A stretch of 64,000 bases of DNA. It comes from an uncultured bacterium. Lineage in GTDB: Bacteria > Bacillota > Clostridia > Lachnospirales > Lachnospiraceae. A program made the translations under genes and the position numbers. Under the pieces are notes generated by a model. That model ran no database searches. It was not told the origin of the DNA and saw only the letters and a list, made by a program, of their open reading frames with translations. Below are positions 1 through 64,000 of the stretch, piece after piece. Location: positions 8,360 to 72,359 of the forward strand of contig CANRVD010000002.1 in the NCBI GenBank assembly GCA_947643145.1, given 5' to 3'. How positions within the stretch are numbered: position 1 is the first letter of the stretch; each line of letters opens with the position of its first letter.

Positions 1-589
1 CAATAAGTGGGTTCAGCCAGCGCGAAAAATAATCGTCCTTGGCAAACCTGCTAAAGCTGAAATAGCAAAGTACCGCATAGAGCATGACGGCAAGTTCTAT
101 ACGTCTTGTAATCTGATAAAATGCCTCCGCAAACAAAATAGAGATAAACCATGTGGGCATCATAAAGGTAAAAAAGTTTCCCATATAAAAGCCAATTGAA
201 AAAAGATATTCCATCTTATCTGCTGTATAGGGAAGATAAAGAAGGGAACTAAGAATCGTTGTTATGACAGAAAACGAAAGCAGTGCTGCTGCTCTGGCAG
301 CGCAGAGTATGGCAGGAGAGGCAATTGCATCCGAAAGCACATCTGTTCCCATACGGTGCTGCCTGTCAGATTCTGCTATAGTAAATACTGCCCACAATAT
401 AGCTCCAATGGTTGTCCCGGCAAGCACAGGGTTTGCAATGTATTTTCCTGACATGACTTCCGAATAGCTCATAGCAAAAACAGAATATCCCAAAAGCGGG
501 GCGCATAAGCATAATATCATAATGCCCCATAAGAATTTTGAAAGTGCCAGCCTCCTTAATTCTACACGGTAAAGAGAGAAAAATTTCAT
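1..589 (-). CDS. ABC-2 type transporter permease (partial, runs off window start)
   Basis: Not in ORF track. ATG at 589 overlaps the TGA of the ATPase (ATGA); translation MKFFSLYRVELRRLALSKFLWGIMILCLCAPLLG... is hydrophobic and open to position 1. Confidence 0.8.
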   Translation of the reverse strand, partial: MKFFSLYRVELRRLALSKFLWGIMILCLCAPLLGYSVFAMSYSEVMSGKYIANPVLAGTTIGAILWAVFTIAESDRQHRMGTDVLSDAIASPAILCAARAAALLSFSVITTILSSLLYLPYTADKMEYLFSIGFYMGNFFTFMMPTWFISILFAEAFYQITRRIELAVMLYAVLCYFSFSRFAKDDYFSRWLNPLI

Positions 590-1452
590 TCTTTTTCCCC
601 CTCTCTCTTTATACAGTAAAGATAGGCGTCTTCTAAGGTTGGGTCAGTGTTCTTTGCAAATGAAGGCAGCTTATCTGCCACGATTCTGCACTGTATGCCG
701 CCTGCAATATTGACTTTCGAGACTACCTCACACCCCTCTGGAACATTATCACCAAGCTGCGACACATAGATGCCGACATGCCCCTTTGTCTGCAAAATTA
801 AATCAGACGGTGTTCCGTCGAACAGGATGGAGCCGTTATATATAACAAGCACACGGTTACATACAGCCTGTACATCTTCGACAATATGTGTTGATAACAG
901 AATGATTTTATTCTGTGCCATTTCTGAAAAAATATTGCGGAATTTGACTCGTTCCTCTGGGTCAAGGCCAACCGTCGGTTCATCCAGGATTATTAGCTCA
1001 GGATTGCCAAGCAGCGCCTGTGCAATACCAACTCTCTGCCGCTGCCCGCCGGACAGGTTGTGTATTCTTACCTTTTTTCGCTCTGCCATATTGGTCTGTT
1101 CTAACACAGAATCAATTGCTTTGTTTTTATTTTTTATTCCTTTTAGAGCTGCCATATAATCTAAAAACTGCCAGACATTCAGCTCATCATACAAGCCAAA
1201 ACTCTGCGCCAGATATCCAAGTTTGGATTTAAACTTTTTTTCCTGTGAAAGCAGCGGCTTCCCATCAAGCAGAATTTTTCCTTTTGTGGGAACAAGTCCT
1301 GCAATCAGCAGTTTCATAAGTGTTGTTTTCCCCGCGCCATTCGGTCCGAGGATACCGATAAAATTCGGCGTTTCTGCCTGCAGAGTAATATCCTGCAGCG
1401 CTTTTTTTCCTGAAGGATAAATCATAGTAATGTCGTTTGCTTCAATCTTCAT
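586..1452 (-). CDS. ABC transporter ATP-binding protein
   Basis: Walker A GPNGAGKT, signature LSGGQ, Walker B IILDE; RBS GGAGG. Confidence 0.95.
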   Translation of the reverse strand: MKIEANDITMIYPSGKKALQDITLQAETPNFIGILGPNGAGKTTLMKLLIAGLVPTKGKILLDGKPLLSQEKKFKSKLGYLAQSFGLYDELNVWQFLDYMAALKGIKNKNKAIDSVLEQTNMAERKKVRIHNLSGGQRQRVGIAQALLGNPELIILDEPTVGLDPEERVKFRNIFSEMAQNKIILLSTHIVEDVQAVCNRVLVIYNGSILFDGTPSDLILQTKGHVGIYVSQLGDNVPEGCEVVSKVNIAGGIQCRIVADKLPSFAKNTDPTLEDAYLYCIKREGEKE

Positions 1453-1488
1453 ATGTGTATACCTCCTGCATACATCTTATCACATATT

Positions 1489-1540
1489 ATGCGGAGTCTG
1501 GTTGTAGTCCATGTGTGTTTTATGTGGAGTTTTTGTGTAG
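1489..1540 (-). promoter_or_regulatory. Putative OmpR-family response regulator binding repeats upstream of the ABC operon
   Basis: Imperfect 19-bp direct repeats ATGCGGAGTCTGGTTGTAG (1489-1507) and ATGTGGAGTTTTTGTGTAG (1522-1540), 33 bp apart, between the kinase and the ABC genes. Confidence 0.5.
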
Positions 1541-3063
1541 AAGGCAAAATGTCTTTTCAAATTCTGCTATAAACCTTACGCCATTTCCACAATTTTTTAT
1601 GCTGTGTTTCACTCCGTATGTGTCTAATATCATACGCAGGATGTATAGTCCAAGACCGCTGCCATGTGCTGTATCTTTACCGGCACGGTAAAAAGCTTCA
1701 TAAATATGCGGCAAGTGTTCCTCTTCTATATGTGCGGGAGCATTTGTAATGATTAATATGGATTTATCGTCTTTTTTCTGAAACGTCACACTGACTGTTC
1801 CGTTTTCCGGTGAATGCCCTATGGCATTTCCTATAGCATTCCCAAGCGCTTTTTTAAGCAGTTTTTCATTGCCTGAGGCATAAATATCCTCTTCTATATC
1901 TGAAATCAGGCGAACTGCTTGAAACTTTGCCATATCGCGGTAATCATTTAATAGCTCTTCAATCATGGAAGAAAGAAGTACGTGAGCCTCCTCTTCTCCC
2001 CTTGCCATGTCAATATACGAAATCGAAAGGATTTCTTTTATAAAACTGTTTAGAGACTGCAGGATTTTGGCGGAACGCGCAAGGTATTTTTCTCTGTCTT
2101 TATAAACACCGATTTCCGCCTGCATTCCCTCAAGCTGCCCAATAACTATAGCAATTGGGGTTTTAAGTTCATGTGAGACGCCCGAAAAGAAAAGCATGTT
2201 CCTTCGTTCTCTTTCTTGCTCAAAGGCAATTTCATCTGCAAGCAGGGCATTCTGGCTATTTAGCTCCATAAGTGCCGCATGTATTACTCCGGCGGTTAAA
2301 TATCGACGTTTTACTTGCTTAAATTTCCATCTGCTGCGTTGTCATCAATTGTTGTAGCACTCGCTACAACTCATTCTTCCGCCTTGCAGATGAAAATTTA
2401 TTCTGCGTAAAATTCATCGACATTTAACCGCCGGAGTAATAGTTTGTCAGACATTTTATTAATGCTTTTTGACAGCTCGCCTATTTCATCATCACGTATA
2501 TCCGGACAATACCAGTTAAAATCCAGATTTGCAATTCTGTCAGCAATCTTGCTTACACGGATAATCGGGCGGGTCATATAATATGAAAATAACGATGCAC
2601 TCAGAATTGACAATAGTAATATGCCACTGCCAACAAATGGCAGGCTTTGATGAAGTGCACTTGTTATTTCTTTTGTGTGAAATGGATTGTAACCGGCTAT
2701 AAGAATATATTCCTTGTCAGAATCCATAAATCGGAACGGATATTCTTTTTCCTGCACTTGTATCTTCTGCTTGTTTTCTTTTACCACAAAGGTAAACAAG
2801 TTGACTTCTTCACGGTTGGCATTCACTAATATTAAATCTGCGCCTGTTTCTTTGATAAAGTCTAGAAATAAATTCTCGCTTTCTGATACTTTTGCCTTCC
2901 TTAGCTTAGAAACTAATTCCTCCGTTTTTACCTCGAGTTTCCTGCGTGTTTGCTTCTCATTGGTTTCCGGAAGGAAAATTCCAATAAAAGAATATGATAA
3001 AACACTGATCATAAGGCAGAGTGCCAGCAGCATAAAAAATGTTTTTTGTGTTAACTTCCGCAT
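1520..3063 (-). pseudogene. Sensor histidine kinase (HAMP-HisKA-HATPase) split by MITE insertion
   Basis: 2398-3063 has TM+HAMP (DEIGELSKSINKMSDKL); 1520-2269 has the H-box SHELKTP and GSGLGL. Removing 2284-2441 restores in-frame MSDKLHAALMELNSQ. Confidence 0.92.
2284..2439. mobile_element. MITE, arm type A / core type 1
   Basis: TIRs TTACTCCGGCGGTTAAATATCGA...TCGACATTTAACCGCCGGAGTAA; TA duplication at 2282-83 and 2440-41. Confidence 0.92.
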
Positions 3064-3100
3064 AATCCCCTCCTTTTACGCACAGTTTTTTCTTCAATCC

Positions 3101-3763
3101 TCAATGTTTTTGCAGTTTATAACCTACGCCGCGGATTGTTTCAATATACTCTTCTTCCCCTAATTTTTTCCTTATATTTTTTATATGTGTATCTACAATC
3201 CGCGTATCTCCGTAATACTCGTATCCCCAAAGCTTTTCAAGAAGTGATTGCCTTGTGACAACTTCACCTGGCGTCTGCATAAGCTCTAGTAAAATTTCAA
3301 ATTCTTTCAATGTAAAGTCCACGTTTTTTTTGTTAACACTTACCGTATATCCCTTTAAATTCAGTGAAATATTATGATAGCTTAGGCAGTCTGTCCCAAT
3401 GTGGGCGGCCCTTCTTAGAACAGCAGCCACTTTATGCAGCAGAAGTGTCATGGATACAGGCTTTGTAATATAATCATCAATATGCAGGTTATATCCGCGC
3501 ACCTGATGTTCCTCGCTGCCAAGTGCCGTAAGCATGATAACTGGCACGTCAGAATCTTTGCGAAGCAACTCGCATACACCATAGCCGTCAATTTTGGGTA
3601 ACATCAAATCAAGCAGTACCAAATCAAAATCATATTTTCTGACAATTTCCAAGGCTTCTATCCCATCTGCTGCTGTTATTACCTTATACTCTGCGCTTTC
3701 TAAAAAATTCATAAGGAGCTCCCGATAATCAGGGTCATCCTCCACCACAAGAATCAATGCCAT
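3101..3763 (-). CDS. OmpR-family response regulator
   Basis: Receiver VVEDD...LLDLMLP and wHTH ending ETIRGVGYK; likely start 3763 after GGAGG. Confidence 0.95.
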   Translation of the reverse strand: MALILVVEDDPDYRELLMNFLESAEYKVITAADGIEALEIVRKYDFDLVLLDLMLPKIDGYGVCELLRKDSDVPVIMLTALGSEEHQVRGYNLHIDDYITKPVSMTLLLHKVAAVLRRAAHIGTDCLSYHNISLNLKGYTVSVNKKNVDFTLKEFEILLELMQTPGEVVTRQSLLEKLWGYEYYGDTRIVDTHIKNIRKKLGEEEYIETIRGVGYKLQKH

Positions 3764-4229
3764 ATGCCACCTCCGGTAATTTGTACAGTTGAAAAACATA
3801 AAGAAGTTTTAAATAGAATTAATTCACTATTCATAACTTATCACGTTATTGTAGCATAGCTGGTTCTCCAACTGCAAGGCATCAGATACGGAAGTGTTTA
3901 ATAATCATGTATTCACAGAGTAAAATTGGTGCAATTCCACTGCCTATCAATAACTGTGGGTTACTTTTTCAAAAAAACGTGGAAAGTCAAATAATGAATG
4001 GTGTTGACAAACAGGTATACAAATGTCATCATTGATTTGTATACCTGTTGGCAGGTTCTTCTGCATGTTCGTTTTACCGTGTAATGTATCTGAAACGGAA
4101 AGACGGGACTTGCGGTAAGATATTTCCGGCTACAGACAGTTGCTTCGTATACCAGTCTGGCGTATCATTCTATGATTATAATGAAAAGACAAATGAGCCG
4201 TTTTGGAAATTGTTTGGGATTAAGGATAT

Positions 4230-4460
4230 AAATAAGTTCTTTGGGGGTGATGCTTTTAGATTTCATAATTTGAGAAAAGAAAAGGAAGAGATTTGGAAGG
4301 GTATTTTGCTATGGATGTAGAATCTAAAAGAGAACCTTGGAGGATTAATTTGCAACCATTAAATAAGGATAAGCAGCCATATAATCCATGTAATATTGAC
4401 GAAATAGCAGAAAGTGTAAAAATTATTGAAATTATGGAGGTGAGCAAACATTATGAGTGA
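4230..4460 (+). pseudogene. HigB/RelE-like (plasmid maintenance killer) toxin relic
   Basis: FRFHNLRK, then a frameshift, then RDLEGYFAMDVESKREPWRINLQP...IMEVSKHYE*, overlapping the higA start; no intact N-terminus; left boundary approximate. Confidence 0.7.
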
Positions 4461-5532
4461 TTATATTGAATATAATGATAAAATTGCGTTTCACCCAGAA
4501 TACTATATTAAAGAAATTGTTGAAAATAGTGGGCTTACTCAGGAGGTCTTTGCTAAGAGACTGGATACTACGCCTAAAAATCTTAGTTTACTGATTAGAG
4601 GAGAACAAAGCCTATCTATTGATATAGCTATGAAATTATCCAGAATGATAGGAACCAGTGCTAATTATTGGTTAAATTTGCAAAATGCTTATAATGCCTT
4701 AATAGCTGAATGTAAATCGGAAGAAGAATTAGTAAGAGAACGTAAAACATTTGAGTATTTCGATTATAAATATTTCAGAGATAATTATGGCTTACCGGAT
4801 TTACCACGGAAAAAGAATGAACAGATTAAGAGAGTCAGGCAATTTCTTAATGTAGCAACACTTTCCGTATTTGCCAAAAGAGATATGGCTGTAAGTTTTA
4901 GAAATTCTACAAAAGAGATATCAGAGGGAAATATTATTAAGGCTAATGTTATGGTTCAGATTGCAACAAATAAAGCACTAAAGACAGAAGCACCCAAATT
5001 TAATAAGAAGAAATTTGAAGATGCTGTCAAATATGCATTGACCTTAACTAAAAATCACGAAGAATTTTACCCATTGATTCGTAATGCATTTCTTGAGGCT
5101 GGTGTGATTTTTATTATTTTGCCTAATATGTCTGGTTCAAAAACAAATGGTGCTACAAAAAAAATTGGCGACAATATAATGCGAATGGTAAATGATAGAA
5201 GATTGAATGCAGATTCATTTTGGTTTACTCTTTTTCATGAGATTGGGCATATTGTTAATGGTGATTATGGTATTTCTTTTGAAAAAGAAAGTGGCGGGCA
5301 AGAGGAAGCTGCTGATAAGTTTGCAGAAGATAGTCTGATACCGCTGGAAAGGTATCAGGATTTTTTAGCTGAAAAGAAGTTTGATTTGCAGTCTATAAAA
5401 ACATTTGCAAATCAGATTGAACGTGACTCTGGAATTATTCTTGGAAGATTACAGAAGGATGGAATTATTAGCTTTGATGATTGGAGAATGAAGTCACTAC
5501 GGCATAAGTACAGAGTAAAAACTGCACTTTGA
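4453..5532 (+). CDS. higA: HigA-family antitoxin (XRE HTH) fused to an ImmA/IrrE metallopeptidase
   Basis: AFHPxYYI start, HTH, SANYWLNLQ, and HExxH motif FTLFHEIGH. Confidence 0.88.
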   Translation: MSDYIEYNDKIAFHPEYYIKEIVENSGLTQEVFAKRLDTTPKNLSLLIRGEQSLSIDIAMKLSRMIGTSANYWLNLQNAYNALIAECKSEEELVRERKTFEYFDYKYFRDNYGLPDLPRKKNEQIKRVRQFLNVATLSVFAKRDMAVSFRNSTKEISEGNIIKANVMVQIATNKALKTEAPKFNKKKFEDAVKYALTLTKNHEEFYPLIRNAFLEAGVIFIILPNMSGSKTNGATKKIGDNIMRMVNDRRLNADSFWFTLFHEIGHIVNGDYGISFEKESGGQEEAADKFAEDSLIPLERYQDFLAEKKFDLQSIKTFANQIERDSGIILGRLQKDGIISFDDWRMKSLRHKYRVKTAL

Positions 5533-5624
5533 TGATGTTGGGGTTAAAAGCACATTAGGATATAGCAAATATGGGATGTTTGGAAGTGGAATAAAGAGAA
5601 AGAATAAAAAGGGGGATTATAATA

Positions 5625-6128
5625 ATGCATTTTACATATTGTCCACACTGTGGAAGTAGTCTTATTAAAAAAGAGATAGGTGATGAAGGAATGCTTCCAT
5701 TCTGCGAAAGATGTGAGATTCCTTTATGGGATATGTTTACTACAAGCATAATAGCAGTGGTTGTTAATGAGTATGATGAAATCGCACTATTAAAACAGAA
5801 TTATGTATCAACCACTAAATATGTTTGTGTTGCAGGAATTATGAAAATAGGTGAATCAGCAGAGGATACGGTTATTCGTGAAGTTTCGGAGGAGATTGGT
5901 TTACAGATAGATGATTTACGTTACATAAGAAGTTATCCATACAATAAAAAAGAAATGCTTATGCTTGGATATAAAGCAACCGTAAAGAAGAAAGATTTTA
6001 TAATATCAAATGAAGTTGATTCGGCTGAATGGGTTAAATCGGATATTGCATTAAGTCTTTTGCGTGAAGGCAGTATAGGATGGCAGTTGGTTAAAGAGAT
6101 AATAGAAAAAGACCCAGAGAAGGAGTGA
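5625..6128 (+). CDS. NUDIX hydrolase, NudC-like with zinc ribbon
   Basis: CPHCG...CERC and Nudix box GESAEDTVIREVSEEIG. Confidence 0.88.
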   Translation: MHFTYCPHCGSSLIKKEIGDEGMLPFCERCEIPLWDMFTTSIIAVVVNEYDEIALLKQNYVSTTKYVCVAGIMKIGESAEDTVIREVSEEIGLQIDDLRYIRSYPYNKKEMLMLGYKATVKKKDFIISNEVDSAEWVKSDIALSLLREGSIGWQLVKEIIEKDPEKE

Positions 6129-6132
6129 GGTA

Positions 6133-6354
6133 ATGCGGCATGCAGAAATTAAAGACCTGGATTGTGTTTTGCAGATTACAAGTGACACCATATCGGATGT
6201 ATATTCCCATTATTATGCAGAGGGTGTGGTTAATTTTTTCTTAAATCATCACAACAGAGAAAATATTTTATCTGATATTGAAAATGGGCTGGTATGGCTG
6301 TTAGAGGAAGATGAAAACGCAGGGGATTATCAAAAGAGTAGGAAGCAGTCATAA
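6133..6354 (+). pseudogene. GNAT acetyltransferase, C-terminally truncated
   Basis: GNAT-like N-terminus; ends before any acetyl-CoA binding motif. Confidence 0.55.
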
Positions 6355-6387
6355 TGGACATTGGGAACTGCTTTAGTCAGCACCTTT

Positions 6388-6588
6388 TTACTTTTTTAAA
6401 AATTCAAGTCTATCAGTATTTAATTCATAACGATTTATAAAATCGTCAGTATTTCGCTTACAAGCCCATTCTTTCGCCATTTCTTCCAAGCGCGTGCAGT
6501 AAAATCCTTTGCCATAATCATTATGCTCATTACCGATATTTCTATTTGGAATCTCAATAATGTGGTCTGTTCCGTGTAGTAAAGTGAT
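6388..6588 (-). pseudogene. DUF3990-like (ADP-ribosyltransferase-fold) gene fragment
   Basis: Not in ORF track. ITLLHGTDHIIEIPNRNIGNEHNDYGKGFYCTRLEEMAKEWAC...; no start codon, early stop. Confidence 0.7.
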
Positions 6589-6600
6589 TGGAGTGTTAAC

Positions 6601-6616
6601 CTTACAAAATCGTAAC
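6601..6616 (+). promoter_or_regulatory. BceR/GraR-like inverted repeat operator
   Basis: CTTACA-aaat-CGTAAC upstream of a BceAB-like transporter. Confidence 0.5.
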
Positions 6617-6673
6617 CTTATGTCACCTTATACACAGGACAATTTCATTTATAACATATATAATACTTTTATA

Positions 6674-6741
6674 TTACATCGAAAGTTCAGTATTGCAAGA
6701 ATTTACGAAGTATAAATTGCGATATTGAACCACCGGGGTAA
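6674..6741. mobile_element. Internally deleted arm-A MITE
   Basis: Left end resembles 30628-30672, right end GCGATATTGAACCACCGGGGTAA; TA on both flanks. Confidence 0.7.
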
Positions 6742-6775
6742 TAACAAGGATGTTGGGTTCAAAAGGAGGGATTGT

Positions 6776-7543
6776 ATGAGCAGTATATTAAAAATCAGTC
6801 AGATTGAAAAGTATTATGGCAGCAAATCCAGTCTGACAAAGGCGATTGACAACATATCATTTGAGGTTGACTCGGGGGAATTTGTTGCCATAATGGGGGC
6901 ATCCGGCAGTGGAAAGACAACGCTATTAAATTGTATTTCTACCATTGACAGGGTGACATCCGGACACATCTATGTTGCGGGTGAAGACATTACCGGATTA
7001 AGGGGCAATGCATTAAATAAGTTTCGCAGGGAACAGCTTGGGTTTATTTTTCAGGATTTCAATTTGTTAGATACTTTAACTGCCTATGAGAATATTGCAC
7101 TGGCATTGTCTATTCAAAATGTTCCTGCGAATGAAATTGATTTGCGTGTGAGGAAAGTGGCAAAAGAACTTGGTATTGAGGCAGTGTTTGACAAATATCC
7201 ATATCAGATGTCAGGTGGGCAGAAACAGAGAGTAGCTTCTGCGAGGGCGATTATCACAAATCCAAAACTGGTTCTTGCGGATGAACCGACAGGTGCTCTG
7301 GATTCCAAGTCGGCAAGGATGCTTTTGGAGCGTTTTGAATATCTGAATCAGACGTTGCTGGCAACTATTTTAATGGTTACACATGACTCGTTTACTGCCA
7401 GTTATGCGTCGCGAGTTATTTTTATAAAAGATGGAAAGATATTTCATGAAATCAACCGGGGAGGAGAGGGACGAAAGGTATTTTTTGATAAAATCATAGA
7501 TGTCATTACGTTGTTAGGAGGGGATGTAAGCGATGCTCTTTAA
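6776..7543 (+). CDS. BceA-like ABC transporter ATP-binding protein
   Basis: GASGSGKT, MSGGQ, LADEPTG; ATG at 6776 after AGGAGG. Confidence 0.95.
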   Translation: MSSILKISQIEKYYGSKSSLTKAIDNISFEVDSGEFVAIMGASGSGKTTLLNCISTIDRVTSGHIYVAGEDITGLRGNALNKFRREQLGFIFQDFNLLDTLTAYENIALALSIQNVPANEIDLRVRKVAKELGIEAVFDKYPYQMSGGQKQRVASARAIITNPKLVLADEPTGALDSKSARMLLERFEYLNQTLLATILMVTHDSFTASYASRVIFIKDGKIFHEINRGGEGRKVFFDKIIDVITLLGGDVSDAL

Positions 7544-9581
7544 ATTATCTATAAAAAATATACAAAAGAGTATGAAAGATTATGCGGTGTATTTTTTCAC
7601 CCTGATTATCGGCGTCGCAGTTTTTTATATGTTTAATGCGATTGAAACGCAGACAGTTCTTTTGGATGTATCAGATTATATGCGTGAATATATTGGTATA
7701 ATGTCAGATGTGCTTTCGGCGGTTAGCGTATTTGTATCGGTTATTCTTGGATTTCTGATAATCTATGCCAGCAGGTTTTTGATGAAAAGAAGAAATAAAG
7801 AGTTTGGGGTATATCTTACGCTGGGTATGGGAAAAAGAAAGATTTCCATGATTCTATTTATAGAAACATTGCTGATAGGCGTTATTTCACTGGTAGTCGG
7901 ACTTGGATTTGGTATTTGTGGTTCGCAGGTTTTAAGTGTTCTCGTTTCTAATATTTTTGAAGCAGATATGACAAAGTTTGAATTTGTAGTATCTGTAGAA
8001 GCATGTGCTAAATCTGTTATTTATTTTGGGATTATGTATTTTCTGGTGATGATTTTTAATACAGTGGTAATTAGCAGATGCAGGCTGATTGAATTATTGC
8101 AGGCGGGGAAAAAGTCAGAAGAGGTTAAAATGAAAAATCCTCTGCTGTGCGTGGTGGTTTTTCTGATATCTGCAGCAGCGCTTTGTTATGCGTATTATAT
8201 TGTGACAGCAGGAATTGATAAGTTAGATGATACCAATTTTGTGTTTTTTATAATTGGCATTGGTGCTGTCTCTACATTCTTTATTTTTTGGTCTGTTTCG
8301 GGACTCCTGCTAAAGATTGTAATGCATTGTAAAAAAATATATTACAAGGGACTAAACAGTTTTATCCTGCGCCAGATTAGCAGTAAAATTAATACGATGG
8401 TATTATCTATGACCGTTATTTGTCTGATGCTTTTTGTAACAATTACTGTATTGTCATGCTTTTTGTCTATTAAAAATGCAATGTCATCTAATTTGTCTGA
8501 GCTTGCACCTGTGGATTTGCAAATGGGGATTGAGATGAATGTAAAAAAGGGACAGGGACATTATAATAAAAAGCAGAGGAATCATGTCGGGAGCACGGTG
8601 CTGGAGTTATATAAAAAGCTGGGAGCGGATATTGAGCCTTATTTTAAAGAATATGTTGAAGTCTATCTGTATGAGACGAAAAAGTTGACATTTAGTGATA
8701 CTTTGGGAAGTACAGTGGCAGGCATGAAGGAACTGTATCCATATATGGATTATAATGTACCGGAAGTTCTTATTACAATTAGTGATTATAATAAAGTTGC
8801 TAAAATATATGGAAAGGAAACCTATTCTTTGGCAGAGGATGAATATATGATAATAGCAAATTTTGAGCCAAAGATAGAAATGAGAAATGAGGCACTAAAA
8901 AAGCAGGAGAAAATTACAGTTTTTAATTATAGTCTGAAGCCAAAATATACGGAATGCAAGGATGGTTTTATTGAAATGGAGGGGAGTCCTGCCAACGAAG
9001 GGATTCTTGTAATACCGGACACGGCAGCCGATGATAAGTACATTGCCAGAAATGTATTAATAGGAAATTATAAGACTACGGATAAAAAGGAAAAATATAA
9101 AATAGATGAGGTCCTCAATTCTGTTAAGCCGTATGAAAAGGATTACATTCTTCCAAATGGAAGCAGTAAGGTTGGGATTATAGATGGAAATATAGGCAGT
9201 GGGGCCATGCTGACATTTATTGGTATTTATCTTGGAATTATTTTTCTGATATCCAGTGCTGCCATTCTTGCATTAAAGGAATTGTCGGAAAGTTCAGAAA
9301 ATATAGAGCGTTATCAGATGTTACGCAGAATTGGGGCAGATGAAAAAATGATATCAGTGGCACTTTTCCGTCAGATAGGTATTTTCTTTTTGTTTCCGTT
9401 GGCTTTTGCCTGTATTCATGCTGTCTTTGGTATAAAGTTTACTACTTATTTTTTAGCGGCATTTGGCCAGACAAATTTGTTGCCGCCCATTATAGTAACG
9501 GCTGGCATATTGATATTTATTTATGGGGGGTATTTTCTTATCACATATATGTACAGTAAAACAATAATCCGGGAAAAATAG
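7533..9581 (+). CDS. BceB-like FtsX-family ABC permease (peptide antibiotic resistance type)
   Basis: 682 aa, many TMs with a large extracellular loop, RRNKEFGVYLTLGM motif. Confidence 0.9.
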   Translation: MLFKLSIKNIQKSMKDYAVYFFTLIIGVAVFYMFNAIETQTVLLDVSDYMREYIGIMSDVLSAVSVFVSVILGFLIIYASRFLMKRRNKEFGVYLTLGMGKRKISMILFIETLLIGVISLVVGLGFGICGSQVLSVLVSNIFEADMTKFEFVVSVEACAKSVIYFGIMYFLVMIFNTVVISRCRLIELLQAGKKSEEVKMKNPLLCVVVFLISAAALCYAYYIVTAGIDKLDDTNFVFFIIGIGAVSTFFIFWSVSGLLLKIVMHCKKIYYKGLNSFILRQISSKINTMVLSMTVICLMLFVTITVLSCFLSIKNAMSSNLSELAPVDLQMGIEMNVKKGQGHYNKKQRNHVGSTVLELYKKLGADIEPYFKEYVEVYLYETKKLTFSDTLGSTVAGMKELYPYMDYNVPEVLITISDYNKVAKIYGKETYSLAEDEYMIIANFEPKIEMRNEALKKQEKITVFNYSLKPKYTECKDGFIEMEGSPANEGILVIPDTAADDKYIARNVLIGNYKTTDKKEKYKIDEVLNSVKPYEKDYILPNGSSKVGIIDGNIGSGAMLTFIGIYLGIIFLISSAAILALKELSESSENIERYQMLRRIGADEKMISVALFRQIGIFFLFPLAFACIHAVFGIKFTTYFLAAFGQTNLLPPIIVTAGILIFIYGGYFLITYMYSKTIIREK

Positions 9582-9586
9582 AAATA

Positions 9587-9620
9587 TAAAATCATGCGAT
9601 ATTTAACTTCCGAAGTAATA
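9587..9620. repeat. Solo right end of arm-A MITE
   Basis: AAAATCATGCGATATTTAACTTCCGAAGTAATA matches 18401-18433. Confidence 0.7.
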
Positions 9621-9657
9621 GAACAAAGCTTTTTCTGTATCGGATGGGAGATTTGTA

Positions 9658-9862
9658 AATCTTCGTTAATTTGCATAGAAGAAAAAGTAAGGGAGTGGAC
9701 GAATTATTTTTATTTCAAGGCTGTTCGAGGCCGTTGGTGCTTAAACTGCGTAATGTGCTGTTTTATGCACCATTACGTGCCTCGTCAAGCGGAAGCGTGC
9801 CTTAATAAAAATAATTTGTCCATTTCCTTTATGATAAATAATAATGCAAATTGACGAAGTCC
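9658..9862. mobile_element. ~205-bp palindromic element, family C
   Basis: Ends CTTCGTTAATTTGC...GCAAATTGACGAAGT; homologous throughout to 26547-26753; ends approximate. Confidence 0.8.
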
Positions 9863-9865
9863 GTA

Positions 9866-12800
9866 TTAAAATTCTAATTCCATTTGTTCTACCACTTCAA
9901 TTTGCGATACCACCATTGTTTCGGGTTCATCGCCTTTTATGTGATTTACCCGAAGATATTGCATTCCATTTCTCAGGCTTGCCGCAATCAGATTCAGGAC
10001 ATAAATATTATCAAAGCGGTTATAAATGGATTCCCCGCCAAGTCCGGTCAGACAGATTAACTGGGTATTTGCCTTTTTGGCGATATCCATTAAAGGTTTT
10101 AATAGATGGGAAGCGTTTGTCTGGGCAAAAGGATTATCCATAACAAGCACTTTTCCTTCATTCCGGTCAGCAAAGAAATCTGTGTCATCCTTTCTCATAT
10201 AATAAAGCAGGCTGGAAAGAATGACAAAGGCAGATAAAAAGCCTTCTCCACCGGAATTTTTTGCCACTTCCGCCCAGGTAATCGGATATTCTCTCTGGGC
10301 TTCTATTTTGTACAGCCTGATTTGTACATTGCTAATCCCAATTACGGTATCGTACAGTTTTTTCGTTGTAATCTGCGTGCCGAAATATTCCTGTGCATTT
10401 TCATTTTGCTCAAAAAGAGCAATTCCCCTTTTGGTAATTTCATCAATCATATCAAGAAGGCGGATATGATATAGTTCTGCATTTTCTTCCCATTCCGGCA
10501 GCCCCATCCGCAGCATCTTCAAAGGCCGTTCCCTGACGGTAATGGTAGAATTTGCATCAATTTTCCCAAGATTACTATGTACCTCTTTTACATAGTCCTC
10601 CATGAGCTCTACAATTTTTTCCTTCTCTTTCTCGATTACAGAAATGTCAACCTCCAGCTTTTCCATTAAATTATCATAGGACTGAACGGTTGTATGAAGC
10701 TGATGCAGCACCTGAGCGGCATCCTCTGTCAATTCGAGCATTGCTTCCAAAGGCTTCCGGTAGAAATCTTCTGCAAAGGCTTCCATACGCACAATCTGGT
10801 TAAGGACACGCTCCAAATGTTCCCGCCTGTCGCGGCATTTCTCTATTAACTCTTTATAATCCCTGACGAGGCTTCCTTTTCTGTCACGGAGTTGTGCGCG
10901 GCCCATTTCAGCAATATTTTCCTCCCAATCCATCTCTTCATCGGCTGGCAGGTTACTATATTCTGCCAAAGCTGTCAGATTTTCTTCATAACTTTGCAGG
11001 GCTTCATGGAAAACATCTGCTTTTTCCTGCAACTGTTTTTCCTGAAACAGAAGTTGGTTTTTGGCAGCATCAAAATCCTTATCCTGAATCTCTTTTTTCG
11101 GAAGAACGTCTTCTTCATCACATTCTGTCTGAATCCGTTTCAGCTTGTCCAGCATTTGATTTTTTAAGACTTCAATCTGTGTCTCTTCCTTATGGAAGAG
11201 CATTTTTTTGTTTTCAATTTTTTTCTTTAAGTCCTCTAGCTTGATTTCCAGATGGGTTTCTTCTTTTTCGTTGTAATCTTTGTCAAGCCAGACATTATGC
11301 TCCAGCCTGTATTTTATCCTGAGGCGTTCCAGTTCTTTTTCTGCATCCTGATACCGTTTTAACGCTTTTTGTTCCTGTGTTTCGAGCTCCTTTAACGCTT
11401 GTGAAAGACCGGAAGTGATTGCTTTAAATCTTGCTTCCATATCGGCAATGCTTAGTGTTTCAATCTCTGTACTGTCTTTGATTTGCGGCTTTTGGTTATA
11501 GTCCGCATAGCACCGGAAGCTTTCCTGCAAAAGTGTCTCTTCTTTTATCAGATTTGCTTTTTGAAATTCTATTGTTTTTAGCTGTTCCTGAAGTTTGTTA
11601 AGCTGGCTGTTAGATAACTGCTTTCTTTCCAAAAGCCGTTCCGTATCCTTTCTGCATTTTTCCAATTCTGCAAAATCCTGCTCATATATTTCGTAGAAGC
11701 TGCAAAGTTGTTCAAAATCTTCTGTGCGGCGCCTCTTCTCCTCAATTTCCCTGACTGCTTTCTGGATTTTGGCTTCTAACTGTTTCACAGAATCTCTGAC
11801 AGATAGAAGCTCTTCTGAAGAGGTACGAATTTTTTCTGTCAGTTCTTCGATTTGGTGTTTTAATTCTTCCAGGGCTTCTTCATTTTCTTTATAAAGCTCC
11901 CTGCTGACTGCCTGATTGCGAATCGTTTCCTTTCGCTCGAAGTATTCTTCATATTCTGTATTTCTGATTTGAATCGCATCCTTTTTTCGTTGAATCTGCT
12001 GTTTCAGTTCTTCTGCTATAAGTGCCAGTTTCTTTTCATTTAACAGATTTTCGTTAAAAAGCACATAAAAACTCACACCGGAAAAGGAAATAACACTTCC
12101 CGGAAATTTTTCCTGTTTTGTTTCAAGCTCTTCTCTCCTGACAATTGGGATTGGAAAAGAGGTATAAATATCTCCTGCATGGGCAGAAAGTTTTTCCAGC
12201 TCCCTGTCGGAACAGATTAAAGCATATGGCAAAAATGGATGGCGGCGTACCAGTTCCTTATTCTGTTTTTCAGAGTATCCATTCTTTTTCAGCCATTCCA
12301 TACCATATACCACATGAATGCCTAAATCTGCCAGCTCTTTACTTAATTCTTCCGGTAGTTCCAGTGTCTTTCCCTGTGTCAGTTTCTGATATTCCTTCTC
12401 CAGTGCGTCCTCCTCTTTTTCGAGACTGCGGCGAAGCTGTGCAATTTCCTGTAATTTCCGATCAGAAACATGCAGGATTTTATCAGTATCAAATTTGTCT
12501 TCTTCTGACATATCCAGGTATTTTAAAATATTGGCCCGCACAGTAAGTTCATTGTTGTAGTTTTGCTGTAATTCTTCTTTCTGCTGCTGTTCCCAGATAT
12601 TTTTCTGCTGCGCCTTTTTCTGCTCCTCCAGATTGCGCTCCAATCCTCTGATTCGTTCCTTAGAATCTTCAACTTGTTTTTTCCTTCTGGTTTGCAGTCT
12701 GAGCAAGTCCTCCATTTCCTGTTTATAAACGGTCCCTTTGATATCTAACATTCCTGGCTCATAACTTCCCATAATGTTTCGTGAAAGGTTTTCTCCATAA

Positions 12801-14281
12801 CGCTTATTAAAACGTTCTTCCTGTGCGTCATAAGACCTGACATTGCTTTTTAAAGACCCCTCTTTTGCTGCATTTTCCCGTATTGCCTGCTCGGTTGCTT
12901 CTATTTTTTCCTTCCGTTCCGAAATATCTTTCTCGGTTTTTTGTATCTCTTCGTCTGTTTCCCTTTGATTTTTGGTGTTACTTTCTAATAAAGATTCATA
13001 ATGGCACTTTAGTTCATATCCCAAAAAACTGCGCTCCGGTACTAAGTCTTCATTTTTTCTGTGAAAAACGGCTACCTTTTGCTGAACCTCCTGCAGCTCT
13101 GTTAATTCCTCTGTTACAATAGACTGCTGTTTTGCACACAGAAGCAGATGAAGCGTTTCTTCACTTTCGTGTTCTTCCCGCTCTAATTCATCCTGTTCCA
13201 TTCCAATCATATCTCTGTTCAGGATGTGATATTTCTGTCCTTCCTCTAACTGATAATATTCTCCCGACAATTTTTCATATTCAAGACGCGCTGCAGCTTC
13301 TTTTATTTCATCCAGCTCACTTCTGACCTCCTGCATTTTTTCCTGTACAGAATTTTTTACCAGATCCAATTCACGGATAAAGCCTGCAATTTGTTTTTCC
13401 TGTAGTTTCTTTTTCTGCTCTGTTTCCTGATATTGCAAAGCCTTTTCCTCAATCCTGCAGCTTTCCTCTTTAAACAGGTGGATAGTATCCCGGCGCTGGA
13501 TTTTAGACTGATTATCCTTATATTGCTCTGCGTATTTTCCGGTAATTATCTGAAACTCCCGCATACGGTCTTTTTCTTTATTTAATTTGCCCTCCACTGC
13601 TTCCAAAAACCATTTTTCCACCAGTCCTCTTTCATCCTTACAGTCTGCGAAAAGATTGGAAAGCCCGGATTCTTCCAAATTTACTTTTTTGATGATAGTT
13701 TCCCATTCCTTATAATTAATCTGATATTCCGCCAGCTTGTCAAAATACTGTCTGGACTGGGCAGAGTTGCCCATATCATAATAAAAGAAATTCAGAGAGG
13801 AGTCCTTTTTAAATCCTTCAAAGAGCTGGCGGCAGGCGGTAAAGTTTTTTAAAACCATCTCTTTCTTTCCCTTTTCGACAACCGGAAGATGATGGATATC
13901 CGTAAGACAGGATTCCTGATATTCCGAAATAAAATTAACCAAATCCAGATTGTCTGTCTGCTCACCATCCATGCTTTGGCTTCTTCGCACCATCATTCCT
14001 GTCAGCACATATCCTGCTCCCTGATCTAAAATCCACTCCACTAAGATAAATGTCGGTTTTCCTGTTGTAAAATAACTTTCAAAAGGACGGTCTTTTGCAT
14101 CCCTGTAGCGTTTGTGAACAAAAGGAGCCGTCATCATTTGGACAAGGACAGATTTTCCGCCTCCGTTGCGGAGGGAAAGAAGCGTGCTTTCCCCATTCAA
14201 ATGAAAAGTCTCATCACTGATTTTAATTGCATTATTGTTATAATTTAGGTTAATGAAACGGACTGTATTTATTTTACTCAT
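9866..14281 (-). CDS. jetC: Wadjet type III SMC-like ATPase
   Basis: 1471 aa; Walker A LRNGGGKS, long coiled coil, signature SGGE, Walker B VMDNPF. Confidence 0.85.
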   Translation of the reverse strand: MSKINTVRFINLNYNNNAIKISDETFHLNGESTLLSLRNGGGKSVLVQMMTAPFVHKRYRDAKDRPFESYFTTGKPTFILVEWILDQGAGYVLTGMMVRRSQSMDGEQTDNLDLVNFISEYQESCLTDIHHLPVVEKGKKEMVLKNFTACRQLFEGFKKDSSLNFFYYDMGNSAQSRQYFDKLAEYQINYKEWETIIKKVNLEESGLSNLFADCKDERGLVEKWFLEAVEGKLNKEKDRMREFQIITGKYAEQYKDNQSKIQRRDTIHLFKEESCRIEEKALQYQETEQKKKLQEKQIAGFIRELDLVKNSVQEKMQEVRSELDEIKEAAARLEYEKLSGEYYQLEEGQKYHILNRDMIGMEQDELEREEHESEETLHLLLCAKQQSIVTEELTELQEVQQKVAVFHRKNEDLVPERSFLGYELKCHYESLLESNTKNQRETDEEIQKTEKDISERKEKIEATEQAIRENAAKEGSLKSNVRSYDAQEERFNKRYGENLSRNIMGSYEPGMLDIKGTVYKQEMEDLLRLQTRRKKQVEDSKERIRGLERNLEEQKKAQQKNIWEQQQKEELQQNYNNELTVRANILKYLDMSEEDKFDTDKILHVSDRKLQEIAQLRRSLEKEEDALEKEYQKLTQGKTLELPEELSKELADLGIHVVYGMEWLKKNGYSEKQNKELVRRHPFLPYALICSDRELEKLSAHAGDIYTSFPIPIVRREELETKQEKFPGSVISFSGVSFYVLFNENLLNEKKLALIAEELKQQIQRKKDAIQIRNTEYEEYFERKETIRNQAVSRELYKENEEALEELKHQIEELTEKIRTSSEELLSVRDSVKQLEAKIQKAVREIEEKRRRTEDFEQLCSFYEIYEQDFAELEKCRKDTERLLERKQLSNSQLNKLQEQLKTIEFQKANLIKEETLLQESFRCYADYNQKPQIKDSTEIETLSIADMEARFKAITSGLSQALKELETQEQKALKRYQDAEKELERLRIKYRLEHNVWLDKDYNEKEETHLEIKLEDLKKKIENKKMLFHKEETQIEVLKNQMLDKLKRIQTECDEEDVLPKKEIQDKDFDAAKNQLLFQEKQLQEKADVFHEALQSYEENLTALAEYSNLPADEEMDWEENIAEMGRAQLRDRKGSLVRDYKELIEKCRDRREHLERVLNQIVRMEAFAEDFYRKPLEAMLELTEDAAQVLHQLHTTVQSYDNLMEKLEVDISVIEKEKEKIVELMEDYVKEVHSNLGKIDANSTITVRERPLKMLRMGLPEWEENAELYHIRLLDMIDEITKRGIALFEQNENAQEYFGTQITTKKLYDTVIGISNVQIRLYKIEAQREYPITWAEVAKNSGGEGFLSAFVILSSLLYYMRKDDTDFFADRNEGKVLVMDNPFAQTNASHLLKPLMDIAKKANTQLICLTGLGGESIYNRFDNIYVLNLIAASLRNGMQYLRVNHIKGDEPETMVVSQIEVVEQMELEF

Positions 14282-14984
14282 TTTCTGCCACTCCTAATAC
14301 ACGCCGGATTCTCTGGTAATTATTCTGGTTTAAAAGATTCCAGTCCATAAAATTATCCAGCTTTTTTGTTGTCATAATCATTTCATCCTGCTCCACATAG
14401 TCCACCAGCCCCTGCTTCTGTAAGAAAGTCAGAATCTGATGCAGAAAGCCTTCCTTCGTTGTACGGGCATGGGAACCCTTTTCGTCAGAACGTAAGGCTT
14501 CGTATGCTTCTAAAATATCCTGAAAGGCAATTCCATCTTCTTCCTCGTCCCCTGCATTTTCTGCGCCTTCTTTTAAGCGCTGTGAAAGGCAGTTCTGCAA
14601 CTCACCTACCCGTATATATTCCCTCGTCTTACTGCTGCTTCCCTGTCCATCAAAAAATTCTACTAATATTGTCAAAATGACAAACTGGGAAAGATAATAA
14701 TCTTTATCCGTTGCATTAGATTTGCAAAGCGCTGCCTTAAGCTGTGGTTTTGAAAATCCAAGAAAATTATTTTCCTCTTTTGGAATCAGGTAAATCACAT
14801 TTCCATATCGTTCTATCGTACTGTTTGCAAGCTCGCCTTGCGATTTTACAAGATTCTGAATCTCTTCCTGCTCTGTATATGCCTTATACAAAATGTGCTC
14901 TGCGTCTCCCGGTAGTTCATGATGTTCTAAAAGATAATAAAAAATCTCCTGACTGGTTTTTATATCCTCTAATTCATATGCCAT
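14274..14984 (-). CDS. jetB: Wadjet type III JetB (DUF6063-like)
   Basis: 236 aa, overlaps the jetC start; size and position match the MukE-like subunit. Confidence 0.75.
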   Translation of the reverse strand: MAYELEDIKTSQEIFYYLLEHHELPGDAEHILYKAYTEQEEIQNLVKSQGELANSTIERYGNVIYLIPKEENNFLGFSKPQLKAALCKSNATDKDYYLSQFVILTILVEFFDGQGSSSKTREYIRVGELQNCLSQRLKEGAENAGDEEEDGIAFQDILEAYEALRSDEKGSHARTTKEGFLHQILTFLQKQGLVDYVEQDEMIMTTKKLDNFMDWNLLNQNNYQRIRRVLGVAENE

Positions 14985-14990
14985 TTGTTT

Positions 14991-16610
14991 TTACTCCTTC
15001 CCCGTCACTCTTATGATTACATTGGAACATTTAATATTCTTTTTTTCTCCTCTTTCGCTGGTAACATTTTCAAAAACCACAGCTTCGCTATTTTCCAGAC
15101 GGTAGGTTTCTATTTTGGCAATTCCGCTGTTTTCAGGATAATCCTCAATCAGGTGCAGCAGCATTTCATTTAACTGGAATTCTATTGGTTTGTCCTGGAT
15201 ATACTCGCTGCGTTCCTTTTGTAAATCCATAATATCAATTTCCCGGTTTCTGATTAATTCCACCATAATTTCTTTAAAAATTTCTACATTTGGAATCAGA
15301 TTACTCTTTTCTACATCATTATCTGCCGTCTTTTCTCTGATTTCCAATAAAGAAACTTCTCCTTTTTCCACTGCCATTTTCAATAGGCAGCCAAGGCTGT
15401 TTTCGTATTTTTCAAGCTTTTCTGCCCGAAGCTGTTCCTGCTCTTTTTGCCATTCCTCTTCATCAAAATCAATCTGTTCTGCGGAATCTTTTTCTTCCTT
15501 TTTTCGGGTTGGTTTTTGTAATTCAAAGGCCTTGTTGATATTATAGCTTTTATCAATTTCCCGGTTAAATAATGGTCTTAAAAAATAATCCAGATTTTCT
15601 AAAGCCGCTGGCTTGTCCAGTATTTTATCATATAATTCTGCCCGAAGCGGAAATCTTTTAATCAGTGACATCTGCGACAATGCTTCTAATTCTTTTGTGT
15701 AAACGGCTTTTAAATCAAAATGGCTGTTCAAAATTCTTTGGTGCTCATCAATTGTCCTGCTCAGATAACGTTCAATTTCTTTCAGATGATTCAACTTTTC
15801 TTCGTCCTTTTTACTTAGGCGTTTTACATTAATATTTTCTTCTTCTAATTCCCTCGCCCTGCTCTTTACCAACTCCCTGTAATTCTGAAATTTCTGCTTT
15901 GTATCGCTAATTGTTTCCAGGTTTTCAAGCAAAATTTCCTCATAGTCCTTTACGGAATAATTCAGCGCGTTGCGCCGTATTTTCCCAACTGCTTCCTGAA
16001 TTTTCTGAAGCTGGATTCTCATCAGGTTAAAGACATTTTTAATTTCATCCACAGCTTTATCATAGCTTTGTTTTTCCAGATGCATCTGAAAAATCATTTC
16101 GTGGATTGTCAGCTTCATATTATTTTCAATCTCAAGGGTAGACAATAAAAGATTATATCCATCATCTGTCAGATAATAAGAAGTTCTCTTTAATTCCTGG
16201 TCGATATAGATAATTTTGTTTGCCACATAGCTGATATGCATAATGTGGTAGGCATTGCTTTCAAAATCAAAGCCATCAAAATACATTACTTTTCCTTCGT
16301 TTGACAAAATAATATTAACAATAAAATCTCCCAGCCGCCTGCAATCCTCATAAGTCAGTTCCTTTTTAAAATGCTGTACATTTATGGTATCAATATACGC
16401 CCCAATGTCATCCATTGTACAGTTTTCTTCCTTTAAAGACTGCTCCATAATATATAACATAACCGCAAAAATTAGATTAATCTGCTCGTCTGCTTTTAAA
16501 AATCCATACTGTTTCCAGGTGGTTCTCTGCATACTGTTCTGCATTAATACGACATACATTCCCACATGCTTCATTCGCTTTGGAAAATGCTCTAAAAAAT
16601 CATACCGCAT
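14991..16610 (-). CDS. jetA: Wadjet type III JetA (kleisin-like)
   Basis: 539 aa, SYYLTDDGY motif, coiled coil; operon position. Confidence 0.75.
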   Translation of the reverse strand: MRYDFLEHFPKRMKHVGMYVVLMQNSMQRTTWKQYGFLKADEQINLIFAVMLYIMEQSLKEENCTMDDIGAYIDTINVQHFKKELTYEDCRRLGDFIVNIILSNEGKVMYFDGFDFESNAYHIMHISYVANKIIYIDQELKRTSYYLTDDGYNLLLSTLEIENNMKLTIHEMIFQMHLEKQSYDKAVDEIKNVFNLMRIQLQKIQEAVGKIRRNALNYSVKDYEEILLENLETISDTKQKFQNYRELVKSRARELEEENINVKRLSKKDEEKLNHLKEIERYLSRTIDEHQRILNSHFDLKAVYTKELEALSQMSLIKRFPLRAELYDKILDKPAALENLDYFLRPLFNREIDKSYNINKAFELQKPTRKKEEKDSAEQIDFDEEEWQKEQEQLRAEKLEKYENSLGCLLKMAVEKGEVSLLEIREKTADNDVEKSNLIPNVEIFKEIMVELIRNREIDIMDLQKERSEYIQDKPIEFQLNEMLLHLIEDYPENSGIAKIETYRLENSEAVVFENVTSERGEKKNIKCSNVIIRVTGKE

Positions 16611-16681
16611 TTCTTATTTCCTCATTTTCTAATGGATTATCATGAAAATCCCACGTATACGGGACAATCAGTTTTCATTTC

Positions 16682-17683
16682 TTAAAAGTCTGCTATATTT
16701 AAAATTTCCTGCGGAATATATTTTTCTTTTTCTAAAATCTCTTTCATCTGCTTTTCCTTTTCTATGGAAAAATAAGAAAAGAAATGTTCTGAAATATTCC
16801 TGTTCTGTTTCTCTTTGGTTTCCGGTAAGCCAGCCGTCTGTTCCGCTTTTTCCAACATCTTTTCATATGCCTGTACAAATGGCAAAATTTTCCATCGGGA
16901 CCGGTAGGAGTTAGCAAGCTTTTCATAAATTCCAATTCCCTCATAATCCAAATCGCCAAAATATAAAATTCTGTTTTCGATTTCTGCCATATAAGGCTCC
17001 ACACAAAAATCAAAATCCTCAAATGACTTGAGGATTCTTTTGCCTGCTCCATAAATCAAAGTTCCGATTTCTTCTCCAAATATTTTGCTTTTTCCTTCCA
17101 GTAAATGACGCCGCATACTGTAAAAGGTATCTTTATTTTCCAAAATCAAAAGACTTTGAGGTGTCAGACGTGTATGGGAATAGTAGGACAAGGGCTCTGC
17201 CGTGTTGTAAACATTTAGCTCTTCCATATTTAAATTACAACACTTTAAAATGCGCTTTCCCTGTTCCTTCGTTAAAAATTTTTCCCTGTTCCAGATTTCA
17301 AAACTCCGTTCATTCACTGACTCCTGATAGGAAAGCATTTTTAGATTGTTACGCAAATAGTGATTCAGCAATAAAACAAATTCTCTGTCTTTTTCATAGT
17401 TTTCTAAATGGGACAAATAATAATCTACAGAAATCATGGGATGCAGTCTGTATTTTAACTCTTCTTCTAATGCACTGTAATCTTTTTTCGCTTCTATTAT
17501 CCAATAGGAACGGTATAATGCCGGACTTTTTCCATTTGTGCCAGAGGACCTGACCGGTTTGATTTTCTTCTGCTCTAATAAATTTATCACAAACTGATAC
17601 TGCTGCTCGTAAGAATTCCTTATGTGGGATTTTAAAAGTTCTTCCAAAGAAATACGCTTCATCCTTAAGTCCCCGTTTGTCAA
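16682..17683 (-). CDS. jetD: Wadjet JetD TOPRIM nuclease (DUF2220-like)
   Basis: TOPRIM motifs ILENKDTF and YFGDLDYEG; ATG at 17662 is an alternative start. Confidence 0.85.
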   Translation of the reverse strand: MTNGDLRMKRISLEELLKSHIRNSYEQQYQFVINLLEQKKIKPVRSSGTNGKSPALYRSYWIIEAKKDYSALEEELKYRLHPMISVDYYLSHLENYEKDREFVLLLNHYLRNNLKMLSYQESVNERSFEIWNREKFLTKEQGKRILKCCNLNMEELNVYNTAEPLSYYSHTRLTPQSLLILENKDTFYSMRRHLLEGKSKIFGEEIGTLIYGAGKRILKSFEDFDFCVEPYMAEIENRILYFGDLDYEGIGIYEKLANSYRSRWKILPFVQAYEKMLEKAEQTAGLPETKEKQNRNISEHFFSYFSIEKEKQMKEILEKEKYIPQEILNIADF

Positions 17684-17927
17684 ACATTTGTTTCTTCTTG
17701 CATTATATCCTCTTTATTCCATCTTATCAACAGTAAAATGATATTTCTAGATGAAAAAGTTGTATAAGGAAGATAAAATGATATAATCCATAACATTAAG
17801 CAAAAGGATAATGAAAAGCGACAAAAAGAAAGACTAGTATACAAAACATGAAAGAAACAGATTTCAATTTGACAGTGTAGTATCAATGACGAAACAAAGT
17901 ATAAATCTAACCGGAAGGGAGAAGAGT

Positions 17928-18214
17928 ATGATTACACAAAGTGGGAAGAAGAATGTTACCGTTCCTGTGCAGATAGCATTGAAAGCCTTTTCCTGCCGGA
18001 AAAGAATTTGGATTTGGAGGCTGATTTAAAAAAGCAGACGGTTTTAAGTGATGATTATTTCGAGCTGCCCCGAAAAGTTATTGTGAGAATCTATGAATCC
18101 GTTGGGCGTTGGACGAAAGAATTAGGACCGAATGGATATTTTACTTTTATAGGCCGGTATTTCGGAACGGAAATCAAGACTTTTAAAAAATATTTATTGA
18201 AGACAGATTTTTAA
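17928..18214 (+). pseudogene. Small hypothetical gene, possibly frameshifted near its start
   Basis: RBS+ATG at 17928 is out of frame with the long WEEECYRS...KTDF frame; followed by a terminator. Confidence 0.35.
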
Positions 18215-18228
18215 ATCAGTAAATATTG

Positions 18229-18267
18229 AAAATGAGAGACTTTTATCTTTACAAGTCTCTCATTTTT
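18229..18267. terminator. Intrinsic terminator
   Basis: AAAATGAGAGACTT...AAGTCTCTCATTTTT hairpin. Confidence 0.7.
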
Positions 18268-18273
18268 CTATTA

Positions 18274-18431
18274 TTACTCCGGTGGTTAAATATCGCAGTT
18301 TTAACTCGTTTAAATTCCTGGTTACATTTTGCCAAAAGCCTCGATGTAGCACCACTACACCTACGTTTTTGGCAGATGTATCCGAAAATTTATACTTCGT
18401 AAAATCATGCGATATTGAACTTCCGAAATAA
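18274..18431. mobile_element. MITE, arm type A / core type 2
   Basis: 158 bp, TA flanks; near-identical reverse complement of 30628-30785. Confidence 0.9.
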
Positions 18432-18447
18432 TAGTAATCCGGATTTC

Positions 18448-18888
18448 CTATAAATAAGGCTGTAAATTTTTACACAATTTTTCTTCAATCGTTGCCAGGC
18501 GTTTGCAAATATTTTGGACAGTCTGGTTTGCGGCAGGATATTGGTTCAGGTATTTGTAAAGGGATTTTACACCCATATTGCATCCATCTGTGATTAAATC
18601 TGCGATAGTAGAATCGCTGTCGCTCATGCCTATTTTCATATTTGTTTTAAGCCAGGACATGCCTTTTGCCATAATGCCTGGATCTTTTTCTTCGCTATGA
18701 TATTCAAGCAGCAGGGAATGAACCTCATTACCGAGTTTTTCATGGTGTTCTTTGCTTTCCGTCAGTAAGTTTTTCATTTTATCATTCTGTGTGTTTTCTA
18801 ATACTTCGTCAATGGTTGAGACGGCCATCTTTGTGCCGGCATCACATTCCTTAAGCAAATTAATTGTATCCATATTTTCCATAAGCAT
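18448..18888 (-). CDS. Ferritin-like four-helix protein, probably sporulation-related
   Basis: 146 aa helical protein, AGGAGG RBS, SigG-like promoter upstream. Confidence 0.65.
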   Translation of the reverse strand: MLMENMDTINLLKECDAGTKMAVSTIDEVLENTQNDKMKNLLTESKEHHEKLGNEVHSLLLEYHSEEKDPGIMAKGMSWLKTNMKIGMSDSDSTIADLITDGCNMGVKSLYKYLNQYPAANQTVQNICKRLATIEEKLCKNLQPYL

Positions 18889-18925
18889 CCTCCTGATATA
18901 TTACGAAATCAAATATTTTTCTTTT

Positions 18926-18954
18926 TAGTTTGTCTAAAAAGAAAAATTTTATGC
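18926..18954 (-). promoter_or_regulatory. SigG-like forespore promoter
   Basis: GCATA-N17-CAAACTA on the minus strand. Confidence 0.5.
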
Positions 18955-19081
18955 TATCAAACTATAATATATGATAAAATTAATTTAGTAAATGATTAAA
19001 AAAATAAATATATTTGAAGAAAGGAAACTTTAGTGGTTACTATTCACGGTAATTTTTTAGTCAATTTTTAGCAAATAAAAA

Positions 19082-19112
19082 TTGACCGGGGGGGGGTATT
19101 GCGTGATATATT
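19082..19112 (+). promoter_or_regulatory. SigA promoter with a G9 tract in the spacer
   Basis: TTGACC (19082-87), G9 (19088-96), TGnTATATT (19104-12); spacer 19 bp. Confidence 0.6.
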
Positions 19113-19317
19113 AAAAATACATATAGGAAGTGCATTGTCGGAAGTGCACAGGTAGTTTTCTGCTGGTATATCGCCAAGTATTTTTCTGTTTGATTCGATA
19201 GTATGTTTGCATAATCAAAGTTTGGTTTTACAGCTATGGAAAAATAGAAGAATGCCTGTTTTTTATAGCGGTATTTTCACAGAAAAGTTTTTCAAAAATC
19301 TAAAAGGAGGATATGAG

Positions 19318-22300
19318 ATGAGAAAAAAATATTTTAAGAAAGGGGTTGCGTGCCTGCTGTCTGCAGCACTGGTACTGACTGGCACAGGTGTGATGCCGGG
19401 GGCTGTGAAGACGGCAAGTGCGGCAGTAGCGGATGATGTGGCAAGTGCTTTGCTGAAAAAGTACGATATGACGTCGTCGTCAGGGATTACGGTTACTGGA
19501 ACCGGAACGGTGGCAAATGGGGAATTAACTTTGCCAGGAGGAACCTGCGGGACACAGTATGCTACGCTGGATGCTGATTTTTCACAGATTGAGGATGGGG
19601 TTACCATTGCCTTTAAAACAAAGGCAGGGGCAACAGACGGCTGGTCGCCATTGCTATGCCTAAAATGGGACGAAAATAGCTGGGCCAGTGATCCAAGTTA
19701 TACGTTTGACGATAATTTGAATTTTTGGATTTTACGTGCAGACTTAGACACGATGGGAAATGTAAAATCAAGTGCATATTGGCGGGATGCGGTATCTGAC
19801 TCTGCGCTTGTTTCCCTGCAAGTTAGTAAAGAGGCTTATGATTCTATTGCACTTACGATTGATAAAAATGCAATCAATATATACAGAAATGGAACTCTTT
19901 TTAAAACGGTAACAGAGATGGGCGGAGGTACTTTAGAGGGATTGGTTGAGTGTATTAAGAATAATTCTCCCAAACTCCGTCTTGGAAACATAAAATTTTG
20001 GGCTGCATGGAATGACTACGCAGGTTCTTATAAAGATGTTTCCATTTACAAAAGGGCATTAACCGCAACGGAAATTTCTTACCTGGTAACCGGACAAGAA
20101 GAGAAAGCGGATTCCCTGATTTCTGCACCAACTGCATCCATCAATGGAAATCAGTTGGAGATTGGATACACTACGGATATCACACCAGATTCTGTTGAGG
20201 TAGCAGTTGGCGGTACTAAGGTGAATCCACAGAATGGTAAATATCTTTACACACCTTCTAAGGCGGGAGAGTATGAGTGTACGATTACAGCGAAGAAGAG
20301 TGGATATATCAATGATGTAGAAAAGCTTACCGTAAAAGTTGCAACGGAAAACGGGAAACTTGTTTTTGACGAAGAACTTATTCAGGGGTTAAAGGTTTCT
20401 GCTGACAATACAAAGTTATCCGTATCATGGACACCGCTGAATGATGCAGCTGTGACAGCGGAGCTTGTCGCGGAGGATGGGAAGAAGGTTTCCATAGCTG
20501 CAGATGGTTCTGTGGATCTTTCCGGGCTGACAAATAAGATGACCTATACCGTTACAGCGACAGCAAAGAAGGATGGCTTTGCTACAAAAACAGCCGAGAA
20601 AACTTTTAATTACAGAAAAGGAAAACCTTTTGAGGTGCTGACTGGTACTGCATGGTGGACTGCAAATGAAGTGGGGAAAGATTATGCATTTTCCGGGAAT
20701 GGGACAATGGTTTTAGATGTTGACTTTATTGGCCCGCAGGCAGAAGCAAACGGAGCGTTTAGTGTTGAAGCACTGGATGACGATGGGAAGGTTATTACAA
20801 CTGGATCTGATATTAATATATGGGGAAATGGCTGCGGAAGTTATAATTGTGTTAATGGAACACAGCTAGCAGGTAAAATCACACCGGGCCACAAATACCG
20901 TATTACGATTGAGCGAAATAATACAAACTTTGCTATTACATATTATGATGTTACGGCAAAGAAACAGCATTGTAAGATGACTGGTTCTGCCTGTGATTTG
21001 ACAGAGAATTTCAATGTACATGTGATGGGGCAGGTTGGTTCTTTTCAGGTACATAAATGTTTTGACATACTCGATCTTTCTGCTGATACATTATCCGTGC
21101 AGAAGGGCAAGATGGGTACGCTTGAGCTGACGGAGGAGACATTCCCGGAAGAGACTACGATTACTGGAGCGACCGCTGCAGATGCTACAGTTGCTGCTGT
21201 AGAAGTAAGCGGTGGAAAAGTTGTTGTTACCGGTCTGAAAGATGGTAAAACTACAGTTACAGTAACCGGCTCAAACGGAGAAACAGCAGTCTGTGAGATT
21301 ACCGTATATGAAAAAAATATTGCGGTGACAGACGTAGCACTGAATCGACAGACAGCAACGTTGGAAGAAGGGGGCACGCTTACCCTTGTTGCAACGGTAT
21401 CTCCAGAAGAGGCAATAGAAAAAGGAGTTATCTGGAGTTCAGACAATGAGTTGGCTGCAACAGTTGACTCCAACGGAAAGGTGACCGCAGTAAAGGCCGG
21501 GACAGCTAAAATTACTGCAGCATCTAAAGAGAATGCTGCAATATTTGCAGTATGTACGGTCACAGTAAAGGAAAAGAGTCTTCCAGATGAGGAAGATAAG
21601 ACCCTGAAGGATGAAAGCCAGCTTGGAACATATCGTTCTGATTTGGCATATAATCGTGTCAGTGTGCATGACCCATCGGTTGTTCGGGACCCAAAGACAA
21701 ATAGATATTATATTTTTGGTTCTCATTGCGCATGGGCATGGTCAGATGATTTAGAAAATTGGACTTCATTTACCAATAATATTACAGAAGGGGAAAATGG
21801 ATCTGCAAATACAATTTTTGCAGATGAGATTGCATGGTGCAAAAAAGCAAATGCAAATTATTCTGTAACAGGTAACCTCTGGGCGCCGGATGTAATTTGG
21901 GATTCTTCGTATAAAAACAGCGATGGCACAACTGGTGCATGGCTGATGTATATGAGTATCAATGGCTCTGACTGGAATTCAACAATTTCCCTGCTGACAT
22001 CAGACAGACTGGATGGAAACTGGACTTATGTGGGACCTGTCATTCAGTCAGGTATGTCAAAAGGCTTTGGCGTTACTTTTGATTATGAAAAGGTTACAGG
22101 GGAAACAACCGTAAATTCCAGATATACGGATAATGTAAGCAGAGGTGGTAATCCAACGTTAGAGGCACATGCCATTGACCCATGTGTACTGTATGATGAA
22201 AATGGGGATTTGTGGATGAGCTATGGTTCCTGGTCAGGCGGTATTTCCATGATTAAGCTTGACAAAGAGACAGGTCTTCGTGATTACTCTATGGCATATG

Positions 22301-25300
22301 CAGATACCAATAATAAGGTTGTGGATGGAGTTGTTTCAGACCCATATACCGGTTATAAGATTGCAGGCGGTGGTGCAGTCAGCGGTGAAGGTTCTTATAT
22401 TAAGAAAATTGGCGATTCTTATTTCCTATTCCTTTCTTATGGTCCATATGATCCTCAGGGTGGATATAATATGCGTATATTCCGTTCCAGTGATATCAAA
22501 GGACCTTATACGGATGTAGCAGGTAAGGATGCAAGGCAGGCAGTAAATACATCAGCCGGAAATGTTACAGGTTCTACCGGTATGCGTCTGATGAGCTATT
22601 ACAAATGGAATTTTGCTGATTATGGATATACGGCACAGGGGCACAATTCTGCGACAGTTGATGCAGCAAGCGGCAAGGCATTTGTAATCTATCATAATAA
22701 ATATGACGATGGAACTGCTGCACATGAAGTCAGGGTACATCAACTGCTGACCAATGAGGATGGCTGGATATTGTCTGCACCATTTGAGTATGCTGGTGAG
22801 ACAGTAGAGTCTGCAGGATATGAGCAGAATGTATTTACTGGTGATTATGGGCTTATGCTTCAAAAGCAAAATGTAGATCATGCAAAACTTCAATGTACCG
22901 CAGAGCAGAAAATTAAGCTGGAGGCAGGAACGGAAACTGCGGACGGAGGCTATACAGGAAAAATTACAGGTGACTATACAGGCACATGGGAGTCAAAGGC
23001 AGACAGCCCATATGTAACACTGAAAATTGGAAATACAACTTATAAGGGTGTTTTCTGTGAAGGAACATTTGACGAAACAGATGTTAAGACAATGACATTT
23101 ACAGCAGTTGGAGACAATCAGGAATGCCTTTGGGGATATAAGGTGATGAGCCCAACAGTTGCAATTAGGATGACGATTGATAAAGTAATCAAGCTTCCTG
23201 ACACGGTTGCAACAGATATTCCATTGCCAACAACCGGAGTGGGCGGCAGCACAATAACTTGGAAAAGTAACAGTGCTGCAATCGCAGATGATGGCACAAT
23301 CCCTCATTTGTTTAATGAGGATTCTACTGTGAGCATGACTGCCACCATTACCAATAACGGTTATCAATTTTCAAAGAATTATGAATTTACTGTACTGGGA
23401 AATACGAAGCTTGCAAGTGAAAGCGATGTAGCTATCAAAAAGTTTTATACAGATACAGAACTTGATATGTCCAAATTGGCAGGTGGGAATTGTCCAAGTG
23501 TTCCAAATCCGTTTTATTATACACATGAGGATATCTCAAATGGTGTAAGCATTAGTTTTGATGCAGTACGCACTACGCCGATAGATCATTTGAGCAATCT
23601 TATTTCATTTAATAATAAGCTTGGGAGAATGTATTTCACTGGAGGCGGTTATCTTGGATTTAATGATTTTAATGGCCGCTTTATCGATGCAAATTTGAAT
23701 GGTGACTATACGGTAGGGAAAGATTATCTGCCTGCCAATACAAAAGTCACAATCAAAATTGAAATCACTTCCAGCGGCTTTACCGTTTATCAGAATGGTA
23801 CGAAGGTGTATTCCTTTGCAGATGTAAAATCGGGTACGGTATCTGGAAATATTGGTGGTATCAATCCTGAGCTGACAATGCTGTCATGGCTTAGAACGGC
23901 ACCTGAATTGAACTTTGGTTCAGGTAATTTCTGGGGTGATATCTTTAAGGGTAAAATCAGCAATGTGGTATGCTCTTATAAACAGCCGGAAGTAGATGTG
24001 AGTGGCAGCTCTTCTCTGAGTGGCATTTATGTGCAGGATTACGAAAAGGTAAGCAATATCAGTACCGAATGGACATCAACGAATGCACAGGGTAATCTTT
24101 CTATTGGAAGCGGAGATGCGGAGCATGGCAAATATATGCTCTATGATTTTACAGGTGAAGCTGGAACGAATAGTCGTGGTGCGCATTCATACTTTGGTGA
24201 AGATATTGAATGGCCGGATGGCTATATATTGGAATATGATATGGCATTAAAAGCAGGAAACAACCAAGGCAGTCAGGTTGCAGTGCTTACCAGTAATGCT
24301 GCTTATTCTTCTAATAATGAAAATAATGGACTTACAACGGGTTATGTATTTAAGCTGACAACAACAAATTCTGAGGTTTGGACGATTAATGATGATTCTG
24401 CTAAGACAGTGACAATTCCAAAATCGGCATGGGTACATGTTACTCTTACCGGTACAAAAGGTTCAACAGCGGCACATTTGAAGATAACAAATGGGGATAC
24501 CGTATTGTTTGATGGAGAAGTTACTGCAACAGATACAGGAACCATTAAGGGACTGTATCTGCTTGCCGGACGTTATCAGGCAACATTCAAGGTTGATAAT
24601 ATCGTGGTAAAAGACCAGGATGTAGATTACGGGGTACGTGCTGTTTATGAAAAGATACTGGCACGGGCAGAGCAGTTTGCAATGCTTCAGGAAGAATCTC
24701 CGGTATACACATCTGACTCTTATAAGGTATTGGCAGATGCGCTTACAGCAGCAAAGGATTCTGTTACCGATGCATCAACGAATGATGATTTGAATGCACA
24801 TATTGAAGCGCTTCAGGCAGCGATAGACGGCTTGCAGCGTGCATATTATACAGTTACGGTTAAATCCTCTGAAGATGGTAAAGTGACAGGGCTTGCAACA
24901 GATGGAAAATACTTTGCAGGAGACAGTATCACATTAACGGCAGTACCAAATGAAGGCTATGAGTTCGGTGGCTGGAAAGTGGGTGATGAGATTGTCAGCG
25001 AGAATACGGTATATTCTGCAATGGTAGCAGGAAATATTACGATAACACCAGTATTTGAAAAGAGTGAGGCACCTGCACCGACACCAACACCAGGTGATGG
25101 CGATGATACGACACCAACACCAACGCCGGATGATGGAAGTGGCACGACACCGACACCAACGCCAACAGGTGGCAGTTCTGGTAGTGGTTCCGGCGGGGGA
25201 GGATTTGATGTACCGGTAGTTATACCGCCAACACCAAGTATGACGCCGACACCAAGTATAACACCAGAACCAAGTAAAACGCCGGCGCCAAGTGACACAC

Positions 25301-25854
25301 CAAAGCCGACTACGCCTGTAGATCCGGGTACAACACCAGATATTCCAACACCTACACCGGATGTGCCAGGTACAACACCACCATCGGTTACGCCTGCACC
25401 TGCCGATAAAAATACGGTAAAGAAGGGCAATACTTATACAGTGAGCGGTAAAAAATTCAAAGTGACAAGTGTTACCTCAAAAAAGAAGACAGTTACGTTG
25501 ACGAAGGTAACAGATAAGTCACTTAAGAATTTAAAAATTGGTGCTACGGTTAAAATTAAGAACCAGACATTTAAGATTACAGAAATCGCTCCAAAGGCAT
25601 TTGCAAATTGTAAAAAACTTAAGACAGTAATTATTGGAAAAAATGTTATATCTCTTGGCGCGCAGTGCTTTGCGGGATGTTCAAGTCTTAAGAAGGTTAC
25701 GTTTAAGACAAAGATTCTGAATGCCATTGGTAAAAACGCTTTTAAGGGTATTAATAAAAAGGCAGTGATAAAAGTACCAAAGGCGCAATTGAAAAAATAT
25801 AAGAAACTGTTAAAGAAGAAGGTTCAGCCTTCCACGGTAAGAATTACAAAATAA
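19318..25854 (+). CDS. Secreted multimodular GH43 (endo-arabinanase-like) with LamG, Ig-like, FIVAR, PT-linker and LRR_5 domains
   Basis: Signal peptide MRKKYFKKG...; GH43 motifs VSVHDPS, LWAPD, AIDP, GSWSGGI, GEGSY, QGHNS; C-terminal BspA-like LRRs; ATG at 19318 after GGAGG. Confidence 0.88.
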   Translation: MRKKYFKKGVACLLSAALVLTGTGVMPGAVKTASAAVADDVASALLKKYDMTSSSGITVTGTGTVANGELTLPGGTCGTQYATLDADFSQIEDGVTIAFKTKAGATDGWSPLLCLKWDENSWASDPSYTFDDNLNFWILRADLDTMGNVKSSAYWRDAVSDSALVSLQVSKEAYDSIALTIDKNAINIYRNGTLFKTVTEMGGGTLEGLVECIKNNSPKLRLGNIKFWAAWNDYAGSYKDVSIYKRALTATEISYLVTGQEEKADSLISAPTASINGNQLEIGYTTDITPDSVEVAVGGTKVNPQNGKYLYTPSKAGEYECTITAKKSGYINDVEKLTVKVATENGKLVFDEELIQGLKVSADNTKLSVSWTPLNDAAVTAELVAEDGKKVSIAADGSVDLSGLTNKMTYTVTATAKKDGFATKTAEKTFNYRKGKPFEVLTGTAWWTANEVGKDYAFSGNGTMVLDVDFIGPQAEANGAFSVEALDDDGKVITTGSDINIWGNGCGSYNCVNGTQLAGKITPGHKYRITIERNNTNFAITYYDVTAKKQHCKMTGSACDLTENFNVHVMGQVGSFQVHKCFDILDLSADTLSVQKGKMGTLELTEETFPEETTITGATAADATVAAVEVSGGKVVVTGLKDGKTTVTVTGSNGETAVCEITVYEKNIAVTDVALNRQTATLEEGGTLTLVATVSPEEAIEKGVIWSSDNELAATVDSNGKVTAVKAGTAKITAASKENAAIFAVCTVTVKEKSLPDEEDKTLKDESQLGTYRSDLAYNRVSVHDPSVVRDPKTNRYYIFGSHCAWAWSDDLENWTSFTNNITEGENGSANTIFADEIAWCKKANANYSVTGNLWAPDVIWDSSYKNSDGTTGAWLMYMSINGSDWNSTISLLTSDRLDGNWTYVGPVIQSGMSKGFGVTFDYEKVTGETTVNSRYTDNVSRGGNPTLEAHAIDPCVLYDENGDLWMSYGSWSGGISMIKLDKETGLRDYSMAYADTNNKVVDGVVSDPYTGYKIAGGGAVSGEGSYIKKIGDSYFLFLSYGPYDPQGGYNMRIFRSSDIKGPYTDVAGKDARQAVNTSAGNVTGSTGMRLMSYYKWNFADYGYTAQGHNSATVDAASGKAFVIYHNKYDDGTAAHEVRVHQLLTNEDGWILSAPFEYAGETVESAGYEQNVFTGDYGLMLQKQNVDHAKLQCTAEQKIKLEAGTETADGGYTGKITGDYTGTWESKADSPYVTLKIGNTTYKGVFCEGTFDETDVKTMTFTAVGDNQECLWGYKVMSPTVAIRMTIDKVIKLPDTVATDIPLPTTGVGGSTITWKSNSAAIADDGTIPHLFNEDSTVSMTATITNNGYQFSKNYEFTVLGNTKLASESDVAIKKFYTDTELDMSKLAGGNCPSVPNPFYYTHEDISNGVSISFDAVRTTPIDHLSNLISFNNKLGRMYFTGGGYLGFNDFNGRFIDANLNGDYTVGKDYLPANTKVTIKIEITSSGFTVYQNGTKVYSFADVKSGTVSGNIGGINPELTMLSWLRTAPELNFGSGNFWGDIFKGKISNVVCSYKQPEVDVSGSSSLSGIYVQDYEKVSNISTEWTSTNAQGNLSIGSGDAEHGKYMLYDFTGEAGTNSRGAHSYFGEDIEWPDGYILEYDMALKAGNNQGSQVAVLTSNAAYSSNNENNGLTTGYVFKLTTTNSEVWTINDDSAKTVTIPKSAWVHVTLTGTKGSTAAHLKITNGDTVLFDGEVTATDTGTIKGLYLLAGRYQATFKVDNIVVKDQDVDYGVRAVYEKILARAEQFAMLQEESPVYTSDSYKVLADALTAAKDSVTDASTNDDLNAHIEALQAAIDGLQRAYYTVTVKSSEDGKVTGLATDGKYFAGDSITLTAVPNEGYEFGGWKVGDEIVSENTVYSAMVAGNITITPVFEKSEAPAPTPTPGDGDDTTPTPTPDDGSGTTPTPTPTGGSSGSGSGGGGFDVPVVIPPTPSMTPTPSITPEPSKTPAPSDTPKPTTPVDPGTTPDIPTPTPDVPGTTPPSVTPAPADKNTVKKGNTYTVSGKKFKVTSVTSKKKTVTLTKVTDKSLKNLKIGATVKIKNQTFKITEIAPKAFANCKKLKTVIIGKNVISLGAQCFAGCSSLKKVTFKTKILNAIGKNAFKGINKKAVIKVPKAQLKKYKKLLKKKVQPSTVRITK
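25070..25405 (+). repeat. Pro/Thr/Gly-rich low-complexity linker
   Basis: TPTPTP repeats built from ACACCA/ACGCCG units. Confidence 0.85.
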
Positions 25855-25891
25855 TTTGGCTGGCATCATGAAATACTAAAAATAAAGAAAG

Positions 25892-25933
25892 AAGCTGTGC
25901 AATAGTTGTGAGTGAACTGTTGCACAGCTTTTT
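25892..25933. terminator. Bidirectional intrinsic terminator
   Basis: AAGCTGTGCAA...TTGCACAGCTTTTT between convergent genes. Confidence 0.75.
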
Positions 25934-25938
25934 AGATA

Positions 25939-26199
25939 TCAATCTTCATAATGTCCTTTACATACAATTATCCATAGATTGCTAGATTCGTCGATATTAT
26001 AGACTAATCTGTTTTCCTTATCAATTCGTCGGCTCCAAGCTTTTCTGTGTTTCAAAGGTTCTGGTTTTCCAATGCCTTCAGATAAACCATTTCTTTCAAT
26101 ATCCTTAACTAATTCATTTATTTTTTTCAGTATCTTTTTATCCTGCATTTGTCAATATAAATAATCATCCCATGCACGATCCGACCATAATTTATTCAT
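25939..26199 (-). pseudogene. yoeB: YoeB/Txe toxin with a nonsense mutation
   Basis: MNKLWSDRAWDDYLY*QMQDKK...GKPEPLKH...WSRRID...HYED; TGA at 26152-54 where W is expected. Confidence 0.9.
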
Positions 26200-26449
26200 C
26201 GTCTTCTGCCTCTATCAGTTCGTGTTGTTGTTCCTTTCCAGAAGAGAGTTGGGCGATTCCTCTGTCAATCATAGCAAGATATTCCGCATTCTGTGCAGCC
26301 TTCGTTATCTGATTATATTTTTCTAAACTTAATATTACTACATTTTTTTCATTTTTACGGGTTACAATCACTGTTTCATTGTTATCTGTTGCTTCATCGC
26401 AATATGTTTTTAAATGATTTCTAATTGTGGAATAATTTACTGCCAACAT
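26192..26449 (-). CDS. yefM: YefM/Phd antitoxin
   Basis: MLAVNYSTIRNHLKTYCD...VIVTRKNEKNVVILSLE. Confidence 0.92.
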   Translation of the reverse strand: MLAVNYSTIRNHLKTYCDEATDNNETVIVTRKNEKNVVILSLEKYNQITKAAQNAEYLAMIDRGIAQLSSGKEQQHELIEAEDDE

Positions 26450-26465
26450 AATAATAGACCTCCTT

Positions 26466-26487
26466 TTTGTACAAATTTTTGTACAAT
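26466..26487 (-). promoter_or_regulatory. YefM-YoeB operator
   Basis: Two TGTACA palindromes (26468-73, 26480-85) 12 bp apart, as in the E. coli yefM-yoeB operator. Confidence 0.8.
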
Positions 26488-26513
26488 TATTATATCTATA
26501 TTATTATGTGTAT

Positions 26514-26786
26514 GATGTTAGGGTCAAAAGGTAAATTTTTGTATATACTTCGTCAATTTGCACAAAAGAAAAAGATAACTAAGAAAGCAGAATAATCATT
26601 TTTATCTCAGGACTGTTCGAAGCCGTTGGTGCTTAAACAGCGTCGTTTGCTGTTTTATGCCCCATTACGTGCTTCGCCAAGCGAAAGCGTGTCCTGAATG
26701 AAAATTATTATACCGCTTTCTGCATTATTGTATCATTGTTAAATTGACGAAGTCGATATGTAAATTTACCTTTTGACCTCAACATC
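26514..26786. mobile_element. Composite MITE: outer IS-type TIRs with 8-bp TSD enclosing a family C element (26547-26753)
   Basis: TIR GATGTT(AG/GA)GGTCAAAAGGTAAATTT; TSD ATGTGTAT at 26506-13 and 26787-94. Confidence 0.85.
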
Positions 26787-26928
26787 ATGTGTATGTCAAT
26801 AGAATTTATAATTCTATAATAACCCTTAAATTTGAAATTCTTTTTGCAACATGATATGCTATTATGGATGGTAAGCTATTACTTACGAAAAGTTTAGTTA
26901 TTATATGTAAAAGGAGCAAAGAATTTTT

Positions 26929-28287
26929 ATGAAAAAGAGAGGAAAAGAGAAACAAATGGGAAAGAGAAGAACAGCAAAAGATTTAGTAAGGACAGGCTGT
27001 TTGTTATGTATTGCAGTATGTCTTCTTACGGGAATTTTGACAGGAGAGAAGACGAGGGCATTGGACCAAAGTATATCATTGGGAACACAGGCGGGAGATG
27101 ATATCAATGTAAAAATGGGAGATATACTATCTTTTTCACTGAATACTACAGATGAGTCGTCAGTGTATTACAGTATGAGGGATGAAATCGCTTCTGTTAC
27201 TTATTATGTAGAAGACGATTACAATGAGGTGTTGTCTAAGCAATCGGATACCTCTTTTTTGGTGGCTGGAGCAGGAAGTGTTTATTTGACAGTTGTGGTA
27301 GAGGATAAGTATGGCGAGGAAATCAGTGAACACGACTACAGAATTGTATCGGCTATAGATATGGATAATGTAACGCTTGATAAGACCAGCATAAAAGGTT
27401 ATCGGTATGGGGAGGCATATGATTACCTGACATTTCAGGTTAAAGTGAATGGATTAGAGGGAGTTTATGCAGAGGATATTGCATTTTCTTATACTTCATC
27501 AAATGAGGATATGAGTGTATACTGCTATTTTGATAATGGGCAGATTGAAATAAGCACCTCGAGTGTGGGGGTTACCCAGTTAGAATTTACGATTAATGAC
27601 AAAGTATTTTCGTTAAAATTGACAGTCAAACAGGTGAAGCTTTCCTGCGGAACTTCTCTTCTTATGGTGGAAAAGGCTTCGAAACAGATTAAAGTACAAG
27701 GGATTTCAGGAAAAGTTACATGGGAGAGCAGTAATCCTAACGTGCTTTCCATCTCAAAAAGCGGAAAATTGAAGGCAAAGAAAACAGGAAATGCAGTAAT
27801 TATCGCCAGCGTGGGCACAGGGAAAGTTGGCTGCGCAGTTTCCGTCGTTACGGCAAAAAGAAAAAAGGTGATTGCCATGGCAAATAAAATAGGGAAAAAC
27901 TGGAAGTACAGTCAGCCAAAAAGGATGCAAAACGGTTACTACGACTGCAGCTCTTTAGTGTGGAAATCATATAAGCTGGAGAATAAATATTTCGGAATGA
28001 AGAATTATGCACCAGTTGCCGCTGATGTGGGAAAGTGGTGTGTACAGCATAAGAAACAGGTAAAAGGAAATGCATATAAAAATATCCAAAAGATGAAATA
28101 CCGTCCCGGTGCATTAACGTTCCAAACAGGAAGCAATAATGGGCGTTATAAAGGAATCTATCATGTGGAGATGTTTGCGGGATATACATTTGAAGGATTT
28201 GGTTCGGATGGAAAGCCTGTCTTAGGAACAAAATGGGCAGCAAGAGGGGATAATTATTTTTATGGAGAGTTATGGGCACAACCGTAA
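26929..28287 (+). CDS. Secreted NlpC/P60 peptidoglycan hydrolase with Ig-like domain
   Basis: Signal peptide, Big_2 motif VTWESSNPNV, catalytic YDCSSLV and downstream HVEMF. Confidence 0.85.
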   Translation: MKKRGKEKQMGKRRTAKDLVRTGCLLCIAVCLLTGILTGEKTRALDQSISLGTQAGDDINVKMGDILSFSLNTTDESSVYYSMRDEIASVTYYVEDDYNEVLSKQSDTSFLVAGAGSVYLTVVVEDKYGEEISEHDYRIVSAIDMDNVTLDKTSIKGYRYGEAYDYLTFQVKVNGLEGVYAEDIAFSYTSSNEDMSVYCYFDNGQIEISTSSVGVTQLEFTINDKVFSLKLTVKQVKLSCGTSLLMVEKASKQIKVQGISGKVTWESSNPNVLSISKSGKLKAKKTGNAVIIASVGTGKVGCAVSVVTAKRKKVIAMANKIGKNWKYSQPKRMQNGYYDCSSLVWKSYKLENKYFGMKNYAPVAADVGKWCVQHKKQVKGNAYKNIQKMKYRPGALTFQTGSNNGRYKGIYHVEMFAGYTFEGFGSDGKPVLGTKWAARGDNYFYGELWAQP

Positions 28288-28509
28288 TGTTACAATGAAG
28301 CAAAGGCATGGAACGAAGTCCTAAAACTTATTTCTATTACAAAGTAAAATGCAAAAACAGCACCTCCTGTAAGACGGATGGTGCTGTTGAGCTTATAAAT
28401 TTCTTTTAGGAGAGTACTTTCAAAATTGGCGGTCATTAACAACCGCCAATAAAAAACTTACACATTTTACTTGACAAACCCATTTTTTTTGTGCAGCAGG
28501 ATACATACT

Positions 28510-30027
28510 TTATTTTGAAATATCAATATACTGCATCTCTTTGTCAGCCGTATTTCCATTATCAATACAGATATACATATTATCCGTCATATCCTTATCT
28601 ATGATATAAGCGAAATGGAATAACTGCTCCTCGTCTGCTTTTAGTTCTTTTATCCAGTAACTTGTTCCACCTGCCGTTTCCTTAAAGTAGCAAGGCATAA
28701 AATCAATGAAAGCATCCTCTATCTTTGTCGGGCGGTTATAACGCCGGTACAATTTGGTATCATAATACGTTTTTCCTTCTTTTTCAAGAAATTTAAGTTG
28801 AGGCAGGCAAATTGTCTCAGCTTTCTTTCCGGTTTTTACTTTCATTGTCACATACACCATTTGAGGCTGAATTGTTTCTTCATCTACTACCTTATATCCT
28901 GGTTCAGATATACCATTTCCCGTTTTTAGCGTCTCACGGATATAAGGTTTTAAGACTCCCGCTTTGTTCCACAATCCCTTACATTCCTCAGAAAACTGAC
29001 TCGGATTATATCCTGCTGAATCACTCACTGCCACTTTGGAAGATACTTTCACATCTGTCACCTGATATGTTACACCGGAGTGTGTAACTAAGTCATTTAC
29101 CTGACGTATCGGGACGGTTACTTCTTTCTTATCAGTGCTGTCTGTCGTTTTCTCCATCACGGCTTTATGAGAGACACTCATATATTCATATCTGCTCGCA
29201 TTCTCCTTTGTTGATTCCTGCACGGTGCACTTTTTTGCCAAAGATATCAAATTCTCCTGTCCAAGTCCTTGCATACCGCAGTAATTAATAATATATCCAT
29301 ACTCTTCATAAAAGACATATAAATCAATTGTGTATGAGGTATTGTAATCCGAGGTATACCGGGAGCCCTTTATTGTATTTGATTCACATAAAAGTGCTTT
29401 ATGGTTATTTATTGTCATTTCTTTCATAGAAGCCTGGTCATACAAATTGATAATAGAATCCGTATCTGTATCCAGATAAATGACATTATAATAAAAGTTT
29501 TTTCCGGCTTCAAAGCCATTCTTATGAGAGTAAGAATACATTCCGTCGTATCCTTCTTTTCCCTTTTGCTTTTTCGGTGTTACCTTGCCAGATTCATTCA
29601 CTACATAATAAGTGCCATTGTCATTCAACTGGTAATTTGGTCCAAAATCTGCCTCCACCTTAATATATTTTTTTACCTTACTTGCAGTTTCGCTGTCAGG
29701 TAATATAGAAGCACTTATGGTATCTTTTGAATTTTTCACTTTGATTTCTGCCCGGTACTTATCTTTTCCAATACTAATTGTAGCATATTGCGAGATTTTT
29801 CCGGCAGCATATACACCCGTAGGCACAATTAGTGCAATGCCAAGACAGGCTGCAACCCCCATTTTCCAACTGGAAAAAATTTTTTTTCTTCCAACCCTCT
29901 CTCCTTCTAAACTGCCTTTTGACCGTTCGTACCTGTCATCCATCTCCAAAATCTGTCGATGAATTCTTTCTCTTGATGCATCTGGCATCTTTATTTTTGT
30001 ATAGGACTCTCTAATTTTATTATCCAT
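28510..30027 (-). CDS. Putative membrane anti-sigma factor
   Basis: Single TM after a short cytoplasmic N-terminus; directly follows the ECF sigma gene. Confidence 0.7.
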   Translation of the reverse strand: MDNKIRESYTKIKMPDASRERIHRQILEMDDRYERSKGSLEGERVGRKKIFSSWKMGVAACLGIALIVPTGVYAAGKISQYATISIGKDKYRAEIKVKNSKDTISASILPDSETASKVKKYIKVEADFGPNYQLNDNGTYYVVNESGKVTPKKQKGKEGYDGMYSYSHKNGFEAGKNFYYNVIYLDTDTDSIINLYDQASMKEMTINNHKALLCESNTIKGSRYTSDYNTSYTIDLYVFYEEYGYIINYCGMQGLGQENLISLAKKCTVQESTKENASRYEYMSVSHKAVMEKTTDSTDKKEVTVPIRQVNDLVTHSGVTYQVTDVKVSSKVAVSDSAGYNPSQFSEECKGLWNKAGVLKPYIRETLKTGNGISEPGYKVVDEETIQPQMVYVTMKVKTGKKAETICLPQLKFLEKEGKTYYDTKLYRRYNRPTKIEDAFIDFMPCYFKETAGGTSYWIKELKADEEQLFHFAYIIDKDMTDNMYICIDNGNTADKEMQYIDISK

Positions 30028-30030
30028 AAA

Positions 30031-30531
30031 TCATCTACTCCTTTCTTCACTGATTTCTTGTTTCAATATTTTTCTTGCCTTTTGCAGATATGTCCGTATT
30101 GTTGAATCCGGTTTGTGAAGCAGTCTGGCAATTTCCCTGCTGTTGTATCCTTCATAATAGTAAAGGTATACGATTGTTTTGTATTTTTCCGGCAAATTCA
30201 TTACCATCTCCATCATTTCATCTATGTGCTGCTCATCTTCCCCAGCTATCTCCCTGAAATCATCAAGATTTTTCTGTTTTCTAAAAGCCTGTTTTAGTAA
30301 ATCTTTGCAGTAATTAGAGGCAGTAACAATCAGCCATGCTTTCAGATGCTGTTCCGTATTAAAATGTTTTTCGGAATAGTAATATTTCAAAAATGTCTCC
30401 TGTACAGCATCCTCTGCATCCATGTGATTTTTCATAAAAGAAAAACAGAGACGGTAAATATCATCAACATACATTTCATATACTGCTGTAAATTCCTGTT
30501 CTTTGCCGGTACCTGACAAATATGTGTCCAT
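30031..30531 (-). CDS. ECF RNA polymerase sigma factor
   Basis: DAEDAVQETFLK (region 2) and YYYEGYNSREIA (region 4). Confidence 0.95.
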   Translation of the reverse strand: MDTYLSGTGKEQEFTAVYEMYVDDIYRLCFSFMKNHMDAEDAVQETFLKYYYSEKHFNTEQHLKAWLIVTASNYCKDLLKQAFRKQKNLDDFREIAGEDEQHIDEMMEMVMNLPEKYKTIVYLYYYEGYNSREIARLLHKPDSTIRTYLQKARKILKQEISEERSR

Positions 30532-30627
30532 TTTTCTCCTCCTTTCACATTAGATACGATTGAAATGCCTGATGTGTCGAGAATTTTTCATTTTTCTGAC
30601 TATTGAAATTCTATATTCATTATGTTA

Positions 30628-30785
30628 TTACTTCGGAAGTTAAATATCGCATAATTTTACGAAGTATAAATTTTCGGATACATCTGCCAAAAACGTAGGT
30701 GTAGTGGTGCTACATCGAGGCTTTTGGCAGAATGTAACCGGGAATTTAGACGAGTAAAAACTGCGATATTTAACCGCCGAAGTAA
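30628..30785. mobile_element. MITE, arm type A / core type 2
   Basis: 158 bp, TA flanks at 30626-27 and 30786-87. Confidence 0.9.
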
Positions 30786-30797
30786 TATATTAAGTAT

Positions 30798-30893
30798 AGA
30801 AAGAGCGCCCACTCCGAAGTGGATGCTCCCAATGAAGGTGAAATGTCCTGATGGACACCGTCTCTCTGTGGGTCAGACAGAGAGGCATTTTTT
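30798..30893 (+). ncRNA. Putative type I antitoxin antisense RNA
   Basis: Convergent with the 3' end of a holin-like toxin; 5' hairpin GAGCGCCCACTCCGAAGTGGATGCTC, terminator GTCTCTCTGT...ACAGAGAGGC+T run; TATATT -10 upstream. Confidence 0.6.
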
Positions 30894-31011
30894 AGTTCTT
30901 CTTCTTTTTCTTCCTTTGGAAAAAGGTAAGAAGCGTAACAATCAAGTTACCAAAGGTAGCTAACAATGTTAGTATTCCAATGAAAATTGAGATAATCTCA
31001 AATGCTGTTAT
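30892..31011 (-). pseudogene. Type I holin-like toxin, 39 aa, with ATA at the start position
   Basis: Not in ORF track. ITAFEIISIFIGILTLLATFGNLIVTLLTFFQRKKKKKN: single TM with basic tail; GGGAGG RBS paired by upstream CATCCTCCC. Confidence 0.75.
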
Positions 31012-31332
31012 GTTACACCCCTCCCTTCTTATGTATTTCTGATTAATCAGGGTATTACATTGGGAGGATGCTACTCTGTCATGGGGACTCTTTTAGTGGT
31101 TTATACCACATTACTAATTATATTGCATTAAATATAAAACTTCAATATTTTTATCGTATGTTTTGCGAAATATCATATTCTTTTTTTGCTATCTATTGTA
31201 TATATTTCCATAATTTTGAGAAAATAGAAAAGAAAAAAGAAGAAAGGATAAATGCAGACACATATTTCTACCTGATGTGTTTGCGCCTCAAAAGAAAATA
31301 CAGGTATTTTCGCCAGAGGTTTGGTACAAATT

Positions 31333-32214
31333 ATGGGACGAGCTATGACAGTTGAAATGTTACAGGAATATGAGGAATATTTAAGGAGAGAGGAAAAAAG
31401 TGCATTAACAATTAATAAATATTTGTGTGATTTGAAGAAACTGCTGAATTATGCGGATGGTCGGGAGATTGATAAGGAGTTAATGATTGCTTATAAGGAA
31501 GAGCTGTTAAAATCGGATGCTTATAAGGTCAGCAGTATTAACTCTTTTTTAGTGGCGGCAAACCGCTTTTTTGAATTTATGGGATGGTATGAAGCTAAGG
31601 TAAAGACATATAAGGTGCAAAAAGAATCCTTTTGCCCGGATAACAAATGTCTGTCGAAGGAGGAGTATTTCCGCTTGGTGAAAACGGCACTGGAAGAAAA
31701 GAAAAAACGTCTTGCCATGATTTTACAGACAATCTGCGCGACGGGAATACGCGTCAGTGAATTGCAGTTTATAACGGTAGCTGCGGTGCGGAATAATTCG
31801 ATTGTAGTTCATAATAAAGGAAAAATACGGACGGTTCTACTACCAAATGATTTGCGCAAGAAGCTGCTTTATTATATCGGAAAAGCGAGAATTAAAAAAG
31901 GAATTGTTTTTTGTACCTCGTCAGGGAAGGCAGTTAGCCGGAGCAATATCTGGAAAGAAATGAAAGCACTTTGTGAGGAAGCAAATGTTGCTTCTTTGAA
32001 GGCAGATATTGAGAGTTATGAATATAAAATGCTTTTAGGTGCAAAGAAAGGGATAAAAAAATGGAAGCCATTGATTGCGGTATGCATATATCATAGTGCA
32101 GTAGATTTATATTCAATACCATTGTTGATTAAGTCAATAGAAAGTGATTATAAAATGGCAGTGCGACATCATTCAAATACATTAGCAGAGACAGTTTTGT
32201 ATTGTTGGTGTTGA
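31333..32214 (+). pseudogene. Tyrosine recombinase N-terminal part fused in frame to an FkbM methyltransferase C-terminus
   Basis: ATGIRVSEL present, HxxR/Y absent; tail LKADIESYEYKMLLGAKKGIKKWKPLIAVCIYH is FkbM-like; start uncertain. Confidence 0.8.
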
Positions 32215-32658
32215 ACGTATCCGGCAGGAGAAAGAACTAAAACCAATTTTATTGCTAGAAGTGTTGTTTTAACCGCTGGGGGTAGGACAACTTACATATC
32301 CAAAGAAAAATTGCGACTTATCGCTGGGATATATTGCTGATGATGGGCAAACAGTAATAGATATCTTCTCATTTACTAAAAATCAAGAAGCAAAAAAGAA
32401 TGCAGTCCTGTCTGGATTCTTTTTTGCTTCTTTTATATTTTTCTGATTTTCTGTTGTTTGTAATGCATTTTTAGTAATGCTGTGAAAAACAGCAATATCC
32501 TCTCGCATTAACGCAGGATATATGCTACAATACAAGAGATTTGGTACAGATTGTAGAAAGTATCTGTATGATTAATAGATATACAAAAGAAACGTAGTAC
32601 CCCGTATGAGCAAAAAGCTGGACGGTACAAAACCACATTCTCTTTAATATATATACCA

Positions 32659-32818
32659 GTGTACTGACACGTTGATAATTAGATAAACCCACTTGTCTAT
32701 TTATCTATCTGCTACGTTGAATTTTTTAGCCGTAGCCACCGCTATGCCGTCAAAAATTCGCCTTGCAGATGAACAAATATCCTGCGTTGTTTTACCAAAT
32801 ATCAACGAGACAAGACAC
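32659..32818. mobile_element. MITE, arm type B / core type 1 (diverged)
   Basis: Imperfect TIR GTGTACTGACACGTTGAT...ATCAACGAGACAAGACAC; core ACTTG..ATCTGCT..CGCCTTGCAGATGAA shared with 2284. Confidence 0.75.
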
Positions 32819-32972
32819 TAGCAAAAGGGCGAAGTTTCGTCAAGTAAGATTTTTAGATTGCTGAAGTAGCAAATCATATTGCATGATTTTTGCAAAACGT
32901 ATGTTTTTAGTGAAACGTATAGGTATGAGTGACAGTAATTTAGAAAGTTTATATATAGAAAGAAGGTTCCCT

Positions 32973-33185
32973 ATGTTTGGCAGGAAAAAAGTAGAAAAAA
33001 TAGAATATGATAAAGAAAATCTGCGCCCGGTATTAAAGTGCAGCATTTGCAATGGTGAACAGGTGGCAGGGTTGAAGAATATACATACTGGTAAGGTTGA
33101 AGAAATTATGTTTATTCGAAACAAAAAGGATTTGGATAGATTTATGGAATTATATGATATTTCTGATATTAAGAAAGAATATTGA
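32973..33185 (+). CDS. Small conserved hypothetical protein with CxxC
   Basis: MFGRKK...CSICNGEQVAG...; RBS present. Confidence 0.7.
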   Translation: MFGRKKVEKIEYDKENLRPVLKCSICNGEQVAGLKNIHTGKVEEIMFIRNKKDLDRFMELYDISDIKKEY

Positions 33186-33199
33186 AAGGGGTTGAGTCA

Positions 33200-33366
33200 T
33201 GAATTAAGTGGGAATACCTTTCAAAGAAATGAAAGCGGATACGTTGAAAAATGAAGAATTTAAAACAGAATATGATAAGCTAAAACCAAGAGATGAGGCT
33301 ACCAGACAGATTATAAAGACCAGAAAGAGCAAAGTATCATACAGTCAGAACTGGCTAAAAGAATAG
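33200..33366 (+). pseudogene. XRE-family HTH (antitoxin-like) relic
   Basis: GIPFKEMKADTLKNEEFKTEYDKLKP..., frameshift to EQSIIQSELAKRI, truncated. Confidence 0.6.
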
Positions 33367-33440
33367 TGTTGTATGGACACTAAAAACTGATTGAGATTCT
33401 TCTTCATACATGATATGATATTTTCGGAAAAGCCACACTA

Positions 33441-33599
33441 GTGTACTGTACCGTTCATTTTCAGCCAAATGGCGCAGAATGAATTTTCACTCTGCAAGGT
33501 GGCTGAATGAGGCGATGCGGTGGCATCGTCGATTGAAGCTAACACAGCAGATGGAAATTCAGGCAAGTCATTTGGCGAAATATGAACGGTACAGTACAC
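33441..33599. mobile_element. MITE, arm type B / core type 1, inserted into a REP-like hairpin
   Basis: Perfect TIR GTGTACTGTACCGTTCAT/ATGAACGGTACAGTACAC, TA flanks. Confidence 0.9.
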
Positions 33600-33749
33600 T
33601 AGTGAAGTCGGTGCGCTTTTTAATGTATGGCAATAGATTTGCCGGAAGGGCCTGTAATCTATTGATAGAAGGGAGCTTTTTAAGGGGATTAAAAACTTTT
33701 AGGAAAGGAGAAATATGATATTGGTTTTCAAATATCATATGGGAAAAAG

Positions 33750-35855
33750 ATGGAATACAACGAAGAATATTTTGCCAAAAGTGCAAATAAAAAAGCGATG
33801 ATTATTTGGTTGATTTTAGGAATTGTTCTTACGGCTGCCTATGTCATTGAAGTTGTGAAAGGTTTGCGTACCATTAACTATTATCTGCTATTTGTGGCGA
33901 TGTGCTGGATTCCCTTTTTGATTGGTGTCCTGGTATTAAAAGTAAAAGGAATGGGTGCTTCCATTTATAAAGATATTGTTGCGTTTGGATATGGTACGTT
34001 TTACACATTTGTGCTTATGACAACGAACACAATGCTTGCGGTAGTTTTTATTCTGCCGTTAACAAGTATGTTGATTTTATACAAAAACCGCAATTTTATG
34101 ATTCGGTGTGGCGTTGCAAATATCATTGTACTGATAATATCAATCGTTAAAAATTACATGGGAGGGCTTAATTCTCCAAGTGATTTGTCGAATTATGAAA
34201 TACAGGTAGCGGCGACTGTACTTTGTTATGTTGGTTATATACTTTCTATCAGCCATTTAAACCAGTCAGATGGTGCAATGATTGACTCGGTAACGGATAA
34301 CCTGCAAAGGGTTGTTACAACAGTGGAGCAGGTGAAGGAAGCGAGTATAGCAGTAGTTGACGGAGTAATGGTAGTCCGGGAACTGGCAGAGGAGAATAAA
34401 GAAGGTGCGAGAAATGTTGTAAGCAGCATGGAGGATGTTGCTGAAAATAATGATGCGTTAAGCCGTAAAATTGATTCTTCCATGAATATGACCGAGGATA
34501 TTGACAGTCAGGTTTCCCATGTAGCGGAGCTGACTGAAAATATCGTTAAAATCATTGAAAAATCTGTCGCACATGCTACAAAGAGTTCGGAAGATTTGTC
34601 AGACGTTGTAGAATCGACGAATACTATGGCAAAGCTATCCGCGGAGGTAGAGCAGATTTTGGGAGAGTTCCGTGAAGAGTTTGAAATGGTGAAGCAGGAA
34701 ACAGGAACGATTGAGGATATTACAACCCAGACCAACCTGCTTTCATTAAATGCCTCCATTGAGGCGGCAAGGGCAGGAGAAGCGGGAAAAGGTTTTGCTG
34801 TTGTAGCGGATGAAATTAGAAATTTGAGTATAGGAACACAAAGTTCTTCCAGCAGTATTCTGACAGCGTTACAGCACTTGGAGACGACTTCGGATAAAAT
34901 GACAGAAGCAGTTACAACGATTCTTCAGTTAATTCATAAGACGCTGGAGCAGATGACAACAGTAAATGAGAGTGTCAGTGCGATTGCAGGTGATTCTAAG
35001 GAGCTTGGAAATGGAATTCAGATAGTTGACATTGCCATTAAAAAGGTAGAAGATTCCAACAAAAACATGGTTGACAACATGAAGCAGGTTCAGGATATTA
35101 TGGAAACAGTCAGGGAGGGAGTAAAGGATTCTGAATCTACGACTAAGACGATGCTTAGCAAATATGCAGAAACATCGAGAAATGTGGTTCATATTGAAAG
35201 TGTTGTTGGAAAGCTGATAGAAGATTTAGGTGTCGGCGGCTTTATGGGGTTGGCTGATATTAAAAAAGGGATGCCTCTTTCGATTATCGTACATGGTGCC
35301 AGCGTGGATAAAAAGTGTGAGGCAGAGGTTGCAGAGATTACAGAGGATGGGATTTTCGTTCGCTTATCCGATGGTGTAACAGACTTTATAAAATCGTATC
35401 GTGAAGGGCAGTTATATGAGATTCGGGTTATCGTAGCAAATGCGGTATATATTTGGGAAAATATCCAGATTAGTATGGCAAAGAATGATAACAGATTCTA
35501 TCAACTTCTGATAAGCAGTAGGCCAAAGGTAATGAATCGAAGGAAACATCAAAGATTAATACTTTCCAATTCATGTCAGATTACTTTTGAGGAAGATGGA
35601 AGTGTATTTGACGGGAAAATGGTTAATATTTCTGCGGATGGTTTTGCTTTTGTGGCAAAGGCAGGGGAGTTTGAGAATGCAGTAGGAAAACATATTAAAG
35701 TTTTAATTAAAAATCTTGAATCACTGGGTGATATTATGATACCGGGTATTACTACCCGTTCGGTAGAAGAGGCAGGAAAGTATACGGTTGGCTGTAGGAT
35801 GCCGGAAGAAAACCAAAAGATACGGGAGTATGTTGAAGAAAAATATGGAGATTAG
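33750..35855 (+). CDS. Methyl-accepting chemotaxis protein with C-terminal PilZ domain
   Basis: TM bundle, [31 protein letters not shown], PilZ RRKHQR and NISADG. Confidence 0.9.
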
Positions 35856-35895
35856 GAAGATTAGGGCATCAGCGAAGCTGGTGCCCTTTTTGGCT

Positions 35896-35984
35896 TATAG
35901 GAAAGTTCTCAATGTGTAGCGGGATGTCAACAAAAATGCTAAAGCATTTTTGCTAGCGCACCAGCGAAGTCGGTGCGCTTTTTT
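35896..35984 (+). repeat. REP-like element, long form
   Basis: Ends in GCGCACCAGCGAAGTCGGTGCGC+T run; homologous to the reverse complement of 42155-42240. Confidence 0.85.
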
Positions 35985-35988
35985 GCGT

Positions 35989-36117
35989 TCAGATATGTAA
36001 GCTGAACACAACATGAGGAAAACATAAGGAAAACATAAGCTGCTGATTTTGCAGCGCCTGACAGCTTGCCGGCAGATATTATGCATGGTGTTTAGAATGG
36101 CTGTGAATTGTAATAAT
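35989..36117 (+). repeat. Repeat family D
   Basis: Homologous to the reverse complement of 51101-51224 (CATAAGGAAAACATA.GCTG.TG.TTTTGCAGC...GTTTAGAA.GG..GTGAAT). Confidence 0.7.
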
Positions 36118-36223
36118 GGAATAGATATGAAATGATTGCAGACAATAAGAATAATAGCAGGATTAAAATAATGCCAGAGTTAAGCAGATAGCAATCCTTA
36201 GCATTAAAGTATGGAGGAAAAAT

Positions 36224-38167
36224 ATGAGCAATCGTTTAAAGAATCAAAGCAGTCCGTATCTGTTACAGCATGCTGGGAATCCGGTGGAGTGGTATCCCTG
36301 GTGTGAGGAAGCATTTGAAAAAGCAAGGCAGGAAGATAAGCCTGTCTTTCTAAGTATAGGATATAGTACATGCCACTGGTGCCATGTGATGGCACATGAA
36401 AGTTTTGAAAATAAAGGAATTGCAAAGCTTTTAAACAGATATTTTATATCGATTAAAGTGGACAGGGAAGAAAGACCGGATATTGACAGTGTGTATATGG
36501 CGGTCTGTCAGGCATTCACAGGGAGAGGGGGCTGGCCGATGAGCATTTTTATGACGGCAGAGCAAAAACCTTTTTTTGCCGGGACATATTTTCCGCCAGA
36601 AACAAAAAATGGAATGATAGGATTTCAGGAGCTGCTTCTGACGGTGGCTAACAGGTGGAAAGAGAACAAGGAAGCACTTCTTACAACTGCTGGTGATATT
36701 TCTACGCATTTGAATGCAGGGGAGGCAGTATCAGAGAAAGAGATTAACCTAAAGCTTCCGGAACAGGCAGCGAAACTGTTTGCAGAAAGTTTTGACAGGG
36801 AATATGGTGGATTTGGGGCGGCACCTAAATTTCCCACGCCGCATAATCTGTTTTTTTTGACCTTATATTCCAAAATGCAGCATGATGCAGGCGCGTTAGA
36901 AGAGGTGGAGCGTACTTTGGATGCGATGCGCAGAGGAGGGATTTTTGACCAGATTGGTTATGGCTTTTCAAGGTATTCTACAGACAGATACTACCTTGCG
37001 CCGCATTTTGAAAAAATGTTATATGACAATGCACTTCTGATTATTGCTTATCTTGTGGCATATAAGGTAACAGCAAATGAAAGGTATGCTGTTGTGGCAA
37101 AAGAGACAACGGAGTATCTTTTCCGCGAAATGGCAAATGGAGAAGGTGCATTTTATGCAGCGCAGGATGCAGACAGTGAAGGTGAAGAAGGAAAATTTTA
37201 TACTTGGGATTATGGGGAAATACAGAAGGTTTTGGGTGAGAATAAGGGCTTGGAATTTTGTGGTTATTATGGTATTATGCCACAAGGAAATTTTGAAGGG
37301 AAAAATATTCCCAACCTGTTAAACGGAAATGATTTTACAGACAGGTTTCGTGAAGAACGAAAAACCCTGTACCAGTACCGTGCCATACGGGGAAAACTGC
37401 ATTTGGATGATAAGATACTGACCTCTTGGAATTCCCTGATGATTAGTGCAATAGCTATGCTTTACCGCAGCACAGGAAAGAAAGAGTATCTTATGGCGGC
37501 CGGCAGGGCGGTAGAATTTATAGAAAAAAATCTTGCGAATGGAAAGGTATTATATGTGAGCTGGCGGGATGGCAGACATTCCGAAAAAGGATTTTTAGAC
37601 GAATATGCATATTATATTATGGCATTGCTTTCTTTATATGAAGTAACTTCTAAAAATTGGTATCTTGAGAGGGCAGAGGAGTTATTGGCAGAAGCAGAGT
37701 ATCAGTTTGCGGATGGCAGCGCAGGAGGATATTTCTTATACGGCCAGCAGAATGAAAATCTGATTATGAGGCCAAAGGAAACTTATGATGGAGCCATGCC
37801 AAGCGGAAATTCAGTGATGGCATATTGTCTGGTAAAGCTTTCAAAGATTACAGGGCGGGAGGACGACAGAAAAAAGGCAGAGAAGCAGCTTGCATTTATG
37901 TCAGGGGAGGCCATGCATTATCCCGCAGGATATAGTCTGTTCCTGACAGCACTTCTTCTGTATCAGCTTCCAGAGCAGAAAGTAACAGTTGTGCTTGGTG
38001 ATGAGGAGTCTGTAGAAGATGTGGTAAAAAAATTACCATTAACAGCGCAGATTGCAATACTGGAAAAAGAAACGGGAGAATATAAACGGCTGAATGGCAA
38101 AACAACATTTTATGTATGTGAGAATCACACCTGCTTTTCGCCAACGAATAATTGGTTTTGCTATTGA
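36224..38167 (+). CDS. Thioredoxin-domain protein, YyaL/SSP411 family
   Basis: [32 protein letters not shown]. Confidence 0.92.
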
Positions 38168-38391
38168 GTCCCCAATTTTTGTGTGTTACAATATGAAATA
38201 ATTGATAACTTTTAAAGGAGAGAAGTGTGAAGAGAATTTCTAAGTCTGCAAAAAACGCAGACAAAGAAATACTAATACTTCACACAGGAAGAACGCAAAA
38301 CCAGCGTTCTTCGTTGCAAGTTTGTGTCTGCGCTGCGACACAAACATTGAAAGAATTTTAGTTCTTTTGTGCAGTAAAGGACAGCGCAGAA

Positions 38392-41300
38392 ATGAGGAGA
38401 AATATGTCGACAAATAAGGACACAGTAAAACAGAATATGATTGCGTGGTATCCGTTTGATGATTCTGCAGATGTGGGAAAAGATATATCAGGTCATGGCA
38501 ACACTGCAGTGGCAAAGGGTGAGAAAAAGCCATTTATCAGGGAAGTATTTGGAAGAAATGCAGCCGTATTTCAGGGGGAGAAGTTTGGAGCCTCCTATTT
38601 TGAACTTCCAAAGGAAATTTTAAAAGATGTAAGTGATGATGCCGGTTTTACCGTATCTGCATGGCTGTGCTGCGAGAAAGCAGTAAGCGTCTGGGAAAGA
38701 GTCTTTGATTTTGGAAAGGGAAAGGGGAAGCCATTCCTTTTCCTTTCCAGATTTATGAGAGGTGTCTGCCATACAGGAGAAGACCTTGCGGCAGATGCCG
38801 GTAAGGCATGCCCGATTGGAGAATGGGTACATATCGCGATGACCATAGACGGAACAAAGGGTGGATCTTTAAGCAGTGCAGGCCCAAGAGTTTATATGGA
38901 CGGGGAGCTTGTGGCAGATGGCTTTATCAGCCAGACCTCAAGCGGTACTTACAAAAAGCTCCGCCAGTGGTTTGCAATGATAGCGGATGGCAGCAATTAC
39001 CAATACAATTATATTGGTCATTCCCAGTTTCCAGCGGATGCCGATTTTTGTGGTGCAATGTCTGATTTCCGTATTTATAAGGAAGCGCTTTCTGAGGAAG
39101 AGATTATTTCTCTTATGTGTGAATCACTTTCTGAAGAAGAGATTTTAGAGCTGGTGCGGGACAAGTTCCTTCCAGACCCTGCAAAGATTATAACAAAAGA
39201 TATTCATTTGCCGGATAAGCTGATGGAAGGGCGTGTTTCCGTATCCTGGAGCTGTAATTTTGCAGATGTTATTTCGGATTCGGGAAAGGTTTCTCCAGTT
39301 GCAGAGCCGACAGGTGTATGTATTAAGGCAGTGCTTACCTGTGGCAGCCATTCTGTAAAAAAGGAATTTTTCTCCACAGTAATTCCGGAAAATCTTGCGC
39401 CATATGAGCTGACAATTCATGGGGACAAAGAAGTGTTAGATATCAGCAAGACTTTATATGGCCTGTTTTATGAAGATATCAACAATGCGGCAGATGGCGG
39501 TATTTATGCAGAAATGATTCAAAACCGTTCCTTTGAGGAATTTACATATAAGGTTTATGATACGGAAAGTGGGGAAAACGGAATTTCTTCCGGCAGGGAC
39601 CATGAGCCGCTCCGTTTCTGGTTTGGCGATTTAGATAAAGTAACGGTTAAGAATAAAGGGGGCTTAAACGAGCATTTTGGACTGACAGATGCGGATGCTA
39701 ATGCATATTATGTGGCAGTTCAGAGTGGAGCCGTGATCTATAACCGTGGATTTTGTGATAAGAACCTAAAGCATTCTATGAATTTAATAGAAGGTGAAGG
39801 GTACCAGTTCAGCATTTGGGCAAAATCTGCTGCTGGTGCTAAGATTACAGTTACCCTGCTTGATGATAAGGAAAATAAAGTCAGCAATCAGGTTGAAGTT
39901 GCCATAGATGCTTCCGGTGAATGGAAGAAATATAAAGCAGAGAAGCTTGTAGCAGACAAGAAAGTAATGGGTCAGATTTGTTTGAAATTTGAAGGGGATG
40001 CAGAGATTGATATGGTTTCCCTGATGCCGGACAATGTCTGGGGTGCAAAAGAGGAAAGTGTTTCAAAAAGTGCCCATATGAATTACAATAGTAACAGTAA
40101 TTACCGTCTGCGCAGGGATTTAGTAGAGGCATTGGTAGAGCTGCATCCAACTTTCCTGCGCTTTCCGGGCGGCTGCATTTCAGAAGGTTCTTATATATGG
40201 GAAAATGTATATGACTGGAAGGATTCTGTCGGCGACGTAGAAGTTCGTAAGGAAAATTACAATGTCTGGGGTTATACCATGACTATGGGACTTGGCTATA
40301 TGGAATATTTCCAGTTAGCAGAGGATTTGAATGCAGAGCCACTTCCGGTTATGGCCTGTGGTGTACTTTGCCAGGCGCGTTCTGATTATGCCAATCCGGC
40401 GGGAGGCAAGCTGCAGGAAAAGTATATCAGTAACTTTACGGATTTAATAGATTTTGCAATTAGTACGGATTTTGAAGGAAATGAATGGGCAGCGCTGCGT
40501 AAGAAGATGGGGCATGAAGCTCCGTTTGGACTGCATTATCTTGGAGTTGGTAATGAGAACTGGGGAACAGAGTTCTTTGCGAGCTTTGAAGATTTTAAAC
40601 ATGCAATTGATGTACATATGGAAAAGACATACCCTGGTTATGAGCTTCATATTATTTCTACTGCGGGTGCGCAGGCTGATGATGATGCATATCAGGGAGG
40701 CTGGAAGTTCCTTGCAGGTTATCAGCAGGGTACAGCGACAGTAAGTTTTACAGATGGTCAAAAGAGTTTCCAAAAGGAAGTTTCATGGTATCCGTATGAG
40801 AAGAATTATCTTAGCACAATTGTGGATGAGCATTATTACCGTTCCAATGAATATTTGCTTGAAAATGTGGACAGATACAATTATTATTACCGTCCATATG
40901 AAAATGGAAAACTGGTTGAAAATCAGGTTTCCAAGGTATTCGTAGGAGAGTATGCTTCCAGTGATAAGAATACACTTGCAGGAGCAGTAGCGGAAGCGGC
41001 AACCATGACCGGTTTTGAGAGAAATTCAGATGTGGTAAGGCTTGCAGCAACAGCGCCATTGTTCAATAAAGTTGTTATGGATGGAACATACCGCTGGACA
41101 CCAGATGCAATCTGGTTTGATAATGAATCCATGTGGCGCACTCCGAATTACTATGTGCAGCAGATGTTTGCGGAAAATATCGGTGACAAGCTGTTAGAAA
41201 CAAGCTATGCGACCTATATGTCAGGGCGGAAAAAAGAACTTGAGCCATGTGGTGGAATTACGGTTGCAGTAGCTGAGGGAGAAGTATTGTTAAAGAAGCT

Positions 41301-42156
41301 TACTGTCACTTCAAATGAGACAGGTGAGGTATTGTTTGAGCAGGATTTTTCTCAGGATTTAGATACAAGGCTGGTTGCTTTCAATTTAGCTGAAAAAGGC
41401 GCTGTTGTACAGGATGGCGGCTTGAAAATTACGGAAGAAGCTGTTGGACGAAGCGGTTTCTATATGATTCAGCCGGACTGGAAGAATTATACCCTTACTT
41501 TGGAAGCGAAGAAGCTGACAGAACATGCAGAAATTTATGTCGGAGCCGGACTAAATGGAATAACTTCGGAATTCTTTTCCATTGATGAATTAAATCTGCT
41601 GGAGTATTGTATCGGATATGGATACTACGGAACGGGTCTTAAGGTGTTTAAGGATGGAAAGGAAGCATATACTATGGGGGATTATTCTTCCAGTGTATTT
41701 GCCGGTAATTTAAGAGCATGTTATGACGAACCCGTTGCACCGGGAGACTATACGGTAACGGTTAACTATGGCGGGGATGATGGCAAAGCCATAAAGTGCT
41801 GTTACAAGGCAGAAAATGGAGAAGAGAAGGGTGTACTGGATTATAAACTGGAAAGCTATAACCGCGATGTATACCACTCTGTTACCAGAGATGACAGGAA
41901 GGTCTACATTAAGCTTGTAAATGCAGAAGATTTTGTAAAGAAATTAAAGGTGAATCTGGATAAACTTTCTGTTAAGAAAGAGGCAAAGCTTGTTACGCTT
42001 ACCGGCGAAGCGGATTTGGTACATATACCAAATGTAAATACCAAGGAAGCGGAAAAAATTGTTCCGGTTACCAGACAGCTTGAAGTTCAGACAGAAGGTT
42101 TTGAGATAATACTTCCGGCAAATTCAGTTAATGTAGTAATATTAGAGAACGAATAA
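38392..42156 (+). CDS. GH51 alpha-L-arabinofuranosidase with N-terminal LamG domain, no signal peptide
   Basis: YGLFYEDIN, FLRFPGGC, GVGNENWG, VFVGEYA; start may be 38404. Confidence 0.9.
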   Translation: MRRNMSTNKDTVKQNMIAWYPFDDSADVGKDISGHGNTAVAKGEKKPFIREVFGRNAAVFQGEKFGASYFELPKEILKDVSDDAGFTVSAWLCCEKAVSVWERVFDFGKGKGKPFLFLSRFMRGVCHTGEDLAADAGKACPIGEWVHIAMTIDGTKGGSLSSAGPRVYMDGELVADGFISQTSSGTYKKLRQWFAMIADGSNYQYNYIGHSQFPADADFCGAMSDFRIYKEALSEEEIISLMCESLSEEEILELVRDKFLPDPAKIITKDIHLPDKLMEGRVSVSWSCNFADVISDSGKVSPVAEPTGVCIKAVLTCGSHSVKKEFFSTVIPENLAPYELTIHGDKEVLDISKTLYGLFYEDINNAADGGIYAEMIQNRSFEEFTYKVYDTESGENGISSGRDHEPLRFWFGDLDKVTVKNKGGLNEHFGLTDADANAYYVAVQSGAVIYNRGFCDKNLKHSMNLIEGEGYQFSIWAKSAAGAKITVTLLDDKENKVSNQVEVAIDASGEWKKYKAEKLVADKKVMGQICLKFEGDAEIDMVSLMPDNVWGAKEESVSKSAHMNYNSNSNYRLRRDLVEALVELHPTFLRFPGGCISEGSYIWENVYDWKDSVGDVEVRKENYNVWGYTMTMGLGYMEYFQLAEDLNAEPLPVMACGVLCQARSDYANPAGGKLQEKYISNFTDLIDFAISTDFEGNEWAALRKKMGHEAPFGLHYLGVGNENWGTEFFASFEDFKHAIDVHMEKTYPGYELHIISTAGAQADDDAYQGGWKFLAGYQQGTATVSFTDGQKSFQKEVSWYPYEKNYLSTIVDEHYYRSNEYLLENVDRYNYYYRPYENGKLVENQVSKVFVGEYASSDKNTLAGAVAEAATMTGFERNSDVVRLAATAPLFNKVVMDGTYRWTPDAIWFDNESMWRTPNYYVQQMFAENIGDKLLETSYATYMSGRKKELEPCGGITVAVAEGEVLLKKLTVTSNETGEVLFEQDFSQDLDTRLVAFNLAEKGAVVQDGGLKITEEAVGRSGFYMIQPDWKNYTLTLEAKKLTEHAEIYVGAGLNGITSEFFSIDELNLLEYCIGYGYYGTGLKVFKDGKEAYTMGDYSSSVFAGNLRACYDEPVAPGDYTVTVNYGGDDGKAIKCCYKAENGEEKGVLDYKLESYNRDVYHSVTRDDRKVYIKLVNAEDFVKKLKVNLDKLSVKKEAKLVTLTGEADLVHIPNVNTKEAEKIVPVTRQLEVQTEGFEIILPANSVNVVILENE

Positions 42157-42240
42157 AAAAGCGCACCGACTTTGCTGGTACGCTAGCAAAAAGCTTTGCT
42201 TTTTGTTGGCGTACCGCTACATTTCGAGCAGTTTCCGATA
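42155..42240 (-). repeat. REP-like element, long form
   Basis: Reverse-complement homolog of 35896-35984. Confidence 0.85.
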
Positions 42241-42313
42241 CAGTAAAAAAGTGGGAGGATGTTAACGCATCCCCCCATTTTGTAATACGAAGAACTTTAG
42301 TTCTTTGGATTTC

Positions 42314-43435
42314 TTATTCAATAACAATATTTGCACAATTCATATCATTTGCAAGGTCATAAACAGTACCCGTAGATAGACTTACAACTGTCGGACGCAG
42401 GACAGATTCCGGATTGTTTTTGACAACCCGGGCATCCTCGCCATTGCTCAGTTTGACGGTTGTGTCTACAGGGTAGAGAATGACGCTGGCAAGAAAGCTT
42501 TTCATAGCGGTGATATCCAGTTCATCTGTCATAGACATAATGATTTCAACAGCGGTACGCTGAGACATAGGTTTTTTGTAAGGGCGTTCCGTAACCAAGG
42601 CATCATATACATCTGCAACAGAAAGAATCTTGGCATAAGGTGAAATTTTTTCCGCCGTGACTCCCAATGGGTATCCTTTCCCGTTTATTTTCTCATGGTG
42701 CTGCAGTACAGCAAGGGAGATGGCGGTAGAAAATTCATTTTTTTCCTTCAATATCTGATATCCATAAACAGTGTGCTGTTTCATAACAGCAAATTCTTCA
42801 TCATTCAGACGGTCAGGCTTATTTAGGATTTCAAGAGGGATTTTTGATTTTCCCATATCATGAAGAAGACCTGAAATTCCAATATTATAAATATCGTCCT
42901 GCTTTAATCCCTGTTTTTTGGCAATAATCATAGACATAGTCGCCACATCAACACTGTGTTTGAATGTATATTCATCACTTGTCTTTAAGGCATTGATATC
43001 GACAGCGATAGCAGCGTTATCATTAATTGCTTTCATAAGGTTGTTAGTTATATTATTTGTAGTAGTAGAAAAATTAGCGGAATCAGAATTGTTATATAGA
43101 TACTGTATTCCTTCGGAAATCCTTTTTTTAACACTTTCCGTCAATGTTACCTTGGCAGGGTCCTCTTCGCGGTATTTGGAAATATTATTACGCGCAGCAG
43201 CACAAACCGGAATTTGTTCCTCTGTTTTTTGAACTTCTATATCTTCTTCACCTTCCTGAACGTAAACTCCACCCAAGCCAAGTTTTTTTAAAGAGTCAAT
43301 CAGATAATCATTCAGGATGGTACCTTTTGCTATGAGAACCCGGTCCATGCGGTCTTTGATGTTTTGTGATATCATCATTCCCTCCTCCAGAGAGCGGGTT
43401 CTTACAAAATAGCGTTTTATCAATTTAATCACCAC
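42314..43435 (-). CDS. HD-GYP c-di-GMP phosphodiesterase
   Basis: HDMGK, HHEKINGKGYP, ADVYD. Confidence 0.93.
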   Translation of the reverse strand: MVIKLIKRYFVRTRSLEEGMMISQNIKDRMDRVLIAKGTILNDYLIDSLKKLGLGGVYVQEGEEDIEVQKTEEQIPVCAAARNNISKYREEDPAKVTLTESVKKRISEGIQYLYNNSDSANFSTTTNNITNNLMKAINDNAAIAVDINALKTSDEYTFKHSVDVATMSMIIAKKQGLKQDDIYNIGISGLLHDMGKSKIPLEILNKPDRLNDEEFAVMKQHTVYGYQILKEKNEFSTAISLAVLQHHEKINGKGYPLGVTAEKISPYAKILSVADVYDALVTERPYKKPMSQRTAVEIIMSMTDELDITAMKSFLASVILYPVDTTVKLSNGEDARVVKNNPESVLRPTVVSLSTGTVYDLANDMNCANIVIE

Positions 43436-43664
43436 TTTCTCAAGCTCATTCTCAAGCTCATTTTCAATATGGTCATTATAACGTATTTAGGAATAGTTTC
43501 CAATCTCTTTGTTGATTTTTTTATAAAAATGGAGGGAGTACTGTTACTCGGAATAAATGGTAACGGAGTACTGGTAGTGACGGATTTTCAGAGGAATTGT
43601 TGACTTGAAGTAAAAAAGTGGTAAAATAAAACAACAAGTATGTTAAAGGAGGCGATAGCAAATC

Positions 43665-46073
43665 ATGAATAATTTATTTATAGAAGTGCCAATTGGAACA
43701 CTTTGCTGCTTCCTGTTTCTGTTTTTTACGTTTTTAAATACGGTCAAAACAAAATCTGTGCGTTCTATGCAGTTAATGCTGTTATGCTGTATTATGTGGA
43801 CAGCGGGTGATTTATTTACACGTTTGAAAATTTATCCGGGTGTCCATTTCTGGTATAGTGTTTCTTTGCTGGGGCTGGTTATGATACCGGTATATATTTA
43901 TTATTTTCTGTTTCAAATCTTAGAAATTCAAAATCAGTCAGTGCTTTTCATGTATTCGCTGGTTAGTTTCTTTATTGCAGTGGCAAATGCTGCTTCGGGG
44001 CTGTTTCTTGATGAGTCTCGGACTTTACGTAATAAGAGTGGTGCAGAGGCTTATGCATACTCAACTAATCCAGTGGTGTATTTGCTGATTGCTTTTGAAG
44101 TTGTTGTTTTAGTATGTGTCAGTATATTTGTTTATAGAAAAATTAGAAATAATACTATTATAGGAAAAAAACTTGTACCACTGCTTATTGGTATTTTGTT
44201 TATTTTGATTGGAAACGTGCTGGAGACAGTCTCTATCAATAAGTTTCCGTATGGAAGCCTTGGCGGGGTAGTTTTGGCAGGCAGCGTAACCTGCATGATT
44301 TACCGCCAGTATCTTTTTGATATTTCTAAACGTTTACAGATTGGTGCCATATATATGCTGGCCAGCTTTTTGTTGTTTATCCCTATCTGGCATGTGAGCA
44401 AAAATCTTAACATGCTGATGGATGCTATCTCTCTGCCGCTGGAGGAGCTTCTGTTTATTTTGGGGATTGTCCTGCTTGTATGGTCCCTGTTAGTTATATT
44501 GCCAGTCATTGCTCTTGCAAATCGTCTGGAGCAGCGGGAATCAGAAAAGCAATTTGAACAGCTTCAGGTATTTCAACAGGAAACATTATCGGTATTTGAT
44601 ATCTTTGCATTATGTCAGAAGATTTTAGCGGTTGTACCGGAGCTGGTTCAGAATGCAAAAGCTATCATTGCATTGCGGGATGAAGCTGCAAATATGTTTG
44701 ATTTGGCGGACAGTGAATCAGACGGTAAGATAATACAGGAGACGGAAGAGGAAGCTGCAAAGTCTTATCGAAATGTGGTGGGAAAAGATGCTGGTGAAGT
44801 GATGGAAATCAGATGTAATGATACTTTTCAGGGATATCTTCGCATAAAGCGAAAACGAAAGCTAAATTATATAGAACTTGAATATTTCAAGCAGCTTGTA
44901 TCACATATAGGAATCTGTATGAAAAACATCCAGATTTATCAGCAAAGATATCAGATGACCATACATGATGATTTGACAGGACTTTATAACCGCAGATATT
45001 TTCCAGAGCACATGAAAAAGCATTGGGATAAAAAAGACAGGTATGCCTTTCTGTATATGGATATCGATAATTTTAAGCTGTTTAATGATATTTATGGCGA
45101 GGAGTACGGAGATAATGTTCTGAAGTGGTGTGGAAAAGTTGTTCGGAGTATGGTAGGCAGTAAAGGAAAGATATTCCGCATGGGTTCTAATGAATATCTT
45201 GCCTGTATCAGTGGGATGGGCAGGGAAGAGGCATTACGGATTGCAGAAGGGATTCAGAAAAATCTACAGAAGAATACTGACGATAAGCCAAAGGTGCTTC
45301 AGCCTGTTACAATGAGTATAGGGATTGCAATGGAAACTACCAGGGCAGCAGGATATGACGATCTACTGAAACAGGCAGAACGTGCAGCTTTTTTTGCGAA
45401 ACAGAAGGGCAAGGATTGTATTGAAATATATGGGGATACAAAAGATGACGGAAAAGGCAGTACAGAGAATGTCAGCGCATATGAACAGATTTCATCAACT
45501 GTTTATGCCCTGACGGCTGCGATTAATGCAAAGGATTCCTATACCTTTGACCATTCCATGAATGTATCAAAGTATGCTGTATTGTTGGCGAGGGAGCTTG
45601 GGCTTGATAAAAATGAAGTACGTATCGTAAAGGAAGCAGGAATGCTCCATGACATAGGTAAGATTGGCATTTCAGAGTATATTTTGCAGAAGGAAGGCCC
45701 ATTGACAAAAGAGGAATATGAAACCATGAAGACACATGTCACCAAATCGGTTGAAATGATACATTTCCTGCCGAATATGAATTATGTAATTCCGGCAGTT
45801 CTTTCACATCATGAGCGCTACGATGGAAAGGGCTATCCACGCGGAATTGCTGGAGAAGAAATTCCACTTTTGGGACGGATTCTCGCTATATGCGACTGTT
45901 ATGATGCGATTGTTTCCAGACGTAATTATAAAGTAGAATATTCAAAAAGTTATGCCATTGAGGAATTGCAGAAAAATAAGGGAACGCAGTTTGACCCCGA
46001 TTTGGTTGATGTTTTTATAACATTAATCCCACATTTAGACAGACAGGTTGAGGAAAATGGAAGGGTTAGTTAA
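43665..46073 (+). CDS. Membrane sensor with degenerate GGDEF and intact HD-GYP domains
   Basis: Multi-TM N-terminus; DDLTGLYNRR, DIDNFK, active site GSNEY; HDIGK and HHERYDGKGYP. Confidence 0.88.
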   Translation: MNNLFIEVPIGTLCCFLFLFFTFLNTVKTKSVRSMQLMLLCCIMWTAGDLFTRLKIYPGVHFWYSVSLLGLVMIPVYIYYFLFQILEIQNQSVLFMYSLVSFFIAVANAASGLFLDESRTLRNKSGAEAYAYSTNPVVYLLIAFEVVVLVCVSIFVYRKIRNNTIIGKKLVPLLIGILFILIGNVLETVSINKFPYGSLGGVVLAGSVTCMIYRQYLFDISKRLQIGAIYMLASFLLFIPIWHVSKNLNMLMDAISLPLEELLFILGIVLLVWSLLVILPVIALANRLEQRESEKQFEQLQVFQQETLSVFDIFALCQKILAVVPELVQNAKAIIALRDEAANMFDLADSESDGKIIQETEEEAAKSYRNVVGKDAGEVMEIRCNDTFQGYLRIKRKRKLNYIELEYFKQLVSHIGICMKNIQIYQQRYQMTIHDDLTGLYNRRYFPEHMKKHWDKKDRYAFLYMDIDNFKLFNDIYGEEYGDNVLKWCGKVVRSMVGSKGKIFRMGSNEYLACISGMGREEALRIAEGIQKNLQKNTDDKPKVLQPVTMSIGIAMETTRAAGYDDLLKQAERAAFFAKQKGKDCIEIYGDTKDDGKGSTENVSAYEQISSTVYALTAAINAKDSYTFDHSMNVSKYAVLLARELGLDKNEVRIVKEAGMLHDIGKIGISEYILQKEGPLTKEEYETMKTHVTKSVEMIHFLPNMNYVIPAVLSHHERYDGKGYPRGIAGEEIPLLGRILAICDCYDAIVSRRNYKVEYSKSYAIEELQKNKGTQFDPDLVDVFITLIPHLDRQVEENGRVS

Positions 46074-46810
46074 TGGGAGAGACAATACAGAGCTGGTGTG
46101 AACGGTCAGAGATTCTTTTTGGACATGAGAATATTGAAAAACTGAAGGCTGCCAGAGTGGCAGTCTTTGGCATAGGCGGTGTGGGCGGCTATACAGTAGA
46201 AGCACTTGCAAGGAGCGGTATCGGTATCTTAGATTTGATTGATAAAGATACGGTCAGTATAAGTAATATTAACCGTCAGATTTATGCAACGCACCACACA
46301 GTTGGCAGATATAAGGTGGAAGTGGCAAAGGAGCGGATTCTTTCAATAAATCCAGAGGCGGTAGTCAATACATATCCGGTGTTTTATCTGCCGGAGACAG
46401 CAAGAGACTTTGATTTTGCTGAATATGATTACGTAGTGGATGCGATTGACACTGTGACAGGGAAAATAGAGCTGGTTATGAAGGCGCAGAAAGCGGATGT
46501 GCCGATTATCAGTTCTATGGGAGCCGGAAATAAAATTGAGCCTGCCGCATTTGAAGTGGCAGATATTTATGATACCTCTGTCTGCCCTTTGGCAAAGGTG
46601 ATGCGCAGAGAATTAAAAAAGCGTGGGGTTAAGAAGCTGAAGGTTGTTTACTCAAGGGAAAAGCCGGTTTCATCCAGGATAGAAATTGAGGAAGAAAGCC
46701 GCAGGCGGGCTCCGGGAAGTAATGCATTTGTGCCTTCTGTGGCAGGATTGATTATGGCGGGAGAAGTAATCAAGGATTTAACAAATATGAAAGCGCAGAT
46801 AGGGGGATGA
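46073..46810 (+). CDS. tcdA: tRNA threonylcarbamoyladenosine dehydratase (ThiF family)
   Basis: GIGGVG, SNINRQ, DAID, SMGAG, CPLAKVMR. Confidence 0.85.
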   Translation: MGETIQSWCERSEILFGHENIEKLKAARVAVFGIGGVGGYTVEALARSGIGILDLIDKDTVSISNINRQIYATHHTVGRYKVEVAKERILSINPEAVVNTYPVFYLPETARDFDFAEYDYVVDAIDTVTGKIELVMKAQKADVPIISSMGAGNKIEPAAFEVADIYDTSVCPLAKVMRRELKKRGVKKLKVVYSREKPVSSRIEIEEESRRRAPGSNAFVPSVAGLIMAGEVIKDLTNMKAQIGG

Positions 46811-46811
46811 A

Positions 46812-47330
46812 ATGGATTTAAAGAGGAATATTTTAGATTCTTTGAAAGAGTGTGAAATAAAGCTTGGGTACAGAAAAGAGGCGGTCAGCCTGTATTATCC
46901 TCAAAACGTGTTAAAAGAGCTGCTTTTGGCAACAGATGATAATTTGCTGGAAAAAATGAATAGATTTTGTCAGTCTGTCGTCGAAGAATTGGGGGAAGTA
47001 TGTATTGTGAAAACGCAGGAAGCGGGACGGTATCAGATTGTTATTCCTGAAAAAGGGGTAGCCTATGTCCATGAAAATGTCGAAGCAAGCGCTTTTTTGA
47101 AAGCTTTTGTCGAAAATATATATAAGCCGGGAATAAGAAAAGAAGATATGATTTCATTGTTTCGGCGGTTTAGTGATAAGGTGATCGTGGAGCAGGCAGA
47201 TGAAAAGGAATGGGCGGTTTATTTTGAATTGCCGGAAATGGATGCTTATGTGTATTATATAGAAGAAGATGAATTTGGACTACAGTATCATCGTTTTACA
47301 CGGGAATCATACCGGGAGTTGGTGAAATAA
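46812..47330 (+). CDS. Conserved hypothetical protein (DUF3877-like)
   Basis: KLGYRKEAVSLYYP start and YHRFT end. Confidence 0.7.
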   Translation: MDLKRNILDSLKECEIKLGYRKEAVSLYYPQNVLKELLLATDDNLLEKMNRFCQSVVEELGEVCIVKTQEAGRYQIVIPEKGVAYVHENVEASAFLKAFVENIYKPGIRKEDMISLFRRFSDKVIVEQADEKEWAVYFELPEMDAYVYYIEEDEFGLQYHRFTRESYRELVK

Positions 47331-47611
47331 CGTTACTGTTTACACTGCTGTTACCGAGCCGGAGTGAACAGTAACACAATATTATACTTTATCAGGCAAA
47401 AAGTGTATTTAGTAGTTGAAGATACATGGCAAGTATGTTATACTAATTTTAGTGAAACAGGGAGCGGCCTTATGTGGTTACAATATAAGACCATCGGCAC
47501 TTATAATATCGTGGGATTGCAGAAAGTTTTGCAGGAGAAGGTTAAAAGATAAAGGTGTTAGGAGCACTAAAGGAAGCAGAATCAACGGGAGGTTCTGCTT
47601 CTTTTTTGAGG

Positions 47612-47651
47612 GATAGGAAAGTTCGCACCAGCGAAGTTGGTGCGCTTTTTT
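47612..47651 (+). repeat. REP-like element, internally deleted
   Basis: TAGGAAAGTTC fused directly to GCACCAGCGAAGTTGGTGCGC+T run. Confidence 0.75.
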
Positions 47652-47685
47652 AGGGAACAATTATATAATACAAGGAGGAATATCA

Positions 47686-49137
47686 ATGAACGAAATGAAG
47701 GTAAAGACCATTCATATGGGGGCGGCACAGTGTGCTGTTGATTTAGGGGATGGCAGTGAGCGTGGAGAATATGTAAATCAGGACTACATTCTTCAAAAAC
47801 TGGGAAGGCCGCATAGGGCGATTAGTCTGATGTACTGTTATTATCCCAATGATGATAAATGGCCGGGGCGTGTCAGTGTGGTACATGCAGACCCGTCCAT
47901 TCAATTTGCATGGGATTATCCGTATGATGACTATTTTACATACAAAGGCGGATTGAATGGGACAAGGGAGGATGAGCCGTTTACATATATGCGTGATATC
48001 CGCAGGCATGGTCAGGACGTACTTCTGACCATAACGATTGACCCAAAGCTTTCCGATGACCATATTATTGCGATTGCAAAGGATTTGCAGACTTTTGGGC
48101 GTGTTATGCTCCGTATAAACCATGAGGCAACCGGAGACTGGTTCTCATTCAATAAGCGTGCCTCCTATGAGGAGGTTGCTGCTTTCTTTACACACTGCTG
48201 TGAAATCATTCACCGCGAAGCGCCAAATGTAAAAGTTATTATTTGTCTGGATGGCTGTAAAGAGTTGGAAGATGAAAAAATGGAGAAGGAAGATATCTTT
48301 GCGGAGGCTTCCAGAGCAGCAGATATCGTTTCTGTTGACAGATATATGGCTCTTCACTGGGGTTGGCCATATGATGTGGCAGAGGAGGGTGGAACTACCT
48401 TTGCACGTTATACGGTAGATAAGATATATAATCTGGCAAAAAAGAGTTATGAAAGATATACTTTTGTAAATGATGGTGTGAAAAAGCCAATGGTGCTTTC
48501 AGAATTTAATGCTGACGGTGATGTTACCGGGCCTTATGATCAGGCAGAAATGGTAAAGGATTTCTGCGAAATGCTGAAAGCAGACAGCGAAAAATGGCTG
48601 AATGGCTTTACTTTATACCAGATGCGTGACCGCGGCCGTCTGGGACTTGAGATAGAAGACCCTAATAATGCAGAAGTGGGAATTGAGCAGCCTGTACTGG
48701 AAACATACAAAGAGATTATTCATGAGGAATTTTTCAGCCCTGCAATGGAAGAAGGGGCAGAAGTTTCCCTTCCGGTAAAACTTCGCTGGGGCGGTTCTGA
48801 AGATGCAGATGGAGTTGCTGTATCAATACATTTTGAAGGTAATCCTACATTTTGTGAAGTTTACTTTGAAGAGGAATCTCTTCTTGACATGAATTTAATG
48901 TTAGAAATAAACAACCACTGGTTCTATAAAGCGCCAGGAGTAAAATGCATTGATATGATGAGTGCATTTTATAAGAAACCATTATCTGGTGCCGTGGACC
49001 TGACATTAAAGATATTTGCGCCGCCTGCTTCCGGTGAAAATGATGCTTCCCAGGGAGAGGACTGGATGACAAACTATTATACAGAATTAAAGGTAATGCC
49101 TAAGATTCGTGTACGTTTTGCTCCGATTGTAAAGTAA
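47686..49137 (+). CDS. GH26-like glycoside hydrolase, cytoplasmic
   Basis: LRINHEATGDWF acid/base motif and VLSEF nucleophile motif. Confidence 0.7.
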   Translation: MNEMKVKTIHMGAAQCAVDLGDGSERGEYVNQDYILQKLGRPHRAISLMYCYYPNDDKWPGRVSVVHADPSIQFAWDYPYDDYFTYKGGLNGTREDEPFTYMRDIRRHGQDVLLTITIDPKLSDDHIIAIAKDLQTFGRVMLRINHEATGDWFSFNKRASYEEVAAFFTHCCEIIHREAPNVKVIICLDGCKELEDEKMEKEDIFAEASRAADIVSVDRYMALHWGWPYDVAEEGGTTFARYTVDKIYNLAKKSYERYTFVNDGVKKPMVLSEFNADGDVTGPYDQAEMVKDFCEMLKADSEKWLNGFTLYQMRDRGRLGLEIEDPNNAEVGIEQPVLETYKEIIHEEFFSPAMEEGAEVSLPVKLRWGGSEDADGVAVSIHFEGNPTFCEVYFEEESLLDMNLMLEINNHWFYKAPGVKCIDMMSAFYKKPLSGAVDLTLKIFAPPASGENDASQGEDWMTNYYTELKVMPKIRVRFAPIVK

Positions 49138-49418
49138 TATCGGGCAATTACCATGTGTTGCTTTTTGTTGGTTTTAGTGACTATATAACAAAAGGCAACA
49201 TTTTTTTTAAAGTTAATGTGTGAATTTTTTTTTGAGTTTTTTTGTCAAAATAGTATCGACAATTTGCATAAAATGAAATATAATAGTACTTATCTATAAG
49301 TACGTAAAGGGTGTTTTAATTAAGAGGACACTCGTGGATAGGTTGACTGGCACAATTTGGAACGGATTCCGAATTCAGTTATAAAATATGGCAAAATCCA
49401 AGGAAAGGAGAGATTGCT

Positions 49419-50696
49419 ATGGACACTAGTGTGTATAATTATTTAGTATCTAGCTTTGACCCGAAATACAAAACAAATTATGCCCATGATGCAAGAGAGC
49501 TGCGTTCTATTGTGAAGAGGATACGTAAGCAGACGCAGACCTCGCCGGTATATCTTGTTAATTTTACAAATTCAAAGCAGTCATTTGTACTTGGGGTAAA
49601 GGAATCTTCTATGAAGATTGCAGAGTCGTTGCGGGTTTTGGCAGATGATTCAGCAGATAGCATTTTTTTGAGGAAAACAGCACAGTCTTCAGATGTAGAG
49701 CAGGTGGGGGCAGAGTTGATTGATGCAGATGGTAAGCCGCTTCCGGGTGATTTTTCAATTCGCGTAAAGCAGCTGGCTAATTCACAGGTGAATCAGGGAA
49801 AAGAGTATTATGAGACTGGCAAGGGGCTGTCGGCTGGCAGTTATCAGTTCCGTGTTACAGTAAATGATATTGGTTATGATTTCCAATATAATATTAGAAA
49901 AGATGCGAATCACCGTGAGGTAATACAGGGACTTTCCAGTTTTATTACTAAGGCCGCGATTGGATTGAAAGCAGAACCGTTCTTATTTGGGCAGGGTAAG
50001 ATTGCCATGCGCCTGGAGTCTACGATGGTAGGTACTCCGGATGGAAATGCAACATTCACTTTAAAAGATAAGAATTCAGATAATATAGGTCGTGGTATTG
50101 TTGATTATTATGGTTTAAATAATGTATTAGTGATGCCAAAGAGTGCCGTTTTTGATTTGAACGGAGTAGAAAAGACTTCCATAAATAATGAGTTTACATT
50201 AGGAAGAGTAGTCAAGGTTACATTACACCGGCCTTCGAAGACAGAGGCATATGTTGATTATCATCCAGATAGGGAAGCGATTCTTGATGGAGTACAGAAT
50301 TTCATCTCCAGTTACAACGAACTGGTTGACCGTAATCTTGAATTTGAACATCGTGTGGATATGCCGTCTAAGCTGTTACGAGAGTTAAAAGGACTTTCCA
50401 AAACATTTTCAAATGAACTGGAAGCCTGTGGCATTACTTTTGATACAGATGGATATATGAGTTTAGACAGATCACTGGCAATACAGGCAATCGAATCGGG
50501 GGATATGCAGAAGCTGTTCCAGCTAGATTCTCATGTGACCAGCCGCTTGTTTACGAAAGCGGATTCTGTTAAGATTAATCCAATGGAATATATTGATAAG
50601 AAGGTGGTTAGCTATCATGATTTTTCAAAACCGCCAAGAGGATATTCCTATATCACATCTTTGTATTCTGGTTTATTGTTTAATTCGTATTGTTGA
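49419..50696 (+). CDS. FliD-like flagellar cap-related protein
   Basis: SIRVKQLANSQ, FISSYNEL, LEACGITFDTDGYMSLD FliD_C-like motifs. Confidence 0.65.
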   Translation: MDTSVYNYLVSSFDPKYKTNYAHDARELRSIVKRIRKQTQTSPVYLVNFTNSKQSFVLGVKESSMKIAESLRVLADDSADSIFLRKTAQSSDVEQVGAELIDADGKPLPGDFSIRVKQLANSQVNQGKEYYETGKGLSAGSYQFRVTVNDIGYDFQYNIRKDANHREVIQGLSSFITKAAIGLKAEPFLFGQGKIAMRLESTMVGTPDGNATFTLKDKNSDNIGRGIVDYYGLNNVLVMPKSAVFDLNGVEKTSINNEFTLGRVVKVTLHRPSKTEAYVDYHPDREAILDGVQNFISSYNELVDRNLEFEHRVDMPSKLLRELKGLSKTFSNELEACGITFDTDGYMSLDRSLAIQAIESGDMQKLFQLDSHVTSRLFTKADSVKINPMEYIDKKVVSYHDFSKPPRGYSYITSLYSGLLFNSYC

Positions 50697-50722
50697 TTTA
50701 TCGTTACGATTCATACTTCATT

Positions 50723-51091
50723 TTACTGGGCTACCCCATCAAGGGTAGCCTTTTTTGAAGAAATAATAGAAACGACAACTTTATGTGGAAGGCAGACCAG
50801 AGTTTCACCCTGCTTGGAAATTTTCCTTTGGTGTACACAGAGCTTATCGGGGCAATTTGCTGTTATGATGCGGGCATGGCCGTCTTTTATTTCTAAAATA
50901 TTCTCTTCTTCTGCCTCTGCCTGTATTGTGTAAGAGGTGTTTTGATTTAGCGGAAATGTTTTAACAGCAACCCCATCTACGGAAACCTGAACCATATCAC
51001 CATGCTTTGGGTATACGATAAAATAAGCTGTTGCTATAACAAGGGCAAGGAACAGGATTCCGGCAAGTAAAAGTATATCATTTTTTTTCAT
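50723..51091 (-). CDS. NusG domain II-containing (DUF1312) protein
   Basis: N-terminal TM; ANCPDKLCV and LVCLPHKVVV. Confidence 0.88.
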   Translation of the reverse strand: MKKNDILLLAGILFLALVIATAYFIVYPKHGDMVQVSVDGVAVKTFPLNQNTSYTIQAEAEEENILEIKDGHARIITANCPDKLCVHQRKISKQGETLVCLPHKVVVSIISSKKATLDGVAQ

Positions 51092-51100
51092 ATTTCCCCC

Positions 51101-51224
51101 TATTCGTTATGATTCACGTCCGTTCTAAACCGTATGCGTAAAACCATCCGGCTATGCAGTCTGCTGCTGCAAAACCAACAGCATATGTTTTCCTTATGCC
51201 ATTTGGAATGGCTTATACATCTAC
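51101..51224 (-). repeat. Repeat family D
   Basis: Homologous to 35989-36117. Confidence 0.7.
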
Positions 51225-51327
51225 TTTCAGAAGCCAGCCAAGCTTTTACGTACAAGCACGACAAGTTTGCCTGATTTCTGGACTTAGCTGCGAATAGTAA
51301 ATTCATTTCTGCAACATACTATTTTAA

Positions 51328-51377
51328 ATGCATCGCTGTGTTCAGCCGTCTTGCAGAGTGAAAATTTATCCTGCGTG
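51328..51377. repeat. Half of MITE core type 1
   Basis: GCATCGC..TTCAGCCGTCTTGCAGAGTGAAAATTTATCCTGCGT matches the core of 33441 and 2284. Confidence 0.65.
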
Positions 51378-51437
51378 AAACATAGTAACAATTTATCATA
51401 TCTTTATTTGTTTCTCAACAAATATTTTATTTTTTCC

Positions 51438-51466
51438 TTGACGTAAGGAATGGGACATGGTATAGT
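51438..51466 (+). promoter_or_regulatory. SigA promoter of the rpmG-secE-nusG operon
   Basis: TTGACG-N17-TATAGT with extended TG. Confidence 0.7.
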
Positions 51467-51664
51467 AGATGGGCGATGTAACAGTCTTTTTTTTATGCCC
51501 AAATTTTTAAGTATGGCAATAAAAAGGGTGAGAGAAAAAAGGGAAGCGTAAAATGCAAACATGTACCTTTCACCCTTTGTGTTTGTACCTCAAATGAAAA
51601 TGCAGGCATTTTCGCTTGAGGCTTGGTGTAAATCATGCAAAATAGTTAGAAGGAGGTAGCAGCC

Positions 51665-51814
51665 GTGAGAGTAAAGATTACTTTAGCTTGTACAGAGTGC
51701 AAACAGCGTAACTATGATACGACAAAGGAAAAGAGAAACCATCCGGATAGAATGGAAACAAAAAAATATTGCAGATTCTGTAGAAGACACACATTACACA
51801 AGGAGACGAAATAG
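51665..51814 (+). CDS. rpmG: 50S ribosomal protein L33 (zinc-ribbon form)
   Basis: Not in ORF track. GTG start; [17 protein letters not shown]...[17 protein letters not shown]. Confidence 0.97.
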
Positions 51815-51878
51815 TATTACTGTTCAGATTGTGAAAGTAATAAAATAGTCTCATTGTAGCATGAAAGGAATGTGAATT

Positions 51879-52133
51879 ATGGGAGATTCTGAAATCAAGA
51901 ACGAAGTAGAGAACCAGAACAAACCACAGAAGACAGATAAAGCTGCAAAGAAAAAGGGTGGTTTTTTTAAGTCATTAAAGGCAGAATTCAAGAGAGTTGT
52001 CTGGCCGGATAAAGAGAAAATCGTCAAAGAGACTACAGCGGTTATTATTGTAACAATTGTTTTAGGTGTAATCATCGCCCTGCTTGATTTTGTCATTAAG
52101 CTGGGAATTGATAAGATTATTCAGTTAGGATAA
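51879..52133 (+). CDS. secE: Preprotein translocase SecE
   Basis: AEFKRVVWP followed by a TM. Confidence 0.95.
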   Translation: MGDSEIKNEVENQNKPQKTDKAAKKKGGFFKSLKAEFKRVVWPDKEKIVKETTAVIIVTIVLGVIIALLDFVIKLGIDKIIQLG

Positions 52134-52146
52134 GGGTGATAGATTT

Positions 52147-52668
52147 ATGGCAGATGCAGAAGCACACTGGTATGTTGCTCATACCTATTCAGGGTATGAA
52201 AATAAGGTCAAAATGGATATTGAGAAGACCATCGAGAATCGTAATCTTCAGGACCAGATTTTTGAAGTATCTGTTCCTATGTTAAATGTGGTTGAGGAAA
52301 AGAACGAAGGAAAGAAAACAGTTCAGAAGAAGATGTTTCCTGCCTATGTTCTTATTAATATGATTATGAATGACGATACCTGGTATGTTGTCCGTAACAC
52401 CAGAGGCGTTACTGGATTTGTAGGTCCTGGATCCAAGCCGGTTCCGTTGACAGATGAAGAGATGGCAAGCATGGGATTGAAGGTGGATGCACCAAATGTT
52501 CCATTCAGCATTGGGGATTCTGTTGTGGTAAAATCCGGTGTTTGGGAGGATACAGTGGGTATTGTTCGTCAAATTGACCATCAAAATAAGATGGTTACAA
52601 TCAATATCGATATGTTCGGCCGCGAAACACCTGTAGAGATAAGTTTCAATGATGTAGAAGCAGTATAA
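52147..52668 (+). CDS. nusG: Transcription factor NusG
   Basis: WYVAHTYSGYENKV, VRNTRGVTGFVG, MFGRETPVE. Confidence 0.97.
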   Translation: MADAEAHWYVAHTYSGYENKVKMDIEKTIENRNLQDQIFEVSVPMLNVVEEKNEGKKTVQKKMFPAYVLINMIMNDDTWYVVRNTRGVTGFVGPGSKPVPLTDEEMASMGLKVDAPNVPFSIGDSVVVKSGVWEDTVGIVRQIDHQNKMVTINIDMFGRETPVEISFNDVEAV

Positions 52669-52776
52669 GATGCCGGATTTCTTTTGGGATTTCGGTGTAT
52701 CAGTTCAAAATCGTTCTAAAATAAGTATAAAAACTTGCAAAAAGTAAATTGCAAAATTTACGGGAGGTAAAGAAAA

Positions 52777-53202
52777 ATGGCTAAGAAAGTCGAAGGATAT
52801 ATTAAATTACAGATTCCTGCTGCAAAGGCAACTCCAGCACCACCTGTTGGACCTGCGCTCGGTCAGCACGGAGTAAATATCGTACAGTTCACAAAGGAGT
52901 TTAATGCTAAGACAGCTGGACAGGAAGGCATGATTATTCCGGTTGTTATTACAGTATACCAGGATAAGAGCTTTAGCTTTATCACAAAAACTCCTCCAGC
53001 ACCGGTTCTTATTAAGAAAGCTTGTAATATCCAGTCTGGTTCTGGTGTTCCAAATAAGACAAAGGTTGCTAAGATTACAAAGGCTCAGGTTCAGGAAATC
53101 GCAGAGACAAAGATGCCTGACTTAAATGCTGCTACATTAGAGGCAGCAATGAGCATGATTGAAGGTACTGCACGCAGCATGGGTGTGACTGTAGTAGATT
53201 AA
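52777..53202 (+). CDS. rplK: 50S ribosomal protein L11
   Basis: [18 protein letters not shown]. Confidence 0.98.
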
Positions 53203-53254
53203 TCAGATGCCTTTTTGAATCGCATAAAAAAGATTTGTTACGTAATTGGACGAT

Positions 53255-53303
53255 GTGGGAGGCGACACAGTAGTTGTGTCTTAGAACCCGCCGTTACTAC
53301 CAC
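53255..53303 (+). promoter_or_regulatory. Putative L1 autoregulatory leader
   Basis: GTGGGAGG...ACCAC directly before the rplA RBS, as in Firmicutes. Confidence 0.65.
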
Positions 53304-53319
53304 CAGGAGGTTATATATT

Positions 53320-54015
53320 ATGAAAAGAGGAAAGAAGTATGTAGAGGCTGCAAAGTTGGTTGACAGAACAACGCTTTACGAGTTAGAGGATGCTGTCAGT
53401 CTGGTAAAGAAAGCAGCGGCTGCAAAATTTGACGAAACAGTTGAGGCACACATCAGACTTGGCGTAGACGGACGCCATGCAGACCAGCAGATTCGTGGTG
53501 CCGTTGTATTACCAAACGGAACTGGTAAGCAGGTTAGAGTTCTCGTATTTGCTAAGGGTGAGAAGATTGATGAAGCATTGGCAGCAGGTGCAGATTTCGC
53601 AGGCGGCGAAGAGTTGATTCCAAAGATTCAGAATGATGGATGGTTTGAATTTGACGTAGTAGTTGCAACACCTGATATGATGGGTGTAGTTGGTCGTCTT
53701 GGACGTGTCCTTGGACCAAAGGGCTTAATGCCAAATCCTAAGGCTGGTACTGTTACTATGGATGTAACAAAGGCTGTAAATGATATCAAAGCTGGTAAGA
53801 TTGAGTACAGGCTTGACAAATCTAATATTGTTCATGTTCCGGTTGGAAAGGTTTCTTTCACGGAAGAGCAGTTAACAGAAAATATCAGTGCGTTAATGGC
53901 GGCTATTACAAAGGCTAAGCCGGCAGCAGCAAAGGGTCAGTATTATAGAAGCGTATCTATTTCAAGTACAATGGGACCTGGCATAAAGTTAAATACAGCT
54001 AAGTTTATTGGATAG
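53320..54015 (+). CDS. rplA: 50S ribosomal protein L1
   Basis: MKRGKKY..., [15 protein letters not shown]; ATG at 53320 after AGGAGG. Confidence 0.97.
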
Positions 54016-54035
54016 TAAGACCTATTTTCATAGAC

Positions 54036-54122
54036 AACAAGAAAGTACTCTTTTACCGCGGGTAAGTGGCGGTAAAGGAGTACTTTCTTGTTAGCGCACC
54101 AGCGAAGTCGGTGCGCTTTTTT
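54036..54122. terminator. Long hairpin terminator plus short REP hairpin
   Basis: AACAAGAAAGTACTC...GAGTACTTTCTTGTT followed by GCGCACCAGCGAAGTCGGTGCGC. Confidence 0.7.
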
Positions 54123-54741
54123 AGGCTTTATAATCGATTGCATTTGATGTCATAGTCTGTGTTGTGACCGGCAGATTCGGAATGGAATTTGTTGGTGTTG
54201 TTTTCTTTTTCTGCGCGGAATTGCTGGAAAGGCATAAGTTCCTTGCAAAACGGCTGATTTGTGTCGCGTATTTTGTTACCATACCGGTAAATTCACTTTT
54301 ATCCGACAATACTTTTTTCACTTTAGCAGCACTGCTTGATAAAAGGTCAGTTTTATCAAGCTTTAATTTGCCGGAAGATGTAACCTTGATTCCGATATCT
54401 TCCAGGGCGCTTTTATTTGCTTTGATATAATTTTTCAATTTCTTCTCTGCGCGGGTTAGCTGTGAAGAAGATGAAAGCTTGTCAGTACTGTCAAAAAGAT
54501 TATTATAGGATTCAACAAAAGCCTTTACATTATTATATATGTTAACTCCGTTATCTTTGCCGTAATCCATTGTTCTTAGATTACGTGCTACCTTTTTTAG
54601 CGCTTCAGAATCAGCACGAACCAAATCCTCTGTCTTTATGGCACCGCGGTTTATTGTTTTGCGGGCATCCCGGTTTGAGGAATAGTACTGGCGCAGCAGA
54701 TAATCATAGCTTGTAATAGTAGTATTTGTAATAGAAGCCAT
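54121..54741 (-). CDS. Short FliD_C-like hypothetical protein
   Basis: KAFVESYNNL and LEDIGIKVTSSGKLKLD; SigD-like GACGATAT upstream (54784-91). Confidence 0.6.
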   Translation of the reverse strand: MASITNTTITSYDYLLRQYYSSNRDARKTINRGAIKTEDLVRADSEALKKVARNLRTMDYGKDNGVNIYNNVKAFVESYNNLFDSTDKLSSSSQLTRAEKKLKNYIKANKSALEDIGIKVTSSGKLKLDKTDLLSSSAAKVKKVLSDKSEFTGMVTKYATQISRFARNLCLSSNSAQKKKTTPTNSIPNLPVTTQTMTSNAIDYKA

Positions 54742-54959
54742 AAGATCCCTCCTTTAAGTTCTTTATTCCATAATCTAATATAAATATCGTCATAAACAGC
54801 AAAGGGAATTATAGAGAAGATGAAAATTTGTGCTTTTTTACAATATTAAATTTTTTTGACACATTTTTATTGTATATCTCTTTATTAGATTTTGTGCTAT
54901 GATTATAGTTAATACATCCTTACGATTATTAAGAGGTGTTATAGAAAGGGTGAGTAAAG

Positions 54960-55916
54960 TTGAAAAAGGTTTTAGTTGTTATTGACATGCAGAAAGACTT
55001 CGTGAGCGGATCTTTGGGAAGCGCAGAGGCAGTGAAGATTGTACCGGCAGTCCGTAAGAAAGTCGAAGATGCGTTAAAGGAAGGTACAAAAGTTATTTTT
55101 ACAAAGGATACCCATGAAAAAGAGTATCTACAGACGCAAGAGGGGAAAAAACTTCCGGTGGAGCACTGTATTCGTGGGACAGATGGCTGGCAGATTATTC
55201 CTGAATTGGAGGAGTATGCGGAAATTGTATTAGAAAAGCCGACCTTTGGCTCCATAGAGCTTCCTGATTATGTGAAAGATGTAGAATATATTGAAGTAAT
55301 AGGACTTTGTACTGATATTTGTGTAATATCCAATGTGTTGCTGCTCAAAGCGCATTTTCCAGAAAAAGATATCTGCGTAGATGGTTCCTGCTGTGCCGGA
55401 GTGACGATAGATTCCCATCATAATGCGCTGGAAGCGATGAAGATGTGTCAGATAGATGTAATAGAAGGCACGCTTCCAGAAAAAAGGGTAATGGTGCAGA
55501 CTTTTGGAAATTTTCAGGTATTTATTGACGATAAACCGGTAAATTTTTCAAGGAGTAAGTCAAAAGAACTGTTTGCTTTTCTGATTGACAGAAGGGGATC
55601 GGGAGTCAGTACGGCAGAGATTGCTTCGATTCTTTTTGAAGATAAGGAGTATAACCGTTCCGTTAAGAATCAGGTGCAGACAATTATCAGCCAGTTAATG
55701 GAAGGACTGCGGGCATATGGCGCGGAGGATATCATAGTACGTCAGTGGAACAGCATTGCGATAGATACACACAAGATAAAATGTGACTATTTTGACTACT
55801 TGGAGCATGTGGATAGTGCCAGGATGAAGTATTCTGGAGAATATATGATCAATTATAGCTGGGCAGAATATACCAATGGTTATTTAATCCAGCAGAAGAA
55901 TAGGGAGATAGAATGA
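54960..55916 (+). CDS. Nicotinamidase/isochorismatase domain fused to a SARP/OmpR-like winged-helix output domain
   Basis: IDMQKDF, KDTH, HCIRGTDGW, EKPTFGS, CTDICV; then VQTFGNFQVFIDDKPVNFSRSKSKELFAFLIDRRG...YSWAE; TTG start. Confidence 0.85.
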   Translation: MKKVLVVIDMQKDFVSGSLGSAEAVKIVPAVRKKVEDALKEGTKVIFTKDTHEKEYLQTQEGKKLPVEHCIRGTDGWQIIPELEEYAEIVLEKPTFGSIELPDYVKDVEYIEVIGLCTDICVISNVLLLKAHFPEKDICVDGSCCAGVTIDSHHNALEAMKMCQIDVIEGTLPEKRVMVQTFGNFQVFIDDKPVNFSRSKSKELFAFLIDRRGSGVSTAEIASILFEDKEYNRSVKNQVQTIISQLMEGLRAYGAEDIIVRQWNSIAIDTHKIKCDYFDYLEHVDSARMKYSGEYMINYSWAEYTNGYLIQQKNREIE

Positions 55917-56016
55917 TTTTACTGTTACTGTGAGTAGTAACCTTTGGCTGGTAAAATTATATTTTTTGGATAAAAGGGTGAATTATTTTAGAAAAAGGGA
56001 GAAAAACAGTTCGATA

Positions 56017-56050
56017 TGGTGTCCTTTTGGTGTCCCTTTAATGTTATACT
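56017..56050 (+). promoter_or_regulatory. Activator-dependent promoter with tandem direct repeats
   Basis: TGGTGTCC at 56017 and 56028 (11-bp period) in place of a -35, then TGnTATACT at 56042-50. Confidence 0.65.
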
Positions 56051-56054
56051 AATG

Positions 56055-56151
56055 TTGTTATCAAGTTACTTAATGTAACAGTAACAAGATATACCCCTCA
56101 AACCCCTCTCCTCTTCAGAGCGATTTATCGCTGTGAAGAGGAATTTTTTTT
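56055..56151 (+). ncRNA. Putative C-rich trans-acting sRNA
   Basis: 5' hairpin, ACCCCTC twice plus CTCCT, strong terminator CCTCTTCAGAGCGAT..ATCGCTGTGAAGAGG+T8; no ORF. Confidence 0.55.
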
Positions 56152-56221
56152 GCTTAAAAAGTTACTATTGTTCACAGTAACACTTTTCTACATTATTAAA
56201 CAAAAGTATAATGAAATAATA

Positions 56222-56249
56222 TTGACATTTTTCGTACAAATGCTACAAT
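56222..56249 (+). promoter_or_regulatory. SigA promoter of the rnf operon
   Basis: TTGACA-N16-TACAAT with extended TG. Confidence 0.7.
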
Positions 56250-56375
56250 AAAAGCTAGACTGTGGTGTGGCTTTTTAGTAATTATACCAAAAATAACCAT
56301 AAAATCTGGTTGAGCATCACATAACAATCTTGCTTTATGCATAGATTGAAAAAAAATACAGAAAGGGGAACCGGA

Positions 56376-57698
56376 ATGAGTGAAGGAACATTTCGCGGGG
56401 GAGTGCATCCCTACGAAGGAAAAGAACTATCAAGTGACTTACCAATTAAAGCGGTAACACCGAAAGGTGATATGGTATTTCCTATGTCACAGCACATTGG
56501 CGCACCAGCTACACCGATTGTAAATAAAGGTGATAAAGTACTGGTTGGACAAAAAATTGGTGAAGCCAGTGGTTTCATTTCAGCAAATATTTGCAGTTCT
56601 GTTTCCGGAACAGTTAAGGCGGTAGAACCTAGAATGCTTTTAAATGGTTCTATGGCAACATGTGTAGTGATTGAGAATGATGGAAACTACACAGGGATTG
56701 AGGGACTTGGGGAGGATCGTGATTATACAAAACTCACAGGTGACGAGATTCGGGAGATTGTAAAAGAAGCGGGAATCGTTGGTATGGGAGGTGCAGGTTT
56801 TCCAACAAATGTAAAACTTGCGCCAAAGGAGCCGGATAAAATTGACTTTATTTTAGTGAACGGTGCCGAGTGTGAGCCATATCTGACTTCTGATTACCGC
56901 CAGATGCTAGAATGCCCGGAGGAGATTGTAGGTGGCCTGAAGGTTATGTTAAAGTTGTTTGACAAGGCGAAGGGGCTGATTTGTATTGAGGATAATAAGC
57001 CGGAGGCAATTGCCAAGATGGAGACTGCTGTCGCAAATGAAAGCCGTATTGAGGTAAAGGTTTTAAAAACCAAATACCCTCAGGGTGGTGAGCGTACCTT
57101 GATTTCTGCAGCAACGGGCAGAAAAATATATTCTGCCAAGCTTCCGGCAGATGCTGGCTGTATTGTAGATAATATTTCTACTGTAATTGCAATTTATCGT
57201 GCAGTATGCAAGCGGACACCACTTATTACAAGGGTTATGACATTAACAGGAGATGCTTTCAAAAGACCTGTGAATGTAAATGTCCGACTGGGATGCAGCC
57301 ATGTGGAACTTGTAGAGGAAGGGGAGGGCTTTAAGCAGGAACCGGCAAAGATTATTTCAGGCGGTCCGATGATGGGATTTGCCATGTTTGATTTGAATGT
57401 GCCTGTTACAAAAACATCTTCCTCTATTTTAGCAATGACACAGGATGAAGTGGCAGAGAATGAACCAACACCATGTATTCGTTGCGGTCGCTGTGTATCA
57501 GCCTGTCCGGGTAATCTGGTACCTCAGAAAATGGCAGTTGCAGCAACAAATAACAATTACGACGAATTTGTGAATTTAAATGGTATGGAATGCTACGAAT
57601 GTGGCAGTTGTACTTATGCCTGTCCTGCAAAGCGCCCGCTGACCCAGACCTTTAAGCAGGCCCGTCAGTATGTCATGGCACAGAGAAGAAAGAAATAG
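56376..57698 (+). CDS. rnfC: Rnf complex subunit C
   Basis: QHIGAPA, GMGGAGFPT, NGAECEPYL, two 4Fe-4S motifs. Confidence 0.96.
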   Translation: MSEGTFRGGVHPYEGKELSSDLPIKAVTPKGDMVFPMSQHIGAPATPIVNKGDKVLVGQKIGEASGFISANICSSVSGTVKAVEPRMLLNGSMATCVVIENDGNYTGIEGLGEDRDYTKLTGDEIREIVKEAGIVGMGGAGFPTNVKLAPKEPDKIDFILVNGAECEPYLTSDYRQMLECPEEIVGGLKVMLKLFDKAKGLICIEDNKPEAIAKMETAVANESRIEVKVLKTKYPQGGERTLISAATGRKIYSAKLPADAGCIVDNISTVIAIYRAVCKRTPLITRVMTLTGDAFKRPVNVNVRLGCSHVELVEEGEGFKQEPAKIISGGPMMGFAMFDLNVPVTKTSSSILAMTQDEVAENEPTPCIRCGRCVSACPGNLVPQKMAVAATNNNYDEFVNLNGMECYECGSCTYACPAKRPLTQTFKQARQYVMAQRRKK

Positions 57699-57713
57699 GA
57701 GGTGTAATGTAGC

Positions 57714-58655
57714 GTGAGTAATTTATTAAATATATCATCATCACCACATGTTCGTGACAAATCCAGCACGAAGAGTATTATGTGGGATGTGTTTCTTGCA
57801 CTTATGCCTGCTACCATCTTTGGAATTTGTAATTTTGGTATTAAGGCAGCAGTTTTGATTGTAACGTGTGTTGTAACAGCTGTATTATCTGAATATATCT
57901 GGCAGAAGGCAATGAAGCTTCCGTTAACTGTCAGTGATGGAAGTGCGGCACTTACCGGTTTGTTACTGGCACTGAACCTTTCTTCGACTTTCCCTGTATG
58001 GATGGCGGTGATTGGTAGTGTTTTCGCTATTATTATTGTAAAGCAGTTATTTGGCGGGCTTGGACAAAACTTCATGAACCCTGCCCTGGGCGCAAGATGC
58101 TTTTTGATGGTTTCTTTTGCCGGACAAATGACATCCTTTACATATGACGGTGTTACCGGTGCAACTCCTTTAGCAATGATTAAGCAGGGAGATGATTCAA
58201 CAAGGCTTGTAGATATGTTCCTTGGAACAATCGGCGGAACCATTGGTGAGACTTGTACGCTCGCTTTGCTTCTGGGTGCAGCATACCTGCTTGTCCGTAA
58301 GGTAATTACCTGGACGATTCCGGTATGCTATATTGTTACTTTTGCAGTGTTCGCGCTGATTTTTGGCGGACATGGTTTTGATATCACCTATCTTGCAAAA
58401 GAACTTTGCGGTGGCGGACTGATGCTCGGAGCTTTCTTTATGGCAACCGACTATGTTACCAGCCCGATTACACCAAGAGGACAGATTGTATTTGGTATTC
58501 TCCTCGGTGTTCTGACAGGGGTATTTAGAATCTTTGGTGCATCAGCAGAAGGTGTATCTTATGCAATTATTATTTGTAACCTCTTGGTTCCATTAATTGA
58601 GAGGGTGACAATCCCTGTTCCATTTGGAAAGGAGGGTATAAAAGATGGCAAATAA
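57714..58655 (+). CDS. rnfD: Rnf complex subunit D
   Basis: SSSPHVR, FGGLGQNFMNPAL, TGATPL FMN site. Confidence 0.96.
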   Translation: MSNLLNISSSPHVRDKSSTKSIMWDVFLALMPATIFGICNFGIKAAVLIVTCVVTAVLSEYIWQKAMKLPLTVSDGSAALTGLLLALNLSSTFPVWMAVIGSVFAIIIVKQLFGGLGQNFMNPALGARCFLMVSFAGQMTSFTYDGVTGATPLAMIKQGDDSTRLVDMFLGTIGGTIGETCTLALLLGAAYLLVRKVITWTIPVCYIVTFAVFALIFGGHGFDITYLAKELCGGGLMLGAFFMATDYVTSPITPRGQIVFGILLGVLTGVFRIFGASAEGVSYAIIICNLLVPLIERVTIPVPFGKEGIKDGK

Positions 58656-59298
58656 TGAAAAATCAAGTAATACGGTAATCCATGATACCATTTGCCTTTT
58701 TGTAATTACTCTTGTAGCGGGTATACTGCTGGGCGGTGTCTATATGATTACAAAGAGTCCGATTGAGAAGCAGGAAGAAAAGGTAAAGCAGGAAGCATAC
58801 GCAGCCGTATATTCTGGCGCAGAGTTTCAGACAGATAAGGATGTTGATGCAAAGTTAGCAGATTTTCAGGCAGATTTGGCTGCTGGAAAAGTAAAAACAG
58901 CTTCTGGAACTGACCTTTCTGATGTAGAAATTCAGGAAGTCATGAAGGCTGTTGTAGATGGCCAGGATGCGGGTTATGTAGTGACTTGTACCGGAAAAGG
59001 CTATGGCGGTGCTGTAAAGCTTGCACTTGGTATTGATGGAGAAGGCGTTGTAAAAGGCATCCAGATTATGGATTGCAGCAATGAAACTCCGGGGCTTGGT
59101 CAGAACAGTTCCAATGAAGAGTGGAACAAGCAGTATGTTGGAATGGCTTCTTCACTGGATGTTTCTGTTGTAAAGGATGGAAGCGGAAGCGCTGAGAGCG
59201 GTACAATTAATTCCATCAGTGGTGCTACGATTACCAGTAGTGCTGTTACAAGAGCTGTAAATGGTACATTTTTATTTATCACATCATTATCAGAATAG
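58645..59298 (+). CDS. rnfG: Rnf complex subunit G
   Basis: GYGG, ETPGLG, SGATITS FMN site. Confidence 0.95.
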   Translation: MANNEKSSNTVIHDTICLFVITLVAGILLGGVYMITKSPIEKQEEKVKQEAYAAVYSGAEFQTDKDVDAKLADFQADLAAGKVKTASGTDLSDVEIQEVMKAVVDGQDAGYVVTCTGKGYGGAVKLALGIDGEGVVKGIQIMDCSNETPGLGQNSSNEEWNKQYVGMASSLDVSVVKDGSGSAESGTINSISGATITSSAVTRAVNGTFLFITSLSE

Positions 59299-59310
59299 GA
59301 GGGAAAATAC

Positions 59311-60102
59311 ATGAATTCATGTACGGAACGTTTAAAAAATGGTATCATTACGGAAAATCCCACCTTTGTAATGATGCTTGGTATGTGTCCTACCCTTGCG
59401 GTAACATCTTCCGCAATTAACGGTTTGGGCATGGGACTTACGACAACAGCCGTATTAGTCCTGTCTAATGTGTTTATTTCCTTACTGCGTAAAGTGATTC
59501 CGGATAAGGTTCGTATTCCGGCATTTATCGTAGTAGTTGCTTCATTTGTAACAATTATCCAGCTGCTGTTGAAAGCATTCCTGCCGTTCCTTGACAGTGC
59601 GCTCGGCGTGTATATTCCGTTGATTGTAGTAAACTGTATTATTCTTGGGCGTGCAGAAGCATATGCTTCCAAAAATCCAGTCGTTCCATCCTTGTTTGAT
59701 GGTCTTGGCATGGGGCTTGGATTTACCTTCGGTCTGACCTGTATTGGTATCTGTCGTGAGATTCTTGGTGCAGGCGCTATATTTGGAAAAGAATTTATAC
59801 CGGATGATTTCCATATTACATTCTTTGTCCTCGCACCGGGAGCATTCCTTGTTCTGGCATTTTTAACAGCAATTCAGAATAAGTTAAAATTGCCATCTGC
59901 TACAAATGTAGAAAGGGATGACAGCCTTTCCTGTGGCGGAAATTGTGCAAGCTGCGTAGGTGCAAGCTGTGTAGCAAACAAGGGCATTATTGAGGCAGAA
60001 CGTGTTGCTGCAAAAGCTGCGAAAGCACAGGCTGCCAAGGAAGCTGCTGAAAAAGCAAAGGCAGCAAAAGCTGCCAAAGCAGCAGAAAAGAAGGAGGATT
60101 GA
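59311..60102 (+). CDS. rnfE: Rnf complex subunit E with Cys-rich and Ala/Lys tail
   Basis: LGMCPTLAV, IPLIVVNCIILGRAEA. Confidence 0.95.
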   Translation: MNSCTERLKNGIITENPTFVMMLGMCPTLAVTSSAINGLGMGLTTTAVLVLSNVFISLLRKVIPDKVRIPAFIVVVASFVTIIQLLLKAFLPFLDSALGVYIPLIVVNCIILGRAEAYASKNPVVPSLFDGLGMGLGFTFGLTCIGICREILGAGAIFGKEFIPDDFHITFFVLAPGAFLVLAFLTAIQNKLKLPSATNVERDDSLSCGGNCASCVGASCVANKGIIEAERVAAKAAKAQAAKEAAEKAKAAKAAKAAEKKED

Positions 60103-60107
60103 TATAA

Positions 60108-60680
60108 GTGAATTTATTTGTAATTATTATTTCATCTATGCTTGTAAGTAACGTAGTACTTAGTCAGTTCCTCGGTATCTGTCCTTTCCTTGGTGTTTCA
60201 AAGAAAGTTGGAACTGCTGTAGGTATGGGAGCTGCAGTTACATTCGTTATTACAATCGCGTGTATGATTACATACCCGATTTATTATGGAATTCTGGTTC
60301 CGTTAAAGTTAGAATATTTACAGACCATTGCGTTTATTTTGATTATCGCAGCATTAGTACAGTTTGTGGAGATGGCATTAAAGAAGTTTATGCCTTCCCT
60401 CCATGCATCTCTCGGTGTGTATCTTCCTTTGATTACAACGAACTGTGCGGTACTTGGTGTTGCCATTAACAATATTTCAGACGGTTATAACTTTATTGAA
60501 AGTCTTGTATGTGGAATCTGTACAGCATTAGGTTTTTTAATTGCGATTGCAATTCTTGCCGGAATCCGCGAGCGTATCGAGTACAACAATATTCCGGATT
60601 CCTTTAAGGGAACTCCGATAGTACTGGTAACAGCAAGCCTGATGGCAATTGCATTCTGCGGTTTCGCAGGTTTGGTTTAG
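60108..60680 (+). CDS. rnfA: Rnf complex subunit A
   Basis: FLGICPFLGVS, LPLITTNCAVLG. Confidence 0.96.
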   Translation: MNLFVIIISSMLVSNVVLSQFLGICPFLGVSKKVGTAVGMGAAVTFVITIACMITYPIYYGILVPLKLEYLQTIAFILIIAALVQFVEMALKKFMPSLHASLGVYLPLITTNCAVLGVAINNISDGYNFIESLVCGICTALGFLIAIAILAGIRERIEYNNIPDSFKGTPIVLVTASLMAIAFCGFAGLV

Positions 60681-60696
60681 GAAGGAGGAAGATAGT

Positions 60697-61488
60697 ATGA
60701 CACAAGTATTGATTGCAGCAGCAGTTATTGGTATTACAGGACTTCTTATCGCTCTCCTTCTTGGATTTGCCGCAATTCAGTTTGAAGTACCAGTCGATGA
60801 AAAGGAAATTGCCGTTAGAGAATATCTTCCGGGCAATAACTGTGGTGGATGTGGTTTTGCAGGCTGCGATGCTCTGGCGAAAGCAATTGCTGCAGGAGAA
60901 GCGGCTGTAAATGCCTGTCCGGTTGGCGGCGCTGCCGTAGCAGAAAAGATTGGTGCTGTCATGGGTGTTGAAGGCGGCGATGCAGTCAAAATGGTTGCAT
61001 ATGTTAAATGTGCCGGAACCTGTGAAAAGGCAGGAATCAAGGCAAATTATTATGGTATTTCTGATTGTAAGCGTGCAGCAGCCATTCCGGGACGCGGTGA
61101 TAAGGCTTGTTCTTACGGCTGTATGGGATTTGGCTCCTGTGTGGCAGCTTGTCAGTTTAATGCCATTCATGTAAAACAGGGTGTGGCAGTAGTTGATAAA
61201 GATAATTGTGTAGCCTGTGGTAAGTGTATTGCTGAGTGTCCAAATGGACTGATTGAGCTGGTACCATATGATGCAAAGCTTGCGGTAACTTGTTCAAACA
61301 AGGATAAGGGACCAAAAGTTATGGCAGTTTGCGATACGGGTTGTATCGGATGTGGTATCTGTGCAAAACAGTGTGAATTTGGTGCGGTTACCGTTGAAAA
61401 TAATGTAGCACATATTGACCAGAGCAAATGTACCGGTTGTGGAAAATGTGCAGAGAAGTGTCCAAAGAAGATTATTATGGCACACTAA
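60697..61488 (+). CDS. rnfB: Rnf complex subunit B (polyferredoxin)
   Basis: LPGNNCGGCGFAGC plus several CxxCxxCxxxC; ATG at 60697 after GGAGG. Confidence 0.96.
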   Translation: MTQVLIAAAVIGITGLLIALLLGFAAIQFEVPVDEKEIAVREYLPGNNCGGCGFAGCDALAKAIAAGEAAVNACPVGGAAVAEKIGAVMGVEGGDAVKMVAYVKCAGTCEKAGIKANYYGISDCKRAAAIPGRGDKACSYGCMGFGSCVAACQFNAIHVKQGVAVVDKDNCVACGKCIAECPNGLIELVPYDAKLAVTCSNKDKGPKVMAVCDTGCIGCGICAKQCEFGAVTVENNVAHIDQSKCTGCGKCAEKCPKKIIMAH

Positions 61489-61510
61489 AGTCTGGAAAGA
61501 ATGAATCTGC

Positions 61511-61542
61511 AAAGGGGGAGTGGAGCGTTTCCACTCTCCTTT
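61511..61542 (+). terminator. rnf operon terminator
   Basis: AAAGGGGGAGTGGA..TCCACTCTCCTTT. Confidence 0.65.
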
Positions 61543-61714
61543 ACTGTGTAGAAAAGGTTACGGAGTACAGAGTGAACAGTAATCAGGATTGTTCTCTGAT
61601 AAAAGATTTTGTTTGCTTATTTGATAAATGTGGTACAATAGTACAATAGGTTTGCTGGCAGGGCCTGCAATCTATTGCATGTTATATAAATAGTTTTAAG
61701 AAGGGGGAACGAGG

Positions 61715-63895
61715 ATGCGTATTAAGATAAGGAAAGTGACTGCAGTACTATTGGCGGTATCGTTAGTACTTGGCAGTACAGGATGTAAAAAGGAGAAAAA
61801 GGAGCCAAGGCCGACACCGAAGGCGACAGCCAAGGTGGATGAGGGGAATGCGAATGCTTCTGGTAAAGGGGAAGGGCAGTCGGATATTCCGCTAATTATT
61901 GCCTGCAAACAGTTTTCGAAAAAGTTTAACCCTTTTTCTGCTTCTTCGCAGGCGGACAAGCAGGTTGTGGATTTGACACAGATTAAGCTGGTGAAAAGTG
62001 ACCGTGCAGGAAAAGTGATTTATAATGGAATTGATGGAGAAGTGCTTCAGTATGGAAATGAGGAGTATACGTATTACAGTGCAACGGATTTATCGATTAA
62101 TTATGACAAGAGAACAGATAAAACCAAGTATACAATTACATTACGGGATGATTTGGTTTTCAGTAATGGTGAAAAACTGACGATTGATGATGTGATTTTT
62201 TCTTTATATGTTTTTTGCGATAATGACTACAAAGGGAGTGCAAATCTGAAAAATATGCCGATTCAGGGGCTTTTAAATTATCAGGCAAACAGCAGTAAGG
62301 CGGAGAAACTTTCAAAAAAGAAGGTAGCACGTTATATTAAAAAGAATCCAGCGGAGTTAAAAAATTTTATAAAACAAAATATTACCGAACAGGGAATAGA
62401 GGGGAAGGAAGCCAACCGTCTGATTGACATACAGGCAAGAATGCTGCTTGCCAGGAATACTGGGAAAAAGGTAAAGAAAATTTCCGGTATTCAGAGAACA
62501 GGAGATTATGGGCTTACCATTACGACGCAGGGGTATTGTAAGGAAATGTCAGCGGCTTTGCAGATTCCAATCTGTGCCCTGCATTATTATGGCGATACTT
62601 CCAAGTATCAGTATGAAAAGAATCGTTTTGGTTTCCGGCGCGGGGATATTTCGTCCATTCTTGCCAATAAGACAGCGCCCTTTGGAGCAGGGGCATACCG
62701 TTTTGTAAAAGTGGAGAATGATGTTGTTTATTTTACTTCAAATGAATTATATTATCTGGGATGTCCGCAGATTGCATATCTACAGTTAAAGGATATGACA
62801 GAGAAGTTAGAAGAAACCAGAAAAGAGCTTTTGGATAAGACATCTGCATCCGGGGGTGAGGGAGAAGAGGAAAGTGTAACACTTGCAGAGGCTATGGAGC
62901 TGTCTGAGGGTGTGGTGGATGTCATTGCCGGAGATTTTACAAAGGAAGAGTTAGCGCAGATTTCATTATTAAATTCTAATAACAAGCTGTCCGGCAATAA
63001 AGTAAATACAAGGTTTGTCGGTGATGGAAGGTATCACTATATTGGTATTCATGGTGAGAATGTGTCTGTAGGGAAAAATGCAGGAAGTGAATCTTCAAAG
63101 AGCTTAAGAAAGGCACTTGCAACACTGTTTAGTGTATCAAGGGGAATCTTAGAGGAGACAGACGGAGAGCGCGTCCGGATTGTTAATTATCCGATAGCGG
63201 CGGAATCATGGGTTTCCCCATATTCCGATGAGGAAGGTTATTTGGTTGCATATTCGAAAGATGCCAGCGGAAATGTGATTTTTAATGGTTCGGAAGAAGC
63301 AGAGGCAAAGACGGAGCTGGCGGAAAGAATGGCTTTGGAATATCTGGAAAAGGCGGGATATCAGGTAGAAGACGGCAAGGCAGTCAAGGCACCGGCTGGG
63401 GCATCTTTAAAATATAAGGTATGGATAGCAGATGGGGAAGAAAATGCCCTATATCCAGTGATTATGTACGCCAAAGAGGCTATGGAGAAGCTTGGAATTA
63501 CCTTGCAGCTTCAGGAGGTCAAAGGAGAGGAACTGCTCCAAAAGAAGCTTAAGCAGGGTTTACAGCAAATCTGGGTAGGCAGTAGACCAATTGAAGATGT
63601 GGATTTGGAAAAACGTTATGGCGCAGTAGGGAAAGAAAATATTTTTGGTGTCAGCGATAAGAAATTACGGCAAAATATTGTGGAGCTGCAAAATATCATG
63701 TCTTCGGAGAATCGCAGAAGTGTATACCGAAAATGTTTTGAGGGTGTTTTGGAATCTGCCGTAGAAGTTCCGGTATGTGAATTTAACCATGAGGTTCTTT
63801 TTAGCACTGACCGGATTAGCGATTCGACCATTCCGCGGGATATCAGCCCTTACTATACATGGCTGAATGAGGTTCAGAAAATAGAGATGAAATAA
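61715..63895 (+). CDS. Family 5 ABC substrate-binding lipoprotein
   Basis: Lipobox STGC; TLRDDLVFSNGEKLTIDDVIFS; PFGAGAYRF. Confidence 0.85.
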   Translation: MRIKIRKVTAVLLAVSLVLGSTGCKKEKKEPRPTPKATAKVDEGNANASGKGEGQSDIPLIIACKQFSKKFNPFSASSQADKQVVDLTQIKLVKSDRAGKVIYNGIDGEVLQYGNEEYTYYSATDLSINYDKRTDKTKYTITLRDDLVFSNGEKLTIDDVIFSLYVFCDNDYKGSANLKNMPIQGLLNYQANSSKAEKLSKKKVARYIKKNPAELKNFIKQNITEQGIEGKEANRLIDIQARMLLARNTGKKVKKISGIQRTGDYGLTITTQGYCKEMSAALQIPICALHYYGDTSKYQYEKNRFGFRRGDISSILANKTAPFGAGAYRFVKVENDVVYFTSNELYYLGCPQIAYLQLKDMTEKLEETRKELLDKTSASGGEGEEESVTLAEAMELSEGVVDVIAGDFTKEELAQISLLNSNNKLSGNKVNTRFVGDGRYHYIGIHGENVSVGKNAGSESSKSLRKALATLFSVSRGILEETDGERVRIVNYPIAAESWVSPYSDEEGYLVAYSKDASGNVIFNGSEEAEAKTELAERMALEYLEKAGYQVEDGKAVKAPAGASLKYKVWIADGEENALYPVIMYAKEAMEKLGITLQLQEVKGEELLQKKLKQGLQQIWVGSRPIEDVDLEKRYGAVGKENIFGVSDKKLRQNIVELQNIMSSENRRSVYRKCFEGVLESAVEVPVCEFNHEVLFSTDRISDSTIPRDISPYYTWLNEVQKIEMK

Positions 63896-63914
63896 AACAG
63901 AAATGAGGATTTGT

Positions 63915-64000
63915 ATGGATTTTAGTATTGGTGATGTGATAAAAATGAAAAAGCCCCATCCTTGTGGTACAAACCAGTGGGAGATTACAAGAGTTGGAAT
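63915..64000 (+). CDS. DUF951 family protein (partial)
   Basis: MDFSIGDVIKMKKPHPCGTNQWEITRVG. Confidence 0.85.
   Translation, partial: MDFSIGDVIKMKKPHPCGTNQWEITRVG

Follow-up and report, generated by a model that had tools for sequence, protein, structure and literature searches.

The window analysed here is a stretch of 64,000 nucleotides from a genome assembly (G000) of an uncultured member of the Lachnospiraceae. It carries, in this order, secE-nusG-rplK-rplA, an open reading frame (ORF) of 206 aa on the minus strand, a plus-strand gene coding for a fusion protein, a gap of 420 nt and rnfCDGE. The 206-aa ORF (54121-54741, minus strand) is a conserved upstream neighbour of pncA or of the fusion gene in many species of the genus, with identities of 41-54% in tblastn. 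The fusion gene and its parts are the following:

54960..55916, plus strand: fusion gene coding for a PncA-like nicotinamidase joined to a SARP-type winged helix-turn-helix (wHTH) output domain; 318 aa, TTG start (ORF list, Pfam, homologues)
54960..55469, plus strand: PncA/isochorismatase domain, residues 1-170 (Pfam, alignment, profile search, fold match, dimer prediction)
55470..55490, plus strand: inter-domain linker, residues about 171-177 (low pLDDT; insertions of 0-26 aa in homologues)
55491..55913, plus strand: predicted SARP-type DNA-binding domain, residues about 178-318, an OmpR-like wHTH with the first helices of a BTAD-like extension (homologues, AF2 model, fold match, recognition helix)

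An earlier note on this DNA had described the N-terminal part of the protein as retaining the catalytic and metal-binding residues of PncA/isochorismatase enzymes, and this was borne out. Residues 4-168 matched the Pfam family Isochorismatase (PF00857) with an E value of 2.4e-29 and 103.1 bits against a cut-off of 27, and the catalytic triad D9-K93-C121 and the metal ligands D50, H52 and H69 were invariant in the fusion homologues (33/33). No receiver domain (PF00072) was detected in the fusion, its N-terminal part being the isochorismatase domain. With the NCBIfam equivalog for nicotinamidase/pyrazinamidase, PRK11609, the fusion scored 34.5 bits, below the cut-off of 174; the assignment to PncA rests on neighbours among PDB structures and folds and on the adjacency to pncB in relatives. 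When solved structures were searched with a profile of the 33 full-length homologues, P. horikoshii PncA (1ilw) was reached at 2.4e-16, along with B. subtilis PncA and other nicotinamidases, and nicotinamidases were also the top Foldseek matches of the full-length AlphaFold model (pLDDT 86.6). The linker that follows residue 170 is variable, with 0-26 aa inserted among the 33 homologues.

In five relatives (G001, G002, G018, G067 and G069) the standalone pncA orthologue lies directly beside a gene for a pncB-type NAPRTase. This arrangement, a classical Preiss-Handler pair, supports a role as nicotinamidase. In the fusion lineage, pncA is located away from pncB. A pncB-type gene of about 490 aa is present in 36 of the 48 genomes of the genus; in the G000 assembly, which is 84% complete, neither pncB (PF04095) nor the NiaR 3H domain was found, and nadA is present. 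A search of the fusion genomes for a second PncA-like gene yielded none, apart from two weak isochorismatase-like matches in G009. As the fusion is thus the only PncA-like gene found in its genomes, it has probably kept the job of the enzyme, that is, it would be the nicotinamidase of the cell. Four metagenomic proteins of about 450 aa (P0035-P0038), considered as longer, receiver-containing intermediates, were rejected as such; they consist of two tandem isochorismatase domains, about 50% identical to the enzyme domain of the query.

The C-terminal half was compared with regulators of known type. Over about 140 aa, residues 172-318 share 50-62% identity with the output domain of many PF00072 proteins of 265-280 aa, one of which is labelled 'two-component SAPR family response regulator' in its source. 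Pfam gave a weak match to Trans_reg_C (PF00486) at residues 199-260 (14.5 bits against a cut-off of 26.2, E 0.037) and no match to its BTAD domain at E <= 1. When the C-terminal domain was modelled on its own (AF2, 42 sequences), a pLDDT of 94.6 and a pTM of 0.89 were obtained, and the best fold matches of the model were EmbR (TMq 0.75) and, at a TMq of 0.69, AfsR from transcription initiation complexes (8hvr, 8k60), with ordinary winged helices of the OmpR/PhoB type (PhoB, ArlR) ranking lower at a TMq of about 0.5. The 147-aa model aligned over 166 columns with the SARP domains of EmbR and AfsR, and about 55 aa follow the wHTH. All fusions share the recognition helix RS(V/I/L)KNQVQT, given as RSVKNQVQTI for the protein described here; in the resident paralogues of the genus that combine a receiver with a SARP domain (REC-SARP), both the recognition helix and the wing differ from those of the fusion. 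The comparison of sequences and the modelled fold support the reading of the C-terminal half as the kind of SARP output domain found in clostridial REC-SARP ('SAPR') regulators, in agreement with the earlier proposal that an enzyme has been fused to a domain normally found behind a receiver.

It had also been considered that the fusion might be unique to this assembly, as a deletion or an assembly chimera. This did not hold: the homologues show a conserved fusion and not an assembly artefact. About 33 protein clusters (90% identity level) have members of 316-351 aa that span 97-100% of the query with identities of 56-94%, and the full fusion is encoded in 8 of the 48 species genomes of the genus (G000, G005, G009, G010, G012, G016, G066 and G070). 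Most other species of the genus have a standalone orthologue of 170-180 aa which, where the flanks were readable, occupies the same place behind the 206-aa ORF, with rnfC following it in some species. One of the fusion clusters is named only 'isochorismatase family protein [Lachnospiraceae bacterium]'; with public records saying no more than this, the regulatory half is unannotated. A tree of the isochorismatase domain, of low resolution, was compatible with a single origin of the fusion or otherwise.

Downstream of the fusion gene, the earlier note had reported direct repeats with an 11-bp period at the -35 position, an extended -10 and a unit of about 95 nt with its own terminator. All of these were located in the sequence:

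56017..56027, plus strand: upstream direct repeat, TGGTGTCC followed by TTT, at about -40 to -30 (sequence, relatives, genome scans)
56028..56038, plus strand: downstream direct repeat, TGGTGTCC followed by CTT, at about -29 to -19 (sequence, relatives, genome scans)
56042..56050, plus strand: extended -10, TGT TATACT, with TG at 56042-43 and TATACT at 56045-50 (sequence, relatives)
56057..56151, plus strand: putative small RNA (sRNA) of about 95 nt, with its start inferred from the -10 (BLASTN, fold, conservation)
56057..56085, plus strand: 5' hairpin of the sRNA; 19 distinct sequences in 25 species, always a hairpin in the predicted fold
56089..56113, plus strand: invariant 25-nt core ATATACCCCTCAAACCCCTCTCCTC; positions 4-8 and 12-19 predicted unpaired in 25/25 species
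56109..56151, plus strand: intrinsic terminator, with a covarying stem at 56109-56142 and T8 at 56144-56151
56222..56249, plus strand: separate sigma-A promoter of rnfC, TTGACA-16-TGnTACAAT, a neighbour outside the module

The two copies of TGGTGTCC (56017-56024 and 56028-56035) recur with a period of 11 bp, 101 nt past the stop codon of the fusion, each repeat consisting of 8 conserved and 3 variable bp. No -35 hexamer was found at a spacing of 16-18 bp before the -10 of the sRNA. If the start is placed 7 nt past the -10, the repeats reach from -40 to -30 and from -29 to -19. The same geometry is known from the afs box of AfsR, which extends from -40 to -19 and consists of two 11-bp repeats, of which the first 8 bp are contacted and the last 3 are not, next to a poor -35; AfsR binds this box with two protomers side by side, and the dimer engages sigma region 4 as well (PMC10936776). 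By alignment of positions, the geometry of the repeats equals that of the afs box.

The 3.3-Mb G000 assembly contains a single exact copy of the repeat pair, as does each of five fusion relatives (96-99% complete), always at the sRNA promoter; in five non-fusion genomes one match with a single mismatch was seen, in G008, which is no more than with the reversed control. When the sRNA promoters of the genus were compared, TGKTGTCC-N3-TGKTGTCC stood in place of the -35 in all the fusion species (8/8), and the other 17 species that bear the RNA had neither the repeats (0/17) nor the fusion (0/17), nearly all of them having a -35 of the form TTGnnn. Of the 25 species with the RNA, exactly the 8 with the fusion have the repeats. 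Since the eight species are kin and the joint presence of fusion and repeats may go back to one evolutionary event, this 8/8 versus 0/17 is no statistical test. In G005 the fusion gene and the repeat-bearing sRNA are found on different contigs, so that their association does not depend on physical adjacency. Among 34 metagenome contigs with the sRNA core, most of which belong to two abundant human-gut species types, repeats were present in 2, exactly those of the fusion type. Altogether, the exact co-occurrence, the unique genomic site and the SARP-box geometry make the link between regulator and promoter well supported at the level of comparative genomics.

The -10 lies at a fixed distance in all 25 RNA-bearing species and is TGn-extended in all of them bar G005, which has AGC before TACAAT, with G007 being ambiguous; in the fusion species the extended form is kept in 7 of 8. 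As an extended -10 can work without a -35, the sRNA promoter could be partly independent of any factor. Elsewhere in the window, at about 36006-36035 on the minus strand (G000:C2:44365-44394), three tandem 8-mers with a period of 11 bp were noticed, TGTTTTCC TTA TGTTTTCC TCA TGTTGTGT; they resemble the repeats of the regulator with 2-3 mismatches, and no -10 is found at the right distance.

The predicted fold of the non-coding unit at 56057-56151 (-31.2 kcal/mol, z -6.7) has a hairpin at the 5' end, then a C-rich stretch without pairing and finally a terminator that runs into T8; the unpaired core contains two CCCCUC motifs. A simple terminator scanner had passed over this terminator, the hairpin of which has a nested stem. 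By BLASTN, the unit was found once per genome in 25 of the 48 species of the genus, with the exact core in each of them (25/25), and compensatory double changes were seen in 7 of the 14 pairs of the terminator stem. In five fusion relatives, with proteins 67-75% identical, the stretch from stop codon to repeats was not conserved and that from repeats to T-run was nearly identical. Rfam 15 gave no match overlapping 56055-56151 at E <= 10, RsaE included, and a search of 399 other genera of the family, with one genome for each, did not find the core 25-mer at up to 3 mismatches. These comparisons support the sRNA as a real, conserved and structured unit that would form a genus-wide family. The general marks of a trans-acting, base-pairing sRNA, namely an own promoter, an own terminator and a conserved unpaired seed, are present, all as predictions. 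Between the stop codon of the fusion and the sRNA no terminator is evident, and for this reason part of the sRNA pool could derive from read-through of the fusion mRNA and processing. In eleven species (G008, G036, G031 and G004 among them) the standalone PncA is the closest to the enzyme domain of the fusion, with 65-71% identity. No sRNA copy was detected in these eleven species, in which the output domain and the sRNA may have been lost together.

In the window, rnfC starts at 56376, downstream of the sRNA, and the position given in the earlier note, at the head of the rnf operon, is true of this locus; however, it is not conserved with the fusion, as rnfC lies downstream of the sRNA in 8 of the 25 RNA species and in 3 of the 8 fusion species. 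An isochorismatase gene is upstream of the sRNA in 10 of the 25, and most species have other flanking genes. The link to rnf and redox genes that had been drawn from this neighbourhood is not sustained, either by these counts or by base pairing: the start region of rnfC is at the 34th percentile in duplex energy with the sRNA core, no better than the average gene. Scoring of duplexes between the core and ORF starts gave no excess over the reversed core, and contiguous complementarity of 10-13 nt was no more frequent than for the reversed core. In another pass, duplex energies at 2699 crude gene starts had the same mean, -12.2, for the core and for its reversed control. Across the genus, the 15-mer complement of the core was matched no more often than the control. 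Recurring 13-mers of the core complement were discarded as targets, being intragenic in unrelated genes, in other genomes too. The longest core-complementary site in the assembly is a perfect match of 16 nt, GGGGAGGGGTTTGAGG, outside the window (G000 contig C82:5691-5706) and 26 nt upstream of a gene for a dCache-HAMP-GGDEF diguanylate cyclase; another of the best sites, of 14 nt, lies at the ribosome-binding site of a baseplate-J-like prophage gene. No functional theme emerged among the best predicted core targets over all passes.

We propose that a bifunctional PncA-SARP protein activates the sRNA promoter through the repeats and that the sRNA acts in trans, and we consider this explanation as a whole to be likely. 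The domains, the conservation of the fusion, the RNA family, the joint occurrence of repeats and fusion, and the uniqueness and geometry of the site come from the comparisons described above; we infer from them that the protein binds DNA, that it activates and does not repress, and how the sRNA acts. The output domain would derive from a clostridial REC-SARP response regulator, with a nicotinamidase in the place of the receiver. The enzyme domains would form a two-fold dimer, and flexible linkers would let the two DNA-binding domains sit head-to-tail on the repeats at -40 to -19, a layout comparable to that of PhoB or AfsR with PncA as a substitute for the receiver. Once bound, the SARP domains would stand in for the missing -35 and bring sigma-A RNA polymerase to the extended -10, in the manner of AfsR at its afs box. 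The promoter with the repeat site, the only one of its kind, would then drive the single-copy sRNA of about 95 nt, which most likely pairs in trans with G-rich ribosome-binding regions. The ancestral order was probably pncA, sRNA with its own -35 promoter, and rnfC; the full order is present in G020 and G029, and pncA followed by the sRNA in G065. In one lineage the output domain would have been joined to pncA and the -35 swapped for the repeats.

In line with the dimer supposed here, prediction of the homodimer gave an ipSAE of 0.88 versus 0.18 for the best control, with runs agreeing in at least 96% of contacts and a partner pLDDT of at least 84. Of the proteins solved as pairs, 20 of 30 attained this ipSAE, compared with 1 of 23 solved as single chains; since dimers of the isochorismatase family have been solved, the homodimer may pass through likeness to them, and the prediction shows likeness rather than proof. 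The predicted interface falls wholly within the enzyme domain (residues 59-65, 94-99, 119-137 and 148-164). This agrees with an activator that works constitutively, in which the PncA domain is a dimerisation scaffold as well as an enzyme and control is exerted by the amount of fusion protein alone, without sensing of a ligand. The place of the fusion gene at the ancestral pncA locus fits the same reading, as does the near absence of other PncA-like genes from the fusion genomes (the two weak G009 matches apart), which would account for the invariant residues. Nevertheless, the segments 94-99 and 119-125 of the interface are adjacent to the active site, where occupancy by substrate or acyl-enzyme could alter the dimer, and a constitutive activator in place of an ordinary -35 promoter brings no obvious gain; we regard this reading as possible, if on the doubtful side. 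That nicotinamide, nicotinate or the catalytic cycle modulates activation has, in our estimation, slightly less than an even chance. The invariant active site is explained equally well by retained enzyme function. A true trigger enzyme, with nicotinamide occupancy or turnover setting the activator and a burst of NAD+ breakdown being passed on to an anti-Shine-Dalgarno sRNA that reprograms translation, seems to us rather unlikely. Sirtuins, ADP-ribosyltransferases and phage defences of the NADase type release nicotinamide when they cleave NAD+.

The proposal that the PncA-SARP protein activates a trans-acting RNA has also to be weighed against readings that change the partner, the sign or the nature of the RNA. 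Another factor, such as a resident REC-SARP response regulator, might bind the repeats, with the co-occurrence with the fusion reflecting shared ancestry: paralogues of about 270 aa are found in nearly every genome of the genus, and the kinship of the fusion species leaves room for a single event. Nonetheless, these paralogues occur also in species devoid of repeats, their recognition helix and wing are not the invariant ones of the fusion, and repeats and fusion stay together even when unlinked, as in G005, which makes this possibility highly improbable. We also give very little credence to repression of the sRNA by the fusion through occupation of -40 to -19. The extended -10 of 7 of the 8 fusion species belongs to promoters that can fire without a -35, and the repeat site overlaps the position expected for sigma region 4; against this, its geometry agrees base for base with that of activating SARP and pho-box sites, non-fusion species have a -35 in addition to the extended -10, suggesting that the -35 contact matters, and characterised SARPs are, to our knowledge, activators. 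Finally, the 95-nt unit might be the 3' UTR or terminator of the upstream gene, or a cis-acting leader of the downstream gene, here rnfC. The missing terminator after the fusion stop codon and the recurrence of rnfC downstream (8/25) and of an isochorismatase gene upstream (10/25) would suit it, but we think it very unlikely: a -10 of its own precedes each copy at a fixed distance (extended bar G005, ambiguous in G007), conservation begins at the promoter and not at the stop codon, the flanking genes vary in most species, rnfC has a strong promoter of its own past the terminator, and a terminator needs no invariant, unpaired core of 25 nt.

If the PncA-SARP protein acts as proposed, it would offer a test system with a single target for the action of a SARP-type domain outside the Actinobacteria and for the replacement of a receiver domain by a metabolic enzyme. 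It would likewise be a case of promoter rewiring within one genus, the same sRNA being driven by an ordinary -35 or by activator repeats. The sRNA represents a sharply conserved and so far undescribed family in Lachnospiraceae that abound in the human gut, bacteria for which we know of almost no riboregulators. Should the trigger-enzyme reading be true, there would be signalling from a cofactor breakdown product to an RNA regulator, which has no described counterpart.

The earlier note knew of no described system like this, and our literature searches for the combination, an enzyme as receiver substitute on a SARP domain of a Firmicute with a single sRNA as its one recognisable target, found none with this architecture. 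With the SARPs of Actinobacteria (AfsR, ActII-ORF4, DnrI; EmbR) the fusion shares the predicted DNA-binding fold and the two 11-bp repeats (8 + 3) at -40 to -19 that replace a good -35. It differs from them in its host, a Firmicute, in the short BTAD-like extension of about 55 aa, in an identity of 14-17%, in having an enzyme as its sensor or partner domain, placed N-terminally, and in its predicted target, which is one sRNA and not a biosynthetic cluster. The clostridial REC-SARP proteins ('SAPR family', COG3947) are close in the output domain, with the identities given above; in contrast to them, the fusion has a nicotinamidase for the receiver, with no phospho-acceptor and no partner kinase implied. 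The fusion resembles PncA nicotinamidases (P. horikoshii 1IM5/1ILW, B. subtilis 5ZN8, S. pneumoniae 3O90) in its predicted fold, in the D-K-C triad and the D-x-H...H metal site, and in that its orthologues are linked to pncB in the genome; the C-terminal DNA-binding domain sets it apart from them.

Enzyme or enzyme-like domains of cofactor pathways fused to a helix-turn-helix domain are found in NadR and NrtR and in the 'trigger enzymes' BirA and PutA, and the fusion is of this general make. However, those proteins repress genes of their pathways and use HTH, wHTH or RHH domains from other families, whereas the fusion is presumably an activator of the SARP type, and the one site recognisable for it drives an sRNA. 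Among small RNAs, the CiaR-dependent csRNAs of streptococci have promoters with a direct repeat in place of the -35. The sRNA described here resembles these csRNAs and RoxS/RsaE of the Bacillales in its length of about 90-110 nt and in the unpaired C-rich motifs between a 5' hairpin and the terminator. ResD, a regulator of the OmpR family, controls RoxS, which is tied to the NAD+/NADH balance (PMC4409812, PMC5419742). Unlike RoxS/RsaE and the csRNAs, the new family has a different core sequence and was found in this genus only, and its regulator is not a two-component one. The parts are thus of known kinds, a PncA enzyme, an activator of the SARP/OmpR type with an afs-box-like site and a C-rich Gram-positive sRNA.
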